Shown here piece after piece: positions 1 to 64,000 of a stretch of DNA of 64,000 bases (position 1 is the stretch's first letter; each line of letters begins with the position of its first letter). A program made the position numbers and the translations under genes. The DNA is from Gammaproteobacteria bacterium. Lineage in GTDB: Bacteria > Pseudomonadota > Gammaproteobacteria > Ga0077536. The notes under the pieces are model-generated. The model had not been told where the DNA came from. It saw nothing but the letters and a program-made list of their open reading frames with translations, and made no database searches. The stretch spans positions 1,696,001 to 1,760,000 of the forward strand of contig CAXXLL010000003.1 in NCBI GenBank assembly GCA_963662545.2. Direction: 5' to 3'.

Positions 1-330
1 GCTGTGCACGGAAAAATAGGCTTGCAGCCCCAGCTCGATCTCGCGGACCTTGCCGGTGTCGGGATCGACTGAAAGAACCCGCCGATCGAAATTCTCACTA
101 CTGAGTTCGACGACGACTTCGGCTTCTGTGCGTTTCGCGGTAACTCGAACGCCGCGGTTGGCGAGTTCGGTACGAACCGCGGTCGATACTTTGGGTGCAT
201 TGGCCGCATTGACGTACACCGTCTCGAAGGGAAACTTGTTCGGTCCTTCACCGCGCAGATACCAACCGCTACAAGCCTGTATGGAACAGGCCAGCGCCAT
301 AAGGGCAGCGATTTTCGTTCGGTTCGACAT
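1..330 (-). CDS. lptE: LPS assembly lipoprotein LptE (partial, runs off the window's left edge)
   Basis: Manual translation from ATG at 330: MSNRTKIAALMALACSIQACSGWYLRG...FDRRVLSVDPDTGKVREIEL; lipoprotein Cys followed by GWYLRG; directly downstream of leuS (conserved leuS-lptE order). Confidence 0.85.
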   Translation of the reverse strand, partial: MSNRTKIAALMALACSIQACSGWYLRGEGPNKFPFETVYVNAANAPKVSTAVRTELANRGVRVTAKRTEAEVVVELSSENFDRRVLSVDPDTGKVREIELGLQAYFSVHS

Positions 331-333
331 GCT

Positions 334-2934
334 TCAGGCCGATACGACTACATTCACGAGTTTTCCGGGTACGACGATGATCTTGCGGATCGTTTTCTCC
401 GCGGTAAAGCGTTTGACGTTGTCGTCGGCCATGGCCGCGGCCTCACAGTCCGCCTTGCCCGCGTCGGCAGGGACCTGGATGATCGCACGTTTCTTGCCGT
501 TGACCTGCACCACGATCTCGATTTCGTCGCGTACCATCGCATCCTCGTCGGGCCGGGGCCAGGCAGCCTCAATGATATCGTCTGTGTGACCGAGTGCCTG
601 CCACAGTACCGAGGCGACGTGCGGGACGATCGGCGCCAACAATAATACCGCTGTTTCCAGGCCTTCCTGGCGGACTGGCCGTGCCGCTTCGGAGGTGTCG
701 TCCGCACGTGCAATATGATTGACCAGCTCCATCACCGCGGCGATCGCGGTATTGAATTTATACCGCCTGCTGAAGTCGTCGGTGACCTTCGCGATCGTTT
801 CATGGGTGTGCCGGCGCAGCGCCTTGAGATCCTCAGGAAGTGCGCAAGGAAAAACCGCCGATGCATGGCCGCCGGCCACGTGTTTACGCGTCAAGCGCCA
901 CAAGGACTTGATGAACCTGAAAGCGCCTTCGACCGCGGTATCTGACCACTCGAGCGTCTGGTCCGGAGGCGCGGCAAACATCGTGTAGAGACGAATCGTG
1001 TCGGCACCGTAACGATCGATGAGCCCCTGCGGGTCGACGCCGTTGTTTTTGGATTTCGACATCTTCTCGATCGGCCCGATCGTGACCGGCTGTCCATCGC
1101 TGATCAAGCGCGCCGCGATCACTCGGCGCCTGGCGTCCGTTTCCACCTCGACCTCAGCGGGATTGTAGTACTGCCGCCGGCCACGCTCGTTTTCACGGTA
1201 GTACGTTTCCTTGCACACCATCCCCTGGGTTAACAATCGCGTAAAAGGTTCGTCCGACACCACGAGGCCGGCGTCGCGCATCGCCTTGTGAAAGAAGCGC
1301 GCGTAGAGTAAATGCAGTACGGCATGCTCGATACCGCCGATATAAATATCGACCGGCATCCAGTAATCGACGCGTTCGTCGACCATCGCCGTCTCATTGT
1401 CGCGGCAGCAGAAGCGCGAAAAATACCACGACGATTCGAAAAATGTGTCGAAGGTGTCGGTCTCGCGCCGCGCCGGCGCACCGGTTGGCATTCTTGCGTC
1501 GATGAAGTCGGGCATTGAGCGCAAAGGTGAAGAGACGCCCGCCCACTCGACCTCCTCGGGCAAGATCACGGGAAGACCTTCGTCTGCCTCCGGCACCACC
1601 TCGCCGCCATCGCCGTAGAGGACGGGAATAGGGCAGCCCCAGTAACGCTGACGCGACACCAACCAGTCGCGCAAACGGTACTGCGTCCGCCGTTCGGCGC
1701 GGCCTTGGCGCTCGAGCGCCGTGGCGATTGCGTCGAACGCGGACGAAAAATCCAGGCCGTCGAATGCCCCGCTGTTGACCAGCACACCGTGATCCGTAAA
1801 TGCCCCGCGATCGATATCGATCGCTGGCCCATCCGCCGGCGCTACGACCTGGCGGATCGGCAAACGATGCTCGTTCGCGAATTCCCAGTCGCGCTGGTCG
1901 TGTGCGGGAACCGACATCACCGCGCCGGTGCCGTAAGCCATCAGAATGAAATTGGCGACCCACACGGGCAGCGGATCACCGGTCAGGGGATGGTCCACGC
2001 TAAATCCCAGCGGTTCGCCGCGCTTTTCCATCCGTGCGAGGACGCCTTCGCTGGTGGACTGCCGCCGGCAAGAATCCAGAAAAGTTTCCAGTTTTTTGCT
2101 GCCGGCCGCGGCGGCGACCGCCAGGGGATGTTCCGGGGCGATGGCCATATAAGTCGCGCCTAGCAGTGTATCGGGCCGCGTTGTGTACACCTCGAGGTTG
2201 CCGGAACCGTCGCTCAGGGGGAAACGGATGAGCAGACCTTCGGAGCGTCCGATCCAGTTCCGCTGCATGGTCTTGACGGCTTCGGGCCAGCCATCGAGTC
2301 GATCGAGTCCTTCTAGCAGCTCATCGGCATAGGCGGTAATTTTTAGGAACCATTGAGGAATCTCGCGGCGTTCGACCGGCGCTCCCGAGCGCCAGCCGCA
2401 ACCGTCGATCACCTGTTCGTTGGCGAGTACGGTCTGGTCGACCGGATCCCAGTTGACCACCGCCGTGTCGCGGTAAACCAGTCCCTTCTCATACAAGCGT
2501 GCAAAAAACCACTGCTCCCAGCGATAGTAATCGGGGTCGCAAGTGGCGAATTCTCGGTCCCAGTCATAAGCGAAACCGAGCCGCTCGAGTTGTCCGCGCA
2601 TGGATTCGATGTTCGAGCGGGTCCATGCGGCCGGCGGCACGTCGTTCTCGATGGCGGCGTTCTCCGCCGGCAGGCCAAATGCATCCCAACCCATTGGTTG
2701 TAATACATTTTTACCCTGCATGCGTTGGTATCGCGAGATCACATCCCCGATCGTGTAGTTGCGCACATGGCCCATGTGCAGGCGGCCGCTGGGGTAGGGG
2801 AACATCGACAGGCAATAAAACTTCTCGCGGCCTTCGTCTTCGGTTGCCTTGAAGGCACCGCGCTCGCGCCACGCTCGCTGCACCGCCGGCTCGATCACCG
2901 CGGGCTCATAGCGCTCTTTCAGGAACTCCTGCAT
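334..2934 (-). CDS. leuS: Leucine--tRNA ligase
   Basis: [13 protein letters not shown] (HIGH-type) and KMSKSKNN motifs; start may be 2934 or 2949. Confidence 0.98.
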
Positions 2935-3070
2935 GACTTCATCGCGCAAATACTGCGCCCTTTTGCGGTTTCGGCCGGACTGCCCGTAGCATTTTTCATC
3001 CGCGCGCGGCCGGCTTTAGGGCCCGCATCCCGGTGCGGCGCAGAGCATACAGGAGGGCCCTGAGCCGCGC

Positions 3071-3101
3071 AAAAAAAAGCCGGCACCGCGGCGGTACCGG
3101 C
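3071..3101 (-). terminator. Rho-independent terminator after comEA
   Basis: Minus strand GCCGGTACC-GCCGC-GGTGCCGGC hairpin followed by 8 T. Confidence 0.8.
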
Positions 3102-3138
3102 GGGGCTTATCAGCCCGAGGAGGGTATGGCGAAAAGAC

Positions 3139-3414
3139 TCAGGGTGTGGCGGCGGTCAGCCGATCGCGATTCTTCTTGAGGGTGGATTCGCCGATGCCTT
3201 TAATGAGAAGAAGGTCATCGACGGATTTGAACGGACCGTGCTTTTCGCGAAACGCGACGATCGCCGCGGCCTTTGCCGGCCCGATACCGGTGACCTGCGC
3301 TGACAGGGTCTCGGCGTCGGCCGAATTAATATCGATGGCCTCTGCCGCCCAGCTGAATACGCTTGCGAGCAGCAACGATGTAGCGATGAGGTTTTTGATC
3401 GTGGACATGTCCAT
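3139..3414 (-). CDS. comEA: ComEA-family helix-hairpin-helix DNA-binding protein
   Basis: Signal peptide, IDINSADAETL...GIGPAKAAAIV...GPFKSVDDLLLIKGIG; GGAG RBS. Confidence 0.9.
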   Translation of the reverse strand: MDMSTIKNLIATSLLLASVFSWAAEAIDINSADAETLSAQVTGIGPAKAAAIVAFREKHGPFKSVDDLLLIKGIGESTLKKNRDRLTAATP

Positions 3415-3729
3415 GTCTCCTTAGAAGGTTTCCTTGAGCGCCCCCGCGGCGCGACCGCAGGAACAGCCTGCGACGGCGCCTACGTTCGAGAGGAAAGGCA
3501 GGGTAGCGAATGCTGGCCGGCACCACGAACGCGAGTTGCGGCGGCGCGGCGGCTTGTGAAGGGAATAATTCCCGAATGGTATAGACTTTTATCGCCTAAA
3601 GGGCGGGAAGCATGGATGCCGCGCTGCAACGGTTTCGGCCATTCTCTTCGACGGCGTTTGGGGGGGCGTGAATGCCGGTCTTCCGGCCGGCGAGATCGCT
3701 CCGGGCCTTCCGCTGACGGCGGTTCGCCT

Positions 3730-4578
3730 CTACTTGATGGCCGCGATGTAGCAAATCCAGCCGGCATCGGCGTCTGCCGTCTCGACTGGTTCGAATTCGT
3801 CGTTTCCCTCTTCTTCGTCGTCGTCCCAGCCCTGCCAGTACACAACGTTCCGGCTGAAGCCAGCCTCCAAAATAATCTCGCGAATTTCGGGCAGGGTCCA
3901 CAGCCGCCAATCATACGAAAACGCATTTTTCATCCGCGAACCATCCTTGAAACGGAAATGAATATGGGTGATCGTGTGACCGTTGACGGGATTGTAAGAC
4001 GCCTGATCCCAAACGTAGGTAAATTCCTCGTGCTTCGTGTGTTCGTTGAGCTCCCTGAAGGCGTCGTAGCCGCCGTAGCAATCGAGAAAAAACACCCCGT
4101 CGTCGATCAGCGCGCCCAGGGCCCGCCGGAAGTAACTGCGCAGCTGAGCGCGTTCCTTGAAGCTGAAGTAGCTGAAGTTCATGGCCAGCACGATGTCCTG
4201 CGGCGCGGTTTCGACCCGCATGACATCGCCCTCTATCAGGGTGATGCGCTCACGGGCGGCTGGGGTCAAGCTTGCGACACGATTTTCTTTGCCCCACTGG
4301 AGCACCTCCGGATCGAGGTCCACGCCCGCCGCGCTGTTATCCGCACGGCGCCGCACCCACTCACAAGAAGTGCTGGCTGTGCCGCAAAAATCCTCCCGCA
4401 GAGTGCGCGCGCGGCGGCCGCGAAGATTCTGGAATTCCTGGTCGACGAAATCGATTTCGGCCTCGACGCACTGGACCGCGGCTTCGTATAGAACGTGGCG
4501 GTCAGCGGTTTCAGCCATTGATGGCCCATTCGTTTTTATGCGGGCGTGTTTTTTTCGCTTCTTGGGGCGCTTGGCCAT
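3730..4578 (-). CDS. Class I SAM-dependent methyltransferase
   Basis: LREDFCGTA motif-I variant, GVDLDPEVL, YDWRLWTLPEI. Confidence 0.8.
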   Translation of the reverse strand: MAKRPKKRKKHARIKTNGPSMAETADRHVLYEAAVQCVEAEIDFVDQEFQNLRGRRARTLREDFCGTASTSCEWVRRRADNSAAGVDLDPEVLQWGKENRVASLTPAARERITLIEGDVMRVETAPQDIVLAMNFSYFSFKERAQLRSYFRRALGALIDDGVFFLDCYGGYDAFRELNEHTKHEEFTYVWDQASYNPVNGHTITHIHFRFKDGSRMKNAFSYDWRLWTLPEIREIILEAGFSRNVVYWQGWDDDEEEGNDEFEPVETADADAGWICYIAAIK

Positions 4579-4751
4579 CCTGCTGTTTCGGACCCGTTAT
4601 ACTTTGGAAAAACGCCTTGATCGTGATTGGCGGTCGGTGAGCGGCGCGCAATCTTAAACGCAGCCTGATGAAATTGCACCCGCACTGTTTTTCTTGAACC
4701 GTACCTTACCAAGGCGTGCCAGCGCACCGACGATCCAGACTGCCCGAGTTT

Positions 4752-5465
4752 ATGGACGCAAAAACGATTCAAATTGGAGACCCGGAGCTTTACATCAACC
4801 GGAAATTGAGCCAACTCCAATTCAACCGACGCGTGCTCGCCCAGGCGATGGACGAATCGAATCCCTTGTTAGAACGGGTGAAGTTCCTGTGCATCGCGAG
4901 CAGCAATCTGGACGAGTTCTTCGAAATCCGTGTGGCCGGACTCAAACAGCAGGTCGCGTTCGGCTCCTTACAGAGCGGCCCTGACCAGATAGTCCCGGTG
5001 GAGCAGCTCAAGGCCATCAGCGCCGGCACGCACGAATTGGTCGACGAACAATACCGTATCCTCAATGAAGAACTCCTGCCGCAGCTCTCGAAAGAGGACA
5101 TTCATTTCCTCAAACGCGGGGAATGGAATGTGCGGCAGGCGGCATGGGTGCGGCGGTTTTTCAATCGTGAATTGCTGCCCGTCTTGAGTCCCATCGGGCT
5201 TGATCCTTCACACCCGTTTCCGCGAATTCTCAACAAGAGCCTCAACTTTCTCGTGTCGTTAGAAGGCACCGACGCCTTCGGACGAGACAGCGTGATCGCC
5301 ATCGTACAGGCGCCGCGATCGCTGCCACGCATCATCAATGTGCCCGACGGTTACGGTAGTGGGCCCTATGAGTTCGTCTTCCTGTCATCGATCATCCACG
5401 CGCACGTCAATGATATTTTCCCAGGCATGGAGGTCACCGGCTGCTATCAGTTCCGGGTGACCTGA
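4752..5465 (+). pseudogene. ppk1: Polyphosphate kinase 1, 5' third only (truncated)
   Basis: YINRKLSQLQFNRRVL, NLDEFFEIRVAGL, HPFPRILNKSLN; stops at GCYQFRVT* after ~240 aa versus ~690 aa for full-length PPK1. Confidence 0.92.
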
Positions 5466-5631
5466 AGGCGGCGAACTCGAGATCTGGTACGGGGGTACGC
5501 CCAAAATAGTCCCCAGGTTGCAGGGCATGCTCACTGCGTTCCCGAGCTACACGATGCACCGCGTCACGCCCGTTACCCGGGGTGTACGGAAGGCGCTCGT
5601 GGCCTGGGTCAACGGCCCGGATTTTCGCTAG
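5464..5631 (+). pseudogene. C-terminal fragment of a 2OG-Fe(II) oxygenase (prolyl-hydroxylase-like)
   Basis: Manual translation EGGELEIWYGGTPKIVPRLQGMLTAFPSYTMHRVTPVTRGVRKALVAWVNGPDFR*; EGGEL...FPSY..HRVTPVT.G.R motif; no start, fused directly to the ppk1 break. Confidence 0.85.
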
Positions 5632-5737
5632 CGTGAATTTCTGTTACGTGCCCTATCGTTCGGCCGTGGCTTAAGCTACATTCGCACCGGGCGCTTGCCG
5701 AAATCACATTCGCCCCTTGTTGCAATGAAAGTTCCCT

Positions 5738-8731
5738 ATGCTGGCCGCCGCCGTTGGCGTCCTCTGGACACGGAGCCCGGACGAGCTGACGAAGGCGCCC
5801 GCAAAAGTGGTGGACGCGGGAACGCGGGCGTTCCAGAAAAGCCTCAAGGATACCTACGACTCCGAAGAGCTCCTGTTCAACCTGCTGCCGCGGCTGCAGA
5901 AGCTGGCCGACGGCACGGCCAACCTCGCGATCCCCGATTACAAGAACGGCAAGCTGTTCGCGGCGCAGGTCACCGTGCGCGATCTCGCGAACAGCTCGGC
6001 CGCAGTGGACGCGATTGACTCTGTCGGTGTCCGCTCGGCGGCGTGGTCCGCGGTGGAGCGGGACGAGACGCTGGCACGAGAGCGCCTGGCAATCTGGCAA
6101 CCCTACCTGAACCAGGTGCGCTACTTCGAGCACGCGAAGTTCTACTTCATAGACGCCCGCTTCGCGGATGAGACACGCACGCGCTGGAACGCAGAGTTGG
6201 GCTTTTCAGGTCTCGCCCGCATGCGGAGCGGCGCCTCGCAGTCGATCAAAGCGGTGATCGAGACGGAATGGGAGCGTGCGGCCGTGATCGAAGACGACCC
6301 TTACGGCGGCTGGCAGATCGACCGCTGGATTACCGGCAGCTTCACCACGATCGAGGCCCGGGAGCCCGTTTTCACCGAGGTGCTCGATGTCGCCATCCCG
6401 GATCCGGATACCCGGGCAAGCCTGCGCGACTCTCAACACGAGCGCATGGTGCTCCGCTACATCGCGGATGAATCCTACGCGCCCAATAAGCTGTTTCGCC
6501 CGCCCGCCTGGGACCGGCATCCCGGGCTCGCAGTCGTCGACATCGACCGCGACGGTTTTGACGACGTCTACACGATGGCCCGCCGGGGCAAGAACAAGTT
6601 CCTGCGCAACCGCGGCGACGGCACGTTCGAGGAGATCGCAGCCGAGCTCGGGCTGGACATCGCCGATTACACATCGAGCGCCTTGTTTGCCGATTTTGAC
6701 AACGACGGCGACGCCGACGTGTTCATCGGACGCACTCTGCAGCCGTCCCAATACCTCATGAACGAGGGCGGACGCTTCGTGGCGCGCTCCGATACCCACG
6801 TCGACGGACGCATGCCACATTTCGTGTCATCGATTTCCGCGGTCGATTACGACGGTGACGGTCTGCTCGATATCTACCTCGCCACTTACGCGTCGCAGAG
6901 CCTGGGCAAAATCAAGAACAACCTGAGCCGCTTCATGCACCGCGAGGACGTCCTACGCCACGATGAACTGCGCATGGCCGACGACTTCGAGAGCTTCGTC
7001 CATGCCTCCGGCCCCCCGAACGTACTACTCAGAAACGTCGGGGACGGGCGCTTCGTCGAGGTGATGGACACGCCGCTCAGAGTATTCAAAAACTCCTACC
7101 AGTGCACATGGGCGGACTACGACGACGACGGCGACATGGACGTCTACTGTGCGAACGATTTCGCGCCGGACAATCTGCTCCGGAACGAAGGCGGCGGCCG
7201 TTTCGTCGATGTCACCAACATGGCCGGTTTCGACGTGGTGGGCCTCGCCATGGGCGCCTCCTGGGGAGATTACGACCGCGACGGCCGGCTCGACTTGTAC
7301 GTCACCAACATGTACAGCAAGGCCGGCTCGCGCATCGCGCGCAAGATCGAAGGCCTTGACCCGCGGTACGCGCAGACGGCGCTGGGGAACTTCCTGTATC
7401 GCAACGAAGGGGACAAGTTTCGCCGGGTGTCGGGCAGTGCCCCCCAGGCTATGCAGGTCGAGCGTGCAGGCTGGTCCTGGGGTAGCCAGTTCATCGATGT
7501 CGACAACGACGGGGACCTCGACATCTATGCGCTGAACGGCTTTTACTCGGCGCCGAAAGACGTTGCCCGTCCGGGTGATACCTGAAGCCGCTTCTGGCGC
7601 TCGGTGGTCCACCGGGTATCGAAGGTCAAGCAGAACCTGAATTACAACCGCTCGGGGCGGTTCGGCTACACCGACCACGCGTCGTGGCGGTATTCGTTGT
7701 CCGGCCGTGAGCGCAGCCACCTGTTCGTGAACGAAGACGGCCGGCGGTTCATCGATGTCTCGGGCATCTCAGGCGCGGACCACCCGGGCGACGGGCGCGC
7801 GTTCGCGAAGATCGATTTCGATCGCGACGGCTGGACGGACCTCGCGGTGATGAACGCGAATGCCCCGGCATTCACTTTGTACCGGAACGAAATCGGGCGA
7901 CGCAGCATCGGAACGGGTGCGGACAATGAAGTGATAGCGGTACGGCTGGCCGGGGGCAACCGCAGCGCGCATCCCGCCACGGACGCGAGTAACCGGGACG
8001 GCATCGGAGCGCGCTTCTGGGTGTCTTTCGAGAACGAGACGATCGTCAGGGAGTACCGTGCCGGCGAGGGCATGGCAGCCCAGAACAGCGCGACCCAGCT
8101 GATCGGCATCGGCCCGCGGCAGACTGTCCAAAGCCTCAAGGTCCGCTGGCCGTCGGGTACCGAGCAGACTGTCGCGGCCGTACCGGCGGGCACGCTGGTC
8201 ACCGTCTACGAGGACCCGGCGCACTCGCCCACGGGTGAAGCGTTCGTGTTCGAAACGTATCGCCGCTCGTCGCCGACGGACAACAAGCCGGTATCACCCC
8301 GGAATGAACTCGCATCGCTGCCGCGCTTCGCGCTACCTTCGGCCGCGTCACACGGGCCGAAGGGCCGCTTGCGACTCTATACCGCGACGGCGACATGGTG
8401 CCCGAACTGCAAGCGGGAACTGCCGCAGCTCGAGCGCCTGCGCGCGACGTTCACGGACGGCGAGCTCGCCATGTTCGGTGTACCCGTCGACGATACCGAA
8501 ACCAGGGAGATGTTCGAGGCCTATGTCGCCGAGCATCGGCCCGCCTACGACATGCTGATCGGGATCGCCCCGGAAGAACAGGCCACGATGCGCCAGACGC
8601 TGACCTCGCGACTCAAGTCCGAAGGGATACCCGCCACGCTGGTGACGGATGCCGAGGATCGCATCCTGCACGTTAGCTGGGGCGTGCCGAGCCTGTCGAC
8701 ACTGCACAAGCTGCTGGCTTTGAGCCGCTAG
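5738..8731 (+). CDS. FG-GAP/CRTAC1-repeat + ASPIC/UnbV + TlpA-like thioredoxin protein, probably read through one in-frame UGA (7583-7585) as a putative selenoprotein of ~997 aa
   Basis: ORFs 5738..7585 and 7604..8731 are in the same frame, separated by one TGA; multiple DxDxDG Ca-binding repeats, SNRDGIGAR...VRWPSG (ASPIC/UnbV), ATWCPNC; SECIS-like hairpin immediately after the UGA. Confidence 0.7.
7586..7624 (+). promoter_or_regulatory. Putative bacterial SECIS element
   Basis: CTCGGTG-GTC-CACCGGG upper stem-loop (7600-7616) with loop G 22 nt after the UGA; lower stem CTTC/GAAG. Confidence 0.65.
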
Positions 8732-9000
8732 ACCGGATCCCCCGTCGTCGCGCGCCGACGAAGCGCGACAGGAGAGGGCGACGCCGCGGCCGGGTCATTG
8801 CGCAAGTTTCAGCATGGGCATTGACCCTTGCCCGCTTGCGGCGGCTTTCACATGGCGGCGCGTTTTTGCACTAATTTTCATTGTCAGTCGCGCGGTTCCC
8901 TTACAATGTTGCGCCGCTGTGCGGCGCTTGCCAGGGCACCGATCGCGGTCATCGAGCGGGCCGGTACCAGGCAGCGCGCGCGAAGTGAGGTCGAAACACC

Positions 9001-10221
9001 ATGATTCGAATCGTAAGTTCATGCGCCCGGCCGCGCCGTCTCGACCACGCGACCGTGCGGGACATCGAGGACGAGGGCTCCCTGCTGACAGTGGCGGGTG
9101 GCGACCCGGTGTCCCTCAACGCGACAGCACGCCGCATCCTCGAACTGTGCGACGGCGCGCGCAGCGTAGCCGCGATCAGCGAGGCGCTCGCGGCAAATTT
9201 CGGCAGCTCGCGTGACGCGGTGCTGTCCGACGTGCGTGAGTCCGTGCGGCATCTCGCCGATATTCCCGCGCTGGAACTCAACGATGACACGTCGTGCGAG
9301 GCAGGGCCCGCCGATATCGACTGGTCGCGGATAGCCGCGCCGCAGCCCGATCAGTACGACACCGAGGTGGTGCTTGACCTGATGGCGGACAAACTGCGGG
9401 GACGCTGGCTCTATTGTGGCGATTCCGGTGAGGACTGGTGGCAGCCCGATGGCCGCATTAAGCTCGGCGACGGCCGCGTCGACGTCGGTTACTGTTATAA
9501 CGGACCGTGCGAGGACTCTTTGCTGCGGCTCCTGACGAACGCGCCGCTCGATCACCCGAATATCGCGGCCGCCGAGGAATTCCTGCACGCCTGGCCGGTC
9601 GCGGCCGAGCAGTTCGGCCGTTTGATGCGCTGCCTGCATCCGGTGATCGACCCGCACCGCCCCAGCGATGAGCGCGCCTTCCTGGTCGGCAGCAACTCGC
9701 ATTCCGTGAATCACCGGGCGATGTTCGGCACGTTGTATTCGACCATTAACTGCCCGCTGGAGCTCGCGAACAATTGCATTCACGAAATGGCCCATCAGAA
9801 GCTCTTCGCGCTGGGCATCTACAAGGAGTCGAGTACGGCGCTCATTACCAATGACCCGCAGGAAATGTACGCGAGTCCGGTGATCGTCGATCGACCGCGA
9901 CCGATGACGGCGGTGATCCACGGTGTTTACGTGTTCTGCTACGTCGCGCAACTCGAATTGCACGTACTGGACACGAACCTGCTTAACGGCGAGCGACGCG
10001 ACATGCTGCGCAAGCGGCTGTCGAAGGACCTGGGGCGTCTGCATACCGGGGTGCGGGAAATCGTCGATAACGTGCGCAGCGACGCCTGTGGCACGGCGTT
10101 TCTCGGCGGCTTGTACCGTTGGATAGACCAGCTGCTGAAGGACGGTCGTGCCCGCCTCGGAATGCAGTCGTTTCCCGCACCTAAGATCCGGCACCCGGCC
10201 GTGGCGGGGCAGGGCGCTTGA
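9001..10221 (+). CDS. PqqD-type RiPP recognition element fused to an HExxH domain (aKG-HExxH-type peptide beta-hydroxylase-like)
   Basis: N-terminal LNATARRILELCDGARSVAAI (RRE); C-terminal IHEMAHQKL and YASPVIVDRPRPMTAVIHG. Confidence 0.85.
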   Translation: MIRIVSSCARPRRLDHATVRDIEDEGSLLTVAGGDPVSLNATARRILELCDGARSVAAISEALAANFGSSRDAVLSDVRESVRHLADIPALELNDDTSCEAGPADIDWSRIAAPQPDQYDTEVVLDLMADKLRGRWLYCGDSGEDWWQPDGRIKLGDGRVDVGYCYNGPCEDSLLRLLTNAPLDHPNIAAAEEFLHAWPVAAEQFGRLMRCLHPVIDPHRPSDERAFLVGSNSHSVNHRAMFGTLYSTINCPLELANNCIHEMAHQKLFALGIYKESSTALITNDPQEMYASPVIVDRPRPMTAVIHGVYVFCYVAQLELHVLDTNLLNGERRDMLRKRLSKDLGRLHTGVREIVDNVRSDACGTAFLGGLYRWIDQLLKDGRARLGMQSFPAPKIRHPAVAGQGA

Positions 10222-10838
10222 ACGTGGTAAAGCCTTCGTCGGAAACGGGCGTCCTCGGACCGTTTCACGTCAGGGAGGCGGCCGCCAAGCCCTTCGCGTA
10301 TTTTGTCGTGGATGACGTCCTCGAGTGCGCGCACGCCGACTCGCTGCTCGCGTGGATCGAGTCATGCCGGTGGTGGGAACTGGTCCACACCCAATTCTAT
10401 GATCAGTACGAGTTCATGGTGTGCGAAGGGAAACGCCGCATGGACCTGCCGAAGGAGTGCAAGCCGCTGTTCACGCAAGCGGCGCTCGGCGAACTGGCCG
10501 CGCTCGTCGGCGAGCATCTCGGGCTAGAGCGCTGCCTGATCTTGAGAGTCGTAGCGCATATGCTCAAGCCCGGCCAGGGGATCGGCATACACAACGACGA
10601 CAAAGCAAACGGGCCGCCGACATTCCGTTTCGTTCTACAGCTCAACCGCAGCTACGACGATCGGGACGGCGGGCAGCTGGGCCTGTTCGACGGCCACGAC
10701 CTCGACCGCGTGATCCACATCGCCCGCCCGTTGCACAATACGGGCTGCGCATTCGCCATTGGGTCGGCCTCGCAACATGCAGTCAGCGAAGTCCGTCGCG
10801 GGAACCGTTATACGTTGGTCTATACCTTTACGGGTTGA
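10218..10838 (+). CDS. 2OG-Fe(II) oxygenase resembling the cyclophane-RiPP-associated YhhC type
   Basis: FYDQYEF, AHMLKPGQGIGIHND (HxD), HAVSEVRRGNRYTLVYTF; TTG start overlaps upstream stop. Confidence 0.8.
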   Translation: MNVVKPSSETGVLGPFHVREAAAKPFAYFVVDDVLECAHADSLLAWIESCRWWELVHTQFYDQYEFMVCEGKRRMDLPKECKPLFTQAALGELAALVGEHLGLERCLILRVVAHMLKPGQGIGIHNDDKANGPPTFRFVLQLNRSYDDRDGGQLGLFDGHDLDRVIHIARPLHNTGCAFAIGSASQHAVSEVRRGNRYTLVYTFTG

Positions 10839-10850
10839 AGCATCGGCGAG

Positions 10851-11990
10851 ATGAAGCGCAGTCACATCCGACGCGATGAAATACCGCAGCGCCTCTCCAG
10901 CGTCACCGGCTACGAACTCGCCAGCGAATTACTGCTCTACTGCAGCGATTCGCAGCGGGTCCACGTATTAAACGCGTCGGCGGCCGCCGTGTGGGATCTC
11001 TGTGACGGACAGCGCACGGTGCTCGAGATCAACCGTGAGCTGGCATCGGTGCTCCGGCGTTCGAATGCAGACCTGTTTCCTGACATTCAACTCGCGGTCA
11101 ACGAGCTGTTAAAAATGGAGATGATCGATATAGCACCGCCGCCGGTCAGCGACGCCCGCGAAGTGCTGATGGCGATGCGGGCAGCGCCGGCGATGGCGAT
11201 GGCGATCGGATTCAACGGTACGGCAGTGACTATCCATACCGAAGTCGAGGGCGTCAGGGCGCACCTGTCCGGCCGGTTCGGAAGGCTGGTCGCATCGGGC
11301 GGCGAAGCGAACGTCGCCGACTTCTACGTGCAAGCTTCGGGGGATCGCTATCTGTTGTGCGGAGAGTCCGGCGAAACACGTTACCTGGGTGGCCTAGGCG
11401 ACGTCCTGCAGGAACTCGAAATGGTGCTGGTTCAAACGCTCGTGGACGCGAACCCGGATCTGTTATGGATGCACGCCGGCGCGGTTGCGGACGACGGCGG
11501 CGCGATCATGGTCGTCGGGCCGTCGGGGGCGGGCAAGAGCATGTTCATAACGGGACTGGCGCGTGAGTCGCGCGTCTATCTTTCCGATGACGTGCTGCCG
11601 GTACGCAAGGAAACCAGTGAAGCGCTGCCATTCCCACTGGCGCCGAGCGTGCGCCTCGCCGCCGGGCCCCGGCTGCCGGCGCACCGTATCCAGAACGTCG
11701 AACGGGAGTCCATCGCATTGAGTGACGACCAGATCGGGTGCGCGCCGTTTCGTCTCGCTGCCGTTTTGCTACCGATATTCGACGCTGGGAAATCGGCGCA
11801 GATCCGCGAACCCAGCCCATCGCAGGTCGCCCGCGTGCTGATTGAGAACAGTCTCAACATAGCGCAGCACCGGGAACGGGCCGTCGCCTATCTGTGCGAA
11901 CTCGCGAACACCGTTCCGGCGCTCGAGTTGCGCTACGGTGACCGCGCCGCAGCGCTCGAGCTCGCGGCGCGCGCACTTCCTTTGAGCTGA
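10851..11990 (+). CDS. PqqD-type RRE fused to an HprK-related P-loop kinase
   Basis: VHVLNASAAAVWDLCDGQRT (RRE); HAGAV, GPSGAGKS Walker A, YLSDD. Confidence 0.85.
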   Translation: MKRSHIRRDEIPQRLSSVTGYELASELLLYCSDSQRVHVLNASAAAVWDLCDGQRTVLEINRELASVLRRSNADLFPDIQLAVNELLKMEMIDIAPPPVSDAREVLMAMRAAPAMAMAIGFNGTAVTIHTEVEGVRAHLSGRFGRLVASGGEANVADFYVQASGDRYLLCGESGETRYLGGLGDVLQELEMVLVQTLVDANPDLLWMHAGAVADDGGAIMVVGPSGAGKSMFITGLARESRVYLSDDVLPVRKETSEALPFPLAPSVRLAAGPRLPAHRIQNVERESIALSDDQIGCAPFRLAAVLLPIFDAGKSAQIREPSPSQVARVLIENSLNIAQHRERAVAYLCELANTVPALELRYGDRAAALELAARALPLS

Positions 11991-12043
11991 CGCGACCGAG
12001 GCACGCGGGCGAGCGGCTGGAATAAGCTTAATCGATCGAGGAG

Positions 12044-12790
12044 ATGCGTATAGTGAACAAAAAAGGCGTTCTCAAGGTGTTTGTGGTCACGATCCTTTTG
12101 GGTTCGGCGGCGCATCTACCGGCCGGGGACTCGGAGCGCGAGTGGTATGTGCGCAAGTACCATCAGCGTGAGGCGGTCGATTGGTCCCGGGAGGCGGAGG
12201 TCGATCTCGGCGAGCGCAGGCCCGCGATGATGGAAATCTACGAGGTCTCGCAATACGCGGACGGGTCAGAGCCGAGCGACGCCCAGCGCGGCGCGGCGAA
12301 CGACCTCGCGCAGCAGTCGTTCGCAAGCGCACGGAAGCACGGATGGTTCGATTTCGATAAGGGTTTGAATGACGGTTTCGAGCCTGTGTTCGGGGACCGG
12401 GTACATTACGCGAACAAGCCGTTCATCACCGATGACCACCTCCTGAACCCCGACCGTCCGGAGTTTCTGATGTATTACGATACGCCGAATGGCAAGCGCC
12501 TCGCTGGCATCATGTATCTGACCCGCAAGCTCGACGAACGCGGCCCCCAAATCGGCGGCCCGCTCACCGTCTGGCACTATCACATCTTTAAAGGCCGGAA
12601 GTGTTTTCTGAGGGGACTGCTGGTAATCGGCGCGCCCGGCGAAGACGGCGCCTGCGCCCATGGTTTCCCTAACGACCACAGCCCCGAGATGCTGCACGTT
12701 TGGCTGCTGGACCACCCACAGGGAAGGTTCGCGACCGACATGGCATTGCCCTCCGAGACGCTCGAGGCGCTTGCGGAACAGTCGGACTGA
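12044..12790 (+). CDS. Exported hypothetical protein with several His-containing motifs
   Basis: GAGGAG RBS, signal peptide, VHYAN, RPEFLMY, WHYH, PEMLHVW. Confidence 0.75.
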   Translation: MRIVNKKGVLKVFVVTILLGSAAHLPAGDSEREWYVRKYHQREAVDWSREAEVDLGERRPAMMEIYEVSQYADGSEPSDAQRGAANDLAQQSFASARKHGWFDFDKGLNDGFEPVFGDRVHYANKPFITDDHLLNPDRPEFLMYYDTPNGKRLAGIMYLTRKLDERGPQIGGPLTVWHYHIFKGRKCFLRGLLVIGAPGEDGACAHGFPNDHSPEMLHVWLLDHPQGRFATDMALPSETLEALAEQSD

Positions 12791-12974
12791 ACCAGATTCG
12801 GAGCGCGGCTCACCGCGGGCAATCTCGACAGGTGCCACCCCTAACTATTGGGTGCACCTGCCTACTGTTACGGGTTGCGCGCCGGGCGTTTCGACGGCGA
12901 CGCTTCAGGAACTCGCATGCGCGTCCGGCCCGTCGGCTGTGCTATGAACCTGCCCGCGCGAACGCGTCGCCTGC

Positions 12975-13622
12975 TCAGTGCGAATGGCCGCTGTGGTCGT
13001 GGCTCGACTTGCCTTCAGCGGGAACCGCCTCGATTGCAGCTTCAGTACCGGCATTGGCCGCATCGGTCGCCGCCGGGGAATCCCCGTGGTGATGGCCTTT
13101 CGCATCCGCCGCATGATGCCCCCGGCCTTCTGCGCGGGCCAGCATCGCGTCATAAGCTGCCGCATCGAGCCGCGGCAGCTCGATCATGAAGGCGATCACC
13201 GGCCACAACGACTCATCGTCATGGGTCGCCCCCCATGCCGGCATACCGGTCATCCTGATGCCATGCTTGGTGATCCAGAAAAGCTCGGCCGGGCTCATCT
13301 CGGCCGCGGATTCCGTGAGATCTGAAGGCTGGGGGTTGAGCCCCTGCCCAGCGGCCTTCGATTTTCGTCCGGGCGCGCCGTGGCAGCCGGCGCACATGGC
13401 ATCGAAATCGCTGATGCCGACGAGCCGTAATTCTTCGCTGCTTAGGTCGGGCATCTCGATGTCGCGAGCCTGACGCGCGACCGAAGCGTGCATCGCCGTC
13501 GAGAACAACCATTCCGTGACCGCGTTGTGCGGAGAACTAGCAGCGACATCGTAAAGTCCCGCGTAGGCAATGCCGGCCGCAACGACGACCGCGAGCACGA
13601 CACCCGTGATGAACATCTTCAT
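12975..13622 (-). CDS. Membrane-anchored monoheme cytochrome c with His-rich C-terminal tail
   Basis: CAGCHG heme motif, HGIRMTGMPAWG, tail HHAADAKGHHH...HDHSGHSH. Confidence 0.85.
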   Translation of the reverse strand: MKMFITGVVLAVVVAAGIAYAGLYDVAASSPHNAVTEWLFSTAMHASVARQARDIEMPDLSSEELRLVGISDFDAMCAGCHGAPGRKSKAAGQGLNPQPSDLTESAAEMSPAELFWITKHGIRMTGMPAWGATHDDESLWPVIAFMIELPRLDAAAYDAMLARAEGRGHHAADAKGHHHGDSPAATDAANAGTEAAIEAVPAEGKSSHDHSGHSH

Positions 13623-15014
13623 GAGCGTGATCGGGCCCTCAATTCTTTGCGCATTATTAAGGGGCGGAAGTACGGCGCCTTGCCGACGCATTTCGGGTGA
13701 ACTGCCCAGCCTGCCGTCGTAGCAAAAGCAGCGTAGATCTTTATATCGATCGAAGCGAGCCGTTCGAGAAGCGTGCGCAGGCGGTGGCAGCGCGATGGGA
13801 TCAAGAGCTTGAATAACTGCAATTCTGACAGTGCGACCGGCTCGCTAAGTGTGTTCGACGAAGAGCTACGGCTCCGATCTCTATCCATAGTTCAACTTGA
13901 ATCCCGCCGCATTGAGATAGACCGCCTCCTGCTCGAGATCCGCCCGGGTCAACGCGTGTGCATCGAGCCACTGCGGCGGGTATTTGAGTTTGATCACTGC
14001 GTCCTCGGCGCTGATCAAGATCGGCGGCAGGGGATCATCGCTGCGGCGGCGGTGCAACATATAGGCCAGGCGCAGGAGTACACAGAGCCGGGTGATCGAC
14101 TGGACGCGGGCGGCCGGCAATTTTGCGAACTCGGCGAGCGGCATCTTGCGGCGATGGCCGCGCACGAGGGCGGCGAGGCGGCGTTGCTCACCGTGGGCAA
14201 ATCCCGGCATGTTCAGATGGGTCAACAAGTAGCCGCCGTGCTTGTGGTACTGGTTGTGCGCAATCGACAGGCCGATTTCGTGGAGCACCGCGGCCCAGCG
14301 CAGCATACCTCGGTACTCCTCGGACGCGAGATCCCAGGCGCACGCGACCTGCTTCAACAGCGCCTCGGCGGTTTCCCGCACGCGCTCGCCCTGTTCCAGG
14401 TCGATTTGATAGCGCCGGGTCAGTTCATTCACGGTGCGTTCGCGCACGTCTTCCCGGTGGATTCTCCCCAGCAGGTCGTAGAGCAGCCCTTCCCGCAAGG
14501 CGCCGTCGGAGACGCGCATCCGCTCGATGCCAAGCGCTTCGAAGGCCGCGATCAGGATCGCTACGCCGCCCGGGAACACCGGGCGGCGTTCATCCGGCAG
14601 GCCCTTGAAGTCGAGCTTGTTCACGTGCCCGGCCTCTATCATCGCCTGGCGCAGGTTTGCCAGCGCGTCCGGGGTGATGCCTTCTTCGCTCCATTGCCGG
14701 GCCAGTACGATGTCGCGGATTGCCAGGATCGTACCGGATGCCCCGATGACCGCGTGCCAGCCGACGCGCCGAAAGCTTTCTTCCATGGTTTCCAGTTCCT
14801 GCCGTGCGGCGATCTCCGCCGTGCGCATGCGGGCGCCATCGATGGATCCGTCGGCGAAAAAGGCTTCGCTCAGGCTCACACAGCCCATGTGCCTGCTTTC
14901 CATATACAGCGGATCGAAACGCCGGCCGAGTATGAATTCGGTACTGCCGCCGCCGATATCCATGACCAGGCGCAGATCAGAATCGTCATCCAGGCCATGC
15001 GAAACCCCTAGGTA

Positions 15015-16711
15015 GTGTCCGTCCATAAACAGGCATTTTCTTCGATGGGCACGGAGAAATCGAGGTGTTGAAAGTAGGTTGTTGGAGCGGTAGCGGCGGT
15101 TCGGTGGGGGTCGAAGGGCTCTTCGAGCGTAATTGTGAGTACGTTCGCCGGCCGCAGAGCGCTGCAACCCAAAGTCGCCCGTTCGACGATATCGAGGAGG
15201 TCAGTTAGTGCGAGTGAACGTCGCTATTCGAGTTGATAGCGCGCGAGCAGGCTGAGGTTGTAGGCGACCACAGAAGACCACACGTAGGCTTCGAAGTGCG
15301 GCAGGCTCTTCCAGGTGCAACGTGCCAATCCGTATGCACGCTTCAGGCAGGAGATACCGGCCTCGATGCCGGCGCGGAAGTTGCGCAAGCGTCGATAGAC
15401 CCACTGACTCTTGACCATGTCGGCGATCGCGAGCCCGCGCTTCTTGTGGAAGGCAACGTCTTCGATGCCTTCTGCTTTCGCCGCCCGGAGATTGTCGAGG
15501 CTCGCATAGCCGCCATCGGCGGCGACCTGTCGTGGCATCGTCCCGTAGTGTGTTCGATGCCGTTCGAGCATCGGCATGAAGCGCTGACTATCGACCGGAT
15601 TGCCTCGCTCGATGACCACGTCGAGGATGAGGCCACTGCGCCCCGAAGCCAGATTGATTTTGTGTCCGTACTGAACGTCGCGCGCACCCTTTATGATGAT
15701 GTCGGTATGCGGCTCGAACAAGCTCACGCACTTCTCGCTCGCGGGGACCTTCTCACCGCCGAACACCCGCCGCTCAGTTTGCGAAATCACCTGCAGAACA
15801 AGTGTTTCGTAGTGCGCTACCTGCGCTAGCCAGTCCGGCAGTTCAACGCCGGTGACGCCCGGGCTCAGCAGCTGCTCACGTACCCTCGCTACCGCTTCCA
15901 AGGTTGAACGCGTCGCCCCAATCAAATCGCGATACAGACGTTGGCGTTGCTTCGCACCACGCGCATACCACAGCGCCCGCGCACGCTTCTTCGCCAATCG
16001 AGTGTGGTTCACGAAGCACAACTCCGGCGCGCCAGGCAACTCGCGCGCCTGTGCGAGCAGACGAACCACAACACGCACGCCATCCCACAGCAGATGACTG
16101 TCGCTCGGCGCGTGGATGGCACTGTCCGTTACCGTGCTATCAATCCGTACACGCTGTGCCGGCTCAATGCGCGTCTCTTTCGCCGTCGCCAGCAGGGCGC
16201 GATGAATAGACTCCCACGTCGATACCTGGATCGCCGAGACCACCCGCTGTAAGGCAGACTTCTTCGGACGTTCATTACCCGGCAACCGGGCGAAGGCCTG
16301 AAAGCTCGCCGAGTCCTGCAGGTGAAAGGCCAGCTCCTCGTAACTCAATTGCCGGTGCTGCTTGAGCACCGCGCAGCGCAGCACCGACTCCGCCGACAGT
16401 CCGCGTCGACCGGTGGGCTTCAAACCCCGCCGACACAGATCGTTCATGACCGGCGTGAGGACCTTGGGGTGAGCATCGAGCCACTCGGACATGCCCTGCA
16501 GCTCTCGCCCCAGGTCATGGTCAGCAAACAGCTCGTATATACTCGCTTGGGCCGTGCGTTTCTGACGCATTCCCCCTCCTGTGGTGTCGATGATTGTGTG
16601 GAAAATCAGAGGTTTGAAGTTCCATTAGATCACGACCCACCGGAGGTTTCGATCCCTTAAGCGACAAATTTTCCTTTTTATTTCAACCGCATCGCGTTTA
16701 GGGATGCACAC
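15015..16711 (-). mobile_element. ISNCY/IS5-like insertion sequence inside ppx
   Basis: Imperfect IRs GTGTCCGTCCATAAAC / GTGTGCATCCCTAAAC; target duplication TAGGTA (readable as CTAGGTAG) at 15009-15014 and 16712-16717. Confidence 0.9.
15224..16570 (-). CDS. ISNCY-family DDE transposase
   Basis: RIDSTV, ADGGY, FRAGIEAGISCLKR motifs. Confidence 0.9.
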   Translation of the reverse strand: MRQKRTAQASIYELFADHDLGRELQGMSEWLDAHPKVLTPVMNDLCRRGLKPTGRRGLSAESVLRCAVLKQHRQLSYEELAFHLQDSASFQAFARLPGNERPKKSALQRVVSAIQVSTWESIHRALLATAKETRIEPAQRVRIDSTVTDSAIHAPSDSHLLWDGVRVVVRLLAQARELPGAPELCFVNHTRLAKKRARALWYARGAKQRQRLYRDLIGATRSTLEAVARVREQLLSPGVTGVELPDWLAQVAHYETLVLQVISQTERRVFGGEKVPASEKCVSLFEPHTDIIIKGARDVQYGHKINLASGRSGLILDVVIERGNPVDSQRFMPMLERHRTHYGTMPRQVAADGGYASLDNLRAAKAEGIEDVAFHKKRGLAIADMVKSQWVYRRLRNFRAGIEAGISCLKRAYGLARCTWKSLPHFEAYVWSSVVAYNLSLLARYQLE

Positions 16712-17093
16712 TAGGTAGATCAGGCGTGCTTCTTCGTGGCCGGAAATGACGTCGACGGCGTGTCCGAGGGCCGTTTCTGCTTGCGAGAGAAAGGCGGGTG
16801 CGTTGCGCGCCTTGCGCAGTGTGTTCGTGCCGACGGCGCGCACCGCAAGTTGCGGCAGATCACTCAAGCGTTCGCCAAAACGCTCGAGACACTCGATCGC
16901 TCGTCCGATGACTGTGTCGGTTAGGTTGTTGTCTTGGTCAAGGCCCGCCGCCAGCTGCACCATTTCACGCATGCGGTCGACGATGTGAAAACTGTCCTCG
17001 TTCGTTTTCGCGACGATCATGTGAAAGCTGTTGGAACCGAGATCGACGGCGGCAATCATCCCTGGAGTCGCGTTGCCCATAAAGAATCGCTAT

Positions 17094-17260
17094 CTAGCAG
17101 CCTGTCGGACTTAGGAAAATCTGCTACGGCGTTGGGATAGCTGCCCAGATGCGCCATGGTTCTCGTTAAATAGACCCACTATTCGCCTCAAACTATGACG
17201 CCTCTCAGACCTCTCTCCCAACCGCCTCGCGACGATTCCCCAAGTCCGACAGGCTGCTAG
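17094..17260. repeat. MITE-like element, family A
   Basis: 22-bp terminal IR CTAGCAGCCTGTCGGACTT(A/G)GG, no ORF. Confidence 0.85.
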
Positions 17261-17327
17261 GTAATTCGCCTGGGAAGCGGCCGGGTTTATACTCCATGGC
17301 AGTGATCGATTTAGCGGAGAAGCCGCC

Positions 17328-17747
17328 ATGGCAGACGACAATATAAGTAGTATCACGCCGCCCGAAGCGTGGCAGATTCTTAATGACGAGTCGAATGCGA
17401 TCGTTTTGGACGTGCGCAGTAAAGTCGAGTTCGACTACGTCGGACATCCGTTACATGCCGTACACGTCGCGTGGAAGGAATATCCCGACTGGACAGAAAA
17501 TCCGAACTTCGTGGATGAAGTCAAGGCGGCCCTGCGAGAGCGGGGCGGCGACGATTCGTCGCGTCCGGTACTCGCGATTTGCCGCAGCGGAGTCCGGTCG
17601 CTGGCCGCGGCCAAGGCGTTATCCGCCGCGGGTTACGAGCGCCTTTACAACGTTGAGGAAGGCTTCGAAGGTGACAAGAACGACGAAGCCCATCGGGGCA
17701 CGATCAACGGATGGCGTCGTCACGGTCTTCCTTGGGAGCAGACCTGA
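17328..17747 (+). CDS. Rhodanese-like domain protein
   Basis: LDVRSKVEF, ICRSGVRS, YNVEEGFEG, GWRRHGLPW. Confidence 0.92.
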   Translation: MADDNISSITPPEAWQILNDESNAIVLDVRSKVEFDYVGHPLHAVHVAWKEYPDWTENPNFVDEVKAALRERGGDDSSRPVLAICRSGVRSLAAAKALSAAGYERLYNVEEGFEGDKNDEAHRGTINGWRRHGLPWEQT

Positions 17748-17749
17748 TT

Positions 17750-18073
17750 TCATCCTTCGGCCTCGCCACGGACGGCACCGCAGTTCCAGCACTGATTGAA
17801 TTGCCCTTCCAGATGCTCGTCGCAGTGCGGGCACACCCAGGGATCGTCTTGTAGCATTCGGTTGCTGAGCGCGCTTTGAATAATGCGCCCGGCGGCGCTC
17901 TCGTCTTCGTCGTGGAGCACCCACACTTCCGGCCAGCATTCGTTCACCGGGAGCTCGCCGACGCCGCCACCGAGATAATGGTTGCGAATCAAGCACTGAA
18001 TACCGGCAGCCTCGAGCAGCGAATCGACGAACCCGGAAAGCACCGGATCCGCATCGGTAAATACGCGCTTCAT
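17750..18073 (-). CDS. DUF2007/putative signal-transducing protein with C-terminal zinc finger
   Basis: GELPVNECWPEVWV, WVCPHC...FNQCWNCG. Confidence 0.85.
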   Translation of the reverse strand: MKRVFTDADPVLSGFVDSLLEAAGIQCLIRNHYLGGGVGELPVNECWPEVWVLHDEDESAAGRIIQSALSNRMLQDDPWVCPHCDEHLEGQFNQCWNCGAVRGEAEG

Positions 18074-18204
18074 CGTCCTAAAACCATCGTTATCACCCGT
18101 GCCGTCGTATAATGCACGGCTTTGCTGGCCCTGGACACCCTGAAATCAGCCGCGTCTCAGGGGCCAAGAGTTCCCGTAACGCCGCCGCTTACCTTGTCAC
18201 TGAG

Positions 18205-20028
18205 ATGCCGTCCAATAAGCTTCGCAATATCGCTATCGTCGCGCACGTCGACCACGGCAAAACGACGCTGGTCGATGAGCTGCTGAAACAGTCGGGAACA
18301 CTCGACATGCGCCGCGACACCGCCGAGCGCATCATGGATAGTGATGCGCTCGAGCGCGAGCGCGGGATCACCATCCTGGCCAAAAATACGGCCGTCCAAT
18401 GGGAAGGGTACCGAATCAACGTCGTCGACACGCCGGGGCATGCAGATTTCGGCGGCGAGGTCGAGCGCATTCTGTCGATGGTGGATTCCGTTCTTCTGCT
18501 GGTCGATGCAGTCGAGGGCCCGATGCCGCAAACGCGGTTCGTGACACAGAAAGCCTTCGCGCGGGGGCTCCATCCGCTGGTCGTGATCAACAAATGTGAT
18601 CGCACGGCCGCGAGAGCTCATTGGGTTCTGGATCAGACCTTCGAACTGTTCGATCGCCTGGGTGCGAGCGATGCCCAGCTCGATTTCCCCGTCGTGTATT
18701 GCTCGGCGACGCAGGGCTATGCGCGGCACGACCCCGATGACGCGGAGCGCGACATGCGCATCCTGTTCGAAACCATCATCGAACATGTCCCGCCGCCAAG
18801 CGTGGACACAAAAGGCGGGTTTCAAATGCAAATCAGCTCGCTTGATTATTCGAGCTATATAGGCGCAATCGGGATCGGCCGCATCAACCGCGGTCGAATC
18901 GCGCCCAATCAGAATGTCACCGTCATCGACGGACATGGCCGTCACCGCCGTGGCCGTGTCCTTGAGGTACTCGGATTTCAAGGGCTCAAGCGGGAAGCGC
19001 GTGATGTGGCCGAGGCCGGCGACATCGTAGCGGTCACCGGCATCGACGAGCTTCGGATTTCCGATACGTTGTGTGATCCGGCACATGCCGAGGCACTGCC
19101 GTCTCTCACTATTGACGAACCCACCGTGTCCATGACCTTCGAGGTTTCCGCCTCGCCGTTTGCCGGACTTGAAGGGCGCTTCGTGACCAGCCGTCAAATA
19201 CTCGAACGTCTCCAACGTGAGATAGTCCACAACGTCGCCTTGCGGATCGAAGAAACCGATGATACCAAGTGCATCAAGGTGGCCGGTCGCGGCGAGCTGC
19301 ACCTGTCGATACTGATCGAGAACATGCGCCGGGAAGGCTATGCATTTTGCGTCGGCCGGCCGCAGGTCATCGTCAAGCAGATCGATGGTAGCCCGGCCGA
19401 ACCCTTCGAGAAATTGGTGGTGGACGTTTCGGAATCCAATCAGGGTACGGTCATGGAGCGACTCGGCGCGCGCCGCGGCACCATCGAACATATGATGCCC
19501 GACGGCAAAGGTCGGGTACGGCTCGACTACGTGATTCCGTCCCGAGGGCTCATCGGATTTCGCACGGAATTTCTCACCGCTACCGCGGGTACTGGGATCA
19601 TGTATCACACCTTCGAGGATTACCGCCCGCTTGCCCGCGGCGCGATTGCGCCGCGCAAAAACGGCGTGCTCGTGTCCATTACCGATGGCAAAGCGCTCGC
19701 CTTTGCCCTGTTCAATCTGCAAGAACGTGGGCGCATGCTCCTCGCGCCCGGCGAGGAGGTATTCGAGGGCATGATCGTGGGTATCCATTCGCGGGACAAC
19801 GATCTCGCCGTCAACCCGATGAAAGCGAAGCAGCTCACCAACATCCGCGCCGCCGGCAGTGACGAAAATGTTCTCTTAACCTCGCCGTTGCGTTTCGATC
19901 TCGAACAGGCACTGGAATTCATAGTCGAAGACGAACTGGTGGAGGTAACGCCCCGCGCAATTCGGCTGCGCAAGCGCGAATTGAAAGAAGCCGACCGGCG
20001 CCGTTCCTTGCGCCGCGCGTTGAAATGA
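18205..20028 (+). CDS. typA: Translational GTPase TypA/BipA
   Basis: [50 protein letters not shown]. Confidence 0.97.
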
Positions 20029-20094
20029 TTGAAAAGCTGTCCTCGATATTCCACCCGCGTCACTCCGATTCCCTATGCCGTACAAGCTCCTAGC

Positions 20095-20592
20095 ATGATC
20101 GGATTGATACAGCGCGTCGACAAAGCCCAAGTCGAAGTCTCGGGCGAGATCATCGCGAGCGTTCAACGCGGCCTCGTGGCGTTCATCGGTGTCGAACGCG
20201 GCGACACGGAAGCCGAAGCCGGGCGCCTGATCGAGCGGATTCTGGGCTACCGCGTATTTCCCGACGACGACGGCAAGATGAATCGATGCCTGGGCGACAT
20301 CGACGGCGGGCTCCTGCTCGTCCCACAATTCACGCTGGCCGCCGATACCCGCAAGGGCACGCGGCCCAGCTTTTCTCCCGCCGCCCCGCCCGAAGAGGGG
20401 CGCCGGCTGTTCGACTCGCTCGCTGAAGAAGCACGCCGTGCCTACGCGCGCGTCGGGACCGGCCGGTTCGGGGCGGCAATGAAAGTCGGCTTGGTCAATG
20501 ACGGGCCCGTCACGTTCTGGCTGCAGGTATCACCAAGCCGGCCGCAAACGGAGGCAGCCCGAAAAGCCGCGTCTCAACGATCGCCAACATGA
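20095..20592 (+). CDS. dtd: D-aminoacyl-tRNA deacylase
   Basis: [34 protein letters not shown]. Confidence 0.95.
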
Positions 20593-21050
20593 AACATCTG
20601 CTGATGGTCTACCACTCGCAGTCCGGATCGACCGAGGCAATGGCTGAGGCGGTGATCGAGGGAGCCAGCGATCCGGCAATCGAAGGCGTCGACCTGCGTG
20701 TCCTGACCCCGCTGGACGCGTCCGTCGATGACGTCCTGTGGTCGGATGGAATCATTCTCGGCACCCCGGAGAATTTCGGCTATATGTCGGGAGCGCTCAA
20801 ATATTTTTTCGACCATATCTACTATCCGTGCCTCGAACACACTCAGGGACTGCCGTACGTCCTCTTCGTCAAGGCCGGCAACGACGGCAGCGGCGCGGTG
20901 GCAAGCATCGAGCGACTCGTTACGGGATTGCGCTGGCGTGAAGTGCAGGAGCCGATCGTTGTGGTCGGGGACGTTCAGCCAGCACAGATCGAAGCCTGCC
21001 GTGAACTCGGCATGGCGCTCGCAGCTGGCCTTGAAGCGGGATTGTTTTAG
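20589..21050 (+). CDS. Flavodoxin family / NADPH-dependent FMN reductase-like protein
   Basis: [30 protein letters not shown]. Confidence 0.9.
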
Positions 21051-21227
21051 GCGCATCGGTGTCCGTTTTGGGTGGCCGCGGTTGACTGCCTGTCATATTG
21101 CGGTTGCCGAGGCGCGCCGACCGCCTTGCAAAATCGTCGGCTTCCGCGACCAGGGCCCGCGAGATTAAGTTTCCAATCTAGAAATTGCTTTAGAATGCGC
21201 GCTCGCGAATGATTTCTGGGAGTCGAC

Positions 21228-22328
21228 ATGGCGCTTGATAGTACGGCCCGGCTGGAGGGCACGGATGTCCGTGCCGAGGCGCGCGACATCCGCAAGACCG
21301 CTATCGATCCGAATTTCTGGTACCCGGTCGCGCGCAGCAGGGATGTCAAGCGAGGCAAGACGCAAGCCGTCACGTTCGCCGGCGATCCCATCGTGCTCAT
21401 ACGCACGAAGTTAGGAGAACTGTTTGCGCTCGAGAACCGCTGCGCCCACCGGCAGATACCGCTGCACGTCGGCGCCGTCCAGGACAACACGATCAAGTGC
21501 GGCTATCACGGCTGGGAGTACGATGCCACAGGGAAATGCGTCAATATTCCCTACATCGACACTTGCCGTATGCAGCCGAACAGCGTCCGCCACTACCCCT
21601 CACGCGAAGCCTACGGTCTCGTCTTCATCTTTCCCGGCGAAGCCGCACTCGCGGCCTCCACGGCATTTCCCTTGGTCCCTTCGGCGGACGATCCGGCTTA
21701 CAAGACCCGCTACCTCGACCGGCGCCTTGACTGTCATTACACGTTCATGCACGAAAACCTCATGGACATGAACCACCAGTTCCTGCACCGGCGCTTAATG
21801 GGCGGCATCAAAACGATTTTTTTAGGGACTCGCGAAGGTGAAAACTGGATAGAAGCGGACTACTCGTTTAAGCGCGCAAGCGGTAAACAGCCGCTGGGTG
21901 AAAAATTCATGTTGGGCAAACGGCCCGAGGCCGCGCCCGGCGAACGCGACCTGATGACGATACGCACGGACTACCCTTATCAGACCCTCAAATTCTGGAC
22001 CGCCGGCAGCGAGCACCCGGCCCTTGACCTGTGGAACGCCTATATCCCGACGGACAAGGCACAGCGGGCCAATCATACTTTCGGACTGATGATGATTCGC
22101 CGGCCGCGAATTCCCGGGGTCCTCGAATTATTCTGGCCTTTCATCATCTGGTTTACGAACGGGATCTTCGCCGAGGATCGTTGGATCTGCGAACTCGAAC
22201 AGGCGGCCTTCGATCGACAGGGCGCCGATCGAAATCGGGAAATATTTCCCGCCATCCGCAGCCTGCGTAAGGTCCTTGTCGACAACGGTTTAGCAATGGA
22301 TGACGGCCAGAGCAAGACCATCGATTGA
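21228..22328 (+). CDS. Rieske non-heme iron oxygenase alpha subunit (VanA-like)
   Basis: CAHR...CGYHGW Rieske motif, ENLMDMNHQFLH iron motif. Confidence 0.92.
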   Translation: MALDSTARLEGTDVRAEARDIRKTAIDPNFWYPVARSRDVKRGKTQAVTFAGDPIVLIRTKLGELFALENRCAHRQIPLHVGAVQDNTIKCGYHGWEYDATGKCVNIPYIDTCRMQPNSVRHYPSREAYGLVFIFPGEAALAASTAFPLVPSADDPAYKTRYLDRRLDCHYTFMHENLMDMNHQFLHRRLMGGIKTIFLGTREGENWIEADYSFKRASGKQPLGEKFMLGKRPEAAPGERDLMTIRTDYPYQTLKFWTAGSEHPALDLWNAYIPTDKAQRANHTFGLMMIRRPRIPGVLELFWPFIIWFTNGIFAEDRWICELEQAAFDRQGADRNREIFPAIRSLRKVLVDNGLAMDDGQSKTID

Positions 22329-22349
22329 CGCACCGGGTTAGTTCCGCTT

Positions 22350-23812
22350 CATAGGTTAGTTCTTAAGCGGCCGCATGAACATGCTGAAGGCCGAGCTTGA
22401 GTCGTCCCGAAATGCAATCGCGGTCAGGTTTTGCGCGCTGAGCGTTGCTGGCCAAATAGCGCAACGCGTGTTCGAGCGGTCGGTGTAAAGAGCGGGGCCG
22501 ATGGATAAGCGTATGGAGAATGGGACCGAGCACGTGATGAATGCACTTGGCCGCGGTATGAGTCGAGATGGCGACGTTCAACCAGCGCTCGGTGACATGA
22601 GCGCAATAGCGCTGCAGCGTTGCGGCGCATAGTGCGGCCCAGATAAGCCCTTCGGCGATGTGCGGGTTGGCGGTATCAAAGGCGTGTAGATTGGCGTAAG
22701 ACTTCCACTCTTTGAATAGCAGCTCGACCTGCCAGCGTAATCGATACGCGTCGCTAATATGCTCGGGCGTAAAGGTGGTGGCGTCGAGATTGGTGATGAG
22801 ATAACGAGGTGCTGCACCTTTTTTAAGGTTGGGGTGCACGACTAAACGACAGGTCCAGGGTCCCTGCACGCCGTCGAATTGCACGGCCATGTCGAGGCAA
22901 TCGAAGCGCTTTAAGGTCGATGCCACCGCTTTCAATCGCTGCTTGTCAAAGCGTTTGACCCGCCGCCCATCGGCGCGACGAGCGGCAACGATCAGCGGAT
23001 TGATACCTTGACCCGCGCGCACGATGAAATAGCCGCCGGCGGTGTCGAGCGCTTCAAAGTAAGGCCGCGCGAAGTAGCCACGGTCGGCCAGCAGCAAACC
23101 ACCAGCGACCTCTTCAACGGCCGGCAAGAACTGCCGCTCTGCTGAGCTGTCAGGGCTGAGTACGACCTCGTTCAGGGTCTCACTGAGCAGGTCGAGATCG
23201 GCATGGAGCTCTACCGCGGCGGGACTCACGGTCGTGAAGCGACCGGGAAAGCTGTCCTTCAGCGCCGGTTTTAACGCAAACGAGGTGCCGTCCTGGATGC
23301 GGATGTGGTCAAACTGCGCAAATGGGCTGTTGGGTTCGAATCGGAGGACATCGCAGGCCAGGCCATTGAGCAATTCGCTTAGCAGCGCTTGCATAAACAT
23401 CGGAAACTGTTTTTTGGCGAGCTGATTATGAAACGGTTTGTAGCGCACCGTGGTCGAGCACAGCGCATTGAAAGCGCGTTGAATATCAGCGATACAGCTC
23501 GCTGAGTGCCCGGCGAAGCTTTCGATTAGGCTTACCGCTAAACGGAACGGCGTGACCTCCCTTTCTCGGCGACAGAATCGCGTTGCACGCCCCAAGTCGT
23601 TGAGCGTACGCTCGCCTAGCGTGCGTTTTAACTGCCGGCTCACTGTGCTAATTTCGCTGTGCTTCATCCGATACTCCCAGATCACGAAGCGATAAGTCAT
23701 TCCTCCGGTGTTTTGACGCCGAGCTCGGAACGATTGGTGTTGATTTCATGATCTGATCGGATGGAGCGCTTTTGGTTCCCTCTTTTCAACGGCTTATAAG
23801 ATCCGACCTATG
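22350..23812 (-). mobile_element. IS4-family insertion sequence
   Basis: IRs CATAGGTTAGTTCTTA / CATAGGTCGGATCTTA; 10-bp TSD AGTTCCGCTT at 22340-22349 and 23813-23822. Confidence 0.93.
22363..23667 (-). CDS. IS4-family transposase
   Basis: IQDGT, LADRGY, YRLRWQVELLFKEWK (YREK motif). Confidence 0.93.
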   Translation of the reverse strand: MKHSEISTVSRQLKRTLGERTLNDLGRATRFCRREREVTPFRLAVSLIESFAGHSASCIADIQRAFNALCSTTVRYKPFHNQLAKKQFPMFMQALLSELLNGLACDVLRFEPNSPFAQFDHIRIQDGTSFALKPALKDSFPGRFTTVSPAAVELHADLDLLSETLNEVVLSPDSSAERQFLPAVEEVAGGLLLADRGYFARPYFEALDTAGGYFIVRAGQGINPLIVAARRADGRRVKRFDKQRLKAVASTLKRFDCLDMAVQFDGVQGPWTCRLVVHPNLKKGAAPRYLITNLDATTFTPEHISDAYRLRWQVELLFKEWKSYANLHAFDTANPHIAEGLIWAALCAATLQRYCAHVTERWLNVAISTHTAAKCIHHVLGPILHTLIHRPRSLHRPLEHALRYLASNAQRAKPDRDCISGRLKLGLQHVHAAA

Positions 23813-23929
23813 AGTTCCGCTTAGGCAGGTCAAGACCTTAGGTCTGTTGCCAGATCATCCGTGGCTCAATTGATGGTCGTAATATCGTGCACTTTGCACG
23901 GTTTCAAACAGGCGAATGCCGGTTGGGTT

Positions 23930-23961
23930 TCGTGCAATATGCACGCTACTTAATGTTAGGT
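23930..23961 (+). other. Putative integron attI-like site (array start)
   Basis: ...GCACGCTACTTAAT-GTTAGGT core (23955-23961) without an upstream attC hairpin; core is complementary to ACCTAAC of the next attC. Confidence 0.6.
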
Positions 23962-24631
23962 GGCAAAACAAGTGCGGAGACCAGATGAGCAGGCGGCAAT
24001 CAACTTAGTATTCCAAGCTTTGATCGAAGAAGGCAAAGTACCCAACGAAGACAGTTCTATTGATGATAATCCTGACTGCGTTTTCGAAATTGAAACCTCT
24101 CGCATAGCCGCCGACTGCACGAATATAAACTTAGAAGCGTTAATGCAATGGAGTAACTCTACGAAGCGTCTCGAACCGGGTAAACAATACGAAATTAGGT
24201 TCGCAATCGAGCCGCATTATTGGGCGAAAAACTCGATCCTTGACAAGCAACCGAAGATTTGCAGCTATAGAGCTAACGGAAAAGCGAACGAAGTATGGCT
24301 AATCATCCACGCGCTTGAAGATCCGGAGCATTTCGATTGCGATGATTCGACTATCGCAATAATGACCGATGCGGTACGTAATATTCAGCCTGATTTCGAC
24401 GAAATTTGGTTCGTACATAAAGATTACCGCCCTACCAGAATCTGGCGAATCGGAGATCCAAAGGTCGCAGAATTCCCTCGATGGGACACAAGTGAATCTG
24501 AATATCCGTTTGAGAGCATTATTCAGTTTAAAAGCACAATTACTTCGACGGGATTGAACGAAACGGTTACATTCGGGGGTGCTTTTGAGGAAATTGTGCT
24601 AGACCCTCTAGATCCTAATTGGCAACATTGA
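23960..24631 (+). CDS. Hypothetical protein (cassette 1); weak PD-(D/E)xK-like pattern
   Basis: 223-aa ORF starting at the core site; DNPDCVF...IAADCT. Confidence 0.7.
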   Translation: MAKQVRRPDEQAAINLVFQALIEEGKVPNEDSSIDDNPDCVFEIETSRIAADCTNINLEALMQWSNSTKRLEPGKQYEIRFAIEPHYWAKNSILDKQPKICSYRANGKANEVWLIIHALEDPEHFDCDDSTIAIMTDAVRNIQPDFDEIWFVHKDYRPTRIWRIGDPKVAEFPRWDTSESEYPFESIIQFKSTITSTGLNETVTFGGAFEEIVLDPLDPNWQH

Positions 24632-24738
24632 GTATTGTCATGAAGCCATCTCCTGAGATACACGAAATGCCGTTCAGATTTCCTAGTGAAGTGCAACAAA
24701 GTACCCAAGAATAGGAAAACAAAGTGTCTCAGGCTCCG

Positions 24739-26069
24739 TTAAACGCTTGAGCGGACCGGGAGAAAGGTAACAAAAGTGCCAAGGTAGATGGGTAACACTT
24801 TTGTTATCGATAATGTCGTTTTAGTCGGCCGTAAGCATCTTCGATCCGATTGTATTTTTCAATCATTCGGCCGAGCTTAAGCGTTCCGAAATAGACGTTC
24901 CAAACACCACAGTCGATTTCCTCTAATCCTATGTACTCACCGGCACACGCGATTGAGACAGGCACATGGGTGGAATGCCATCGGATGCCACCGTTGGCAC
25001 TGACGAAGCGCTTGATGAAACGGTCAGGATATTCGAGCGGCGGGATTTTGCTAGGCATTTCTTTGGCAGAAAATTCGTAGAAGTCGGCAGGTGTGAACAT
25101 GTCGAGCGCTTCATGAGGGCGTTCTTCATTGAATTCAATCTGGAACCGATTAAATCGTTTCTGTTGCGCGCGATAGTCCCCGGCCGGAGGTCGAGTCGTC
25201 TCCGCCTTTAAGGTTCGGTGCATCCGTTCGTGTCGGCCATTTTGTTGAGGCTTTCCGGGTTCGATGAGCTCGGGATAAATACCAAGCCTGATCCACCAGG
25301 CAGACAGCGTTGATAATCGACCGAGCGTGTTCGTCGCGAAGGGGACGCCGTTGTCGGTACGGATGCGTTCTGGCAGTCCGTATTCTTTGAATAAGCGGGT
25401 GAACACCGCCTTCGATGGTTCAACGGCGGTCGTGAGTAATGACTGGCATCCGATGAGGTATCGACTAAAGCCATCGGTGACGGTCAACGGGTAACAATAC
25501 CGCCCGTCTTCGGTCTTGAAATGCCCTTTGAAGTCGGCGCCCCAGGTTTGGTTGGGTGCATTCATTCGGGTTTCAGGTTTTCCCGGATGCCCGAGTTTGC
25601 GTGAGCGCCGCGGTGTCCGGATGAATCCTTCACGGATTAGGATGTCATGAATGGTTGTCCGTGTTGGCCACGGCTCTCGCGGGTGCTTCCGCGATAGAAA
25701 CGTCCGCAATTTACGAGCGCCCCAAGTCGGATGACGTTGTCGCGCATCGATGATCAGGCGCTCGAGCCGCGCCGGCGTTTTATGCGGGCAAGTTCTAGGC
25801 CGCCGTGTGCGTTCCTCTAAACCCGCCGGACCTTCGCTTAGATACCGATCAATCCATTTGTAGCCAGTCTTGCGACTGATGCCGTAATGTTCGCACAGCT
25901 CGGTAACTGTCAACAGGTCGCGCAGATAGTCTGCGATGAATTGCGTTTTTTCGTTCATTGGTGACGTTTCTCTCCAGGGCATCGGACTCCTCCTTTGAGG
26001 AACCTAATACCATTGATCTGTCACCCATGTACCTTGACTATAATGTTACCTATCTACCCGGTCCGTACC
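24739..26069 (-). mobile_element. IS481-family insertion sequence in cassette 1, 8 bp before attC
   Basis: IRs built on CGGACCGGG(T)AGA(A/T)AGGTAACA with repeated GGT(A/G)ACA subsites; possible 6-bp TSD GCTCCG (24733-24738, 26070-26075); left end uncertain. Confidence 0.82.
24804..25982 (-). CDS. IS481-family transposase
   Basis: MPWRET, WGADFKG, IRTDNGVPF, PQQNGRHERMHRTLK. Confidence 0.93.
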   Translation of the reverse strand: MPWRETSPMNEKTQFIADYLRDLLTVTELCEHYGISRKTGYKWIDRYLSEGPAGLEERTRRPRTCPHKTPARLERLIIDARQRHPTWGARKLRTFLSRKHPREPWPTRTTIHDILIREGFIRTPRRSRKLGHPGKPETRMNAPNQTWGADFKGHFKTEDGRYCYPLTVTDGFSRYLIGCQSLLTTAVEPSKAVFTRLFKEYGLPERIRTDNGVPFATNTLGRLSTLSAWWIRLGIYPELIEPGKPQQNGRHERMHRTLKAETTRPPAGDYRAQQKRFNRFQIEFNEERPHEALDMFTPADFYEFSAKEMPSKIPPLEYPDRFIKRFVSANGGIRWHSTHVPVSIACAGEYIGLEEIDCGVWNVYFGTLKLGRMIEKYNRIEDAYGRLKRHYR

Positions 26070-26077
26070 GCTCCGCC

Positions 26078-26187
26078 ACCTAACAAGGCGCTGAACCGGA
26101 CGTTTCGCAGCGGGCTTTCTTGTGCCGGCGTTGCATTTTCGTCCCAAGAAAGCCCGCTGCGAAACGCCGGTTATCCTAGCGTTAGAT
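26078..26187 (+). repeat. attC site 1 (110 bp)
   Basis: ACCTAAC...GCTGAACCGGAC long internal palindrome ...GCCGGTTATCCTAGC-GTTAGAT. Confidence 0.9.
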
Positions 26188-26217
26188 TGCTTTCCGGCGC
26201 GATGCTAAACTGCAAGT

Positions 26218-26417
26218 ATGTCGGCTAAGAATCAGAGCGGGCTGAATTAGCGAATTCGCTCCTAGAGAGTTTAGAGCCCACAGACCCAGACGCGGACCGT
26301 GCTTGGGCTGAAGAAATCAGGCGGCGAGTAGAAGACCTTAAGGCAGGTCGAGTCGAAACAATCCCGTGGTCTGAAGTACGATCCGAGCTTGAAGCCAAGT
26401 TAAGGTCGATTGGCTGA
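26218..26417 (+). pseudogene. Addiction-module antitoxin (TIGR02574-like), frameshifted near the 5' end
   Basis: Frame from 26235: ERAELANSLLESLEPTDPDADRAWAEEIRRRVEDLKAGRVETIPWSEV...*; the ATG at 26218 is out of frame and TAA at 26226 blocks the coding frame. Confidence 0.75.
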
Positions 26418-26712
26418 GATTCGTTTCCATCCAGATGCGCGCGAAGAACTTGGTGCGGCATTTGATTGGTACTTGGAGCATAGCCCTTCAGCCGGGCAAT
26501 CATTTTTGCGACAAATTGACGAGGCAATCGCGCGCATCGTCGATAATTCGCAAAGCTGGCCAATGCATGTGCACGGCACCCACCGCTTTATCGTTCGAGT
26601 GTTTCCATTTCAAGTCGTTTACCGAACTGACCCGGAAGTCATCGAAATCATCGCGGTTGCCCACGATAAGCGGCGTCCCGGCTATTGGGGCGCACGTGTG
26701 GGCGCAATCTAA
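26410..26712 (+). CDS. ParE/RelE-family toxin
   Basis: FHPDAREEL...FPFQVVY...IIAVAHDKRRPGYW. Confidence 0.9.
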   Translation: MAEIRFHPDAREELGAAFDWYLEHSPSAGQSFLRQIDEAIARIVDNSQSWPMHVHGTHRFIVRVFPFQVVYRTDPEVIEIIAVAHDKRRPGYWGARVGAI

Positions 26713-26816
26713 CCAGTGGATCAACCGGACGTGTTACAGCAAGTTTATTTGAAGCGGCTGCGCATTTTCGCTCCAAAGAAACTTGCTGTAACACGCCGGT
26801 TATCCTAGCGTTAGGC
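26707..26816 (+). repeat. attC site 2 (110 bp)
   Basis: ATCTAAC...GATCAACCGGAC palindrome ...GCCGGTTATCCTAGC-GTTAGGC. Confidence 0.9.
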
Positions 26817-26834
26817 GACCATTATCTTTTGATA

Positions 26835-26863
26835 TTGCATAGATACCGTGTATTCGTTAATAT
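26835..26863 (+). promoter_or_regulatory. Sigma70 promoter of the higBA cassette (probably leaderless mRNA)
   Basis: TTGCAT-17 bp-TAATAT, ATG 6 nt after the -10 box. Confidence 0.7.
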
Positions 26864-26869
26864 CATCTA

Positions 26870-27160
26870 ATGATTACGTCATTCGGTGACCGCCGCACCG
26901 AAGATCTATTCCACGGGCGCACCACAAATCGAATCCGGCGACTACCGAAAGACATTATGGACGTCACCGTTCGTAAGTTAGACATGCTAAATGCGGCGAC
27001 CTCGGTCAACGATTTGAGATCACCGCCAAGCAATCGATTAAAGCGTTTAAGGGGCGAATATCAAGGCTTTTACAGTATTCGAGTCAACGATCAATGGCGA
27101 ATCGTCTTCCGATGGGCTAGCGGTGACGCAGCTGAAGTCCGAATCATTGATTATCACTGA
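26870..27160 (+). CDS. higB: HigB toxin (RelE superfamily)
   Basis: MITSFGD, DLRSPPSNRL, YSIRVNDQWRIVFRW, IIDYH. Confidence 0.93.
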   Translation: MITSFGDRRTEDLFHGRTTNRIRRLPKDIMDVTVRKLDMLNAATSVNDLRSPPSNRLKRLRGEYQGFYSIRVNDQWRIVFRWASGDAAEVRIIDYH

Positions 27161-27172
27161 GTAGAAACAACT

Positions 27173-27454
27173 ATGATTCCCGAACATAGAGTCGCAACAC
27201 ATCCAGGCAAAGTGCTACTTCACGAGTTTCTAGAACCACTAGATCAGTCTCAGAAGGGACTTGCCGAACATTTGGGTATCCCAATTCAGCGGGTTAATGA
27301 ACTCGTAAGGGGCAAACGAGGAATAACGCCTGATACTGCGTGGCTTCTTGCATCCGCTCTGAATACGTCGCCCGAGTTTTGGATGAATCTCCAAGTTGCC
27401 TTTGAACTGTCATCAATGACCCCTCCGAAGGGCGTTAAACCATTAGTCGCCTAA
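27173..27454 (+). CDS. higA: HigA antitoxin (HTH)
   Basis: HPGKVLLHEFL, GKRGITPDTA, SPEFWMNLQ. Confidence 0.93.
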   Translation: MIPEHRVATHPGKVLLHEFLEPLDQSQKGLAEHLGIPIQRVNELVRGKRGITPDTAWLLASALNTSPEFWMNLQVAFELSSMTPPKGVKPLVA

Positions 27455-27479
27455 CAAACGGATCAACCGGCGTGTTACA
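27449..27479 (+). repeat. attC site 3, truncated (left arm only)
   Basis: GCCTAACAAACGGATCAACCGGCGTGTTACA matches the left arm of attC2; no right arm. Confidence 0.75.
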
Positions 27480-27526
27480 TGCGCTAGACCCTGCAGGCGG
27501 CGAAAGCGATGCCTTTCGTCAATCCA

Positions 27527-27892
27527 TCAGCTGATCGTATCGTCCATCGCGCGAAGACGCCGCGTCATGAGGCGCATAACGTATAACGCAAAAAACGGCG
27601 TTTGCTGAACCAGAAACGTAAAGCGCCTCTCGTCCACGGCTGCAAGCTTACACTTCGTCACCGCCGTCGCGGTCGCGCTGCGCGGGTTGGTGTCGATGAG
27701 CGCCATCTCGCCGAACATCTCTCCCGTTTCGATCGTGCTGATCTGCGTATTGCGCACGCTCAACGCAACTTCACCCTCGATGACGACGTACATCTTGTCG
27801 CCCGGGGCGTCCTCTTCGAAGATCTTGTCGCCCGGTGCGTAGTCGATTAATTCGGTATCGTTTGTGAAAAGACTCAGCAGATCCACGGGCAC
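27527..27892 (-). CDS. Stand-alone cyclic nucleotide-binding domain protein
   Basis: GEMFGEMALIDTNPRSATA; no HTH tail; GTG start with GAGG RBS. Confidence 0.88.
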   Translation of the reverse strand: MPVDLLSLFTNDTELIDYAPGDKIFEEDAPGDKMYVVIEGEVALSVRNTQISTIETGEMFGEMALIDTNPRSATATAVTKCKLAAVDERRFTFLVQQTPFFALYVMRLMTRRLRAMDDTIS

Positions 27893-27956
27893 ATTACCTC
27901 GGTTGGAAATGACTCGATCGGCTGGCAGAGCATATCCTATCGTGCAGGGTCGGAGG

Positions 27957-28976
<1,020 letters not shown>

Positions 28977-29019
28977 TTAATGTACGCGCCCTTCGATCGC
29001 GAATCACGGCCGGACCGAC

Positions 29020-29613
29020 ATGGCTGAACGTATTGCCTGCGTCACGCGGGACACCAAAGAAACCCAGATCGCGCTTACCGTGAATCTGGATGGGGCCGGG
29101 CGCGCCGAGATTAACACCGGCTTGCCGTTCCTGGAGCATATGCTTGATCAGGTTGCGCGCCACGGCGTGATCGATATCCAGATCGACGCCAAAGGCGACC
29201 TTGAAATCGACGCCCATCACACCGTCGAGGACATCGGCATAAGCTTCGGGCAGGCCGTGCTCGAAGCCGTCGGCGACAAGCGTGCAATCCGGCGCTACGG
29301 TCATGCTTACGTTCCTCTCGACGAGGCTCTGTCCCGTGTTGTCATCGACCTTTCCGGTCGCCCAGGCTTGACTTATGAAATCGATTTTCCGCGCGCGCGG
29401 GTCGGCGACTTTGACGTCGACCTGTTCGGGGAATTCTTTCGAGGTTTCGCGAACCACGCCAAGTGTACGCTGCATATCGACAACCTGCGCGGCCGCAACA
29501 CACACCATATTATCGAAACCGTGTTCAAGGCGTTCGGCCGCGCCTTGCGCATGGCCGTCGAACGTGACCCTCGCATGGGAGACGAACTGCCTTCGACCAA
29601 GGGCGTGCTCTAG
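29020..29613 (+). CDS. hisB: Imidazoleglycerol-phosphate dehydratase
   Basis: [22 protein letters not shown]. Confidence 0.97.
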
Positions 29614-29771
29614 TGCGCCGTCCCGCGAAAAACTTTCATAATTCGCTGGTCTTTTTCGTCCCCAGCCGTGCTCGTCCTTGCGTAGAGCCCGCTACGCGGC
29701 GTCCTCGCGCCTTGCCAGGAACGAAAAATCCAGCGCGACTTACGCAACTTTTTCACGGGGCGGCGCACTAG
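29610..29771. repeat. MITE-like element, family B (copy 1, 162 bp)
   Basis: IR CTAGTGCGCCGTCCCGCGAAAAA / TTTTTCACGGGGCGGCGCACTAG; close copy at 40165-40326. Confidence 0.88.
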
Positions 29772-29794
29772 CAGCCTGTTGTTAGTTTACTAAA

Positions 29795-30445
29795 GTGTCT
29801 ACGGTCGCCGTCATTGATTATGGTGGAAGCAACCTGCGCTCGGTTGTCAAAGCGCTGGAATCGGTGGCGCGTGAGCGCCACCGGATAATCGTCAGTGATG
29901 AAAGCCGCGTTATTCGCGAGGCAGAGCGCGTGGTTTTTCCCGGTCAGGGTGCGCTCGGCGATTGCATGGCGCGCCTCGCGGCCTGCGATCTGACCGAAGT
30001 GGTCTGCGATTGTGCGCAGACGCGTCCCTTTTTAGGCATCTGCCTCGGGCTGCAGTCGCTGATGCCGTTCAGCGAGGAGGACGGGGGCACGGAGGGGCTC
30101 GGGCTTTTCGCAGGCCGGGTCGTCCGCTTCCCAGAGCGCCCGCCTGCCGCGCCCGACGGTAGCCCGCGTAAAGTGCCGCACATGGGATGGAACCAGGTTG
30201 AATGGGCGCGCGCGCATCCCGTCACGGCAGGCATCGGGACGGGCACGCGTTTCTATTTCGTGCATAGCTATTACGTCGTGCCGGAGGATAGCGCCCTGAC
30301 CCTGGGCTCTACCCAATACATCCGTCCATTCACCGCCGCGCTCGCGAGCGGGTATGTATTCGCGACGCAATTCCACCCCGAGAAAAGCGCCGCAGCGGGG
30401 CTCCGACTGCTTGAAAATTTCTTGGCCTGGAACGGCGGCGCCTAA
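29795..30445 (+). CDS. hisH: Imidazole glycerol phosphate synthase glutaminase subunit
   Basis: GICLGLQ, VPHMGWN, YFVHSY, QFHPEKS. Confidence 0.96.
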   Translation: MSTVAVIDYGGSNLRSVVKALESVARERHRIIVSDESRVIREAERVVFPGQGALGDCMARLAACDLTEVVCDCAQTRPFLGICLGLQSLMPFSEEDGGTEGLGLFAGRVVRFPERPPAAPDGSPRKVPHMGWNQVEWARAHPVTAGIGTGTRFYFVHSYYVVPEDSALTLGSTQYIRPFTAALASGYVFATQFHPEKSAAAGLRLLENFLAWNGGA

Positions 30446-30467
30446 GCTTCGGGTTCTTCCACGAATC

Positions 30468-31754
30468 TCATCGCGTCTCACGAGCGACGGCGCGGTAACC
30501 GATATCGCGCCGGTAGAACATGCCCTGCCAATCGATGGTGTCGACGCGCCGGTAGGCTGCGGCCTGCGCATCGCCGACCTTGTCGCCCAGACCCACAACG
30601 CAAAGCACGCGGCCGCCGTTCGTCACGCAGCGATCCTCATCGATACGCGTCCCCGCGTGGAATACCCGAGTCGAAGTTTCGTTACCCGCTGTGAGTCCGT
30701 CGATGACAGCGCCCTTCTCATAAGCACCGGGATAACCAACGGCAGCCAAGACGACGCCGAGCGCCGCCTTGTGATCCCACTCGAGGGCTACCGACCCGGC
30801 ATCCCCATTCAATACGGCGAGGCAGGCGGCGACCAGATCTGATTTGAGCCGCATCATGACGGGCTGGGTTTCGGGATCGCCGAATCGGCAGTTGAACTCG
30901 AGAACCCGGGGTATGCCGTCGGACCCGATCATGACGCCGGCATAGAGAAAACCGCAGTAAGGCCGCCCGTCGCTCCGCATCCCGTCCAAAGTCGGGGCGA
31001 TCACGGTCTGCATGATGCGCTCGTGCATGCGCTCATCGATGACGGGTGCGGGCGAGTAGGCGCCCATCCCCCCGGTATTGGGTCCGCGGTCGCCTTCGTC
31101 GCGGGCTTTGTGGTCCTGCGAGGAAGCGAAGGGAATCGCCGTTACACCGTCGGTCATGCAGATGAAGCTGGCTTCTTCACCATCGAGGAATTCCTCGACG
31201 ACGATGCGCGCACCGGCGGCGCCGAAAGCTTTCTCGGCCAGCATCGACCTTGCAGCGGCCCGCGCCTGTTCGTGATCCTGGGCGATGATGACTCCTTTCC
31301 CCGCCGCCAGGCCGTCGGCCTTGATCACCACCGGAATCGCTTGGGTGTCGATATAGTCAAGTGCGGCCGGCAAATCATCGAAGTTCTCGTAGGCGGCGCT
31401 CGGGATGCCGTGTCGTTTTAAAAAGTCCTTGGTGTAGGACTTGGAAGCTTCGAGGATCGCCGCATCCCGCCTTGGCCCGAAGCATTTGAGGCCGGCCTCG
31501 TCAAAGGCATCGACGATGCCCGCGACGAGGGGGGCTTCGGGGCCGACGATGCTGAGCCCAATCGATTCGTCCGCGGCGAAGCGAGTCAGGCGCTCGATAT
31601 CTTCCGCCCCGATATCGACGTTGCCGACCCCGGCTTCCCGCGCAGTGCCGGCGTTACCGGGCGCGCAGATCACGGCTTCCACCAGCGGCGATTGCGCGCA
31701 TTTCCATGCCAGGGCGTGTTCCCGCCCGCCACCGCCGATGATCAATACCTGCAT
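30468..31754 (-). CDS. purD: Phosphoribosylamine--glycine ligase
   Basis: [44 protein letters not shown]. Confidence 0.98.
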
Positions 31755-31828
31755 CGCATCCTAACCCGCGAATTTCACGAAGCGTCTAGAGCAACGGCTC
31801 GTCAAAAAGTGGCATTTTCAGCCGCGTG

Positions 31829-33403
31829 TCAATGTCTGAAGTGGCGCTCGCCGGTGAAGACCATGGCGATGTCGTGCTCGTTGGCGGCCGCGATAACCTC
31901 GTCGTCGCGTATCGATCCGCCGGGTTGCACGACGGCGCGGATGCCCGCTTCGGCGGCGGCATCGATGCCGTCTCTGAACGGAAAGAACGCGTCGGATGCC
32001 ATCACCGCCCCGGTAAGCTCGAGTCGCTCGTCCGCTGCCTTGATTCCGGCGATGCGGGCGCTGTAGACGCGGCTCATCTGGCCCGCGCCGATCCCTATCG
32101 TGGCGCGAGCGTGAGCATAAACAATGGCGTTGGATTTCACACAGGCGACCACGCGCCAGGCGAAGATGAGGTCGCGTAATTCGTCCGCCGACGGTGCTCT
32201 GCGCGTCACCGGCTTGAGCGAACCCGTGACCGTCGCCTGGGCGGCGACGTCCCGATCCTGGATCAGCAGGCCGCCCATGACCCGCTTGTATTCGAGTTGT
32301 TGTAGAAGTTCGCGCGGCCATTCGCCGACCGCCAGCACCCGAACATTCTCCTTGGCGGCGAGTTTGGCCAGCGCCGTGTCTTCGATCGCCGGCGCTACGA
32401 TCACCTCGACGAACTGCCGTTCGAGAATCGCTTGCGCAACGGTGGCATTCAGCGGGCGGTTGAACGCAATGATGCCACCGTAGGCGGACGTCGGATCCGT
32501 TTTGTACGCCCGTTCGTAGGCGAGGGCGATGTTCTCTGCCTCGGCGACGCCACAGGGATTGGCGTGCTTGACGATGCAGCAGGCAGCATTGTGAAATGAT
32601 CGAACGCAATCGAGCGCGGCGTCCGTATCGGCGATGTTGTTGTATGAGAGTTCTTTACCCTGAAGCTGCTCGGCCGTGGCTAGCGTTCCGGGCGGAGCGT
32701 CTTTTTCAACGTAAAACGCCGCCTGCTGATGCGGGTTCTCACCGTATCGCAGCATCTGTTTTTTGGCGAAGCGCACGCTCAAGTGATCGGGAAACACGCC
32801 TTTCGAGGGCGCGGTATGCGACGACAGGTAGTCATTGATCGCATGGTCGTAATCGGCGGTGTGTCGAAATGCCTTGGTCGCGAGCCGCTGGCGCGTTTCT
32901 AGCGACACGGTACCGGCGGACGTAATCTCTCCCAAAACGGGCGCGTAGTCGCCCGGATCACACACGACCGTCACGAACCCATGATTTTTTGCCGCAGCAC
33001 GGATCAGGGTCGGGCCTCCGATATCGATGTTTTCGACCGCATCCTCGTGGGTAAATTTCGGCGTCATCACCGTCTTTTCGAAGGGATAAAGATTAACGAC
33101 GACGAGGTCTATCAATTCGATACCGTGCGCGTCCAGTACCCCGTCGTCGACATCCCGTCGCGCGAGAATTCCGCCGTGTATTTTGGGATGAAGCGTCTTG
33201 ACGCGGCCGTTCATGATCTCGGGGAAGCCCGTGTGCTCGGACACTTCCGTCACTTCGACGCCTGCTTTTCGAAGCACTTTCGCGGACCCTCCCGTCGACA
33301 GGATGTGGATACCGAGCCGGCTCAAACCGCGTCCCAGTTCTTCGAGACCCGTCTTGTCGGATACGCTGATGAGCGCGCGCGTGACCTTAGCCGAATTTGG
33401 CAT
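31829..33403 (-). CDS. purH: Bifunctional AICAR transformylase/IMP cyclohydrolase
   Basis: [40 protein letters not shown]. Confidence 0.98.
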
Positions 33404-33404
33404 G

Positions 33405-33570
33405 CCAGAACCTATTTCAAAATTTCCCGCGTGTGCGCCAGTGGTCAATTTTCCGCATTTCGGCGTTGCGCGTCGCTTGTTTGGCGTTACTAAACCACAC
33501 TCCTCGCGCTTTGATACGCTGTGAAAACCGCTGCCGGCGCACACGCATACGATTTTGAGGGGAGCTCTAT
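33405..33570. repeat. MITE-like element, family C (short degenerate copy)
   Basis: Ends AGAACCTATTTCAAAATT / TTTTGAGGGGAGCTCTA and internal sequence homologous to 53345-53606. Confidence 0.75.
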
Positions 33571-33579
33571 TTGTTATTT

Positions 33580-34964
33580 GGGTCTACGCGGATTCATGTG
33601 GGTAAATTCTGAATTAGACCAAGTGTAAACCATTGAAATCATGTAGACATTCAGAGATTTCGTATGGGGTGAAAGTGGTTTCATTTTGTGGGTAGGCTAA
33701 GGCCATGAAGAATCCCAAGTCGATCCGAGCGCTGTTTGCGTTCCCTGGTTTTACCGCCGCATCGAAATTGGTGGGCATGTTTGGTGATCGGTATGCCCGT
33801 GTGATCCAACTCAAGAGGCGAAAAAAACAGCGATCTGTTCTCACTGTGCTCACCGGTGCCGCGGGCGTTACGACAAGAAGGTGCTGCGAGTACGAGACCT
33901 GTCAGTTGCCGGATGGCGAATCTACCTGGAGTTCGAACGCTGGCGTGTCAGTTGCCGGAGGTGCGGCGGCGTGCAGGTAGAACATCTTGACTGGCTGGCA
34001 AAGAACCCTCGCTATACGCAGCGCTTTGCCATGCAGGTGGGCAAGCTGTGCCGGGACATGCCGAACCAGGCTGTCGCCGAGAGGGAACGCCTGCACCACA
34101 GCACGGTGAAAGACCTCGATAAGCTGTACATGCAAAAGCAGGTTGAGCTGGCGGGCATGCCAGCACCCCGGGCCATCGGTATTGATGAGATCTCCATCCG
34201 CAAAGGACATAACTACCGGGTCATCGTCAGTGACCTGGATCGGGGGCGTCCTATCTGGGTCGGTGGTGAAGGTCGCAAAGAGGCTGACATCGACCTGTTT
34301 TTCCAGGCATTGGGCGAGAACAAGAGCGCTCGCATCGAACTGGCGGCGATGGACATGTGGAAGCCGTTCCGTAACTCGGTCATGAACAACGCACCGCAGG
34401 CGCGGATCATCTATGACAAGTTCCATATCATGCGCCACCTCTCAAAGGCTCTCGATGAAGTCCGGCGCCGTGAATACAAACGTCTCCGCGGCAAGGACAG
34501 GAGTTACATCAAAGGCCAGCGATATACCTTGCTCTCGCGACGCGAGAACCTGAATCTGGATGGCAGACGAGCCCTGAAAAAACTGCTCCAGGCCAACCGG
34601 CGTCTGAACACCGCCTACGTCCTCAAGGAAACCTTCGGCCAACTCTGGGACTACCGTACCGAGCGCGGCGCGCGTGCCTTTTTCGAGCGCTGGAAGGACA
34701 GTCTGAAATGGCAGCGATTGGCGCCGTATCGCAAGTTTGCTGAGCTGATTGAATCCCATTGGGATGGCATTGCTTCCTATTGTGATGCTAAGAATAAAGT
34801 CAGTCTTGGATTGGTCGAAGGGGTCAACAACAAAATCCGGGTCCTGCAACGACGCGCCTATGGCTATCGTGATGAGGAATTCCTCAAACTGAAAATCATT
34901 GCGGCATTTCTTCCGCCACTACCCAGAAATGCCAATATCAACCCACACGTTTCCGCGTAGACCC
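33580..34964 (+). mobile_element. ISL3-family insertion sequence inserted in the 3' end of fis
   Basis: IRs GGGTCTACGCGGA...GTGGG at both ends; 8-bp TSD TGTTATTT at 33572-33579 and 34965-34972. Confidence 0.94.
33705..34960 (+). CDS. ISL3 transposase, split by a -1 frameshift at A7 (33821-33827)
   Basis: CGA AAA AAA C; the -1 frame continues TAICSHC...RVRDL...CRRC (zinc finger), GIDE, MDMW, YDKFH, EGVNNKIR. Confidence 0.88.
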
Positions 34965-35226
34965 TGTTATTTAAACCGTACTTGTGGAGCTTTTTGCGGA
35001 GCGTTGCGCGATTTATCCCGAGAACCTGTGCTGCTTTGGAAATATTTCCGCCGGTCTCGCGCATGACTATTTCGAGCAGTGGCTGCTCTACCTGTCGAAC
35101 GACAAGCTCATAGAGTTCCGCCGCCGGCTGGCCGTTCAGATCGTCGAAATACCGCTCGAGCGAATGCTTGACCAGCGTGGTGAGCGGCTGCTCGGCTTTT
35201 AGATTGCTTGCACGCGAGGTGCTCAT
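34864..35226 (-). CDS. fis: Fis with a 33-aa IS-derived C-terminal extension
   Basis: LYELVVRQVEQPLL...GNISKAAQVLGINRATLRKKL; dusB-fis-purH order. Confidence 0.92.
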   Translation of the reverse strand: MSTSRASNLKAEQPLTTLVKHSLERYFDDLNGQPAAELYELVVRQVEQPLLEIVMRETGGNISKAAQVLGINRATLRKKLHKYGLNNRVYAETCGLILAFLGSGGRNAAMIFSLRNSSSR

Positions 35227-36200
35227 GCCGCACGGTCCAACACCGAGGTTTCCTGTAGTGATTCGACGTATTCGAGCTGCGCCAGCGGGTCGTCAATTCG
35301 ATTGAAAGCTCCTCTAAGAACACGCGCCGCCGGGAAGGCGTCCAAATACCAGCCCACGTGTTTCCGCGCGATCCGTACACCGGCAATGTCTCCGTAATGT
35401 CCATGCAGCGAACTTACATGCGCATGCATGAGATCGAGGCGTTCGCGTCTTGTCGGTGGTGACACGGACTTCCCCGCCAGCGCGGCTTTGATCCGTTGGA
35501 ACAGCCACGGATCGCCCTGCGCCGCTCTCCCCACCATAAGGCCGTCAGCACCGGTCAGTTTCATTACGGCCATCGCATCCCCAGGTGTTCGGATGTCGCC
35601 GTTGGCAATCACCGGAATTACGAGCTGCCCCTTGATCGTCGCGATAGTGTCGTACTCGGCCGCACCGCGGAAGGCGCACGCGCGCGTACGGCCATGCACG
35701 GTGATCGCGCTGACACCGCAGTCTTCGGCGATCTTAGCGATTGTCGGACCATTCCGGTGTTCGGTGTCCCAGCCCGTTCTCATCTTCAAGCTCACCGGAA
35801 TGCTGACCGCCCGGCACACGGCGGTGAGGATCTGCCTGACCAGCGCTTCGTCGCGCATCAAGGCCGAACCCGCTGCCTTGTTGCAGACCTTTTTCGCAGG
35901 ACAACCCATATTGACGTCGATTATATCGGCGCCGAGGGCTTCGCAATGTCTTGCCGCCGCCGCCATTACATCGGTTTCGGCGCCAGCGATCTGAATGACC
36001 GTGGGTCCGGTCTCACCGGCCAAATCGAGGCGCTTTCGCGTCTTGTTCGTGTTCCATAGATGGGGCTTGGTGCTGACCATTTCCGTTATCGCATAGTCGG
36101 CGCCGAAGCTGCGGCACAAGGATCTGAACGGCCGATCGCTGATACCGGCCATAGGCGCCAGGATGAGGGCGTGTTCAAATTCGTGCGGCCCAATTTTCAT
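35223..36200 (-). CDS. dusB: tRNA-dihydrouridine synthase B
   Basis: LAPMAGISD, DVNMGCPAKKV, VHGRTR, IANGDI. Confidence 0.96.
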   Translation of the reverse strand: MKIGPHEFEHALILAPMAGISDRPFRSLCRSFGADYAITEMVSTKPHLWNTNKTRKRLDLAGETGPTVIQIAGAETDVMAAAARHCEALGADIIDVNMGCPAKKVCNKAAGSALMRDEALVRQILTAVCRAVSIPVSLKMRTGWDTEHRNGPTIAKIAEDCGVSAITVHGRTRACAFRGAAEYDTIATIKGQLVIPVIANGDIRTPGDAMAVMKLTGADGLMVGRAAQGDPWLFQRIKAALAGKSVSPPTRRERLDLMHAHVSSLHGHYGDIAGVRIARKHVGWYLDAFPAARVLRGAFNRIDDPLAQLEYVESLQETSVLDRAA

Positions 36201-36423
36201 ATTTGTTTAAGCCGTATTCATCGCTGTCATTGATCGTATCGCGTGCTTACCACGCCGTAGTTCGAGCTACGGCGGACGGAATGCAGGCCGCCGGCCGGCC
36301 GGTAGATCAGCAAATTCTCGAAATAGTTCCCGCGGGCGCGCTCGCCTGGGGTCCTCCGTCGCGAGGGAATGATGATAGCCAGAATGAGCGTGTCGAGAAA
36401 GGCCTCCTAGGAGCCGCTCACAA

Positions 36424-37626
36424 TCACAGGAACCTGAACTCGAAACTGACGGCGGCGTGCGCATCACCACCGAGTTCCATCACGATAGTGACCGGCCTGT
36501 CCGGAGGCATGCCCTCCTCGATCGCAATGCTCCCGTCCAGGTACTCACTCGGCTGGAAGAGCCGAGCACCGAGGATCTTGCCGGTGGCGTCGTGCAAGCT
36601 GAGTTCTATAACGGGAAACGGTGCTGCATCGGGTGCTGCATTGACTATGGTTGCGTTGACGAGTAACGCATCTCGGTATTGGGGGTGTTCACGCACGTCG
36701 CGAGCAAGCAAGCGCAAGGACTCCGCATCACGCCTTTTCCCGTCGCTGCAGCCAATGGCATGACAAATGTTGTCGATGACCGGTGCGGCGGCTGGGAGGG
36801 TCGCCATGACCCAGTCGCGATAGATCCAAGCTATTTGACTCGCAGCGGCCGTAAACATTATGACGGCGAGAGCACCCCATAAAAATCGGGTCAATTCAGG
36901 GCGTGCCCGGCGACCCGCAAGTGCATCGAGATCGGATTGCAAAACGGCAGGAGGGGCGGTGTTATCGCTAAGGTAATCGGGCACTGTATCGTGGCCCTCG
37001 TCGCCCTCCTCGCCCTCGCCTGGCCTCGTAAAGAGAATGGCATGATCATCAGCGCTCATGGATGCTTCGGGCAGCGCGTCTGCGGCTTCATCGTCCACTG
37101 GCAATAAGCGCCCGCTACGTTCGTCCGCATCCGTCTCCAGCTCCACGCCTGGGGCGGCTTCGAGAGCTTCTGCGGATACGCGGGGCGAGTCGCCGGAACC
37201 AGGGGCGGGTTTTCCGATCACCTCCTCAAGCACCTCGCCATTCGCAGCGAGGAGTTCTTCGAACTCCGCTATATCCAACTCGGGATCCGGCGCATCGGCC
37301 GCAGCGACGGTGGACCCCTCCGCGGATGCGCCGTTCCAAGCCGCGTCCGATTTTTCTTTCAGTGGTGGTTTAGAGTCCGTCTTCGACGGGTCGGTAGGGG
37401 GGGGTGCGACGGTTTCGACCGCCGATGTTTGAGCGACGGCGGGTGCTGCGGTTTCCGTGAGCCACGCGTTTTGCAGCGCGTCCGGTGAACTCGCTTCTTC
37501 GATCAGCGTAGTCAGTGCATTGAAGACGGCATCACATTCTCCGCAGGTCACCAACCCGTTCGCCTCGCGTAGGTGTTCGGCGGTCACGCGAAACCAGGCA
37601 TGGCATTGCGGACATCGGGTAATCAC
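36424..37626 (-). CDS. Zinc-ribbon and DUF3426 domain protein
   Basis: TRCPQCHAWFRV...VTCGECDAVF, acidic linker, TM helix; prmA-dusB context. Confidence 0.88.
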   Translation of the reverse strand: MITRCPQCHAWFRVTAEHLREANGLVTCGECDAVFNALTTLIEEASSPDALQNAWLTETAAPAVAQTSAVETVAPPPTDPSKTDSKPPLKEKSDAAWNGASAEGSTVAAADAPDPELDIAEFEELLAANGEVLEEVIGKPAPGSGDSPRVSAEALEAAPGVELETDADERSGRLLPVDDEAADALPEASMSADDHAILFTRPGEGEEGDEGHDTVPDYLSDNTAPPAVLQSDLDALAGRRARPELTRFLWGALAVIMFTAAASQIAWIYRDWVMATLPAAAPVIDNICHAIGCSDGKRRDAESLRLLARDVREHPQYRDALLVNATIVNAAPDAAPFPVIELSLHDATGKILGARLFQPSEYLDGSIAIEEGMPPDRPVTIVMELGGDAHAAVSFEFRFL

Positions 37627-37659
37627 GTGTCCATTTTCGCCCGTTTCAAAGTTTTGAGC

Positions 37660-38541
37660 TCAACACCGCCGCCCTGACAACAACACCCATTCTCCGCGCC
37701 GCACGGGCGTGCCCATGTTAAACCGCCGTGAATATACCTCCAACACGGGCTCGATCTGGGTCACCAGCAGTCCGGACAGGACCAGCCAACCACCGGGTGT
37801 GAGCAATTCCTGAAATCGCGAAGCCAGGGTCAGCAACGGTTCGAGCAAGATGTTCGCGACGATGATGTCGGCGCTCGCAGCGTCGAGTAATTCCGGACGT
37901 CCGGTTCGAACGTGATCTCCCAAGCTGTTGACACGGGCGTTGTCACGCGTGACATCAAGAGCTTCGTCGTCAATATCGATGGCGAAGGTCGTCGCGGCGC
38001 CCAGGCGCGCCGCCGCCAGCGCGAGGATCCCCGATCCACACCCGTAATCGACCACAGCCTTGCCAGGGACCTCGCCGCTCGCTGCCAGCCAGTCAAGGCA
38101 CAAGGCCGTCGTTTCGTGCGTGCCGGTGCCAAAGGCACGGCCGGGATCAAGGAACACGACGTGGCTTGCTGAAGGAGGTGGAACACACCATGTTGGGCAA
38201 ACGCATAGGCCACCGGCGAATAGCTGCGGTTGCCAGTGTTCCTTCCAACTGTGCTCCCAGGCACGGTCTTCGAATTCGAACACCTCGACGGGGGTGCCAG
38301 GCGGAAGGCGCTCGCGCACAGATGCCACGACGGGATCGAGATCCTTTCCGGACTCAAACTGCGCGCGAATTTCGAGGTGTTCCCAGCGATCGGGGTCATG
38401 GGTTCCGGACTCTTCCAACAGAGAACTATCACCCTCCGTAAGAGTAATCGATGCGGCACCCGCAGCCTTCAGCACTGCCTCTAAATCTGCCCGGGCGCCG
38501 GCGTCGATACAGCAGCGCAATTCGATCCAGCTAGCCTGCAT
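37660..38541 (-). CDS. prmA: Ribosomal protein L11 methyltransferase
   Basis: LDPGRAFGTGTHETT, DYGCGSGILA, VANIL. Confidence 0.95.
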   Translation of the reverse strand: MQASWIELRCCIDAGARADLEAVLKAAGAASITLTEGDSSLLEESGTHDPDRWEHLEIRAQFESGKDLDPVVASVRERLPPGTPVEVFEFEDRAWEHSWKEHWQPQLFAGGLCVCPTWCVPPPSASHVVFLDPGRAFGTGTHETTALCLDWLAASGEVPGKAVVDYGCGSGILALAAARLGAATTFAIDIDDEALDVTRDNARVNSLGDHVRTGRPELLDAASADIIVANILLEPLLTLASRFQELLTPGGWLVLSGLLVTQIEPVLEVYSRRFNMGTPVRRGEWVLLSGRRC

Positions 38542-38551
38542 GCAAAGCAAC

Positions 38552-39895
38552 TCACGTAAGTCCGATTTTGCGCTCGAGGTAATGTATGTCCGTGCCCCCG
38601 GCGCCGAAGGCGGCATCGGTGATGAGGTCATGGTGCAGCGGTATATTGGTTTCGATGCCGTCGATGACCATTTCGGTCAAGGCGTTTTCCATCCGGGCCA
38701 ACGCCGCGACGCGCGTGTCTGCGTGACAGATCACTTTGCCGATCAGGGAGTCGTAAAAGGGCGGCACTTCGTATCCCGCGTAGATATGGGAGTCGACGCG
38801 CACGCCGGGTCCTCCCGGCGGATGATAGACCGAGATTTGGCCCGGCGATGGCCTGAAATTTTCGGGGTTTTCCGCGTTGATGCGGCACTCTACGGCGTGG
38901 CCCGAAAAGGTGATGTCTTCCTGGCTGAGCGACAGCGGTTCTCCCGCTGCGACCAGGAGTTGCTGCTTGACCAGATCGACCCCGGTGATCATTTCCGTGA
39001 CCGGATGTTCGACTTGAATCCGCGTATTCATTTCGATGAAATAGAACTCACCGTTTTCGTATAAAAATTCGAATGTCCCCGCGCCGCTGTAACCGATCTG
39101 CCGGGACGCTTCGGCGCAGCGTTCCCCCATCGCCTTTCGCAGGTCTTCGTCAATTCCCGGAGCGGGCGCTTCTTCGATGATTTTCTGGTAGCGGCGCTGC
39201 ATCGAACAGTCGCGATCGCCCAGGTGAATAGCGTTGCCGTGGCTGTCCGCGAGGATCTGGAACTCAACATGGCGCGGATGTTCGAGAAATTTTTCAAGAT
39301 ACACACTGTCATCACTAAAAGCGCTCGCAGCTTCGCGCCGGGCAAGGCCGATTGCGTTTCTCAGTGACGGCTCGCCGTGGACCACCCGCATACCTCGTCC
39401 ACCACCGCCGCCCGCGGCCTTGATGATGACCGGATACCCGGTCTCGCGCGCCAGCGCAGCGTTTTCCTTAGCATCATCGCCAAGCGGCTTGCCCGACCCC
39501 GGGACGCAGGGAATTCCCGCTTTTCGCATCGCTTGAATGGCCGACAGTTTGTTGCCCATCAGACGCATCGTGTCGGCGCGCGGTCCAATGAACACGAAAC
39601 CGCTCTTTTCGAGTCGCTCGGCAAAATCAGCGTTTTCCGAAAGAAAGCCGTAACCAGGGTGAATCGCGACGGCATCAACGAGTTCGGCAGCTGCAATGAC
39701 GGCCGGTATGTTCAGGTAACTTTCGCTCGGCGGCGGCGGACCGATGCAGACCGATTCGTCCGCGAGGCGCACGTGTTTGAGGTCGCGATCGGCGGAGGAG
39801 TGAACGGCCACCGTTCTGATACCAAGGTCGCGGCAGGCCCTCAAAACGCGCAGCGCGATTTCGCCGCGATTGGCAATGACAACTTTATCGAACAT
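38552..39895 (-). CDS. accC: Biotin carboxylase
   Basis: [32 protein letters not shown]. Confidence 0.97.
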
Positions 39896-40164
39896 GCCGC
39901 GTGTCTTCGTCTGAATAGTGTCCATCCAAAAACATCAATATTTTTCTCGCTAAAACGCAGAACCAACAGGACAGCATTTAAGTATGAATTTAATAACGAT
40001 CACTTCCCCCATTGCGATCTTTATGCCTTGGCGAAAGTTGCTTTTTATGGGCGGCCAATAATTAGCCGTTGCGAATTACTACACAGATTTCGAATCGCCC
40101 GCTTGCAGGCCCGAGATGCGTATCGGTACAGACAACAAAGCGTCGTGTTAATCCGAACACCTAT

Positions 40165-40326
40165 CTAGTGTGCTGTCCCGTGAGAAACTTTCATAATTCG
40201 CTGGTCTTTTTTGCCCCCAGCCGCGCTCCTCCTTGTGTAGAGCCCACTACACGGCGTCATCGCGCCTTGCCAGCGACAAAAAATCCGGCGCGACTTACGC
40301 AACTTTTTCACGGGACAGCACACTAG
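40165..40326. repeat. MITE-like element, family B (copy 2, 162 bp)
   Basis: IR CTAGTGTGCTGTCCCGTGA / TCACGGGACAGCACACTAG; same length and internal sequence as 29610-29771. Confidence 0.88.
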
Positions 40327-40378
40327 AACTTACCTATAAACTATTCACGTACGCGAAATAATTATTTATGGATTCTAG

Positions 40379-40825
40379 TCACTGGTTAATCATGAACAGA
40401 GATTGGTCATATTCGACCGGCTGTCCGTTTTCTGCGAGGATCGCCGCGATCGTTCCCGCGCTTTCGGCCTCGATGGGGTTCATGATCTTCATCGCCTCAA
40501 TGATGCAAAGTGTGTCTCCGACCTTCACAGATTGTCCGATTTTAACGAAGGGTTGCATGTCCGGCGAAGCCGCTGTGTAGAAAGTCCCGACCATTGGAGA
40601 CTTGATGACATGCCCTGGGTCTACCGGGGCGGATAGGTCGGATGGAGCGCTAGCGGGAGCCGGTACGGTCTCCACCGTCTGCTGCACGGGTGGCGCGGCA
40701 CCGGGCACTGTGAGCGGGTAGCCCCGGCTGATACGTACTGATTCCTCACCCTCGCTGATTTCGATTTCCGCGATCCCTGATTCATTGAGAAGTTCGATCA
40801 GCTTTTTGATTTTTCTAATGTCCAC
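40379..40825 (-). CDS. accB: Biotin carboxyl carrier protein
   Basis: [24 protein letters not shown] biotinylation motif. Confidence 0.97.
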
Positions 40826-40900
40826 CTGTCCCCCCGGCGAGCCTATCAGGCCGTCTCTTAATAGGTGATAGCGATTCAAACAACGATAGGAAATCGTTCT

Positions 40901-41350
40901 TCATCTTCTTGATAGACATTCAACCGCCGCCTCGATCGCGAGCTCGTAACCGATGGGACCTAACCCGGTGATGACGCCAAGGGCGATATCCGATAGATAC
41001 GATTCCTTACGGAATGTCTCGCGCGCATGAATATTGGAGATGTGGACCTCGACGAACGGAATTGAGACGCCGAGAAACGCGTCGCGCAACGCCACGCTCG
41101 TGTGGGTATAGGCGCCGGGATTGATGATGACGAGATCCGTTTCATCGGTACCCGCCCGATGGATGCGTTCGATGAGGTCGGCCTCGGCGTTACTCTGGAA
41201 ACAGGCCAGTTCATGGCCTTCTCCCGCGGCTTTATCGACGAGACGCCGCTCGAGATCGCTGAGGCTTAGTGCGCCATACAGATCGGTTTCCCGCTGCCCT
41301 AGAAGATTGAGGTTTGGCCCATTGATCACGAGCAGTTTTGCCAATCCCAA
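40901..41350 (-). CDS. aroQ: Type II 3-dehydroquinate dehydratase
   Basis: NGPNLNLLG, NPGAYTHTSVALRDA, EVHISN. Confidence 0.96.
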   Translation of the reverse strand: MGLAKLLVINGPNLNLLGQRETDLYGALSLSDLERRLVDKAAGEGHELACFQSNAEADLIERIHRAGTDETDLVIINPGAYTHTSVALRDAFLGVSIPFVEVHISNIHARETFRKESYLSDIALGVITGLGPIGYELAIEAAVECLSRR

Positions 41351-41459
41351 GCTCCCTTGGACACGGGTTCGACGAAAGGCTGTAAATTAGCACGATTTAG
41401 CGGAAGTTACAAGCAGGATTGGCGATTTTCACGCCAGATCGATGCATAATATCGAAAAG

Positions 41460-42023
41460 TTAATCAGCGGAAAGAAACGCAATCAAGGCATTTTCGGCCG
41501 CTTCCGCCGGCCATTCTCCCTGATGCGTCAAAAGCACTGCCCCGTCCGCGCCGATGACTGCAGTGTAGGGCAGGCCCCCGATGCTGTTGCCGAGTGACTG
41601 CATGAAACGCACCACGTCATCTTCGCCGATCAACACCGGGTAGTTCATCGCCTGGTCGGTGACAAATGGCGCGACGGCCTCGCTCTGATCGAGCGCGATC
41701 CCGACGAACTGCAGACCGCGATCTCCATACCGCGTCTGTAGGTCGATGAACGTTGGGATCTCCCGCAGGCACGGCGAACACCAGGTCGCCCAGAAATTGA
41801 CCACCAGCAGGCGGCCGCGCCAGCGCTCGAGCGGGATCCGCTCGCCGTGCAGATCCGTAAACGACCAGTCGAACGGCATTGCCGCGGCGCCCGCGGCTAT
41901 CACTGTGGCCGTCGGCTCCGGTGTCGCCGAGGCCGTTCGGCTCAGGTATTGGTGCGTGACGTAACCGCTGCTTCCCGCGAGCAGCGCGAGCGCCACGAGC
42001 GCAATGTGAAACGGTCTGATCAC
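41460..42023 (-). CDS. TlpA-family thiol-disulfide oxidoreductase
   Basis: VNFWATWCSPCLREIP. Confidence 0.93.
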   Translation of the reverse strand: MIRPFHIALVALALLAGSSGYVTHQYLSRTASATPEPTATVIAAGAAAMPFDWSFTDLHGERIPLERWRGRLLVVNFWATWCSPCLREIPTFIDLQTRYGDRGLQFVGIALDQSEAVAPFVTDQAMNYPVLIGEDDVVRFMQSLGNSIGGLPYTAVIGADGAVLLTHQGEWPAEAAENALIAFLSAD

Positions 42024-43837
42024 AAGCGGTCGAGATACGCAGTGAATTCTTCGGCATCTGCGAACCCGACCAGCCGGTTACTTCTCAATTCCTGACCGTC
42101 CTTGAAAAACAGCACCGCCGGAGGACCGAACAGCTCATAGCGTGACAGCAGCGCCTGATCGGCCGCGTCGTTAGCCGTGACGTCGGCGCGGAGCAGCACC
42201 AGCTCATCAAGCCTCGCCGCCACGTTCGCGTCGGTAAAGGTCCGGCGTTCGAGAATTTTACATTCCACGCACCAATCGGCGTAGAAATCCAGCATTACAT
42301 CGCGGCCATCCCGGCTCGCGCGTTGTAGTTGAAGATCGAGGCTTTCGATGCCCTTGATCTCGATGAACCGTGCGGTCGCAGGCTCGTCCGCGCCGCCGCC
42401 CACGAGCGGTGCCAGCGGAAAGGCAAGATCCTTACCGCCGACCGAAGCACCCACGATAAGCACCGCACCGTAGAACAGCATCGCCAGCCCCATCCCCTTG
42501 CGGAAGCGGCGCCAGCCGCCGTCCGACCTATCCAGGGCGTCAAGCGCGCCCAGGAAAAGGGACGACCCGACCAACAGCAGTGCCCACAGGGCAAGCGTCG
42601 CGCGACCGGGCAGGATGCGTTCCAAAAACCAGATCGCCATGCCAAGGAAGATCACGCCGAAAACCTTACTGACGACCTCCATCCAGGCACCCGCAGGCGG
42701 CAGTAACGCGCCGGTCGAAGTGCCAAGCACGACTAACGGCAATCCCATGCCAAGGCCGAGGGCGAACAGGGCACCGCCGCCGACCACGGCGGATCCGGTC
42801 TGGCCGATATAGATCAGGATACCCGCGAGCGGGGGCGCCACGCACGGCCCGACGATGACTGCTGAGAGCACGCCCATCACCGCGACGCCCGCATAGGTCC
42901 CGCCGCGCTGCGAGCGGCTCATTGCATCGAGGCGCTTTTGCAGGCGCGCCGGCAGCTTGATTTCGTAGAAGCCGAACATCGACAGCGCCAGCAAGACGAA
43001 GATCAGGCTGAATCCGATGATCACGGACGGTTGCTGGAAAGCGGCCTGCAGATTGCGGCCCAGCAGCCCGGCCGCGACACCCGCAGCGGCGTATGTCACG
43101 GCCATGGCGAGAACATAAGTTGAAGACAAGGTAAAAGCGCGGCGTGTGTTCACGGGTTGTTTCTGACCGACGATGATGCCGGACAAGATCGGAACCATGG
43201 GGAACACGCAGGGTGTAAACGCCAGCAGCACACCGAGGCTCAGGAACGTCGCCATCATTACCGGCAAGGATCGCACCGCGAGTTCATTCGCTATGCGATC
43301 GGATTCCGAAAATCCGCCCGGGGGTTCGAGCCCGGTGTTCGACATCTCGCCCTGGATAGGCGAGAACGCAACCGTTTTTTTCAACGGGGGATAACAGATG
43401 CCGTCTTCCGCGCAACCCTGGTAGCCCACTTCGGCCTCGAGCAGAAATTCGCCCGCCGGCCACTGTTCAACTGGAACGCGGACGGCGACGTGGTTTCTGA
43501 AAATGGCGACCGAACCAAACCCGGGATCGTCTTTCATCTCGCCCGCGGGGAGATCGGGCGCAGCGAGGACCAGGCCGGCCGTCTGCGGCCTGACCTTCAT
43601 TTTGTTTCGATAGAGGTAGTAACCCGGTTCGATCGCCCAGGCGATCGTGAGCCTACCGTCGCTCGCGATCTCGTGGGTCATGACGAAGGCTTCGTCGACC
43701 GGCAGGAATTCGCGTTCGCCGGCGCTCGAACTCTGCCTGGTCAGACGCTCGAGTTCATCGAGTACTCCCGCCCACGCAGCGCCGCTCACGACGCAGAGCG
43801 TGAGTACAATCAGCGCGTAAGGGCTTGTTTTATCCAT
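42020..43837 (-). CDS. dsbD: Protein-disulfide reductase DsbD
   Basis: YQGCAEDGICYPP, FTPCVFPM, GPCVAPPL, FYADWCVEC. Confidence 0.96.
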   Translation of the reverse strand: MDKTSPYALIVLTLCVVSGAAWAGVLDELERLTRQSSSAGEREFLPVDEAFVMTHEIASDGRLTIAWAIEPGYYLYRNKMKVRPQTAGLVLAAPDLPAGEMKDDPGFGSVAIFRNHVAVRVPVEQWPAGEFLLEAEVGYQGCAEDGICYPPLKKTVAFSPIQGEMSNTGLEPPGGFSESDRIANELAVRSLPVMMATFLSLGVLLAFTPCVFPMVPILSGIIVGQKQPVNTRRAFTLSSTYVLAMAVTYAAAGVAAGLLGRNLQAAFQQPSVIIGFSLIFVLLALSMFGFYEIKLPARLQKRLDAMSRSQRGGTYAGVAVMGVLSAVIVGPCVAPPLAGILIYIGQTGSAVVGGGALFALGLGMGLPLVVLGTSTGALLPPAGAWMEVVSKVFGVIFLGMAIWFLERILPGRATLALWALLLVGSSLFLGALDALDRSDGGWRRFRKGMGLAMLFYGAVLIVGASVGGKDLAFPLAPLVGGGADEPATARFIEIKGIESLDLQLQRASRDGRDVMLDFYADWCVECKILERRTFTDANVAARLDELVLLRADVTANDAADQALLSRYELFGPPAVLFFKDGQELRSNRLVGFADAEEFTAYLDRL

Positions 43838-44139
43838 TGGAGATAGGCTTCGGATCCGGTCTCGATAGAGACCGCGACGACCTCCGGGAGTTCATATGGA
43901 TGCCGGCTTTTCCAGAGGTTCTCAAGCGCACCATAAGCGTCGGCTGAGGTCTTGGCGAGCAGTAGGACTTCGGTTTCAGTTTCGATGGCGCCGTCCCATT
44001 CAAATATGGACGTGAGTCCCGGGATGATGTTGACACAGGCCGCAAGTTTCTGCTCCACCGCTTCGCGGGCGAGCATTTCACCGGTTTGTTGATCAGGGCA
44101 GGTGCATAAAACGATGAGAGCCAAAGGGCGAGTTGCCAT
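43810..44139 (-). CDS. cutA: Divalent-cation tolerance protein CutA
   Basis: LAACVNI, HPYELPE, YLQW. Confidence 0.95.
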   Translation of the reverse strand: MATRPLALIVLCTCPDQQTGEMLAREAVEQKLAACVNIIPGLTSIFEWDGAIETETEVLLLAKTSADAYGALENLWKSRHPYELPEVVAVSIETGSEAYLQWIKQALTR

Positions 44140-44306
44140 GCTTTTCCGGCCACTGTGACGACCGTGTTATTGTAATCTGCCTGCCGCATGACTATCTAAT
44201 CTCGGGAAAAGTGTCGTGCCGGCACAATTCCATTTGAACACGGTATTTGAAACCGTCCATGCTCCGCGTGATCGAGGGCTGCCGTTTAACAACAAGAGAT
44301 CCTAAG

Positions 44307-44738
44307 GTGCCGCCATTCTTCGTCTTGTTCGTGCTGCTGTTAAGCGTTCCGCTCATGGAGATCTTCGTACTGATCGAAGTCGGGCGTTCGATCGGTACGT
44401 CAACGACTGTCGCGCTGGTCGTGTTGACCGCCGTGATCGGGGCCTGGCTATTGCGCTGGCAGGGGCTGCATACACTGGCCCGCGTACAGGCGGCGATAAG
44501 CCGCAGAGAACTGCCCGCCATCGAACTCATCGAGGGGCTGATCCTGATCGTGACCGGCGTACTTCTGCTGACCCCGGGGTTCGTAACCGACGCCATCGGT
44601 TTTGCCTGCCTGCTACCCGCCGTTCGGCGGGGCTTTGCGATGCGGCTCGCGAATCGATTCATTATCCAACAGGTCCGTACCCATAGCGGCGGCGATCGTA
44701 CGATCGAAGGCGAGTACCGCATCGAAGACGATCGGTAA
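44307..44738 (+). CDS. fxsA: FxsA family membrane protein
   Basis: EIFVLIEVG, LLLTPGFVTD, TIEGEY; divergent from cutA. Confidence 0.93.
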   Translation: MPPFFVLFVLLLSVPLMEIFVLIEVGRSIGTSTTVALVVLTAVIGAWLLRWQGLHTLARVQAAISRRELPAIELIEGLILIVTGVLLLTPGFVTDAIGFACLLPAVRRGFAMRLANRFIIQQVRTHSGGDRTIEGEYRIEDDR

Positions 44739-44739
44739 G

Positions 44740-45110
44740 GCCTCCGAGGAAATGCGCGATCACAACCGCCGCGAAGACTCTTGTAGCGGCGCCGGTTCAC
44801 TGGACTTAAAGCACAGTGCCGGTGGTATGACTGAAATCGAATTTATGGTCGAATACGCGGTCCTCAGGTGGGCGCGCGATCATCCGCCGCCGCCCACTTG
44901 GACCGCTAACATCCGGTTACTCGAGACCATTGTTGACTTCGGGCGCATGTCGGTAGCCGCTTGTCGGTGCCTGTACGACGCCGGTTTCACCCATCGAGTC
45001 GATTTTCTTCGATGCGCCTGGTAGCAGCTGGAAAGCTAGGTCAAAGAAGGCTGGTTTCAGGAATGTCACTATGGAAATCTGCAGCGCGGTATTCACTTGA
45101 TCGTCGAATC
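44740..45110 (+). pseudogene. glnE: Eroded C-terminal remnant of glutamine synthetase adenylyltransferase
   Basis: DLKHSAGGMTEIEFMVEYAVLRWA...NIRLLE resembles the GlnE DLK...GG..DIEF..Q motif; no start, internal stops, directly upstream of ilvE. Confidence 0.78.
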
Positions 45111-45124
45111 TGGAGGACATCACG

Positions 45125-46048
45125 ATGAGCTACGCCGACCGTGACGGTGTGATCTGGATGGATGGACGCATGGTTCCCTGGCGTGAAGCCAAGGTGCACG
45201 TTTTGACCCATACGCTGCACTACGGCGTCGGCGCATTCGAGGGGATCCGGGCTTACAAAACGCCGCGGGGAACAGCGCTCTTTCGCCTCGACGACCATAT
45301 TCAGCGGCTTTACAACACCGCGCACATCCTCGAAATGGACATTCCCTACGAATTCGCGGTCATTCGGCAGGCTTGCATCGACGCCATCCGAGAGAACGGC
45401 CTGGAAACGGGTTATGTGCGCCCGCTGGTTTATTACGGATCGGAGGGCATGGGCCTGCATGCCGACAACCTGTCGGTACATGTCAGCATCGCCGCCTGGG
45501 TCTGGGGTGTGTACCTCGGCGCCGACGCGCTGGAACGCGGCATTCGGATCAAAACGTCTTCCTATACGCGACACCTGGTGAACAGCATCATGTGCCGCGC
45601 CAAGGCATGCGGCAACTACATCAATTCGATCATGGCCTTGCAGGAAGCCGCGCGCGACGGTTACGACGAAGCGCTGTTGCTCGACAACGAAGGCATGGTT
45701 GCTGAAGGCAGCGGCGAAAACATCTTCATCGTTCGCAAAGGCATCATATACACGCCGGATATCACGTCCGCTCTCGAGGGCATAACGCGCGAGACTGTCA
45801 TGAGCCTGGCGGCCGAAGAGGGGTTCCAAGTTGTCGAAAAGCGCATTACACGAGACGACGTCTACATCGCCAACGAAGCGTTCTTCACCGGGACGGCAGC
45901 GGAAGTCACCCCTATCCGTGAACTCGACAATCGCCAGATTGGCCAGGGTTCCATCGGCCCGATCACGCGCCAATTGCAGCAAGCTTATCTCGATCTTGTG
46001 GAAGGGCGACGCCAAGGCCCGAGTGAATGGTTAACCATCGTCGACTAA
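45125..46048 (+). CDS. ilvE: Branched-chain amino acid aminotransferase
   Basis: HTLHYGVGAFEGIRAY, KACGNY, EGSGEN, FFTGTAAEVTPI. Confidence 0.97.
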   Translation: MSYADRDGVIWMDGRMVPWREAKVHVLTHTLHYGVGAFEGIRAYKTPRGTALFRLDDHIQRLYNTAHILEMDIPYEFAVIRQACIDAIRENGLETGYVRPLVYYGSEGMGLHADNLSVHVSIAAWVWGVYLGADALERGIRIKTSSYTRHLVNSIMCRAKACGNYINSIMALQEAARDGYDEALLLDNEGMVAEGSGENIFIVRKGIIYTPDITSALEGITRETVMSLAAEEGFQVVEKRITRDDVYIANEAFFTGTAAEVTPIRELDNRQIGQGSIGPITRQLQQAYLDLVEGRRQGPSEWLTIVD

Positions 46049-46081
46049 CGTTCGCGCTTTGAGCCCGGCGCCGGATCGACG

Positions 46082-47020
46082 ATGAAGCAAAGCATCGTAA
46101 TTTGGCGCTTGACAGACGGTAAACAAGGCCACGAACGACAGACCGAAGGGCTCGCGAAGGCGCTCGCTTCACGCGTGACGGTCGAGGTCGGCACGATCGC
46201 CGTTCCCCCATCGCGCGCGCGCGGTTTCATGGAATTCTGTCTTGGCACTTTTCACCGCGGCGCCAAGTTGCCGACCCCCGTATTGATCATCGGCGCGGGT
46301 GCTGCGTGCCAGTGGCCGCTACTGGCCGCCCGCAGGGCGCGCGGCGGTCGTGCCGTCTATCTCATGCGCCCGGCATTACCGCCGGCATGGTTCGATCTCT
46401 GCATAGTGCCCAAGCATGACCGGCCCAAGGAGAGCCCCAAGCTCATCGTCAGCGACGGTCCGCTGAACCCGATGGAAAGGAGGTCGAATCAGCGTCAGGA
46501 TCGCGGGCTCATTCTCCTGGGCGGCCCCTCGTCGCATCACGCCTGGGATACTCCCGCGGTGGTACGCGACGTGCTCGCCATCGTCGATCGGCGACCGGAG
46601 ATCGCCTGGCAGATTTCAGATTCGAGGCGCTCGCCTAAGGATCTAGGTGAAGCCATGTCGGCGCTGTCGCGGACGAACGTCCGCTTCGTGCCTAACGCGG
46701 AGACGACCGGCGCCTGGCTGCCCGAAACGCTGGGGCGGGCGCGTTATGTCTGGGTCAGCGGTGACAGCGTCGCCATGATCTACGAGGCCCTGACGGCGGG
46801 TGCGAAAGTTGGCATCATCGAGGTCCCCGCCAAGCGGCGTGATCGCATCACCAGCGGCGTCAAGGACCTCAAAGCGGCGGGGCGAGTCGCGACCCTGGCC
46901 GATTGGGCGCGGGACGGCGACCTGAAGCTCGATGACTCGCCGTTGGACGAAGCGGGTCGCTGCGCCGATGTCATTCTCGATCGATGGCCGGATATCCGCA
47001 GCGGGAAACGTCCGGCTTGA
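46082..47020 (+). CDS. ELM1/GtrOC1-family putative glycosyltransferase
   Basis: TDGKQGHERQ, FDLCIVPKHD, LLGGPS, SRRSP, DSVAMIYEA. Confidence 0.85.
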   Translation: MKQSIVIWRLTDGKQGHERQTEGLAKALASRVTVEVGTIAVPPSRARGFMEFCLGTFHRGAKLPTPVLIIGAGAACQWPLLAARRARGGRAVYLMRPALPPAWFDLCIVPKHDRPKESPKLIVSDGPLNPMERRSNQRQDRGLILLGGPSSHHAWDTPAVVRDVLAIVDRRPEIAWQISDSRRSPKDLGEAMSALSRTNVRFVPNAETTGAWLPETLGRARYVWVSGDSVAMIYEALTAGAKVGIIEVPAKRRDRITSGVKDLKAAGRVATLADWARDGDLKLDDSPLDEAGRCADVILDRWPDIRSGKRPA

Positions 47021-48144
47021 TCGCGCACCGCTTAACCGTCATGCAACTGCTGCCCGAACTCGAGGTCGGTGGTGTCGAGCGCGGCACGCTCGAGATCGCT
47101 GCCGCGCTATGCCGCGCCGGACACCGCGCGCTGGTCGTCTGCGCGCCGGGCCGACTGGTCGAGGAACTCGAGAGCTGCGGCGCCGAACACATTTCCTTAG
47201 CGATCGGCGAGAAGCGGATCGGGAGCCTTCGACACGTCCGCAGCCTGCGCAAGCTCATCGTCGAGCGGCAGGTCGACATCGTGCATGCACGTTCCCGGCT
47301 CCCTGCGTGGCTGGGACATTTGGCCTGCAAGCGCCTGAGCGACGTCGCGCGGCCGGCTTGGGTGACGACCGTTCACGGTCCATACAGCGTTAACCCTTAC
47401 AGCCGCATCATGGTCACCGGAGAAGTCGTGATCGCGATATCAGAATTCATCAAGCGTTACATCGTCGATTCGTACCGGGGAATCGAGGCTCACCGTATCG
47501 AGGTGATCCCGCGCGGTGTCGACCGCAATAAATTCCGTTTTGGATTCACGCCGCCGACGGCATGGATGTCGGCTTGGCAAGCCGACCACCCGGCCCTAGC
47601 CGGAAAAGCCCTGTTAACCTTGCCGGCGCGCCTCACCCGCTGGAAGGGCCAGCTCGACTTCATCGAAATGATCGCGCGATTGCGCCGCCGCGATGCAAAC
47701 GTGCATGGCCTCATTCCGGGGGCCGAGCACCGAGGTCGGGGATCTTTCGAAGACGAACTCAAACACGCCGTCCAGCGATTGGGGCTAGCCCGGGATATCA
47801 CTTTTTTGGGCCACCGGCGCGATCTCCGCGAGATCCTCGCGATATCCGACATCGCCTATTCACTGGCGCGGGAGCCGGAAGCCTTCGGACGCACGACAGT
47901 GGAGGCCCTGAGCCTGGGAACACCTGTGATCGGTTTCGAACACGGTGGAACCGTGGAAATTCTGCGGAGCGTTTTTCCGCAGGGGCTCGTAAACGTGGGC
48001 GATGTCGCGGCGGCCGCCGACCTTACGGCGCAACTCTTAGAATCCCAGCCGCAGTTGCCGCGGGAGCATCCGTTTACGCTCACGCGGATGCAGGATGCTA
48101 CGCTGTCCGTCTATCAGCGCTTGTCACATCACCAGCGCGTGTAA
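47017..48144 (+). CDS. GT4 glycosyltransferase
   Basis: GGVERGTLE, HARSRLPAW, PEAFGRTTVEA. Confidence 0.92.
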   Translation: MIAHRLTVMQLLPELEVGGVERGTLEIAAALCRAGHRALVVCAPGRLVEELESCGAEHISLAIGEKRIGSLRHVRSLRKLIVERQVDIVHARSRLPAWLGHLACKRLSDVARPAWVTTVHGPYSVNPYSRIMVTGEVVIAISEFIKRYIVDSYRGIEAHRIEVIPRGVDRNKFRFGFTPPTAWMSAWQADHPALAGKALLTLPARLTRWKGQLDFIEMIARLRRRDANVHGLIPGAEHRGRGSFEDELKHAVQRLGLARDITFLGHRRDLREILAISDIAYSLAREPEAFGRTTVEALSLGTPVIGFEHGGTVEILRSVFPQGLVNVGDVAAAADLTAQLLESQPQLPREHPFTLTRMQDATLSVYQRLSHHQRV

Positions 48145-48944
48145 TCGTAGCCGAAATCGTGGCGCAGACACGCCGTTAAGACCTTGGTCAGGAACGCTTT
48201 TCCCGCCTCGTCGAAAAATGCATGTGGAGCGGCCGTTTCCGATCGCACGGCGCCCGGGGGGCGTAGCGGATCGTCTTTTTCCTGCATCAAGGGGCGGGTC
48301 GAGACTGCGACCCCGTGTTCAATGGCCGCGTGCGAGAGGTCGAGGTCGAGGTCATGCGCGATGCGTTCGAGTTCACCCGCAGCATCGTTTGCTAGCGTTT
48401 CGTAGCGAATCACAGTCACCCGTTTCGGTACCTTCTGTCGGACTTCGCCCCAGCTGTTGAGGAAACGCAGCGACCACCAGAGGTCGTGGTTAAACATGCG
48501 TCCGCGCGTATCCCCCGCGAGATACTCCGAAAACGACACCCCATAGGCGCTCCGCCACTTCGTGTAGTTCGACGCCAGGGCCGTCCTGATGTCGCGTACC
48601 AGAACGACGTAGCGCGGCAGCTTGCAGAGCCCGTGAACGCTTGCGAATCTGAGCAGCGGGTGCGCGATCGTATGACTGGCGATGATGCGGGGTAGCTGCG
48701 GATAGAGCGGTAAGTCCTTCGGTCCGCCGATGATGTCATTGGCATGATTGTAGGCCGGCGGTGGCGTCCCGTATTGATGAGATAATGCATTGGCCAACAT
48801 GAACTTGAGCCAATGAGTACCGGATTGATGCATGCTCAGCAGATGGCCGACGCAATGTCGATGCTTGATCAACGCGAAGTTACCCAGATTTCTGCGCCAG
48901 GCGTGCAGTCGAAAACGGAAGATCAGCGGTTGTGGATCTAGCAT
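48129..48944 (-). CDS. Sulfotransferase-domain protein
   Basis: SMHQSGTHWL (5'-PSB-like loop), LVRDIRTALASNY (3'-PB-like), IRYETL. Confidence 0.72.
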   Translation of the reverse strand: MLDPQPLIFRFRLHAWRRNLGNFALIKHRHCVGHLLSMHQSGTHWLKFMLANALSHQYGTPPPAYNHANDIIGGPKDLPLYPQLPRIIASHTIAHPLLRFASVHGLCKLPRYVVLVRDIRTALASNYTKWRSAYGVSFSEYLAGDTRGRMFNHDLWWSLRFLNSWGEVRQKVPKRVTVIRYETLANDAAGELERIAHDLDLDLSHAAIEHGVAVSTRPLMQEKDDPLRPPGAVRSETAAPHAFFDEAGKAFLTKVLTACLRHDFGYDYTRW

Positions 48945-48998
48945 GCCAGGTCAGCCGCGCGCGAGCCGTGACGCGGATATGAACCGACCAGCGCCACG

Positions 48999-49964
48999 AT
49001 GAACCGCGTCCTCGTGATCAAACTGCGTGCGCTGGGCGACGTTGTCATGTCGACGCCGCTGATAGACGCCATTCAGAAGTTCCATCACAACGCTGAACTT
49101 CACTTGCTGACGACGCCGGCGTTCGCGCCGTTGTTTGACGCGTGGCCGAATCTGGAGGTCGCATCGTTTCCCCGCCGCGGCTGGCGCAGTATGTTCAAGC
49201 TCGTCCGCTGGTTACGTCAGGCTGAATTCGATCGTATCTACGATCTGCAAGGTAACGATCGAACGGCCATCTGGTGCGCATTATCCGGCTCGCCTGAACG
49301 CGTCGGTAACCATAACAGATACCCCAATACCCATCACCCGCCGAACGCCTGGCATGGACAATGTCACATCTTCGATCGCATGGTGGCGGTTCTTGCCAGC
49401 GCCGGGATCTCTGAGGTCGACCGTAGGCCCGTGCTCCCGCGCGGCAAAGACGAACAGCACCACGTCGAACAATGGCTCGCTAGGAAGCATCTCGGCGCCG
49501 GCGGTTTCGCCATCCTGCATGCGGGCGCGAGCATCGCACGGCGTGACAAGATCTGGCCGCATTTCGCGACCCTGGCCGAGCGAATTGCGGAAAGCGGAAT
49601 GCGCATCGTATGGATAGGAGGCGAACCAGATCGTGAGCGCAATGCCGCACTCGCGGCAGCCACCGGAATCGATTCGACCGGGGAATTCAGCGTCACGGAG
49701 ATCGCCGCGCTCGGCGAACACGCGCGCTTTGCCGTCACCAACGACTCCGGCCCCATGCACGTGCTATCCGCATCACGTATCCCTGTGTTCGGCTTGTTCG
49801 GGCCGAGCGACTGGCACCGCAATCATGCGCTCGGGCAGGTCGATCGCGTCATCGCCTGCGTTGAACACGATGCGGCCTACAGCAGCAAGGCGTCTGCCGA
49901 CTGTCTTGCGTCGATTCCACCGGAAGTCGTCCATGCGCGGCTCGTCGCCGAAAACCTTTTGTGA
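48999..49964 (+). CDS. GT9 (heptosyltransferase-like) glycosyltransferase
   Basis: IKLRALGDVV, VTNDSGPMH, GLFGPS. Confidence 0.92.
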   Translation: MNRVLVIKLRALGDVVMSTPLIDAIQKFHHNAELHLLTTPAFAPLFDAWPNLEVASFPRRGWRSMFKLVRWLRQAEFDRIYDLQGNDRTAIWCALSGSPERVGNHNRYPNTHHPPNAWHGQCHIFDRMVAVLASAGISEVDRRPVLPRGKDEQHHVEQWLARKHLGAGGFAILHAGASIARRDKIWPHFATLAERIAESGMRIVWIGGEPDRERNAALAAATGIDSTGEFSVTEIAALGEHARFAVTNDSGPMHVLSASRIPVFGLFGPSDWHRNHALGQVDRVIACVEHDAAYSSKASADCLASIPPEVVHARLVAENLL

Positions 49965-50009
49965 GCTTGACAGGTCGGTGGTTCTACACGGTGTTGCCGT
50001 TATCGTGCT

Positions 50010-51044
50010 CTACTGCTTTGTGAGATCGTCGTAGACCTCAAGGTAGCGGTCAATAACCGTCTTCGCGTCGAATTTCTCACTGAAACGGCGTTGTGCTTTG
50101 CGCGCACGCTCGGCAGCTTCGTGTGGGTTACGTGCGATGTTGGTGATTGCGCGGGCGAGGCCTTCCGGATCGTCGCGCTCGACGAGCAGCGCCGTTTCCT
50201 CATTCAAGACTTCGAGCGGACCGCTTGTACGCGTAGCTACAATGGGCACGCCGCAGGCCATCGCTTCGAGCAGCGCAATACCGAATGGTTCTTCCCGTGA
50301 CGGTAGAACGAAGACGTGCGCGTTTGAAAGAAAACTCTCTACATCGTCAGTCCATCCGGGGAAGCTCACTTTGTCGAGTAACTCGAGTTCGCCGGCAAGC
50401 GCTCCCAGAATCCGTTCCTGCGGCCCAGCGCCAGCGATCTCGAGCCGCGCGTCGACACCGGCGACAACAACGCGCGCGACGGCATGCAACAAAAGATCAA
50501 ATCCCTTTTTCTCGACAAAACGTCCCAGTGACTTGATGACGAGGGCTTCGCCCGCCGAGCGCTCGGTGCCGGCGGTCGGTTCGAACGCACAAAAATTGGG
50601 TATTTTCACGATAGCTGTCGCCGGGATCCCGTTTTCGAGAAGGTAGGTCTGCTGTTCGTTTGTGGTCGCAACCAGGCGATCTATGTAACGGTAATAACCG
50701 AGCTTCACCAAATTGTGCGTTTTCGCCAGTGTCGGCGCAGTGCCGTGCGCGGCACGTCCCCCGAGGTATGCCGCCCGCGCAAGATGCGTTTGCACGAGGT
50801 CGGGAGCGAAGCGCACCAGATGCTGCTTGATTCGAAAACTGCACAGCCAATCCCAGACCCCACGACACTTAATCCGCTCGCATTGTATGTTCGCATGACG
50901 CGGTAGTTTTCCCAGCGCCTCACCACGCGGATCGCCAATCGCAAGTACCTGCAAACCACGTTCGGCGAGCCCGATGGTCAAATCGACGAAAGAACGCTCG
51001 GCGCCGCCGAAACGTTTTGCCAGCATGATCTGCGCCACTCGCAT
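50010..51044 (-). CDS. GT4 glycosyltransferase
   Basis: GGAERSF, GRFVEKKGFD, PSREEPFGIALLEAM. Confidence 0.92.
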   Translation of the reverse strand: MRVAQIMLAKRFGGAERSFVDLTIGLAERGLQVLAIGDPRGEALGKLPRHANIQCERIKCRGVWDWLCSFRIKQHLVRFAPDLVQTHLARAAYLGGRAAHGTAPTLAKTHNLVKLGYYRYIDRLVATTNEQQTYLLENGIPATAIVKIPNFCAFEPTAGTERSAGEALVIKSLGRFVEKKGFDLLLHAVARVVVAGVDARLEIAGAGPQERILGALAGELELLDKVSFPGWTDDVESFLSNAHVFVLPSREEPFGIALLEAMACGVPIVATRTSGPLEVLNEETALLVERDDPEGLARAITNIARNPHEAAERARKAQRRFSEKFDAKTVIDRYLEVYDDLTKQ

Positions 51045-51049
51045 TGGCG

Positions 51050-51985
51050 TCAGGCTTCCGTGGGCGACGAAAGCGCGCACAGGCTTTCGAACACCTGGGC
51101 CGGCAGAAGGTCGTCTAACTGGCGGTCCGGGGCCAAGACCACGCGTGCGCTAAGGCCCCAGGGGCGGTAGCGTTCCGGCCGTCCGGGCCCAAATACCGTC
51201 ACCGTCGGGATCGACAGTGCCGCGGCCATGTGACCGAGTCCGGAATCATTACCGACAAACGCCGTAGCACGTGCAATCGCCGCGCAGGCCGTCGGTAAAT
51301 CGGTGACCCCAACCAGGTTGCACACCGGCAAGTCGAGGTCTTCCAGCGATCGAGAAGCGGGCTGATCGTCGGCCGATCCCAGAATGACCGCCCCGTCGAA
51401 AGCGGTGGCCGCCATTTGCAGCAATTCGTGGTAGTGCCGACTAGGCCATCTTTTGCCCCGCCAGTTCGCGCCCGGCGCTACCGCCAGCCAGGTTTTTCCG
51501 GGGAGCGCATCGAGGAGTTCTTCGGCACGCAGACGTGCGTTCTCGGCGAGGTGCAGTCGGCATGGCGGAATCTCTGCGCCGGACGGCAATACGGATCGAA
51601 CGACCTCGAAATGTTCTTCGACCGCGTGGACACCCGGAACAGCGGTGCGTAGTTTGATCAGGCAGCGCTCGGCGCGCAGCAGGTAGGGGATGAGTGGGGT
51701 TCGCAGATCGACGATCAACACGTAGCGGCGGCCGCGCAGACGTTTGACCAGCTCGAACTGGGCAGTCCAGCCAGCGCGCTTGTCTCGTATGAAGAGTTCA
51801 CCGATATAAGGCGCGCTGGCGAGCAGTTCACAGGAACGCGCATCCGCGAGGCAATCGATCGGGCAATCGGGATATTGGCGGCTCAAGGCCTCGAACACCG
51901 GCGTGGTCATGACCAGGTCCCCGATATTGCTCAAGGTGATGACGAGCAGTCGCCCGTTTTCCCTTCGACCCATTACTTTGACCAC
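51050..51985 (-). CDS. GT9 glycosyltransferase
   Basis: ITLSNIGDLV, VGNDSGLGH, VFGPG. Confidence 0.92.
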   Translation of the reverse strand: MVKVMGRRENGRLLVITLSNIGDLVMTTPVFEALSRQYPDCPIDCLADARSCELLASAPYIGELFIRDKRAGWTAQFELVKRLRGRRYVLIVDLRTPLIPYLLRAERCLIKLRTAVPGVHAVEEHFEVVRSVLPSGAEIPPCRLHLAENARLRAEELLDALPGKTWLAVAPGANWRGKRWPSRHYHELLQMAATAFDGAVILGSADDQPASRSLEDLDLPVCNLVGVTDLPTACAAIARATAFVGNDSGLGHMAAALSIPTVTVFGPGRPERYRPWGLSARVVLAPDRQLDDLLPAQVFESLCALSSPTEA

Positions 51986-51992
51986 GATGCGA

Positions 51993-53342
51993 TCACTTGC
52001 CTATGCAGAAACGGGAAAATATCTCGCCCAGCATATCCTCCGTCGAATACGCACCGGAAATCTCGCTTAAATACCGCGCGGCACGTCGGTAACATTCCGC
52101 CGCTATCTCCGGTGCGTCGTTTAGCATTTGCCGATTCACGCGGTCTAATTCCGCCGAGGCCGCGGCAAGCGCCGCGAGGTGCCGTTCGCGGGCTACAAAC
52201 TCGTTCTCCTCGATTTGTCCCAAACCGATATCGTCGAGGATGGCCTGGCTCAGATAATCGAGTCCGCTCGGAACACGCGCGGAGACAAATACGTGGGTCG
52301 TTCCGGAGATCTCTTTGACCCCCGGCTCCAGTCCGAGGATGTCGATCTTGTTATGCACGACGAAAACCGATTTGTCTTCGAAGTCGTCCAGGTTTTCTTG
52401 GGCCAACAACTCATGGGTCGAAATGACCTCTGCAGTATCGGTCATCATCAACACGATGTCGGCGTCCCGCATGATCCTCATCGCGCGATCGATGCCTTCA
52501 CGTTCGATCGGATTGTCGGATTCCCGTAAGCCCGCGGTGTCGTACAGACGTATCGGCACGTCGCGTATCAGAATGTCACACTCTATGACGTCGCGAGTCG
52601 TACCGGGCAGCTCGCTGACGATAGCCTTGTCTTCACCGGAGATGGTATTCATCAATGTCGATTTACCAACGTTCGGCGGCCCAACGATAGCCACTGCGGC
52701 ACCGGTATTCAGCTTCGCCCCCTGTCTTCCGGCTGCCCCCAGCTTGTGCAGGGTTTCACAAATGGAGGTCACTTCAGCGATTTGATCTTCGACCATACGG
52801 GCGGGCGCAATGTCTTCAGGAAAATCGATGGATGCTTCGAGTTGGGCGCGAGCAAGGTGAAGCCTGTCGATCAGTGCGTTCGTACGCCGGGAAAATTCTC
52901 CGCGCATCGTCCGTAACGCCGAACGCGCTGCGCGTACCGATCGTGAATTGATCAAATCGGCGATCGCCTCCGCCTGAGCGAGATCCATCTTGCCGTGCCG
53001 GAAAGCGCGTTCGGTGAATTCGCCCGGACGGGCAGGCCGCACACCCTGAGCGCAGATCGCTTCGAAAAGAAGCTGGAGTACGACGAGGCTTCCGTGAGCA
53101 TGAAACTCAGCGACGTCTTCTCCGGTGAACGACCGCGGTGCGGCAAAGCGAACCACGATTCCACGATCGATAATTTCACCGGATTTGTTTCTGAAGTCGC
53201 GAAGACTTGCTTGACGCGGCTTCGTGATCCCGCCGGTGATCTTTTCCACGACATGGCGTGTCAAGGCGCCGGAAACGCGAACGATACCGATACCGCTACG
53301 ACCAGGCGGCGTCGATATTGCGACGATCGTGTCATCCGCCAT
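51993..53342 (-). CDS. mnmE: tRNA modification GTPase MnmE
   Basis: PRSFTGED, GPPNVGKS, PGTTRD, DTAG, IFSRFCIGK. Confidence 0.97.
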   Translation of the reverse strand: MADDTIVAISTPPGRSGIGIVRVSGALTRHVVEKITGGITKPRQASLRDFRNKSGEIIDRGIVVRFAAPRSFTGEDVAEFHAHGSLVVLQLLFEAICAQGVRPARPGEFTERAFRHGKMDLAQAEAIADLINSRSVRAARSALRTMRGEFSRRTNALIDRLHLARAQLEASIDFPEDIAPARMVEDQIAEVTSICETLHKLGAAGRQGAKLNTGAAVAIVGPPNVGKSTLMNTISGEDKAIVSELPGTTRDVIECDILIRDVPIRLYDTAGLRESDNPIEREGIDRAMRIMRDADIVLMMTDTAEVISTHELLAQENLDDFEDKSVFVVHNKIDILGLEPGVKEISGTTHVFVSARVPSGLDYLSQAILDDIGLGQIEENEFVARERHLAALAAASAELDRVNRQMLNDAPEIAAECYRRAARYLSEISGAYSTEDMLGEIFSRFCIGK

Positions 53343-53344
53343 TG

Positions 53345-53606
53345 CTAGAACCTATCTCAAAATTATCCGCATGTGGGTTGTGCGTGGGCGCGCGATGGCG
53401 AGGCGCAGGGCTGAGTTCCGCTATGTACAAGCGCTGCAACGAAGCCAGCGTGCTTTCAGGCCGCAATCCGGGCCTGAGGCGATTTTCGGGCATTTCGGCG
53501 TTGCTCGTCGCTCGTTTAGCTGATGCTTTGCCACGCTCATCGCGCCTTGATACTCGGCGAAAATCGCTCCCGGCGCACACGCGGATAATTTTGAGATAGG
53601 TGCTAG
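53345..53606. repeat. MITE-like element, family C (262 bp)
   Basis: 31-bp IR CTAG(A/C)ACCTATCTCAAAATTATCCGC(A/G)TGTG with 2 mismatches. Confidence 0.88.
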
Positions 53607-53622
53607 TAGATTAAAGCTACCC

Positions 53623-55290
53623 CTATTCGCGTTCGATTATTCGCGTGATGCGCCATTGCTGCGCGATGGAAAGAATATTATTCACCAACCAGTAAAGCAC
53701 GAGTCCCGAGGGGAAGAACGCAAAGAATACGGTGAAGACGAACGGCAGTATCTGCATGACCTTGGCCTGGGTCGGATCCAACGGCGCCGGATTGAGTTTT
53801 TGCTGCAGCCACATGCTGATCCCCATCAGCAAGGGAAGGACGAAAAACGGGTCCTTCTCGGACAGGTCATGGATCCAGAGTATGAAAGGCGCCTGGCGGA
53901 TCTCAACGCTTTCGAGCAGCACCCAATATAGCGAGATGAAAACGGGTATCTGGATGAGGATGGGAAAACATCCTCCCAGCGGGTTTATCTTTTCTTCCTT
54001 GTACAGCTTCATCATCGCCTGGTTTAACTGCGCTTTGTCATCCGCGAAGCGGTCGCGCAAAGCGATTAAACGCGGCTGTACCTTGCGCATGTTCGCCATT
54101 GAACGATAACCGGCCGCCGATAGTGGGTAGAAAAAAATCTTCAGAATCAAGGTGAGTATGATGATTCCCCAGCCCCAGTTGCCCGTAAGACCGTGAATGT
54201 ATTCGAGTACGACAAACAGGGGTTTGGCGATAAACCACAACACGCCGTAATCGACGGATAGTTCAAGTCCGGGTGTGATCTGCTCGATGATATCGTGGCG
54301 CTTAGGCCCGATATACGTGGTACTCCGCAGTGTTTCCGTTGCCCCGGATGCGATTTCCGCAGGTGGGCTTACGAATCCAACAAGGTAGCGGCTGCCCGGT
54401 AAAATTTTCGAGTAATACTGGTAGGAAACGTTCTTTGGTGGGATCAGCGCTGCTATGAAGTAGTGTTGCATCACACCGATCCACGCATCATTCGCCGCCT
54501 TGTCAATCGGTGAATCTTCGAGATCATCGTAGTCGAATTTCTCGAAACGTTTTTCTGGCGTTGATAAGGCCGCACCGGTAAAGGTATAAACCATTCCATC
54601 TCGTCCGGACACGTCCGAACGTTGTAATTGTTCGTATTGGTAAACGCGCCAAGATTCATCGCTACCGTTGTGCAATTCGTATTCCACTTCGATGAGATAA
54701 CTACCGCGTTTGAATTTAAATCGCTTTACTACTTCGTGTCCTTTAGCATCACTCCAGGCCAAGCTTACGACCAACTCATCATCAGTTTCGTCCAGACGGT
54801 GATACGTTTCATCGATTGAATAATGAACGTGATGATTCGGCGCCGCCTCGGTACCGGCAAGTCCTCCCTGGTAAATAAATGTGTTTTCCGGCGTTTCTGT
54901 CAGTAGTTCCACCGGCTTGTCGCGCGCGGTCGCACGGATTGGATAGGCGAGCAGCGCAACGCGGGTGATGGTGCCACCGACAGATGAGATATCCATCGAT
55001 AAGAGGTCGGTTTCAACAACGATGATCCTAGGTATTTCGCCGGAAGATTCGTCCGCTTCATCGACGGCTATTTCGGATAGTGTCGTCGATTCAGCGGTCT
55101 CGGCTGTCGGCGCCCGGGTATCGAGAGTCGGCACTTCGGCGGCGGCCGGGGGTGCGTCCGCTGGGAGGTCGTCGGCAACTGCCGTTGCCGAAACGCTTTC
55201 GTTTACGCCATAGTCTTTCTGCCATGCTTCCCAAAGAAGCAGAGAAATAAACGCCAGAGCGACAGCGAGCAAAAGTCGGACGTTATCCAT
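53623..55290 (-). CDS. yidC: Membrane protein insertase YidC
   Basis: VDYGVLWFI, NWGWGII, KINPLGGCFPILIQIPVF, LYWLVNN. Confidence 0.97.
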   Translation of the reverse strand: MDNVRLLLAVALAFISLLLWEAWQKDYGVNESVSATAVADDLPADAPPAAAEVPTLDTRAPTAETAESTTLSEIAVDEADESSGEIPRIIVVETDLLSMDISSVGGTITRVALLAYPIRATARDKPVELLTETPENTFIYQGGLAGTEAAPNHHVHYSIDETYHRLDETDDELVVSLAWSDAKGHEVVKRFKFKRGSYLIEVEYELHNGSDESWRVYQYEQLQRSDVSGRDGMVYTFTGAALSTPEKRFEKFDYDDLEDSPIDKAANDAWIGVMQHYFIAALIPPKNVSYQYYSKILPGSRYLVGFVSPPAEIASGATETLRSTTYIGPKRHDIIEQITPGLELSVDYGVLWFIAKPLFVVLEYIHGLTGNWGWGIIILTLILKIFFYPLSAAGYRSMANMRKVQPRLIALRDRFADDKAQLNQAMMKLYKEEKINPLGGCFPILIQIPVFISLYWVLLESVEIRQAPFILWIHDLSEKDPFFVLPLLMGISMWLQQKLNPAPLDPTQAKVMQILPFVFTVFFAFFPSGLVLYWLVNNILSIAQQWRITRIIERE

Positions 55291-55369
55291 AAATCCTAGG
55301 AGCAGTGTTCAAAAACGGCGTCGCGGGAAGCTGGGGTATTAAGCGATTTTTATCGCCTGAATCGATTGA

Positions 55370-55744
55370 TCAATATTCCATCAACTCAGCGAATAACGCC
55401 GCGCTTGCTTCGTTTAATCGCTTGTTTGACAGCATAACGCATGCGGGTTTAGCCAGGACGACGATGTCGATCGGTGGTAGCGCTGCTGCATGACGCCGAA
55501 AAGCCTCCCTCAACGAGCGCTTGATAAAATTTCGGCGCGTCGCTTTACCAACGACACGTCGACCGATGGCGATTCCGAGTCGCGCGAACCCCAAACGTGT
55601 CGTACGGCAATAGACGGAAAAATACGCACTGTCCCGCCAACGGCCCGTACGCAAGGTACGGGTAAAGGCTTCGCTGTTATTGAGGCGGTATTCGCGCCGA
55701 AACTTCGTCGACGCGTTTCCGATTCCGGTGGTGTGGGCCGTCAG
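55370..55744 (-). CDS. rnpA: Ribonuclease P protein component (start codon uncertain)
   Basis: [23 protein letters not shown] (RNR-like motif), DIVV. Confidence 0.88.
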
Positions 55745-55875
55745 GGAGCCAGGCGCGCCCGGCCGCGCGCGCGACGGGCCTTGATGATTCGTCGTCCGGC
55801 CTTGGTTTTCATCCGCGCTCGAAAACCATGCTTGCGTGCGCGTTTTAATCGTCCGGGTTGAAATGTTCTTTTCAT
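55741..55875 (-). CDS. rpmH: 50S ribosomal protein L34
   Basis: Manual translation [44 protein letters not shown]. Confidence 0.97.
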
Positions 55876-56011
55876 AATTCAACGATCGCCGCTTTTGCCG
55901 TCTGCCCGTGACTCACCTACGTTTAGAGCCCTCGAAAAAGGCGTGCGATAGTAGGCTATCGCGTAGAAAATTGTCAATCTTTTTGAGCGTTTAGAGCGAC
56001 CAGCAGCACCT

Positions 56012-56020
56012 TGTGGATAA
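56012..56020. promoter_or_regulatory. DnaA box upstream of dnaA
   Basis: TGTGGATAA = reverse complement of TTATCCACA. Confidence 0.85.
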
Positions 56021-56087
56021 GTAGGGACATCGCGTATACACTCGCCACAGACTCACCCCCATAACACTAACGACAGAACCAATAAGC

Positions 56088-57428
56088 GTGCATATTTCTC
56101 TTTGGCAACAATGCCTGAGGCAGCTCGAAAACGAGTTATCGCCACAACAATACAACACCTGGATCCGCCCCTTACAGGCGGTTGAAGAAGGCGAGAGGCT
56201 GGAAATTCTGGCCCCCAACCGGTTCGTACTCGACTGGATACGCGATAAATATCACGCGCGGATCCAATCGATCCTCGATGGCCTGTCACCATCGCGCACG
56301 GTGCCGCTATCGATCGGTGTTGGGAGCCTGCCGTCCACCGGCAAAAATAACCCGCCTAGCCCTCGGGCAATCGTCGATCAACGCGCCCAGGAACCAGCAG
56401 CCAAACGATCCAGTGGTCTCAAGGCAGACTTCACTTTCGACTCGTTCGTCGAGGGCAAATCCAATCAGCTCGCGCGCGCTGCCTCTCTGCAAATCTCTGA
56501 AAACGCAGGGAAAGCTTACAATCCTTTGTTTATCTGCGGCGGCGTCGGTCTGGGTAAAACCCACCTGATGCACGCGGTCGGGAACCTCATACTGGAAAAC
56601 CGTCCGGCAGCCAAGGTCGTTTATCTGCATTCGGAACGTTTCGTCGCCGATATGGTTAAAGCACTGCAGCACAACGTCATCAACGATTTCAAACGGTTCT
56701 ACCGTTCGGTCGATGCCCTGCTCATCGACGACATCCAGTTTTTTGCCGGGAAGGAACGGTCTCAGGAGGAATTTTTTCACACATTCAATGCATTACTGGA
56801 AGGCGAACATCAAATCGTCTTAACCTGCGATCGCTACCCCAAGGAAGTCTCAGGGGTTGAAGAACGTTTGAAATCGCGATTCGGTTGGGGCTTGACCGTG
56901 GCCATCGAGCCGGCGGAGCTCGAAACACGAGTAGCCATTCTCATGACTAAGGCCCAGCAAAGTCAGATTGACCTTCCTCACGAAGTCGCCTTCTTCATCG
57001 GCAAACGCTTTCGTTCAAACATCCGAGAACTCGAAGGGGCCTTGCACCGCGTGGTCGCTAACTCCCACTTCACCGGTAAACCGATCACCTTGGAATTCGC
57101 CAAGGAAGCGCTACGTGATTTACTCGCCTTGCAGGACCGTCTGATCACAATGGAAAACATCCAAAAAACGGTTGCTGAATATTACAAGATCCGCGTTGCG
57201 GACCTGTTGTCGAAGCGACGTAACCGTTCGATCGCACGTCCGCGGCAAGTCGCCATGGCCTTGTCAAAGGACCTGACTAATCACAGCTTGCCGGAAATTG
57301 GGGATGCCTTTGGAGGACGCGATCACACGACGGTCATTCACGCCTGTCGCAAGGTCGCCGAATTAAAATCCAGTGATCCGAGGGTGCAAGAAGATTTCGC
57401 GAATCTGGAAAGAATACTCACAACCTGA
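56088..57428 (+). CDS. dnaA: Chromosomal replication initiator DnaA
   Basis: [33 protein letters not shown]. Confidence 0.98.
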
Positions 57429-57604
57429 GGACTTACACCGGATCACGTTGTGGATAAAAAGCAAGCCGGAAATCCGACGAAATAATACAGCGCTTATGCA
57501 CAGAATATGCCGTGTAATTAAGACATAAAATGCGACGCAAGTAGTTGAATTTAAGATAAAATAAAGAAGTCCCCGTAAACTTCCAGTCTAATAATAGTTA
57601 CAAC
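57429..57604. other. Putative oriC element (dnaA-dnaN intergenic)
   Basis: DnaA boxes TGTGGATAA (57449-57457) and TTATGCACA (57494-57502), AT-rich tract, TAATAATAG trio-like repeat (57589-57597). Confidence 0.7.
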
Positions 57605-58705
57605 ATGAAGATAGAAGTTAACAGAGAAGATCTATTACCGGTATTACAAGCAACGAATAACGTTGTAGAACGACGGCAAACACTGCCGATCTTGAGCAAT
57701 TTGCTCATTACGGCAGAAAATGATCCGATACAGATCACGGCGACCGACATGGAAGTCGAATTGATCTGTGAACTTGCCAACGCACCCGTCGCCGGCGGTA
57801 GCATAGCCGTTCCGGCTCGCAAACTATTTGATATCTGTCGTGCGCTTCCGCCTGACGCGAGGATGACTATCGAGAGTACGGATAGCAAGATCAAGGTTTC
57901 TTCGGGACGAAGCCGGTTTACTCTTACCGCGATGAATGCGCAGGAATTCCCGAGCATCGGTGCTTTCGATGCATTCGATGAGTTTGAAATTGCGGCGAGC
58001 ACCTTGACCGATCTTCTGGAGAGCACGCATTTCGCTATGGCTCACCAGGACGTACGTTATTACCTGAATGGGCTTTTACTGGAGCTGGAGGGCAATCATA
58101 TTCGGGCCGTCGCAACCGACGGACACCGTCTTGCACTGACTGATTTGGCGATCGAGCACGATGCGGATACGAGCCGGCAGATTATTATTCCCCGCAAAGG
58201 TGTGCTTGAGATCATGCGTTTATTGAATACTGCCGGTGATACGGTTCGGCTCCGGCTCGGGGAGAATCATCTGCAGATCACGGTTGAAGGACAGTCCTTG
58301 ACGACCAAACTGGTCGATGGCCGGTTCCCAGACTACGAGCGCGTGCTGCCACGGGAGACCGATAATCAGGTCATTGCAGACCGTGAATTATTGCGCTCGG
58401 GTTTAAGTCGCGCGTCTATCCTTTCGAACGAGAAATTCAGAGGTATCCATCTGAAATTTAAGAAGGATTTGTTAATTGCAATCGCTCACAACCCGGAACA
58501 GGAAGAAGCGGAAGAGGAAATAGAGATCGATTACGGTGGCGATCAGATCGAAGTGGGATTCAACGTGTCCTACCTGCTCGATGTGCTCGGAGTCATGCGG
58601 ACAGAAACGGTTCGCCTGGACTTGATCGACGCGAACAGTTCCTGCCTTTTGCGTGATCCCGAAAACGATAGTTCGCGCTACGTCGTGATGCCGATGCGAT
58701 TGTGA
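57605..58705 (+). CDS. dnaN: DNA polymerase III beta clamp
   Basis: RQTLPILSN, QDVRYYLNG, ATDGHRL, YVVMPMRL. Confidence 0.98.
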   Translation: MKIEVNREDLLPVLQATNNVVERRQTLPILSNLLITAENDPIQITATDMEVELICELANAPVAGGSIAVPARKLFDICRALPPDARMTIESTDSKIKVSSGRSRFTLTAMNAQEFPSIGAFDAFDEFEIAASTLTDLLESTHFAMAHQDVRYYLNGLLLELEGNHIRAVATDGHRLALTDLAIEHDADTSRQIIIPRKGVLEIMRLLNTAGDTVRLRLGENHLQITVEGQSLTTKLVDGRFPDYERVLPRETDNQVIADRELLRSGLSRASILSNEKFRGIHLKFKKDLLIAIAHNPEQEEAEEEIEIDYGGDQIEVGFNVSYLLDVLGVMRTETVRLDLIDANSSCLLRDPENDSSRYVVMPMRL

Positions 58706-58736
58706 TGCGGATATCACCGCGATAGCGCTGCGGTTC

Positions 58737-58795
58737 CTAGCAGCCCGCGCTCGCAATCGCCTCGCTACGATTCCCTAAGTCCGACAGGCTGCTAG
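58737..58795. repeat. MITE-like element, family A (internally deleted copy)
   Basis: CTAGCAGCC...CGATTCCCTAAGTCCGACAGGCTGCTAG matches both ends of 17094-17260. Confidence 0.8.
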
Positions 58796-58801
58796 TCAAA
58801 T

Positions 58802-59878
58802 ATGTGGTTCGATTCGATACGCGTTTCGAATGTGAGATGTTTTGAATCACTTGAATACTGGCCACGAGTCGGCTGCAACCTCGTATGCGGGGCCAATGCC
58901 AGCGGGAAAACCAGCCTGCTGGAGGCGATCGCTATCGCAAGTTTTGGAAAGTCGTTCCTGACGAATCGAACTTCCGATGTCGTTCGTACGGGTACGCAGG
59001 CCTTGTCCGTGCGGGCGGTAATCGCATCGAGCGAAGGTGTCCATTCACAGGTCGTCGTACGAAAGGAGCAGGGCGAGACTCGGATATTGGCGGACGGACA
59101 ATTGTTGGCTGCAGCCTCGCTACTGGCGCAACGCATCCCTATGCTCGTCATTAATTCCAAGGCACCGGATTTATTGACGGCGAGTCCCAGCAACCGCCGT
59201 GCCTTGATCGACCGTACGATGTTCCACGTGGAACCTAATTATGTGCATACCTGGAAACGCTATCGGCAGACCCTACAACAGCGGAATAGGCTGTTACGAC
59301 GCCACGGTGGCCACCAAGAAGCGGATTATTGGGATCGGCGATTGGCCGAGTATGCCGAAGCGATCGACCTGGAACGCAGAGTGGTTATCGAAACGGTGAA
59401 CCGTTCATTGGCGCAGTGCGATCTCTTTCCGACTCTCGGCACACTTTCATTCGAATATCGTCCGGGATGGTCGCGCAGCCGGCCGCTGATTGACCAGTTG
59501 AAGACCGCTTGGGTGCGTGACAGACAGTTGGGGTATACCACGATCGGTGCCCACCGCGCGGACATGTCTTTACGCGGTGCGGGCGTGGCCATCAGTAAGC
59601 TTTTATCGCGAGGACAAGGCAAGGCCATCGTCTGCACAGTGGTGGCCGCATTGGCCGAATTCATCCGGCGGCGTACTGGGCGAGCGCCTGTGCTGCTCAT
59701 TGACGATCTCGCGGCAGAACTCGATGATCGGATACGGTGTGCACTTGTGGATATGATCAACGGGATCGAAGGACAGCGGATTTATACGGCGATCAGTCCG
59801 TCTAACCTACCCGAGATAGCGGACATTGTGCCCGACGTGTTCCACGTGGAACATCACAAGAGGGTCGTGACGGCCTAA
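58802..59878 (+). CDS. recF: DNA replication/repair protein RecF
   Basis: GANASGKTSLLEAI, GAHRAD, LSRGQGK, LLIDDLAAELD. Confidence 0.96.
   Translation: MWFDSIRVSNVRCFESLEYWPRVGCNLVCGANASGKTSLLEAIAIASFGKSFLTNRTSDVVRTGTQALSVRAVIASSEGVHSQVVVRKEQGETRILADGQLLAAASLLAQRIPMLVINSKAPDLLTASPSNRRALIDRTMFHVEPNYVHTWKRYRQTLQQRNRLLRRHGGHQEADYWDRRLAEYAEAIDLERRVVIETVNRSLAQCDLFPTLGTLSFEYRPGWSRSRPLIDQLKTAWVRDRQLGYTTIGAHRADMSLRGAGVAISKLLSRGQGKAIVCTVVAALAEFIRRRTGRAPVLLIDDLAAELDDRIRCALVDMINGIEGQRIYTAISPSNLPEIADIVPDVFHVEHHKRVVTA
59220..59235. promoter_or_regulatory. parS site (within recF)
   Basis: TGTTCCACGTGGAACC, near-perfect parS palindrome. Confidence 0.85.
59838..59853. promoter_or_regulatory. parS site (within recF)
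   Basis: TGTTCCACGTGGAACA, perfect palindrome. Confidence 0.88.
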
Positions 59879-62290
<2,412 letters not shown>

Positions 62291-62337
62291 ATACATGGCT
62301 TGGCTTTAAAACCCAGCTCCCAAAACCAATCGCAACG

Positions 62338-62412
62338 AACCACGGAGAACACATCACAAAGAACACAAAGAAAAACGGCATTATTTTTCTTCCCTTTTTG
62401 TTCTCCGTGGTT
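62338..62412. repeat. 14-bp inverted repeat between convergent gyrB and comF
   Basis: AACCACGGAGAACA ... TGTTCTCCGTGGTT. Confidence 0.6.
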
Positions 62413-62482
62413 TCATTACGTCGCGCCGGAGCTCGTCTGCGCAGCCGTTCAACCCCGCTGAATCCTTACCTATGCCGCCGAA

Positions 62483-63178
62483 TTAGCGAAGAGGATGCGC
62501 TGCCGCGGCGGCCATCGCATAAATGCGAGCAGCGCCGCCTCGTTTTAGAACACCGGCAACGGCCGCCAGGGTTGCGCCGGTGGTCACCACGTCGTCGACT
62601 AGCAATATCGTCTCTCCACGGACCGGCCTGACCACGGTGAATGCACCACGTACATTTGCGGTCCTTGCCGCTGCCGGCAGGGATGACTGCGGTGGGCCTG
62701 AGCGATCGCGCTGCACGCGATCCGCCGACAGGGGAATATCAACAAGCGCCAAGAGGGGCCGAGCGAGTTCCACCGCTTGATTGAACCCACGACCGGTATA
62801 GCGTAGCGCCGACAGCGGAATAGGAACGATACGGCCCACCTGAGGTAAGTAATTACTTACTTCGTTGCAGGTTACACAGGCTAAGGTGCGCATAGCGGCG
62901 AGATCGCGATGGAATTTCGCGCGTTGAATCAGGCGATCCCACGGAAAGGCATAGTGAAACGGCACGAACGTCTCATCGATATATGCGATTTTTTGAGCGA
63001 GTACCACGGTATTGCGGCGCGGGAGATCGGCGGCACAGCTTGAGCAAAGACCGCAAGGTTCCGAGGTCGCGTCACACAGCCAGCACCGCCCTGTCCACAC
63101 AAAGCCGGCCAGCCAGGTTTGTGTGTTGTACACTTCTGCGGGTTTGAATAAAGTTGACCGCCGCTTCGAAGCCCGCAT
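62483..63178 (-). CDS. comF: ComF family protein (start uncertain)
   Basis: CWLC...LCSSC, RGFNQA, LLVDDVVTTGATL; divergent from bioB. Confidence 0.92.
   Translation of the reverse strand: MRASKRRSTLFKPAEVYNTQTWLAGFVWTGRCWLCDATSEPCGLCSSCAADLPRRNTVVLAQKIAYIDETFVPFHYAFPWDRLIQRAKFHRDLAAMRTLACVTCNEVSNYLPQVGRIVPIPLSALRYTGRGFNQAVELARPLLALVDIPLSADRVQRDRSGPPQSSLPAAARTANVRGAFTVVRPVRGETILLVDDVVTTGATLAAVAGVLKRGGAARIYAMAAAAAHPLR
63126..63160. promoter_or_regulatory. Putative BirA operator
   Basis: TTGTACACTT-N15-AAGTTGACCG resembles TTGTAAACC-N15-GGTTTACAA; located in the comF/bioB divergon. Confidence 0.5.
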
Positions 63179-63421
63179 ATCTCACCCGCGTTCGTCGCGA
63201 GGTGGTTCAAGGGTGCGCCATGGCTGGCGTAACTCCGGGCGTCTTGCCCGCAGCCCTTGGAGCCAGCCTGGCGGCTGTTCAACTCCGCTCCCGGCGGACT
63301 TGTCGCGACCGAGGAACGCGCAGGCGTAGTCGATACTACGTTGAGCATTCCGACCGAGTGAACGCCAGTCAGGGCGTGCCATCGGGCCGCCGCCGCAGAA
63401 GGCTGGTGAGATATGCGGGCT
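63170..63421. repeat. MITE-like element, family D (252 bp)
   Basis: Perfect 17-bp IR AGCCCGCATATCTCACC / GGTGAGATATGCGGGCT. Confidence 0.82.
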
Positions 63422-63481
63422 AGCAGCCATGGGGCGTCCTCCGTGTCGCCATCTCTCGATCATTGATGAAAGGTTACGCCG

Positions 63482-64000
63482 ATGCAAACCCAGCCTACCG
63501 AACTGCCGTCTAGCCCCTTCTCGGAAGTGCGCCACGATTGGACCGCCGGCGAAGTCCTGGCACTGTTTAAGAGGCCGTTTAACGATGTCCTCTACGAAGC
63601 CCATTGCCTACATCGGGCGCATTTCGATCCCAATCGGATTCAGCTGAGCACGCTGCTCAATATCAAATCCGGTGGCTGCCCGGAGGACTGCGCCTACTGT
63701 CCGCAAAGCGTCCGTTACGAGACTCACGTCGAGGCTGCGCCGATGCTGGACGAAGCATCTGTATTGGCAGCGGCGCGCCGCGCAAAGGATGCGGGCGCGA
63801 CCCGCTTCTGCATGGGCGCCGCGTGGCGATCACCCAAGGACCGCGATCTCGATCAAGTCATCATACGGGTCAAAGGCGTGAAGGCACTCGGCTTGGAGAC
63901 CTGCGTGACGCTCGGTATGCTGAGCGCGCCCCAGGCCCGGCGCCTGAGCGCGGCCGGGCTCGATTACTACAACCATAACCTCGACACATCACCGGAATAT
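63482..64000 (+). CDS. bioB: Biotin synthase (partial, runs off the window's right edge)
   Basis: Manual translation ...RHDWT...[23 protein letters not shown]...RFCMGAAWR...YYNHNLDTS. Confidence 0.96.

Follow-up and report, generated by a model that had tools for sequence, protein, structure and literature searches.

A conserved in-frame UGA with a covarying SECIS-like hairpin: very likely a selenocysteine codon in a putatively exported CRTAC1-like propeller protein

Introduction

Two open reading frames (ORFs) in the window (the whole 64,000-nucleotide stretch of gammaproteobacterial DNA analysed), at 5738..7585 (615 aa) and 7604..8731 (375 aa), lie in a common frame with TGA 7583-7585 as the sole break between them. 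Does this TGA end one gene ahead of another, or is it a codon within a single gene? A first-pass annotation, made without database searches, had proposed that the UGA encodes selenocysteine (Sec) under the direction of a SECIS-like hairpin, in a fusion of FG-GAP, UnbV and thioredoxin (Trx) domains, and this central claim was supported by each of its proposed tests that was run. We conclude that TGA 7583-7585 is very likely a selenocysteine codon, which would make a putatively exported CRTAC1-like propeller protein a selenoprotein, with the reservation that selenium incorporation itself was not measured.

Results

The reading frame and the 5′ end of the gene

Translation through the TGA gives a protein of 997 aa that reads ...RPGDT-U-SRFWRSVV... 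at the junction (features in Table 1). GC3 is ∼0.83 both before and after the TGA, and Pfam domains were found on either side of it. The gene is covered by contigs from three other studies, which carry 1-3 letter differences each and leave the TGA unchanged in all cases, so the possibility of a base-call error that had been raised at the outset can be set aside. A relative with 94% identity (P0124) has the downstream part as an intact 375-aa ORF, called as a separate gene.

Table 1. Features of the selenoprotein-type gene, numbered from the first letter of the window
Feature	Position	Strand	Detail or support
Remnant of the natural start (ATG AAA GTT CCC + T)	5725..5737	+	Sequence, P0003, X2/X6/X9 contigs
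Coding part before Sec, residues 1-615	5738..7582	+	N-terminal helix and β-sheet domain, then FG-GAP β-propeller blades
UGA, very likely read as selenocysteine U616	7583..7585	+	Motif D-T-U-S-R-F-W-R
Coding part after Sec, residues 617-997 and stop codon	7586..8731	+	In order: helical insertion, last FG-GAP blade(s), UnbV_ASPIC domain, TlpA-like thioredoxin-fold domain
SECIS-like hairpin	7599..7617	+	Stem 7600-7606/7610-7616 (plus G7599-U7617), apical loop GUC 7607-7609
UnbV_ASPIC domain, residues 755-821	8000..8200	+	PF07593; match to CRTAC1 structure 9etn_A
TlpA/ResA-like thioredoxin-fold domain, residues 871-991	8348..8710	+	Pfam, profile matches
W887-C888-P-N-C891	8396-8410	+	E894 downstream

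Translation does not naturally begin at ATG 5738. The DNA contigs of the three other studies (X2, X6 and X9) have 41 extra letters between 5737 and 5738 that are absent from the assembly, and restoring them brings ATG 5725 (MKVP...) and a hydrophobic N-terminal segment into frame. The same arrangement is found in P0003, a protein with 99% identity that starts MKVPFANTRDVIYLTVIAMLAAAVG... and whose N-terminal segment is, by inspection, hydrophobic. In the assembly copy ATG 5725 is not in frame with the gene and half of the anchor is missing; the allele found intact elsewhere encodes 1015 aa, compared with about 997 aa in the assembly. It is possible that the assembly copy is damaged or mis-assembled at this point.

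The gene adjoins a truncated polyphosphate kinase gene, with a transposase nearby. A search of 60 related genomes revealed no orthologue, and no gene neighbourhood was conserved among homologs, the best neighbour cluster occurring in only 7 loci and giving no functional or substrate lead. RNA contigs from one run (X20) match 5926-6118 and 7870-8021, which hints weakly at transcription at best, as carried-over DNA could account for the matches.

The UGA is conserved across phyla

When homologs were clustered at 50% identity, 116 of the 146 diverged cluster representatives were found to stop exactly before column 616, at ...YTAPxxxxxxxD-x. Of 80 genome loci picked for the similarity of their proteins, 16 carry an in-frame stop here, which is TGA in every case (16/16) and never TAA or TAG. 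These sixteen genomes span four named phyla, and after the TGA all 16 loci continue with S/T-x-[FYLV]-W-R/L-x-V-V. Metagenomes contributed a further 81 matches (80 listed loci) with frames open on both sides of the TGA, for up to 866 codons upstream and 169-886 codons downstream in frames that the contig end does not truncate. TGA is also the terminal stop of many of these metagenome genes, and therefore the code is not reassigned. The family is widespread, being common in marine and soil Planctomycetota, Verrucomicrobiota, Acidobacteriota and Gemmatimonadota.

In the 118 homologs that read through column 616 without a stop, the residue is Glu in 110, Ser in 5, and Cys (P0143), Thr and Asp in one each. 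The first-pass annotation had suggested testing for alternation of Cys with UGA and gave a homolog motif of D-x-[C/S]-S-x-F-W-R. Cys is present in a single sequence and the motif held only in part: D614 (nearly invariant), S617, W620 and R621 are conserved in Sec and Glu classes alike, while the column between them is mostly Glu. Both the near-absence of Cys and the dominance of Glu are atypical for selenoproteins, and a Glu-dominant column is as compatible with a part in ligand binding or acid-base chemistry as with a redox function.

A conserved and covarying hairpin follows the UGA

The hairpin proposed downstream of the UGA, CTCGGTG-GTC-CACCGGG, was confirmed at 7600-7616, with the first G of the loop (7607) 22 nt past the A of the UGA and GTG 7604 within the 5′ arm. 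It has a stem of 7-8 bp, a GUC loop and a spacing of 21 nt. These values satisfy the published criteria for bacterial SECIS (bSECIS) elements, namely a loop of 3-9 nt, a stem of 4-16 bp, a G in the first two loop positions and a distance of 16-37 nt from the UGA (PMC13188914). By analogy, the GGUC at its apex recalls the loop of E. coli fdhF. In the family as a whole, the hairpin has a 6 bp stem, a GGUCG loop and a spacing of 17 nt; opening the closing G-C pair of the hairpin in the window leaves a 6-bp stem with the loop GGUCC, which is the family design shifted by one codon.

The folding energy of the hairpin is no better than that of shuffled sequence (z of −0.12 and −0.61) and a search of Rfam matched no SECIS family. 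The significance of the hairpin rests only on its conservation and covariation in homologs. Three synonymous sites after the UGA are nearly fixed (+21 G in 76/95 sequences, +24 C in 81/95 and +27 G in 90/95) while the other third positions are mixed. For the stem 15-20/26-31, 83.2% of cells pair, compared with 21-67% when the partners are slid, and the covariation is 0.216 (compared with 0.03-0.07), a value reached by none of 500 shuffles. Pair 18-28 alone occurs as AU (26), GU (24), CG (13), UA (13), GC (5) and UG (1). At least five of the six pairs are formed in 88 of the 95 sequences, in one of two registers, and one locus (L126) uses the same register as the window's hairpin, with a compensatory change from G-C to C-G. 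The DNA of four homologs without Sec forms 0, 3, 5 and 4 of the six pairs. A relic of the SECIS was seen in one locus (L052).

Selenocysteine machinery and a second selenoprotein-type gene in the genome

The genome encodes the full set of selenocysteine genes that the first-pass annotation had named as a check: SelA (525 bits), SelB (wing domain match), SelD (283 bits) and selC, a tRNA-Sec with the anticodon tca. Across genomes, SelA is present in all 16 that have TGA-type homologs, compared with 2 of 14 control genomes. The genome also has a second selenoprotein-type gene, GrdB-like, with the motif U-P-V-C. A genome-wide scan for in-frame TGA codons (GC3 and codon usage, with at least 40 codons upstream) proved too strict or too noisy to provide a census, and this GrdB-like gene was its one credible extra candidate. 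An RRM protein among the candidates was rejected, being simply followed by another ORF. A search for formate dehydrogenase alpha gave no match with an internal stop.

Fold and domains of the read-through protein

Pfam matches comprise FG-GAP_3 (PF13517, 144 bits in 6 stretches), FG-GAP (PF01839, 76 bits), UnbV_ASPIC (PF07593, 50.2 bits against a cut-off of 23.4) and, at residues 876-985, AhpC-TSA/Redoxin (PF00578, 26.6 bits against a cut-off of 26), with WCPNC at residues 887-891. NCBIfam offered no family-level model for the propeller part, and its full-length models for the Trx domain scored far below their cut-offs. Many DxDxDG loops are invariant in the propeller of the family, and the N-termini of homologs resemble, by inspection, signal peptides, lipoboxes or anchors.

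An AlphaFold (AF2) model of the protein is a single compact, β-rich chain (pLDDT 90.7, pTM 0.90). The first-pass annotation had placed Sec616 in a propeller loop, which was not borne out: U616 is predicted by the model to be the first residue of a helix (616-627) inside an insertion between propeller blades. The best match of the model in the PDB, found with Foldseek, is murine CRTAC1 (9etn_A, E of 7.4e-26, TM of 0.74 on the target, r.m.s.d. of 4.2, 668 aligned columns), and the Sec site lies within the part that matches CRTAC1, the body formed by propeller and UnbV. The structural matches also include aldos-2-ulose dehydratase, a metal-dependent enzyme. The C-terminal domain has profile matches to TlpA (1jfu_A, E of 7.9e-18) and ResA (E of about 1e-15).

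Sec pairs with an intact CxxC motif

The only conserved Cys or Sec positions in the family are U616 and the CxxC motif. The motif is intact in 36/36 Sec forms, 1/1 Cys and 3/4 Ser forms, compared with 9/69 Glu forms and 0/1 Asp forms. Likewise, C888 is conserved in 100% of Sec forms and 14% of Glu forms, and E894 in 95% and 7%, respectively. That Sec goes together with an intact W-C-x-x-C-x-x-E motif is shown family-wide, with the qualification that this rests on about two independent events: a test of independent pairs found only ∼2 independent Sec/Glu transitions (sign test p of 0.5). A local HMM search found no Trx-domain match in 8 of 44 complete Sec-type proteins. Docking of the body (232-845) of a Ser-type homolog (P0123), based on alignment A4 (table-11-only), against its Trx domain (850-997) scored 0.01 with no contacts, and is no evidence either way. 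The Cys-type protein P0143 is cut off inside its own Trx domain.

From these observations, the following mechanism can be proposed. The hairpin, ∼17-35 nt past the UGA, would act as a bacterial SECIS and recruit SelB carrying Sec-tRNA(Sec), so that the ribosome would read through the UGA and produce one protein of about 997 aa (assembly) or 1015 aa (intact allele). In this protein a putative signal or anchor at the N-terminus is followed by a CRTAC1-type FG-GAP β-propeller with UnbV/ASPIC and then by a C-terminal TlpA/ResA-like thioredoxin-fold domain. We infer that Sec616, at the N-terminal end of its helix, may be the redox-active residue of an extracytoplasmic oxidoreductase, the substrate of which is unknown. 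The CxxC domain of the same chain would then reduce oxidised Sec616 (as selenenic acid or selenenylsulfide). Recycling by the fused WCPNC had been part of the original proposal, and it has only the comparative pattern above in its favour; the distance between Sec and CxxC was not measured. The CxxC domain may in turn draw electrons through a membrane reductase of the DsbD/CcdA type. The genome has one DsbD_TM gene (320 bits, 42611-43261 of the window), of which only the presence was established and no link to the Sec gene was shown. Glu-type relatives would, by inference, be non-redox derivatives with a decayed CxxC.

Alternative explanations

The most serious alternative accepts Sec616 as real and disputes its role. 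Sec616 could possibly be a soft ligand for a metal or metalloid, or an anionic catalytic residue acting with D614, rather than a redox centre that depends on the Trx domain for its recycling; in the forms with Glu, Asp, Ser or Thr, a harder metal would be bound or the chemistry would be that of oxygen, and the CxxC domain would handle the metal or the substrate. TlpA is known to serve in the assembly of copper sites, which provides a parallel for the last point. In support, the residues that alternate at the column (U, E, S, T, C and D, with Glu dominant) are all lone-pair donors, and the flanking D614, S617, W620 and R621 are kept in both Sec and Glu classes. FG-GAP propellers are, moreover, metal-binding scaffolds, as the invariant DxDxDG loops recall, and the metal-dependent aldos-2-ulose dehydratase is among the structural matches. 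Against it, every Sec form retains W-C-x-x-C-x-x-E while Glu forms show its decay, a pattern for which a thiol-selenol relay is the simplest reading.

The remaining alternatives deny selenocysteine altogether, and we regard each as very unlikely. That the TGA is an inactivating nonsense mutation, and the gene a pseudogene in this genome, might be argued from the 41 nt missing at the 5′ end of the assembly copy, the truncated polyphosphate kinase gene and transposase close by, and the absence of orthologues from the 60 related genomes. However, TGA occupies the same column in the 16 genomes of four named phyla and in the 81 metagenome matches open on both sides, 116 diverged representatives stop there, the codon is identical in the contigs of three studies, and the coding signal shows no decay downstream, where the 94%-identical relative keeps its ORF intact. 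Two separate products, a 615-aa propeller fragment ending at the UGA and a second protein from GTG 7604, are what gene callers predict in many databases (as with P0003 and P0124). Yet the stop interrupts the conserved D-x-[U/E/S]-S-x-F-W-R, a motif that runs unbroken in read-through homologs; GTG 7604 is part of the hairpin stem and has, by inspection, no Shine-Dalgarno-like sequence before it; and both the single compact chain of the AF2 model and the CRTAC1-matching body extend across the site. Finally, the UGA could be read as a standard amino acid without selenium, whether by a near-cognate tRNA (Trp, Cys or Arg) or in a reassigned code, and no direct chemical evidence for selenium stands in the way of this. 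It is opposed by the conserved, covarying hairpin of bSECIS geometry after the UGA, by the presence of SelA in all 16 host genomes and of selABCD in this one, and by the continued use of TGA as the terminal stop of many of the same genes.

Relation to known systems

Like CRTAC1 and other ASPIC/UnbV proteins, the selenoprotein candidate has an FG-GAP β-propeller followed by UnbV_ASPIC (sequence profile match, E of 4.8e-34), and public records name its bacterial relatives 'CRTAC1 family protein'. The identity to CRTAC1 is only 16%, however, and the profile alignment skips the segment (600-680) containing the Sec motif. An N-terminal domain, the C-terminal TlpA-like domain and Sec are additional features of the bacterial protein, and no Pfam EGF domain was found in it. 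With bacterial selenoprotein genes that have a SECIS of the fdhF type, the gene shares an in-frame UGA, a hairpin at 17-21 nt and an apical loop starting G-G/U; it differs in that the product is putatively exported and belongs to none of the known selenoprotein families of oxidoreductases, and in that most relatives without Sec have Glu and not Cys. The C-terminal domain has the W-C-x-x-C of the TlpA/ResA/CcmG reductases with Glu three residues on, although here it is fused within a propeller protein of roughly 1000 aa. Selenoproteins with a TlpA-like thioredoxin fold are known in which Sec likewise works with such a fold, but there it sits inside the thioredoxin motif (UGC, UxxC), whereas here the CxxC is all-Cys and Sec is ∼270 residues upstream in another domain.

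A little over 110 bacterial selenoprotein families have been described (PMC13188914, PMC13326102). The present family is absent from the main texts of the catalogues that we searched, a search that did not cover the supplementary tables of PMC13326102, PMC12013277 and PMC4807772. A bolder reading, which we judge slightly less likely than not, is that this is the first recognised family of extracytoplasmic β-propeller selenoenzymes, in which a selenolate at a helix N-terminus would be recycled in cis by a TlpA-like CxxC domain. Switches from Sec to Glu, with decay of CxxC and SECIS, would then mark repeated conversion into a non-redox protein, and the family would have escaped pipelines that search for Sec/Cys pairs because its non-Sec relatives carry Glu or Ser and not Cys.

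The usual counterpart of Sec being Glu in this family, a blind spot of discovery by Sec/Cys pairs is exposed. The biochemical role of the CRTAC1/ASPIC fold is unsettled, and the family offers a testable catalytic hypothesis for a fold that is generally regarded as a scaffold for structure or binding. It also points to the use of selenium outside the cytoplasm by widespread environmental bacteria, insofar as export can be judged by inspection. For annotation, a new and abundant selenoprotein family would mean that the 116 cluster representatives ending at column 616 are truncated calls and that P0124 is a downstream fragment.

An open reading frame continuing through TGA

The TGA at 7583–7585 is very likely decoded as selenocysteine (Sec616), a reading that we regard as close to established, with chemical evidence lacking. 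The two open reading frames on either side of it lie in a common frame with this codon as the sole separator, and read-through gives a protein of 997 residues with the junction ...RPGDT-U-SRFWRSVV.... Third-position GC is ∼0.83 on both sides and does not change across the TGA. The first-pass annotation, made from sequence alone, had proposed two same-frame ORFs split by one UGA, and this held on the grounds of frame, Pfam domains on both sides and third-position GC. No NCBIfam model covers the propeller part. Cysteine or selenocysteine occupies five positions (456, 471, 616, 888 and 891), of which only 616 and the CxxC motif of the C-terminal thioredoxin-fold domain are conserved among homologs. 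A base-call error had been named as a possible refutation; the TGA is unchanged in contigs of three other studies, which span 5500–8900 with 1–3 letters different each and none at 7583–7585.

Coordinates of the candidate selenoprotein gene, its domains, neighbouring genes and related loci (window nucleotides unless stated)
Feature	Location	Details
ORF before the TGA	5738..7585 (+)	615 aa
ORF after the TGA	7604..8731 (+)	375 aa
FG-GAP repeats		6 stretches, 144 bits, Pfam
UnbV_ASPIC	residues 755–821	Pfam
Thioredoxin-fold domain	residues 876–985	Pfam
WCPNC	residues 887–891	
Hairpin CTCGGTG-GTC-CACCGGG	7600–7616	GTG 7604 within its 5′ arm
Truncated polyphosphate kinase gene	4716–5465 (+)	249 aa, N-terminal and part of middle domain only
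Two PqqD-domain proteins either side of a 2OG-Fe(II) oxygenase, then a DDE transposase	9001–11990 (+) and 15224–16570 (−)	PqqD-domain proteins 406 and 379 aa
TlpA-like ORF and adjoining DsbD_TM gene	41517–41819 (−) and 42611–43261 (−)	
GrdB-like ORF, same genome	G000:C2:1219697 (L246:698–700)	PF07355, in-frame TGA, U-P-V-C
selD match, same genome	G000:C2:1272288–1273199 (L035)	within a 761-aa open frame
Two Sec-type paralogues, metagenome contig	L201:2917–2948 (+) and 8208–8239 (−)	1397 and 1370 aa read through
Glu-type (GAG) homolog, Acidobacteriota MAG	L052:6875–6922	5/6 stem pairs intact

Conservation of the TGA

An exhaustive HMMER search over 1.84 billion cluster representatives listed the best 150 matches, and 146 of these (P0122–P0267) were analysed. 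Proteins of ∼560–1740 aa that terminate ...YTAPxxxxxxxD-x, aligned up to query residue 615, make up 116 of the 146, and their C-terminal end is the exact site of the window TGA. Homolog DNA was taken from species-representative genomes picked by protein similarity (80 loci). An in-frame stop is present at column 616 in 16 of these loci and is TGA in all 16, each followed directly by S/T-x-[FYLV]-W-R/L-x-V-V. The hosts belong to Gemmatimonadota, Verrucomicrobiota, Planctomycetota (including Phycisphaerae) and Acidobacteriota, with one Candidatus Multivorans record. The annotation had proposed looking for Cys/UGA alternation at this column: UGA recurs there, and the homologs that read through have Glu, Ser, Thr or Cys, with GAG (L049, L055 and L052) or TCG (L059) as the codon in credible non-stop loci.

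A motif scan of metagenome contigs gave at least 120 stretches, and the 80 loci analysed contain 81 matches. The frame is open for up to 866 codons upstream, and for 169–886 codons downstream wherever the contig end does not cut it. This set was chosen for TGA, making it uninformative on stop-codon identity but evidence for coding continuity. One metagenome contig, L201, carries two Sec-type paralogues.

The hairpin after the UGA

Taken alone, the window hairpin is unremarkable, its folding energy being that of shuffled sequence (z −0.12 and −0.61 in two tests). The annotation's claim of a SECIS-like hairpin held through family conservation and covariation, not through folding energy. In an ungapped alignment of the 45 nt from the TGA (98 sequences), third codon positions vary very little within the putative loop (+21 G in 76/95, +24 C in 81/95 and +27 G in 90/95), whereas those adjoining it are mixed. 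For the stem 15–20/26–31 with loop GGUCG, 83.2% of cells pair, against 21–67% with slid partners, and the covariation score is 0.216 against 0.03–0.07, matched by 0/500 shuffles. Pair 18–28 has its 5′ partner at the unconstrained third position of an Arg codon and occurs as AU 26, GU 24, CG 13, UA 13, GC 5 and UG 1 times. At least five of the six pairs are formed by 88/95 distinct sequences, in this register or that with a 4-nt loop. The pattern by which some of the metagenome sequences had been picked fixed positions 13–17, 22–23 and 25–26; the positions carrying the signal (18–21, 24 and 27–31) were left free by it.

The window hairpin uses a third register, stem 18–24/28–34, and with its closing pair open it becomes the family 6-bp stem and GGUC-type loop, displaced by one codon. 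The window's register recurs in L126, a homolog locus of similar peptide context, where a G-C pair is replaced by C-G through compensatory change. The bacterial SECIS model, taken from a 2026 review (PMC13188914, section 5, Fig. 2 legend), accommodates both the family consensus, spaced 17 nt from the UGA, and the window hairpin, which has a stem of 7–8 bp, the loop GUC and a spacing of 21 nt. In the DNA of four homologs without Sec, 0, 3, 5 and 4 of the 6 pairs can form. The near-intact hairpin of L052, where W-R-Q-V-V has CAG GTC GTG for its last three codons, may be a relic SECIS from a recent Sec-to-Glu change.

Selenocysteine machinery

Absence of selABC from the genome would have counted against the reading; selA, selB, selC (tRNA-Sec, anticodon tca) and selD are all present, within ∼30 kb on one contig. 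The open frame around the selD match suggests that SelD is fused to another domain. A second selenoprotein-type gene, the GrdB-like ORF, lies ∼25 kb from selA; the spacing between its UGA and its hairpin (+14 to +32) equals that in the studied gene. A search of the genome for formate dehydrogenase gave no match interrupted by an internal stop. SelA was detected in 16/16 genomes with TGA-type homologs (E at most 3.7e-62), in 3/4 with non-Sec forms and in 2/14 control genomes.

Predicted structure and possible function

The AlphaFold2 model (45-row alignment; pLDDT 90.7, pTM 0.90) has murine CRTAC1 (9etn_A) as its top PDB match (E 7.4e-26, TM 0.74 on target). For the C-terminal domain the matches are TlpA (E 7.9e-18) and ResA. 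U616 is predicted to open helix 616–627, past strand 595–600, in an insertion before further FG-GAP-like blades. In 44 complete Sec-type homologs the N-terminus resembles a signal peptide, a lipoprotein signal or an anchor, as judged by inspection only.

A thioredoxin-like domain was found in 36/44 Sec-type, 69/110 Glu-type and 4/5 Ser-type proteins. All Sec forms (36/36) and the one Cys form (1/1) keep its CxxC intact, as do 3/4 Ser forms, against 9/69 Glu and 0/1 Asp forms. C888 and E894 are conserved at 100% and 95% where the column is Sec, and at 14% and 7% where it is Glu. S655 is also class-specific (100% in Sec versus 1% in Glu forms), as is V623, at the SECIS loop codons (100% in Sec forms, Met in Glu forms). 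In a FastTree phylogeny of 273 propeller segments the Sec-type tips are scattered, requiring at least 11 state changes; parsimony with midpoint rooting places Sec at the root, an unreliable inference. Among rows with known thioredoxin-domain state, Sec/Glu changes occur only twice (independent-pairs test, 2 pairs, p = 0.5), and the Sec–CxxC association is suggestive, not proven.

The most economical reading is a redox relay between Sec616 and the fused CxxC domain, inferred from comparison, and we consider it about as likely as not. The Sec616 selenolate at the helix N-terminus would be oxidised by substrate and re-reduced by the CxxC domain, which would receive electrons from a DsbD-type protein, one of which is encoded in the genome. 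The main rival, which remains possible, is that Sec616 and D614 form a metal or acid-base site, and the dominance of Glu at column 616 favours it.

Representation in the literature

In the full-text literature searched, selenoproteins were not connected in any paper with FG-GAP, VCBS, ASPIC, UnbV or CRTAC1. None of these terms occurs in the main text of BSepDB (PMC13326102), deep-Sep (PMC12013277), a 2022 review (PMC9312934), the GOS study (PMC2398784) and a Planctomycetes genome paper (PMC4807772). They and PF13517, PF01839 and PF07593 are likewise absent from the main text searched of PMC13188914, whose table of more than 110 selenoprotein families was covered only in part. The CRTAC1-like family may be unlisted; supplementary tables were outside the search, and a listing there is not excluded. 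According to the same review, selenoprotein discovery depends on Sec/Cys pairs, and the family would have been missed because its counterpart residue is Glu.

The 5′ end and genomic surroundings

At the junction 5737|5738 the contigs of all three other studies are longer by 41 letters, and P0003, a 99%-identical protein, starts MKVPFANTRDVIYLTVIAMLAAAVG.... The window therefore lacks 41 nt encoding half of a hydrophobic N-terminal segment. The natural start, ATG AAA GTT CCC at 5725 (MKVP...), is out of frame, being 13 nt upstream of the ATG at 5738. Either a genuine deletion or an error of assembly may account for the gap.

The truncated polyphosphate kinase gene directly upstream suggests an insertion or a rearrangement at the site of the selenoprotein gene. 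No orthologue was found in 60 related genomes, and with the PqqD and oxygenase genes and the DDE transposase this makes the region look like an island. The PqqD and oxygenase genes possibly form a peptide-modification cluster. Among homolog loci, no conserved gene neighbourhood hinting at a substrate was found. The genome's only DsbD_TM gene also lies in the window, 35 kb from the selenoprotein gene, and is a possible electron source for the thioredoxin-fold domain; the TlpA-like ORF beside it is 31% identical to that fused domain.
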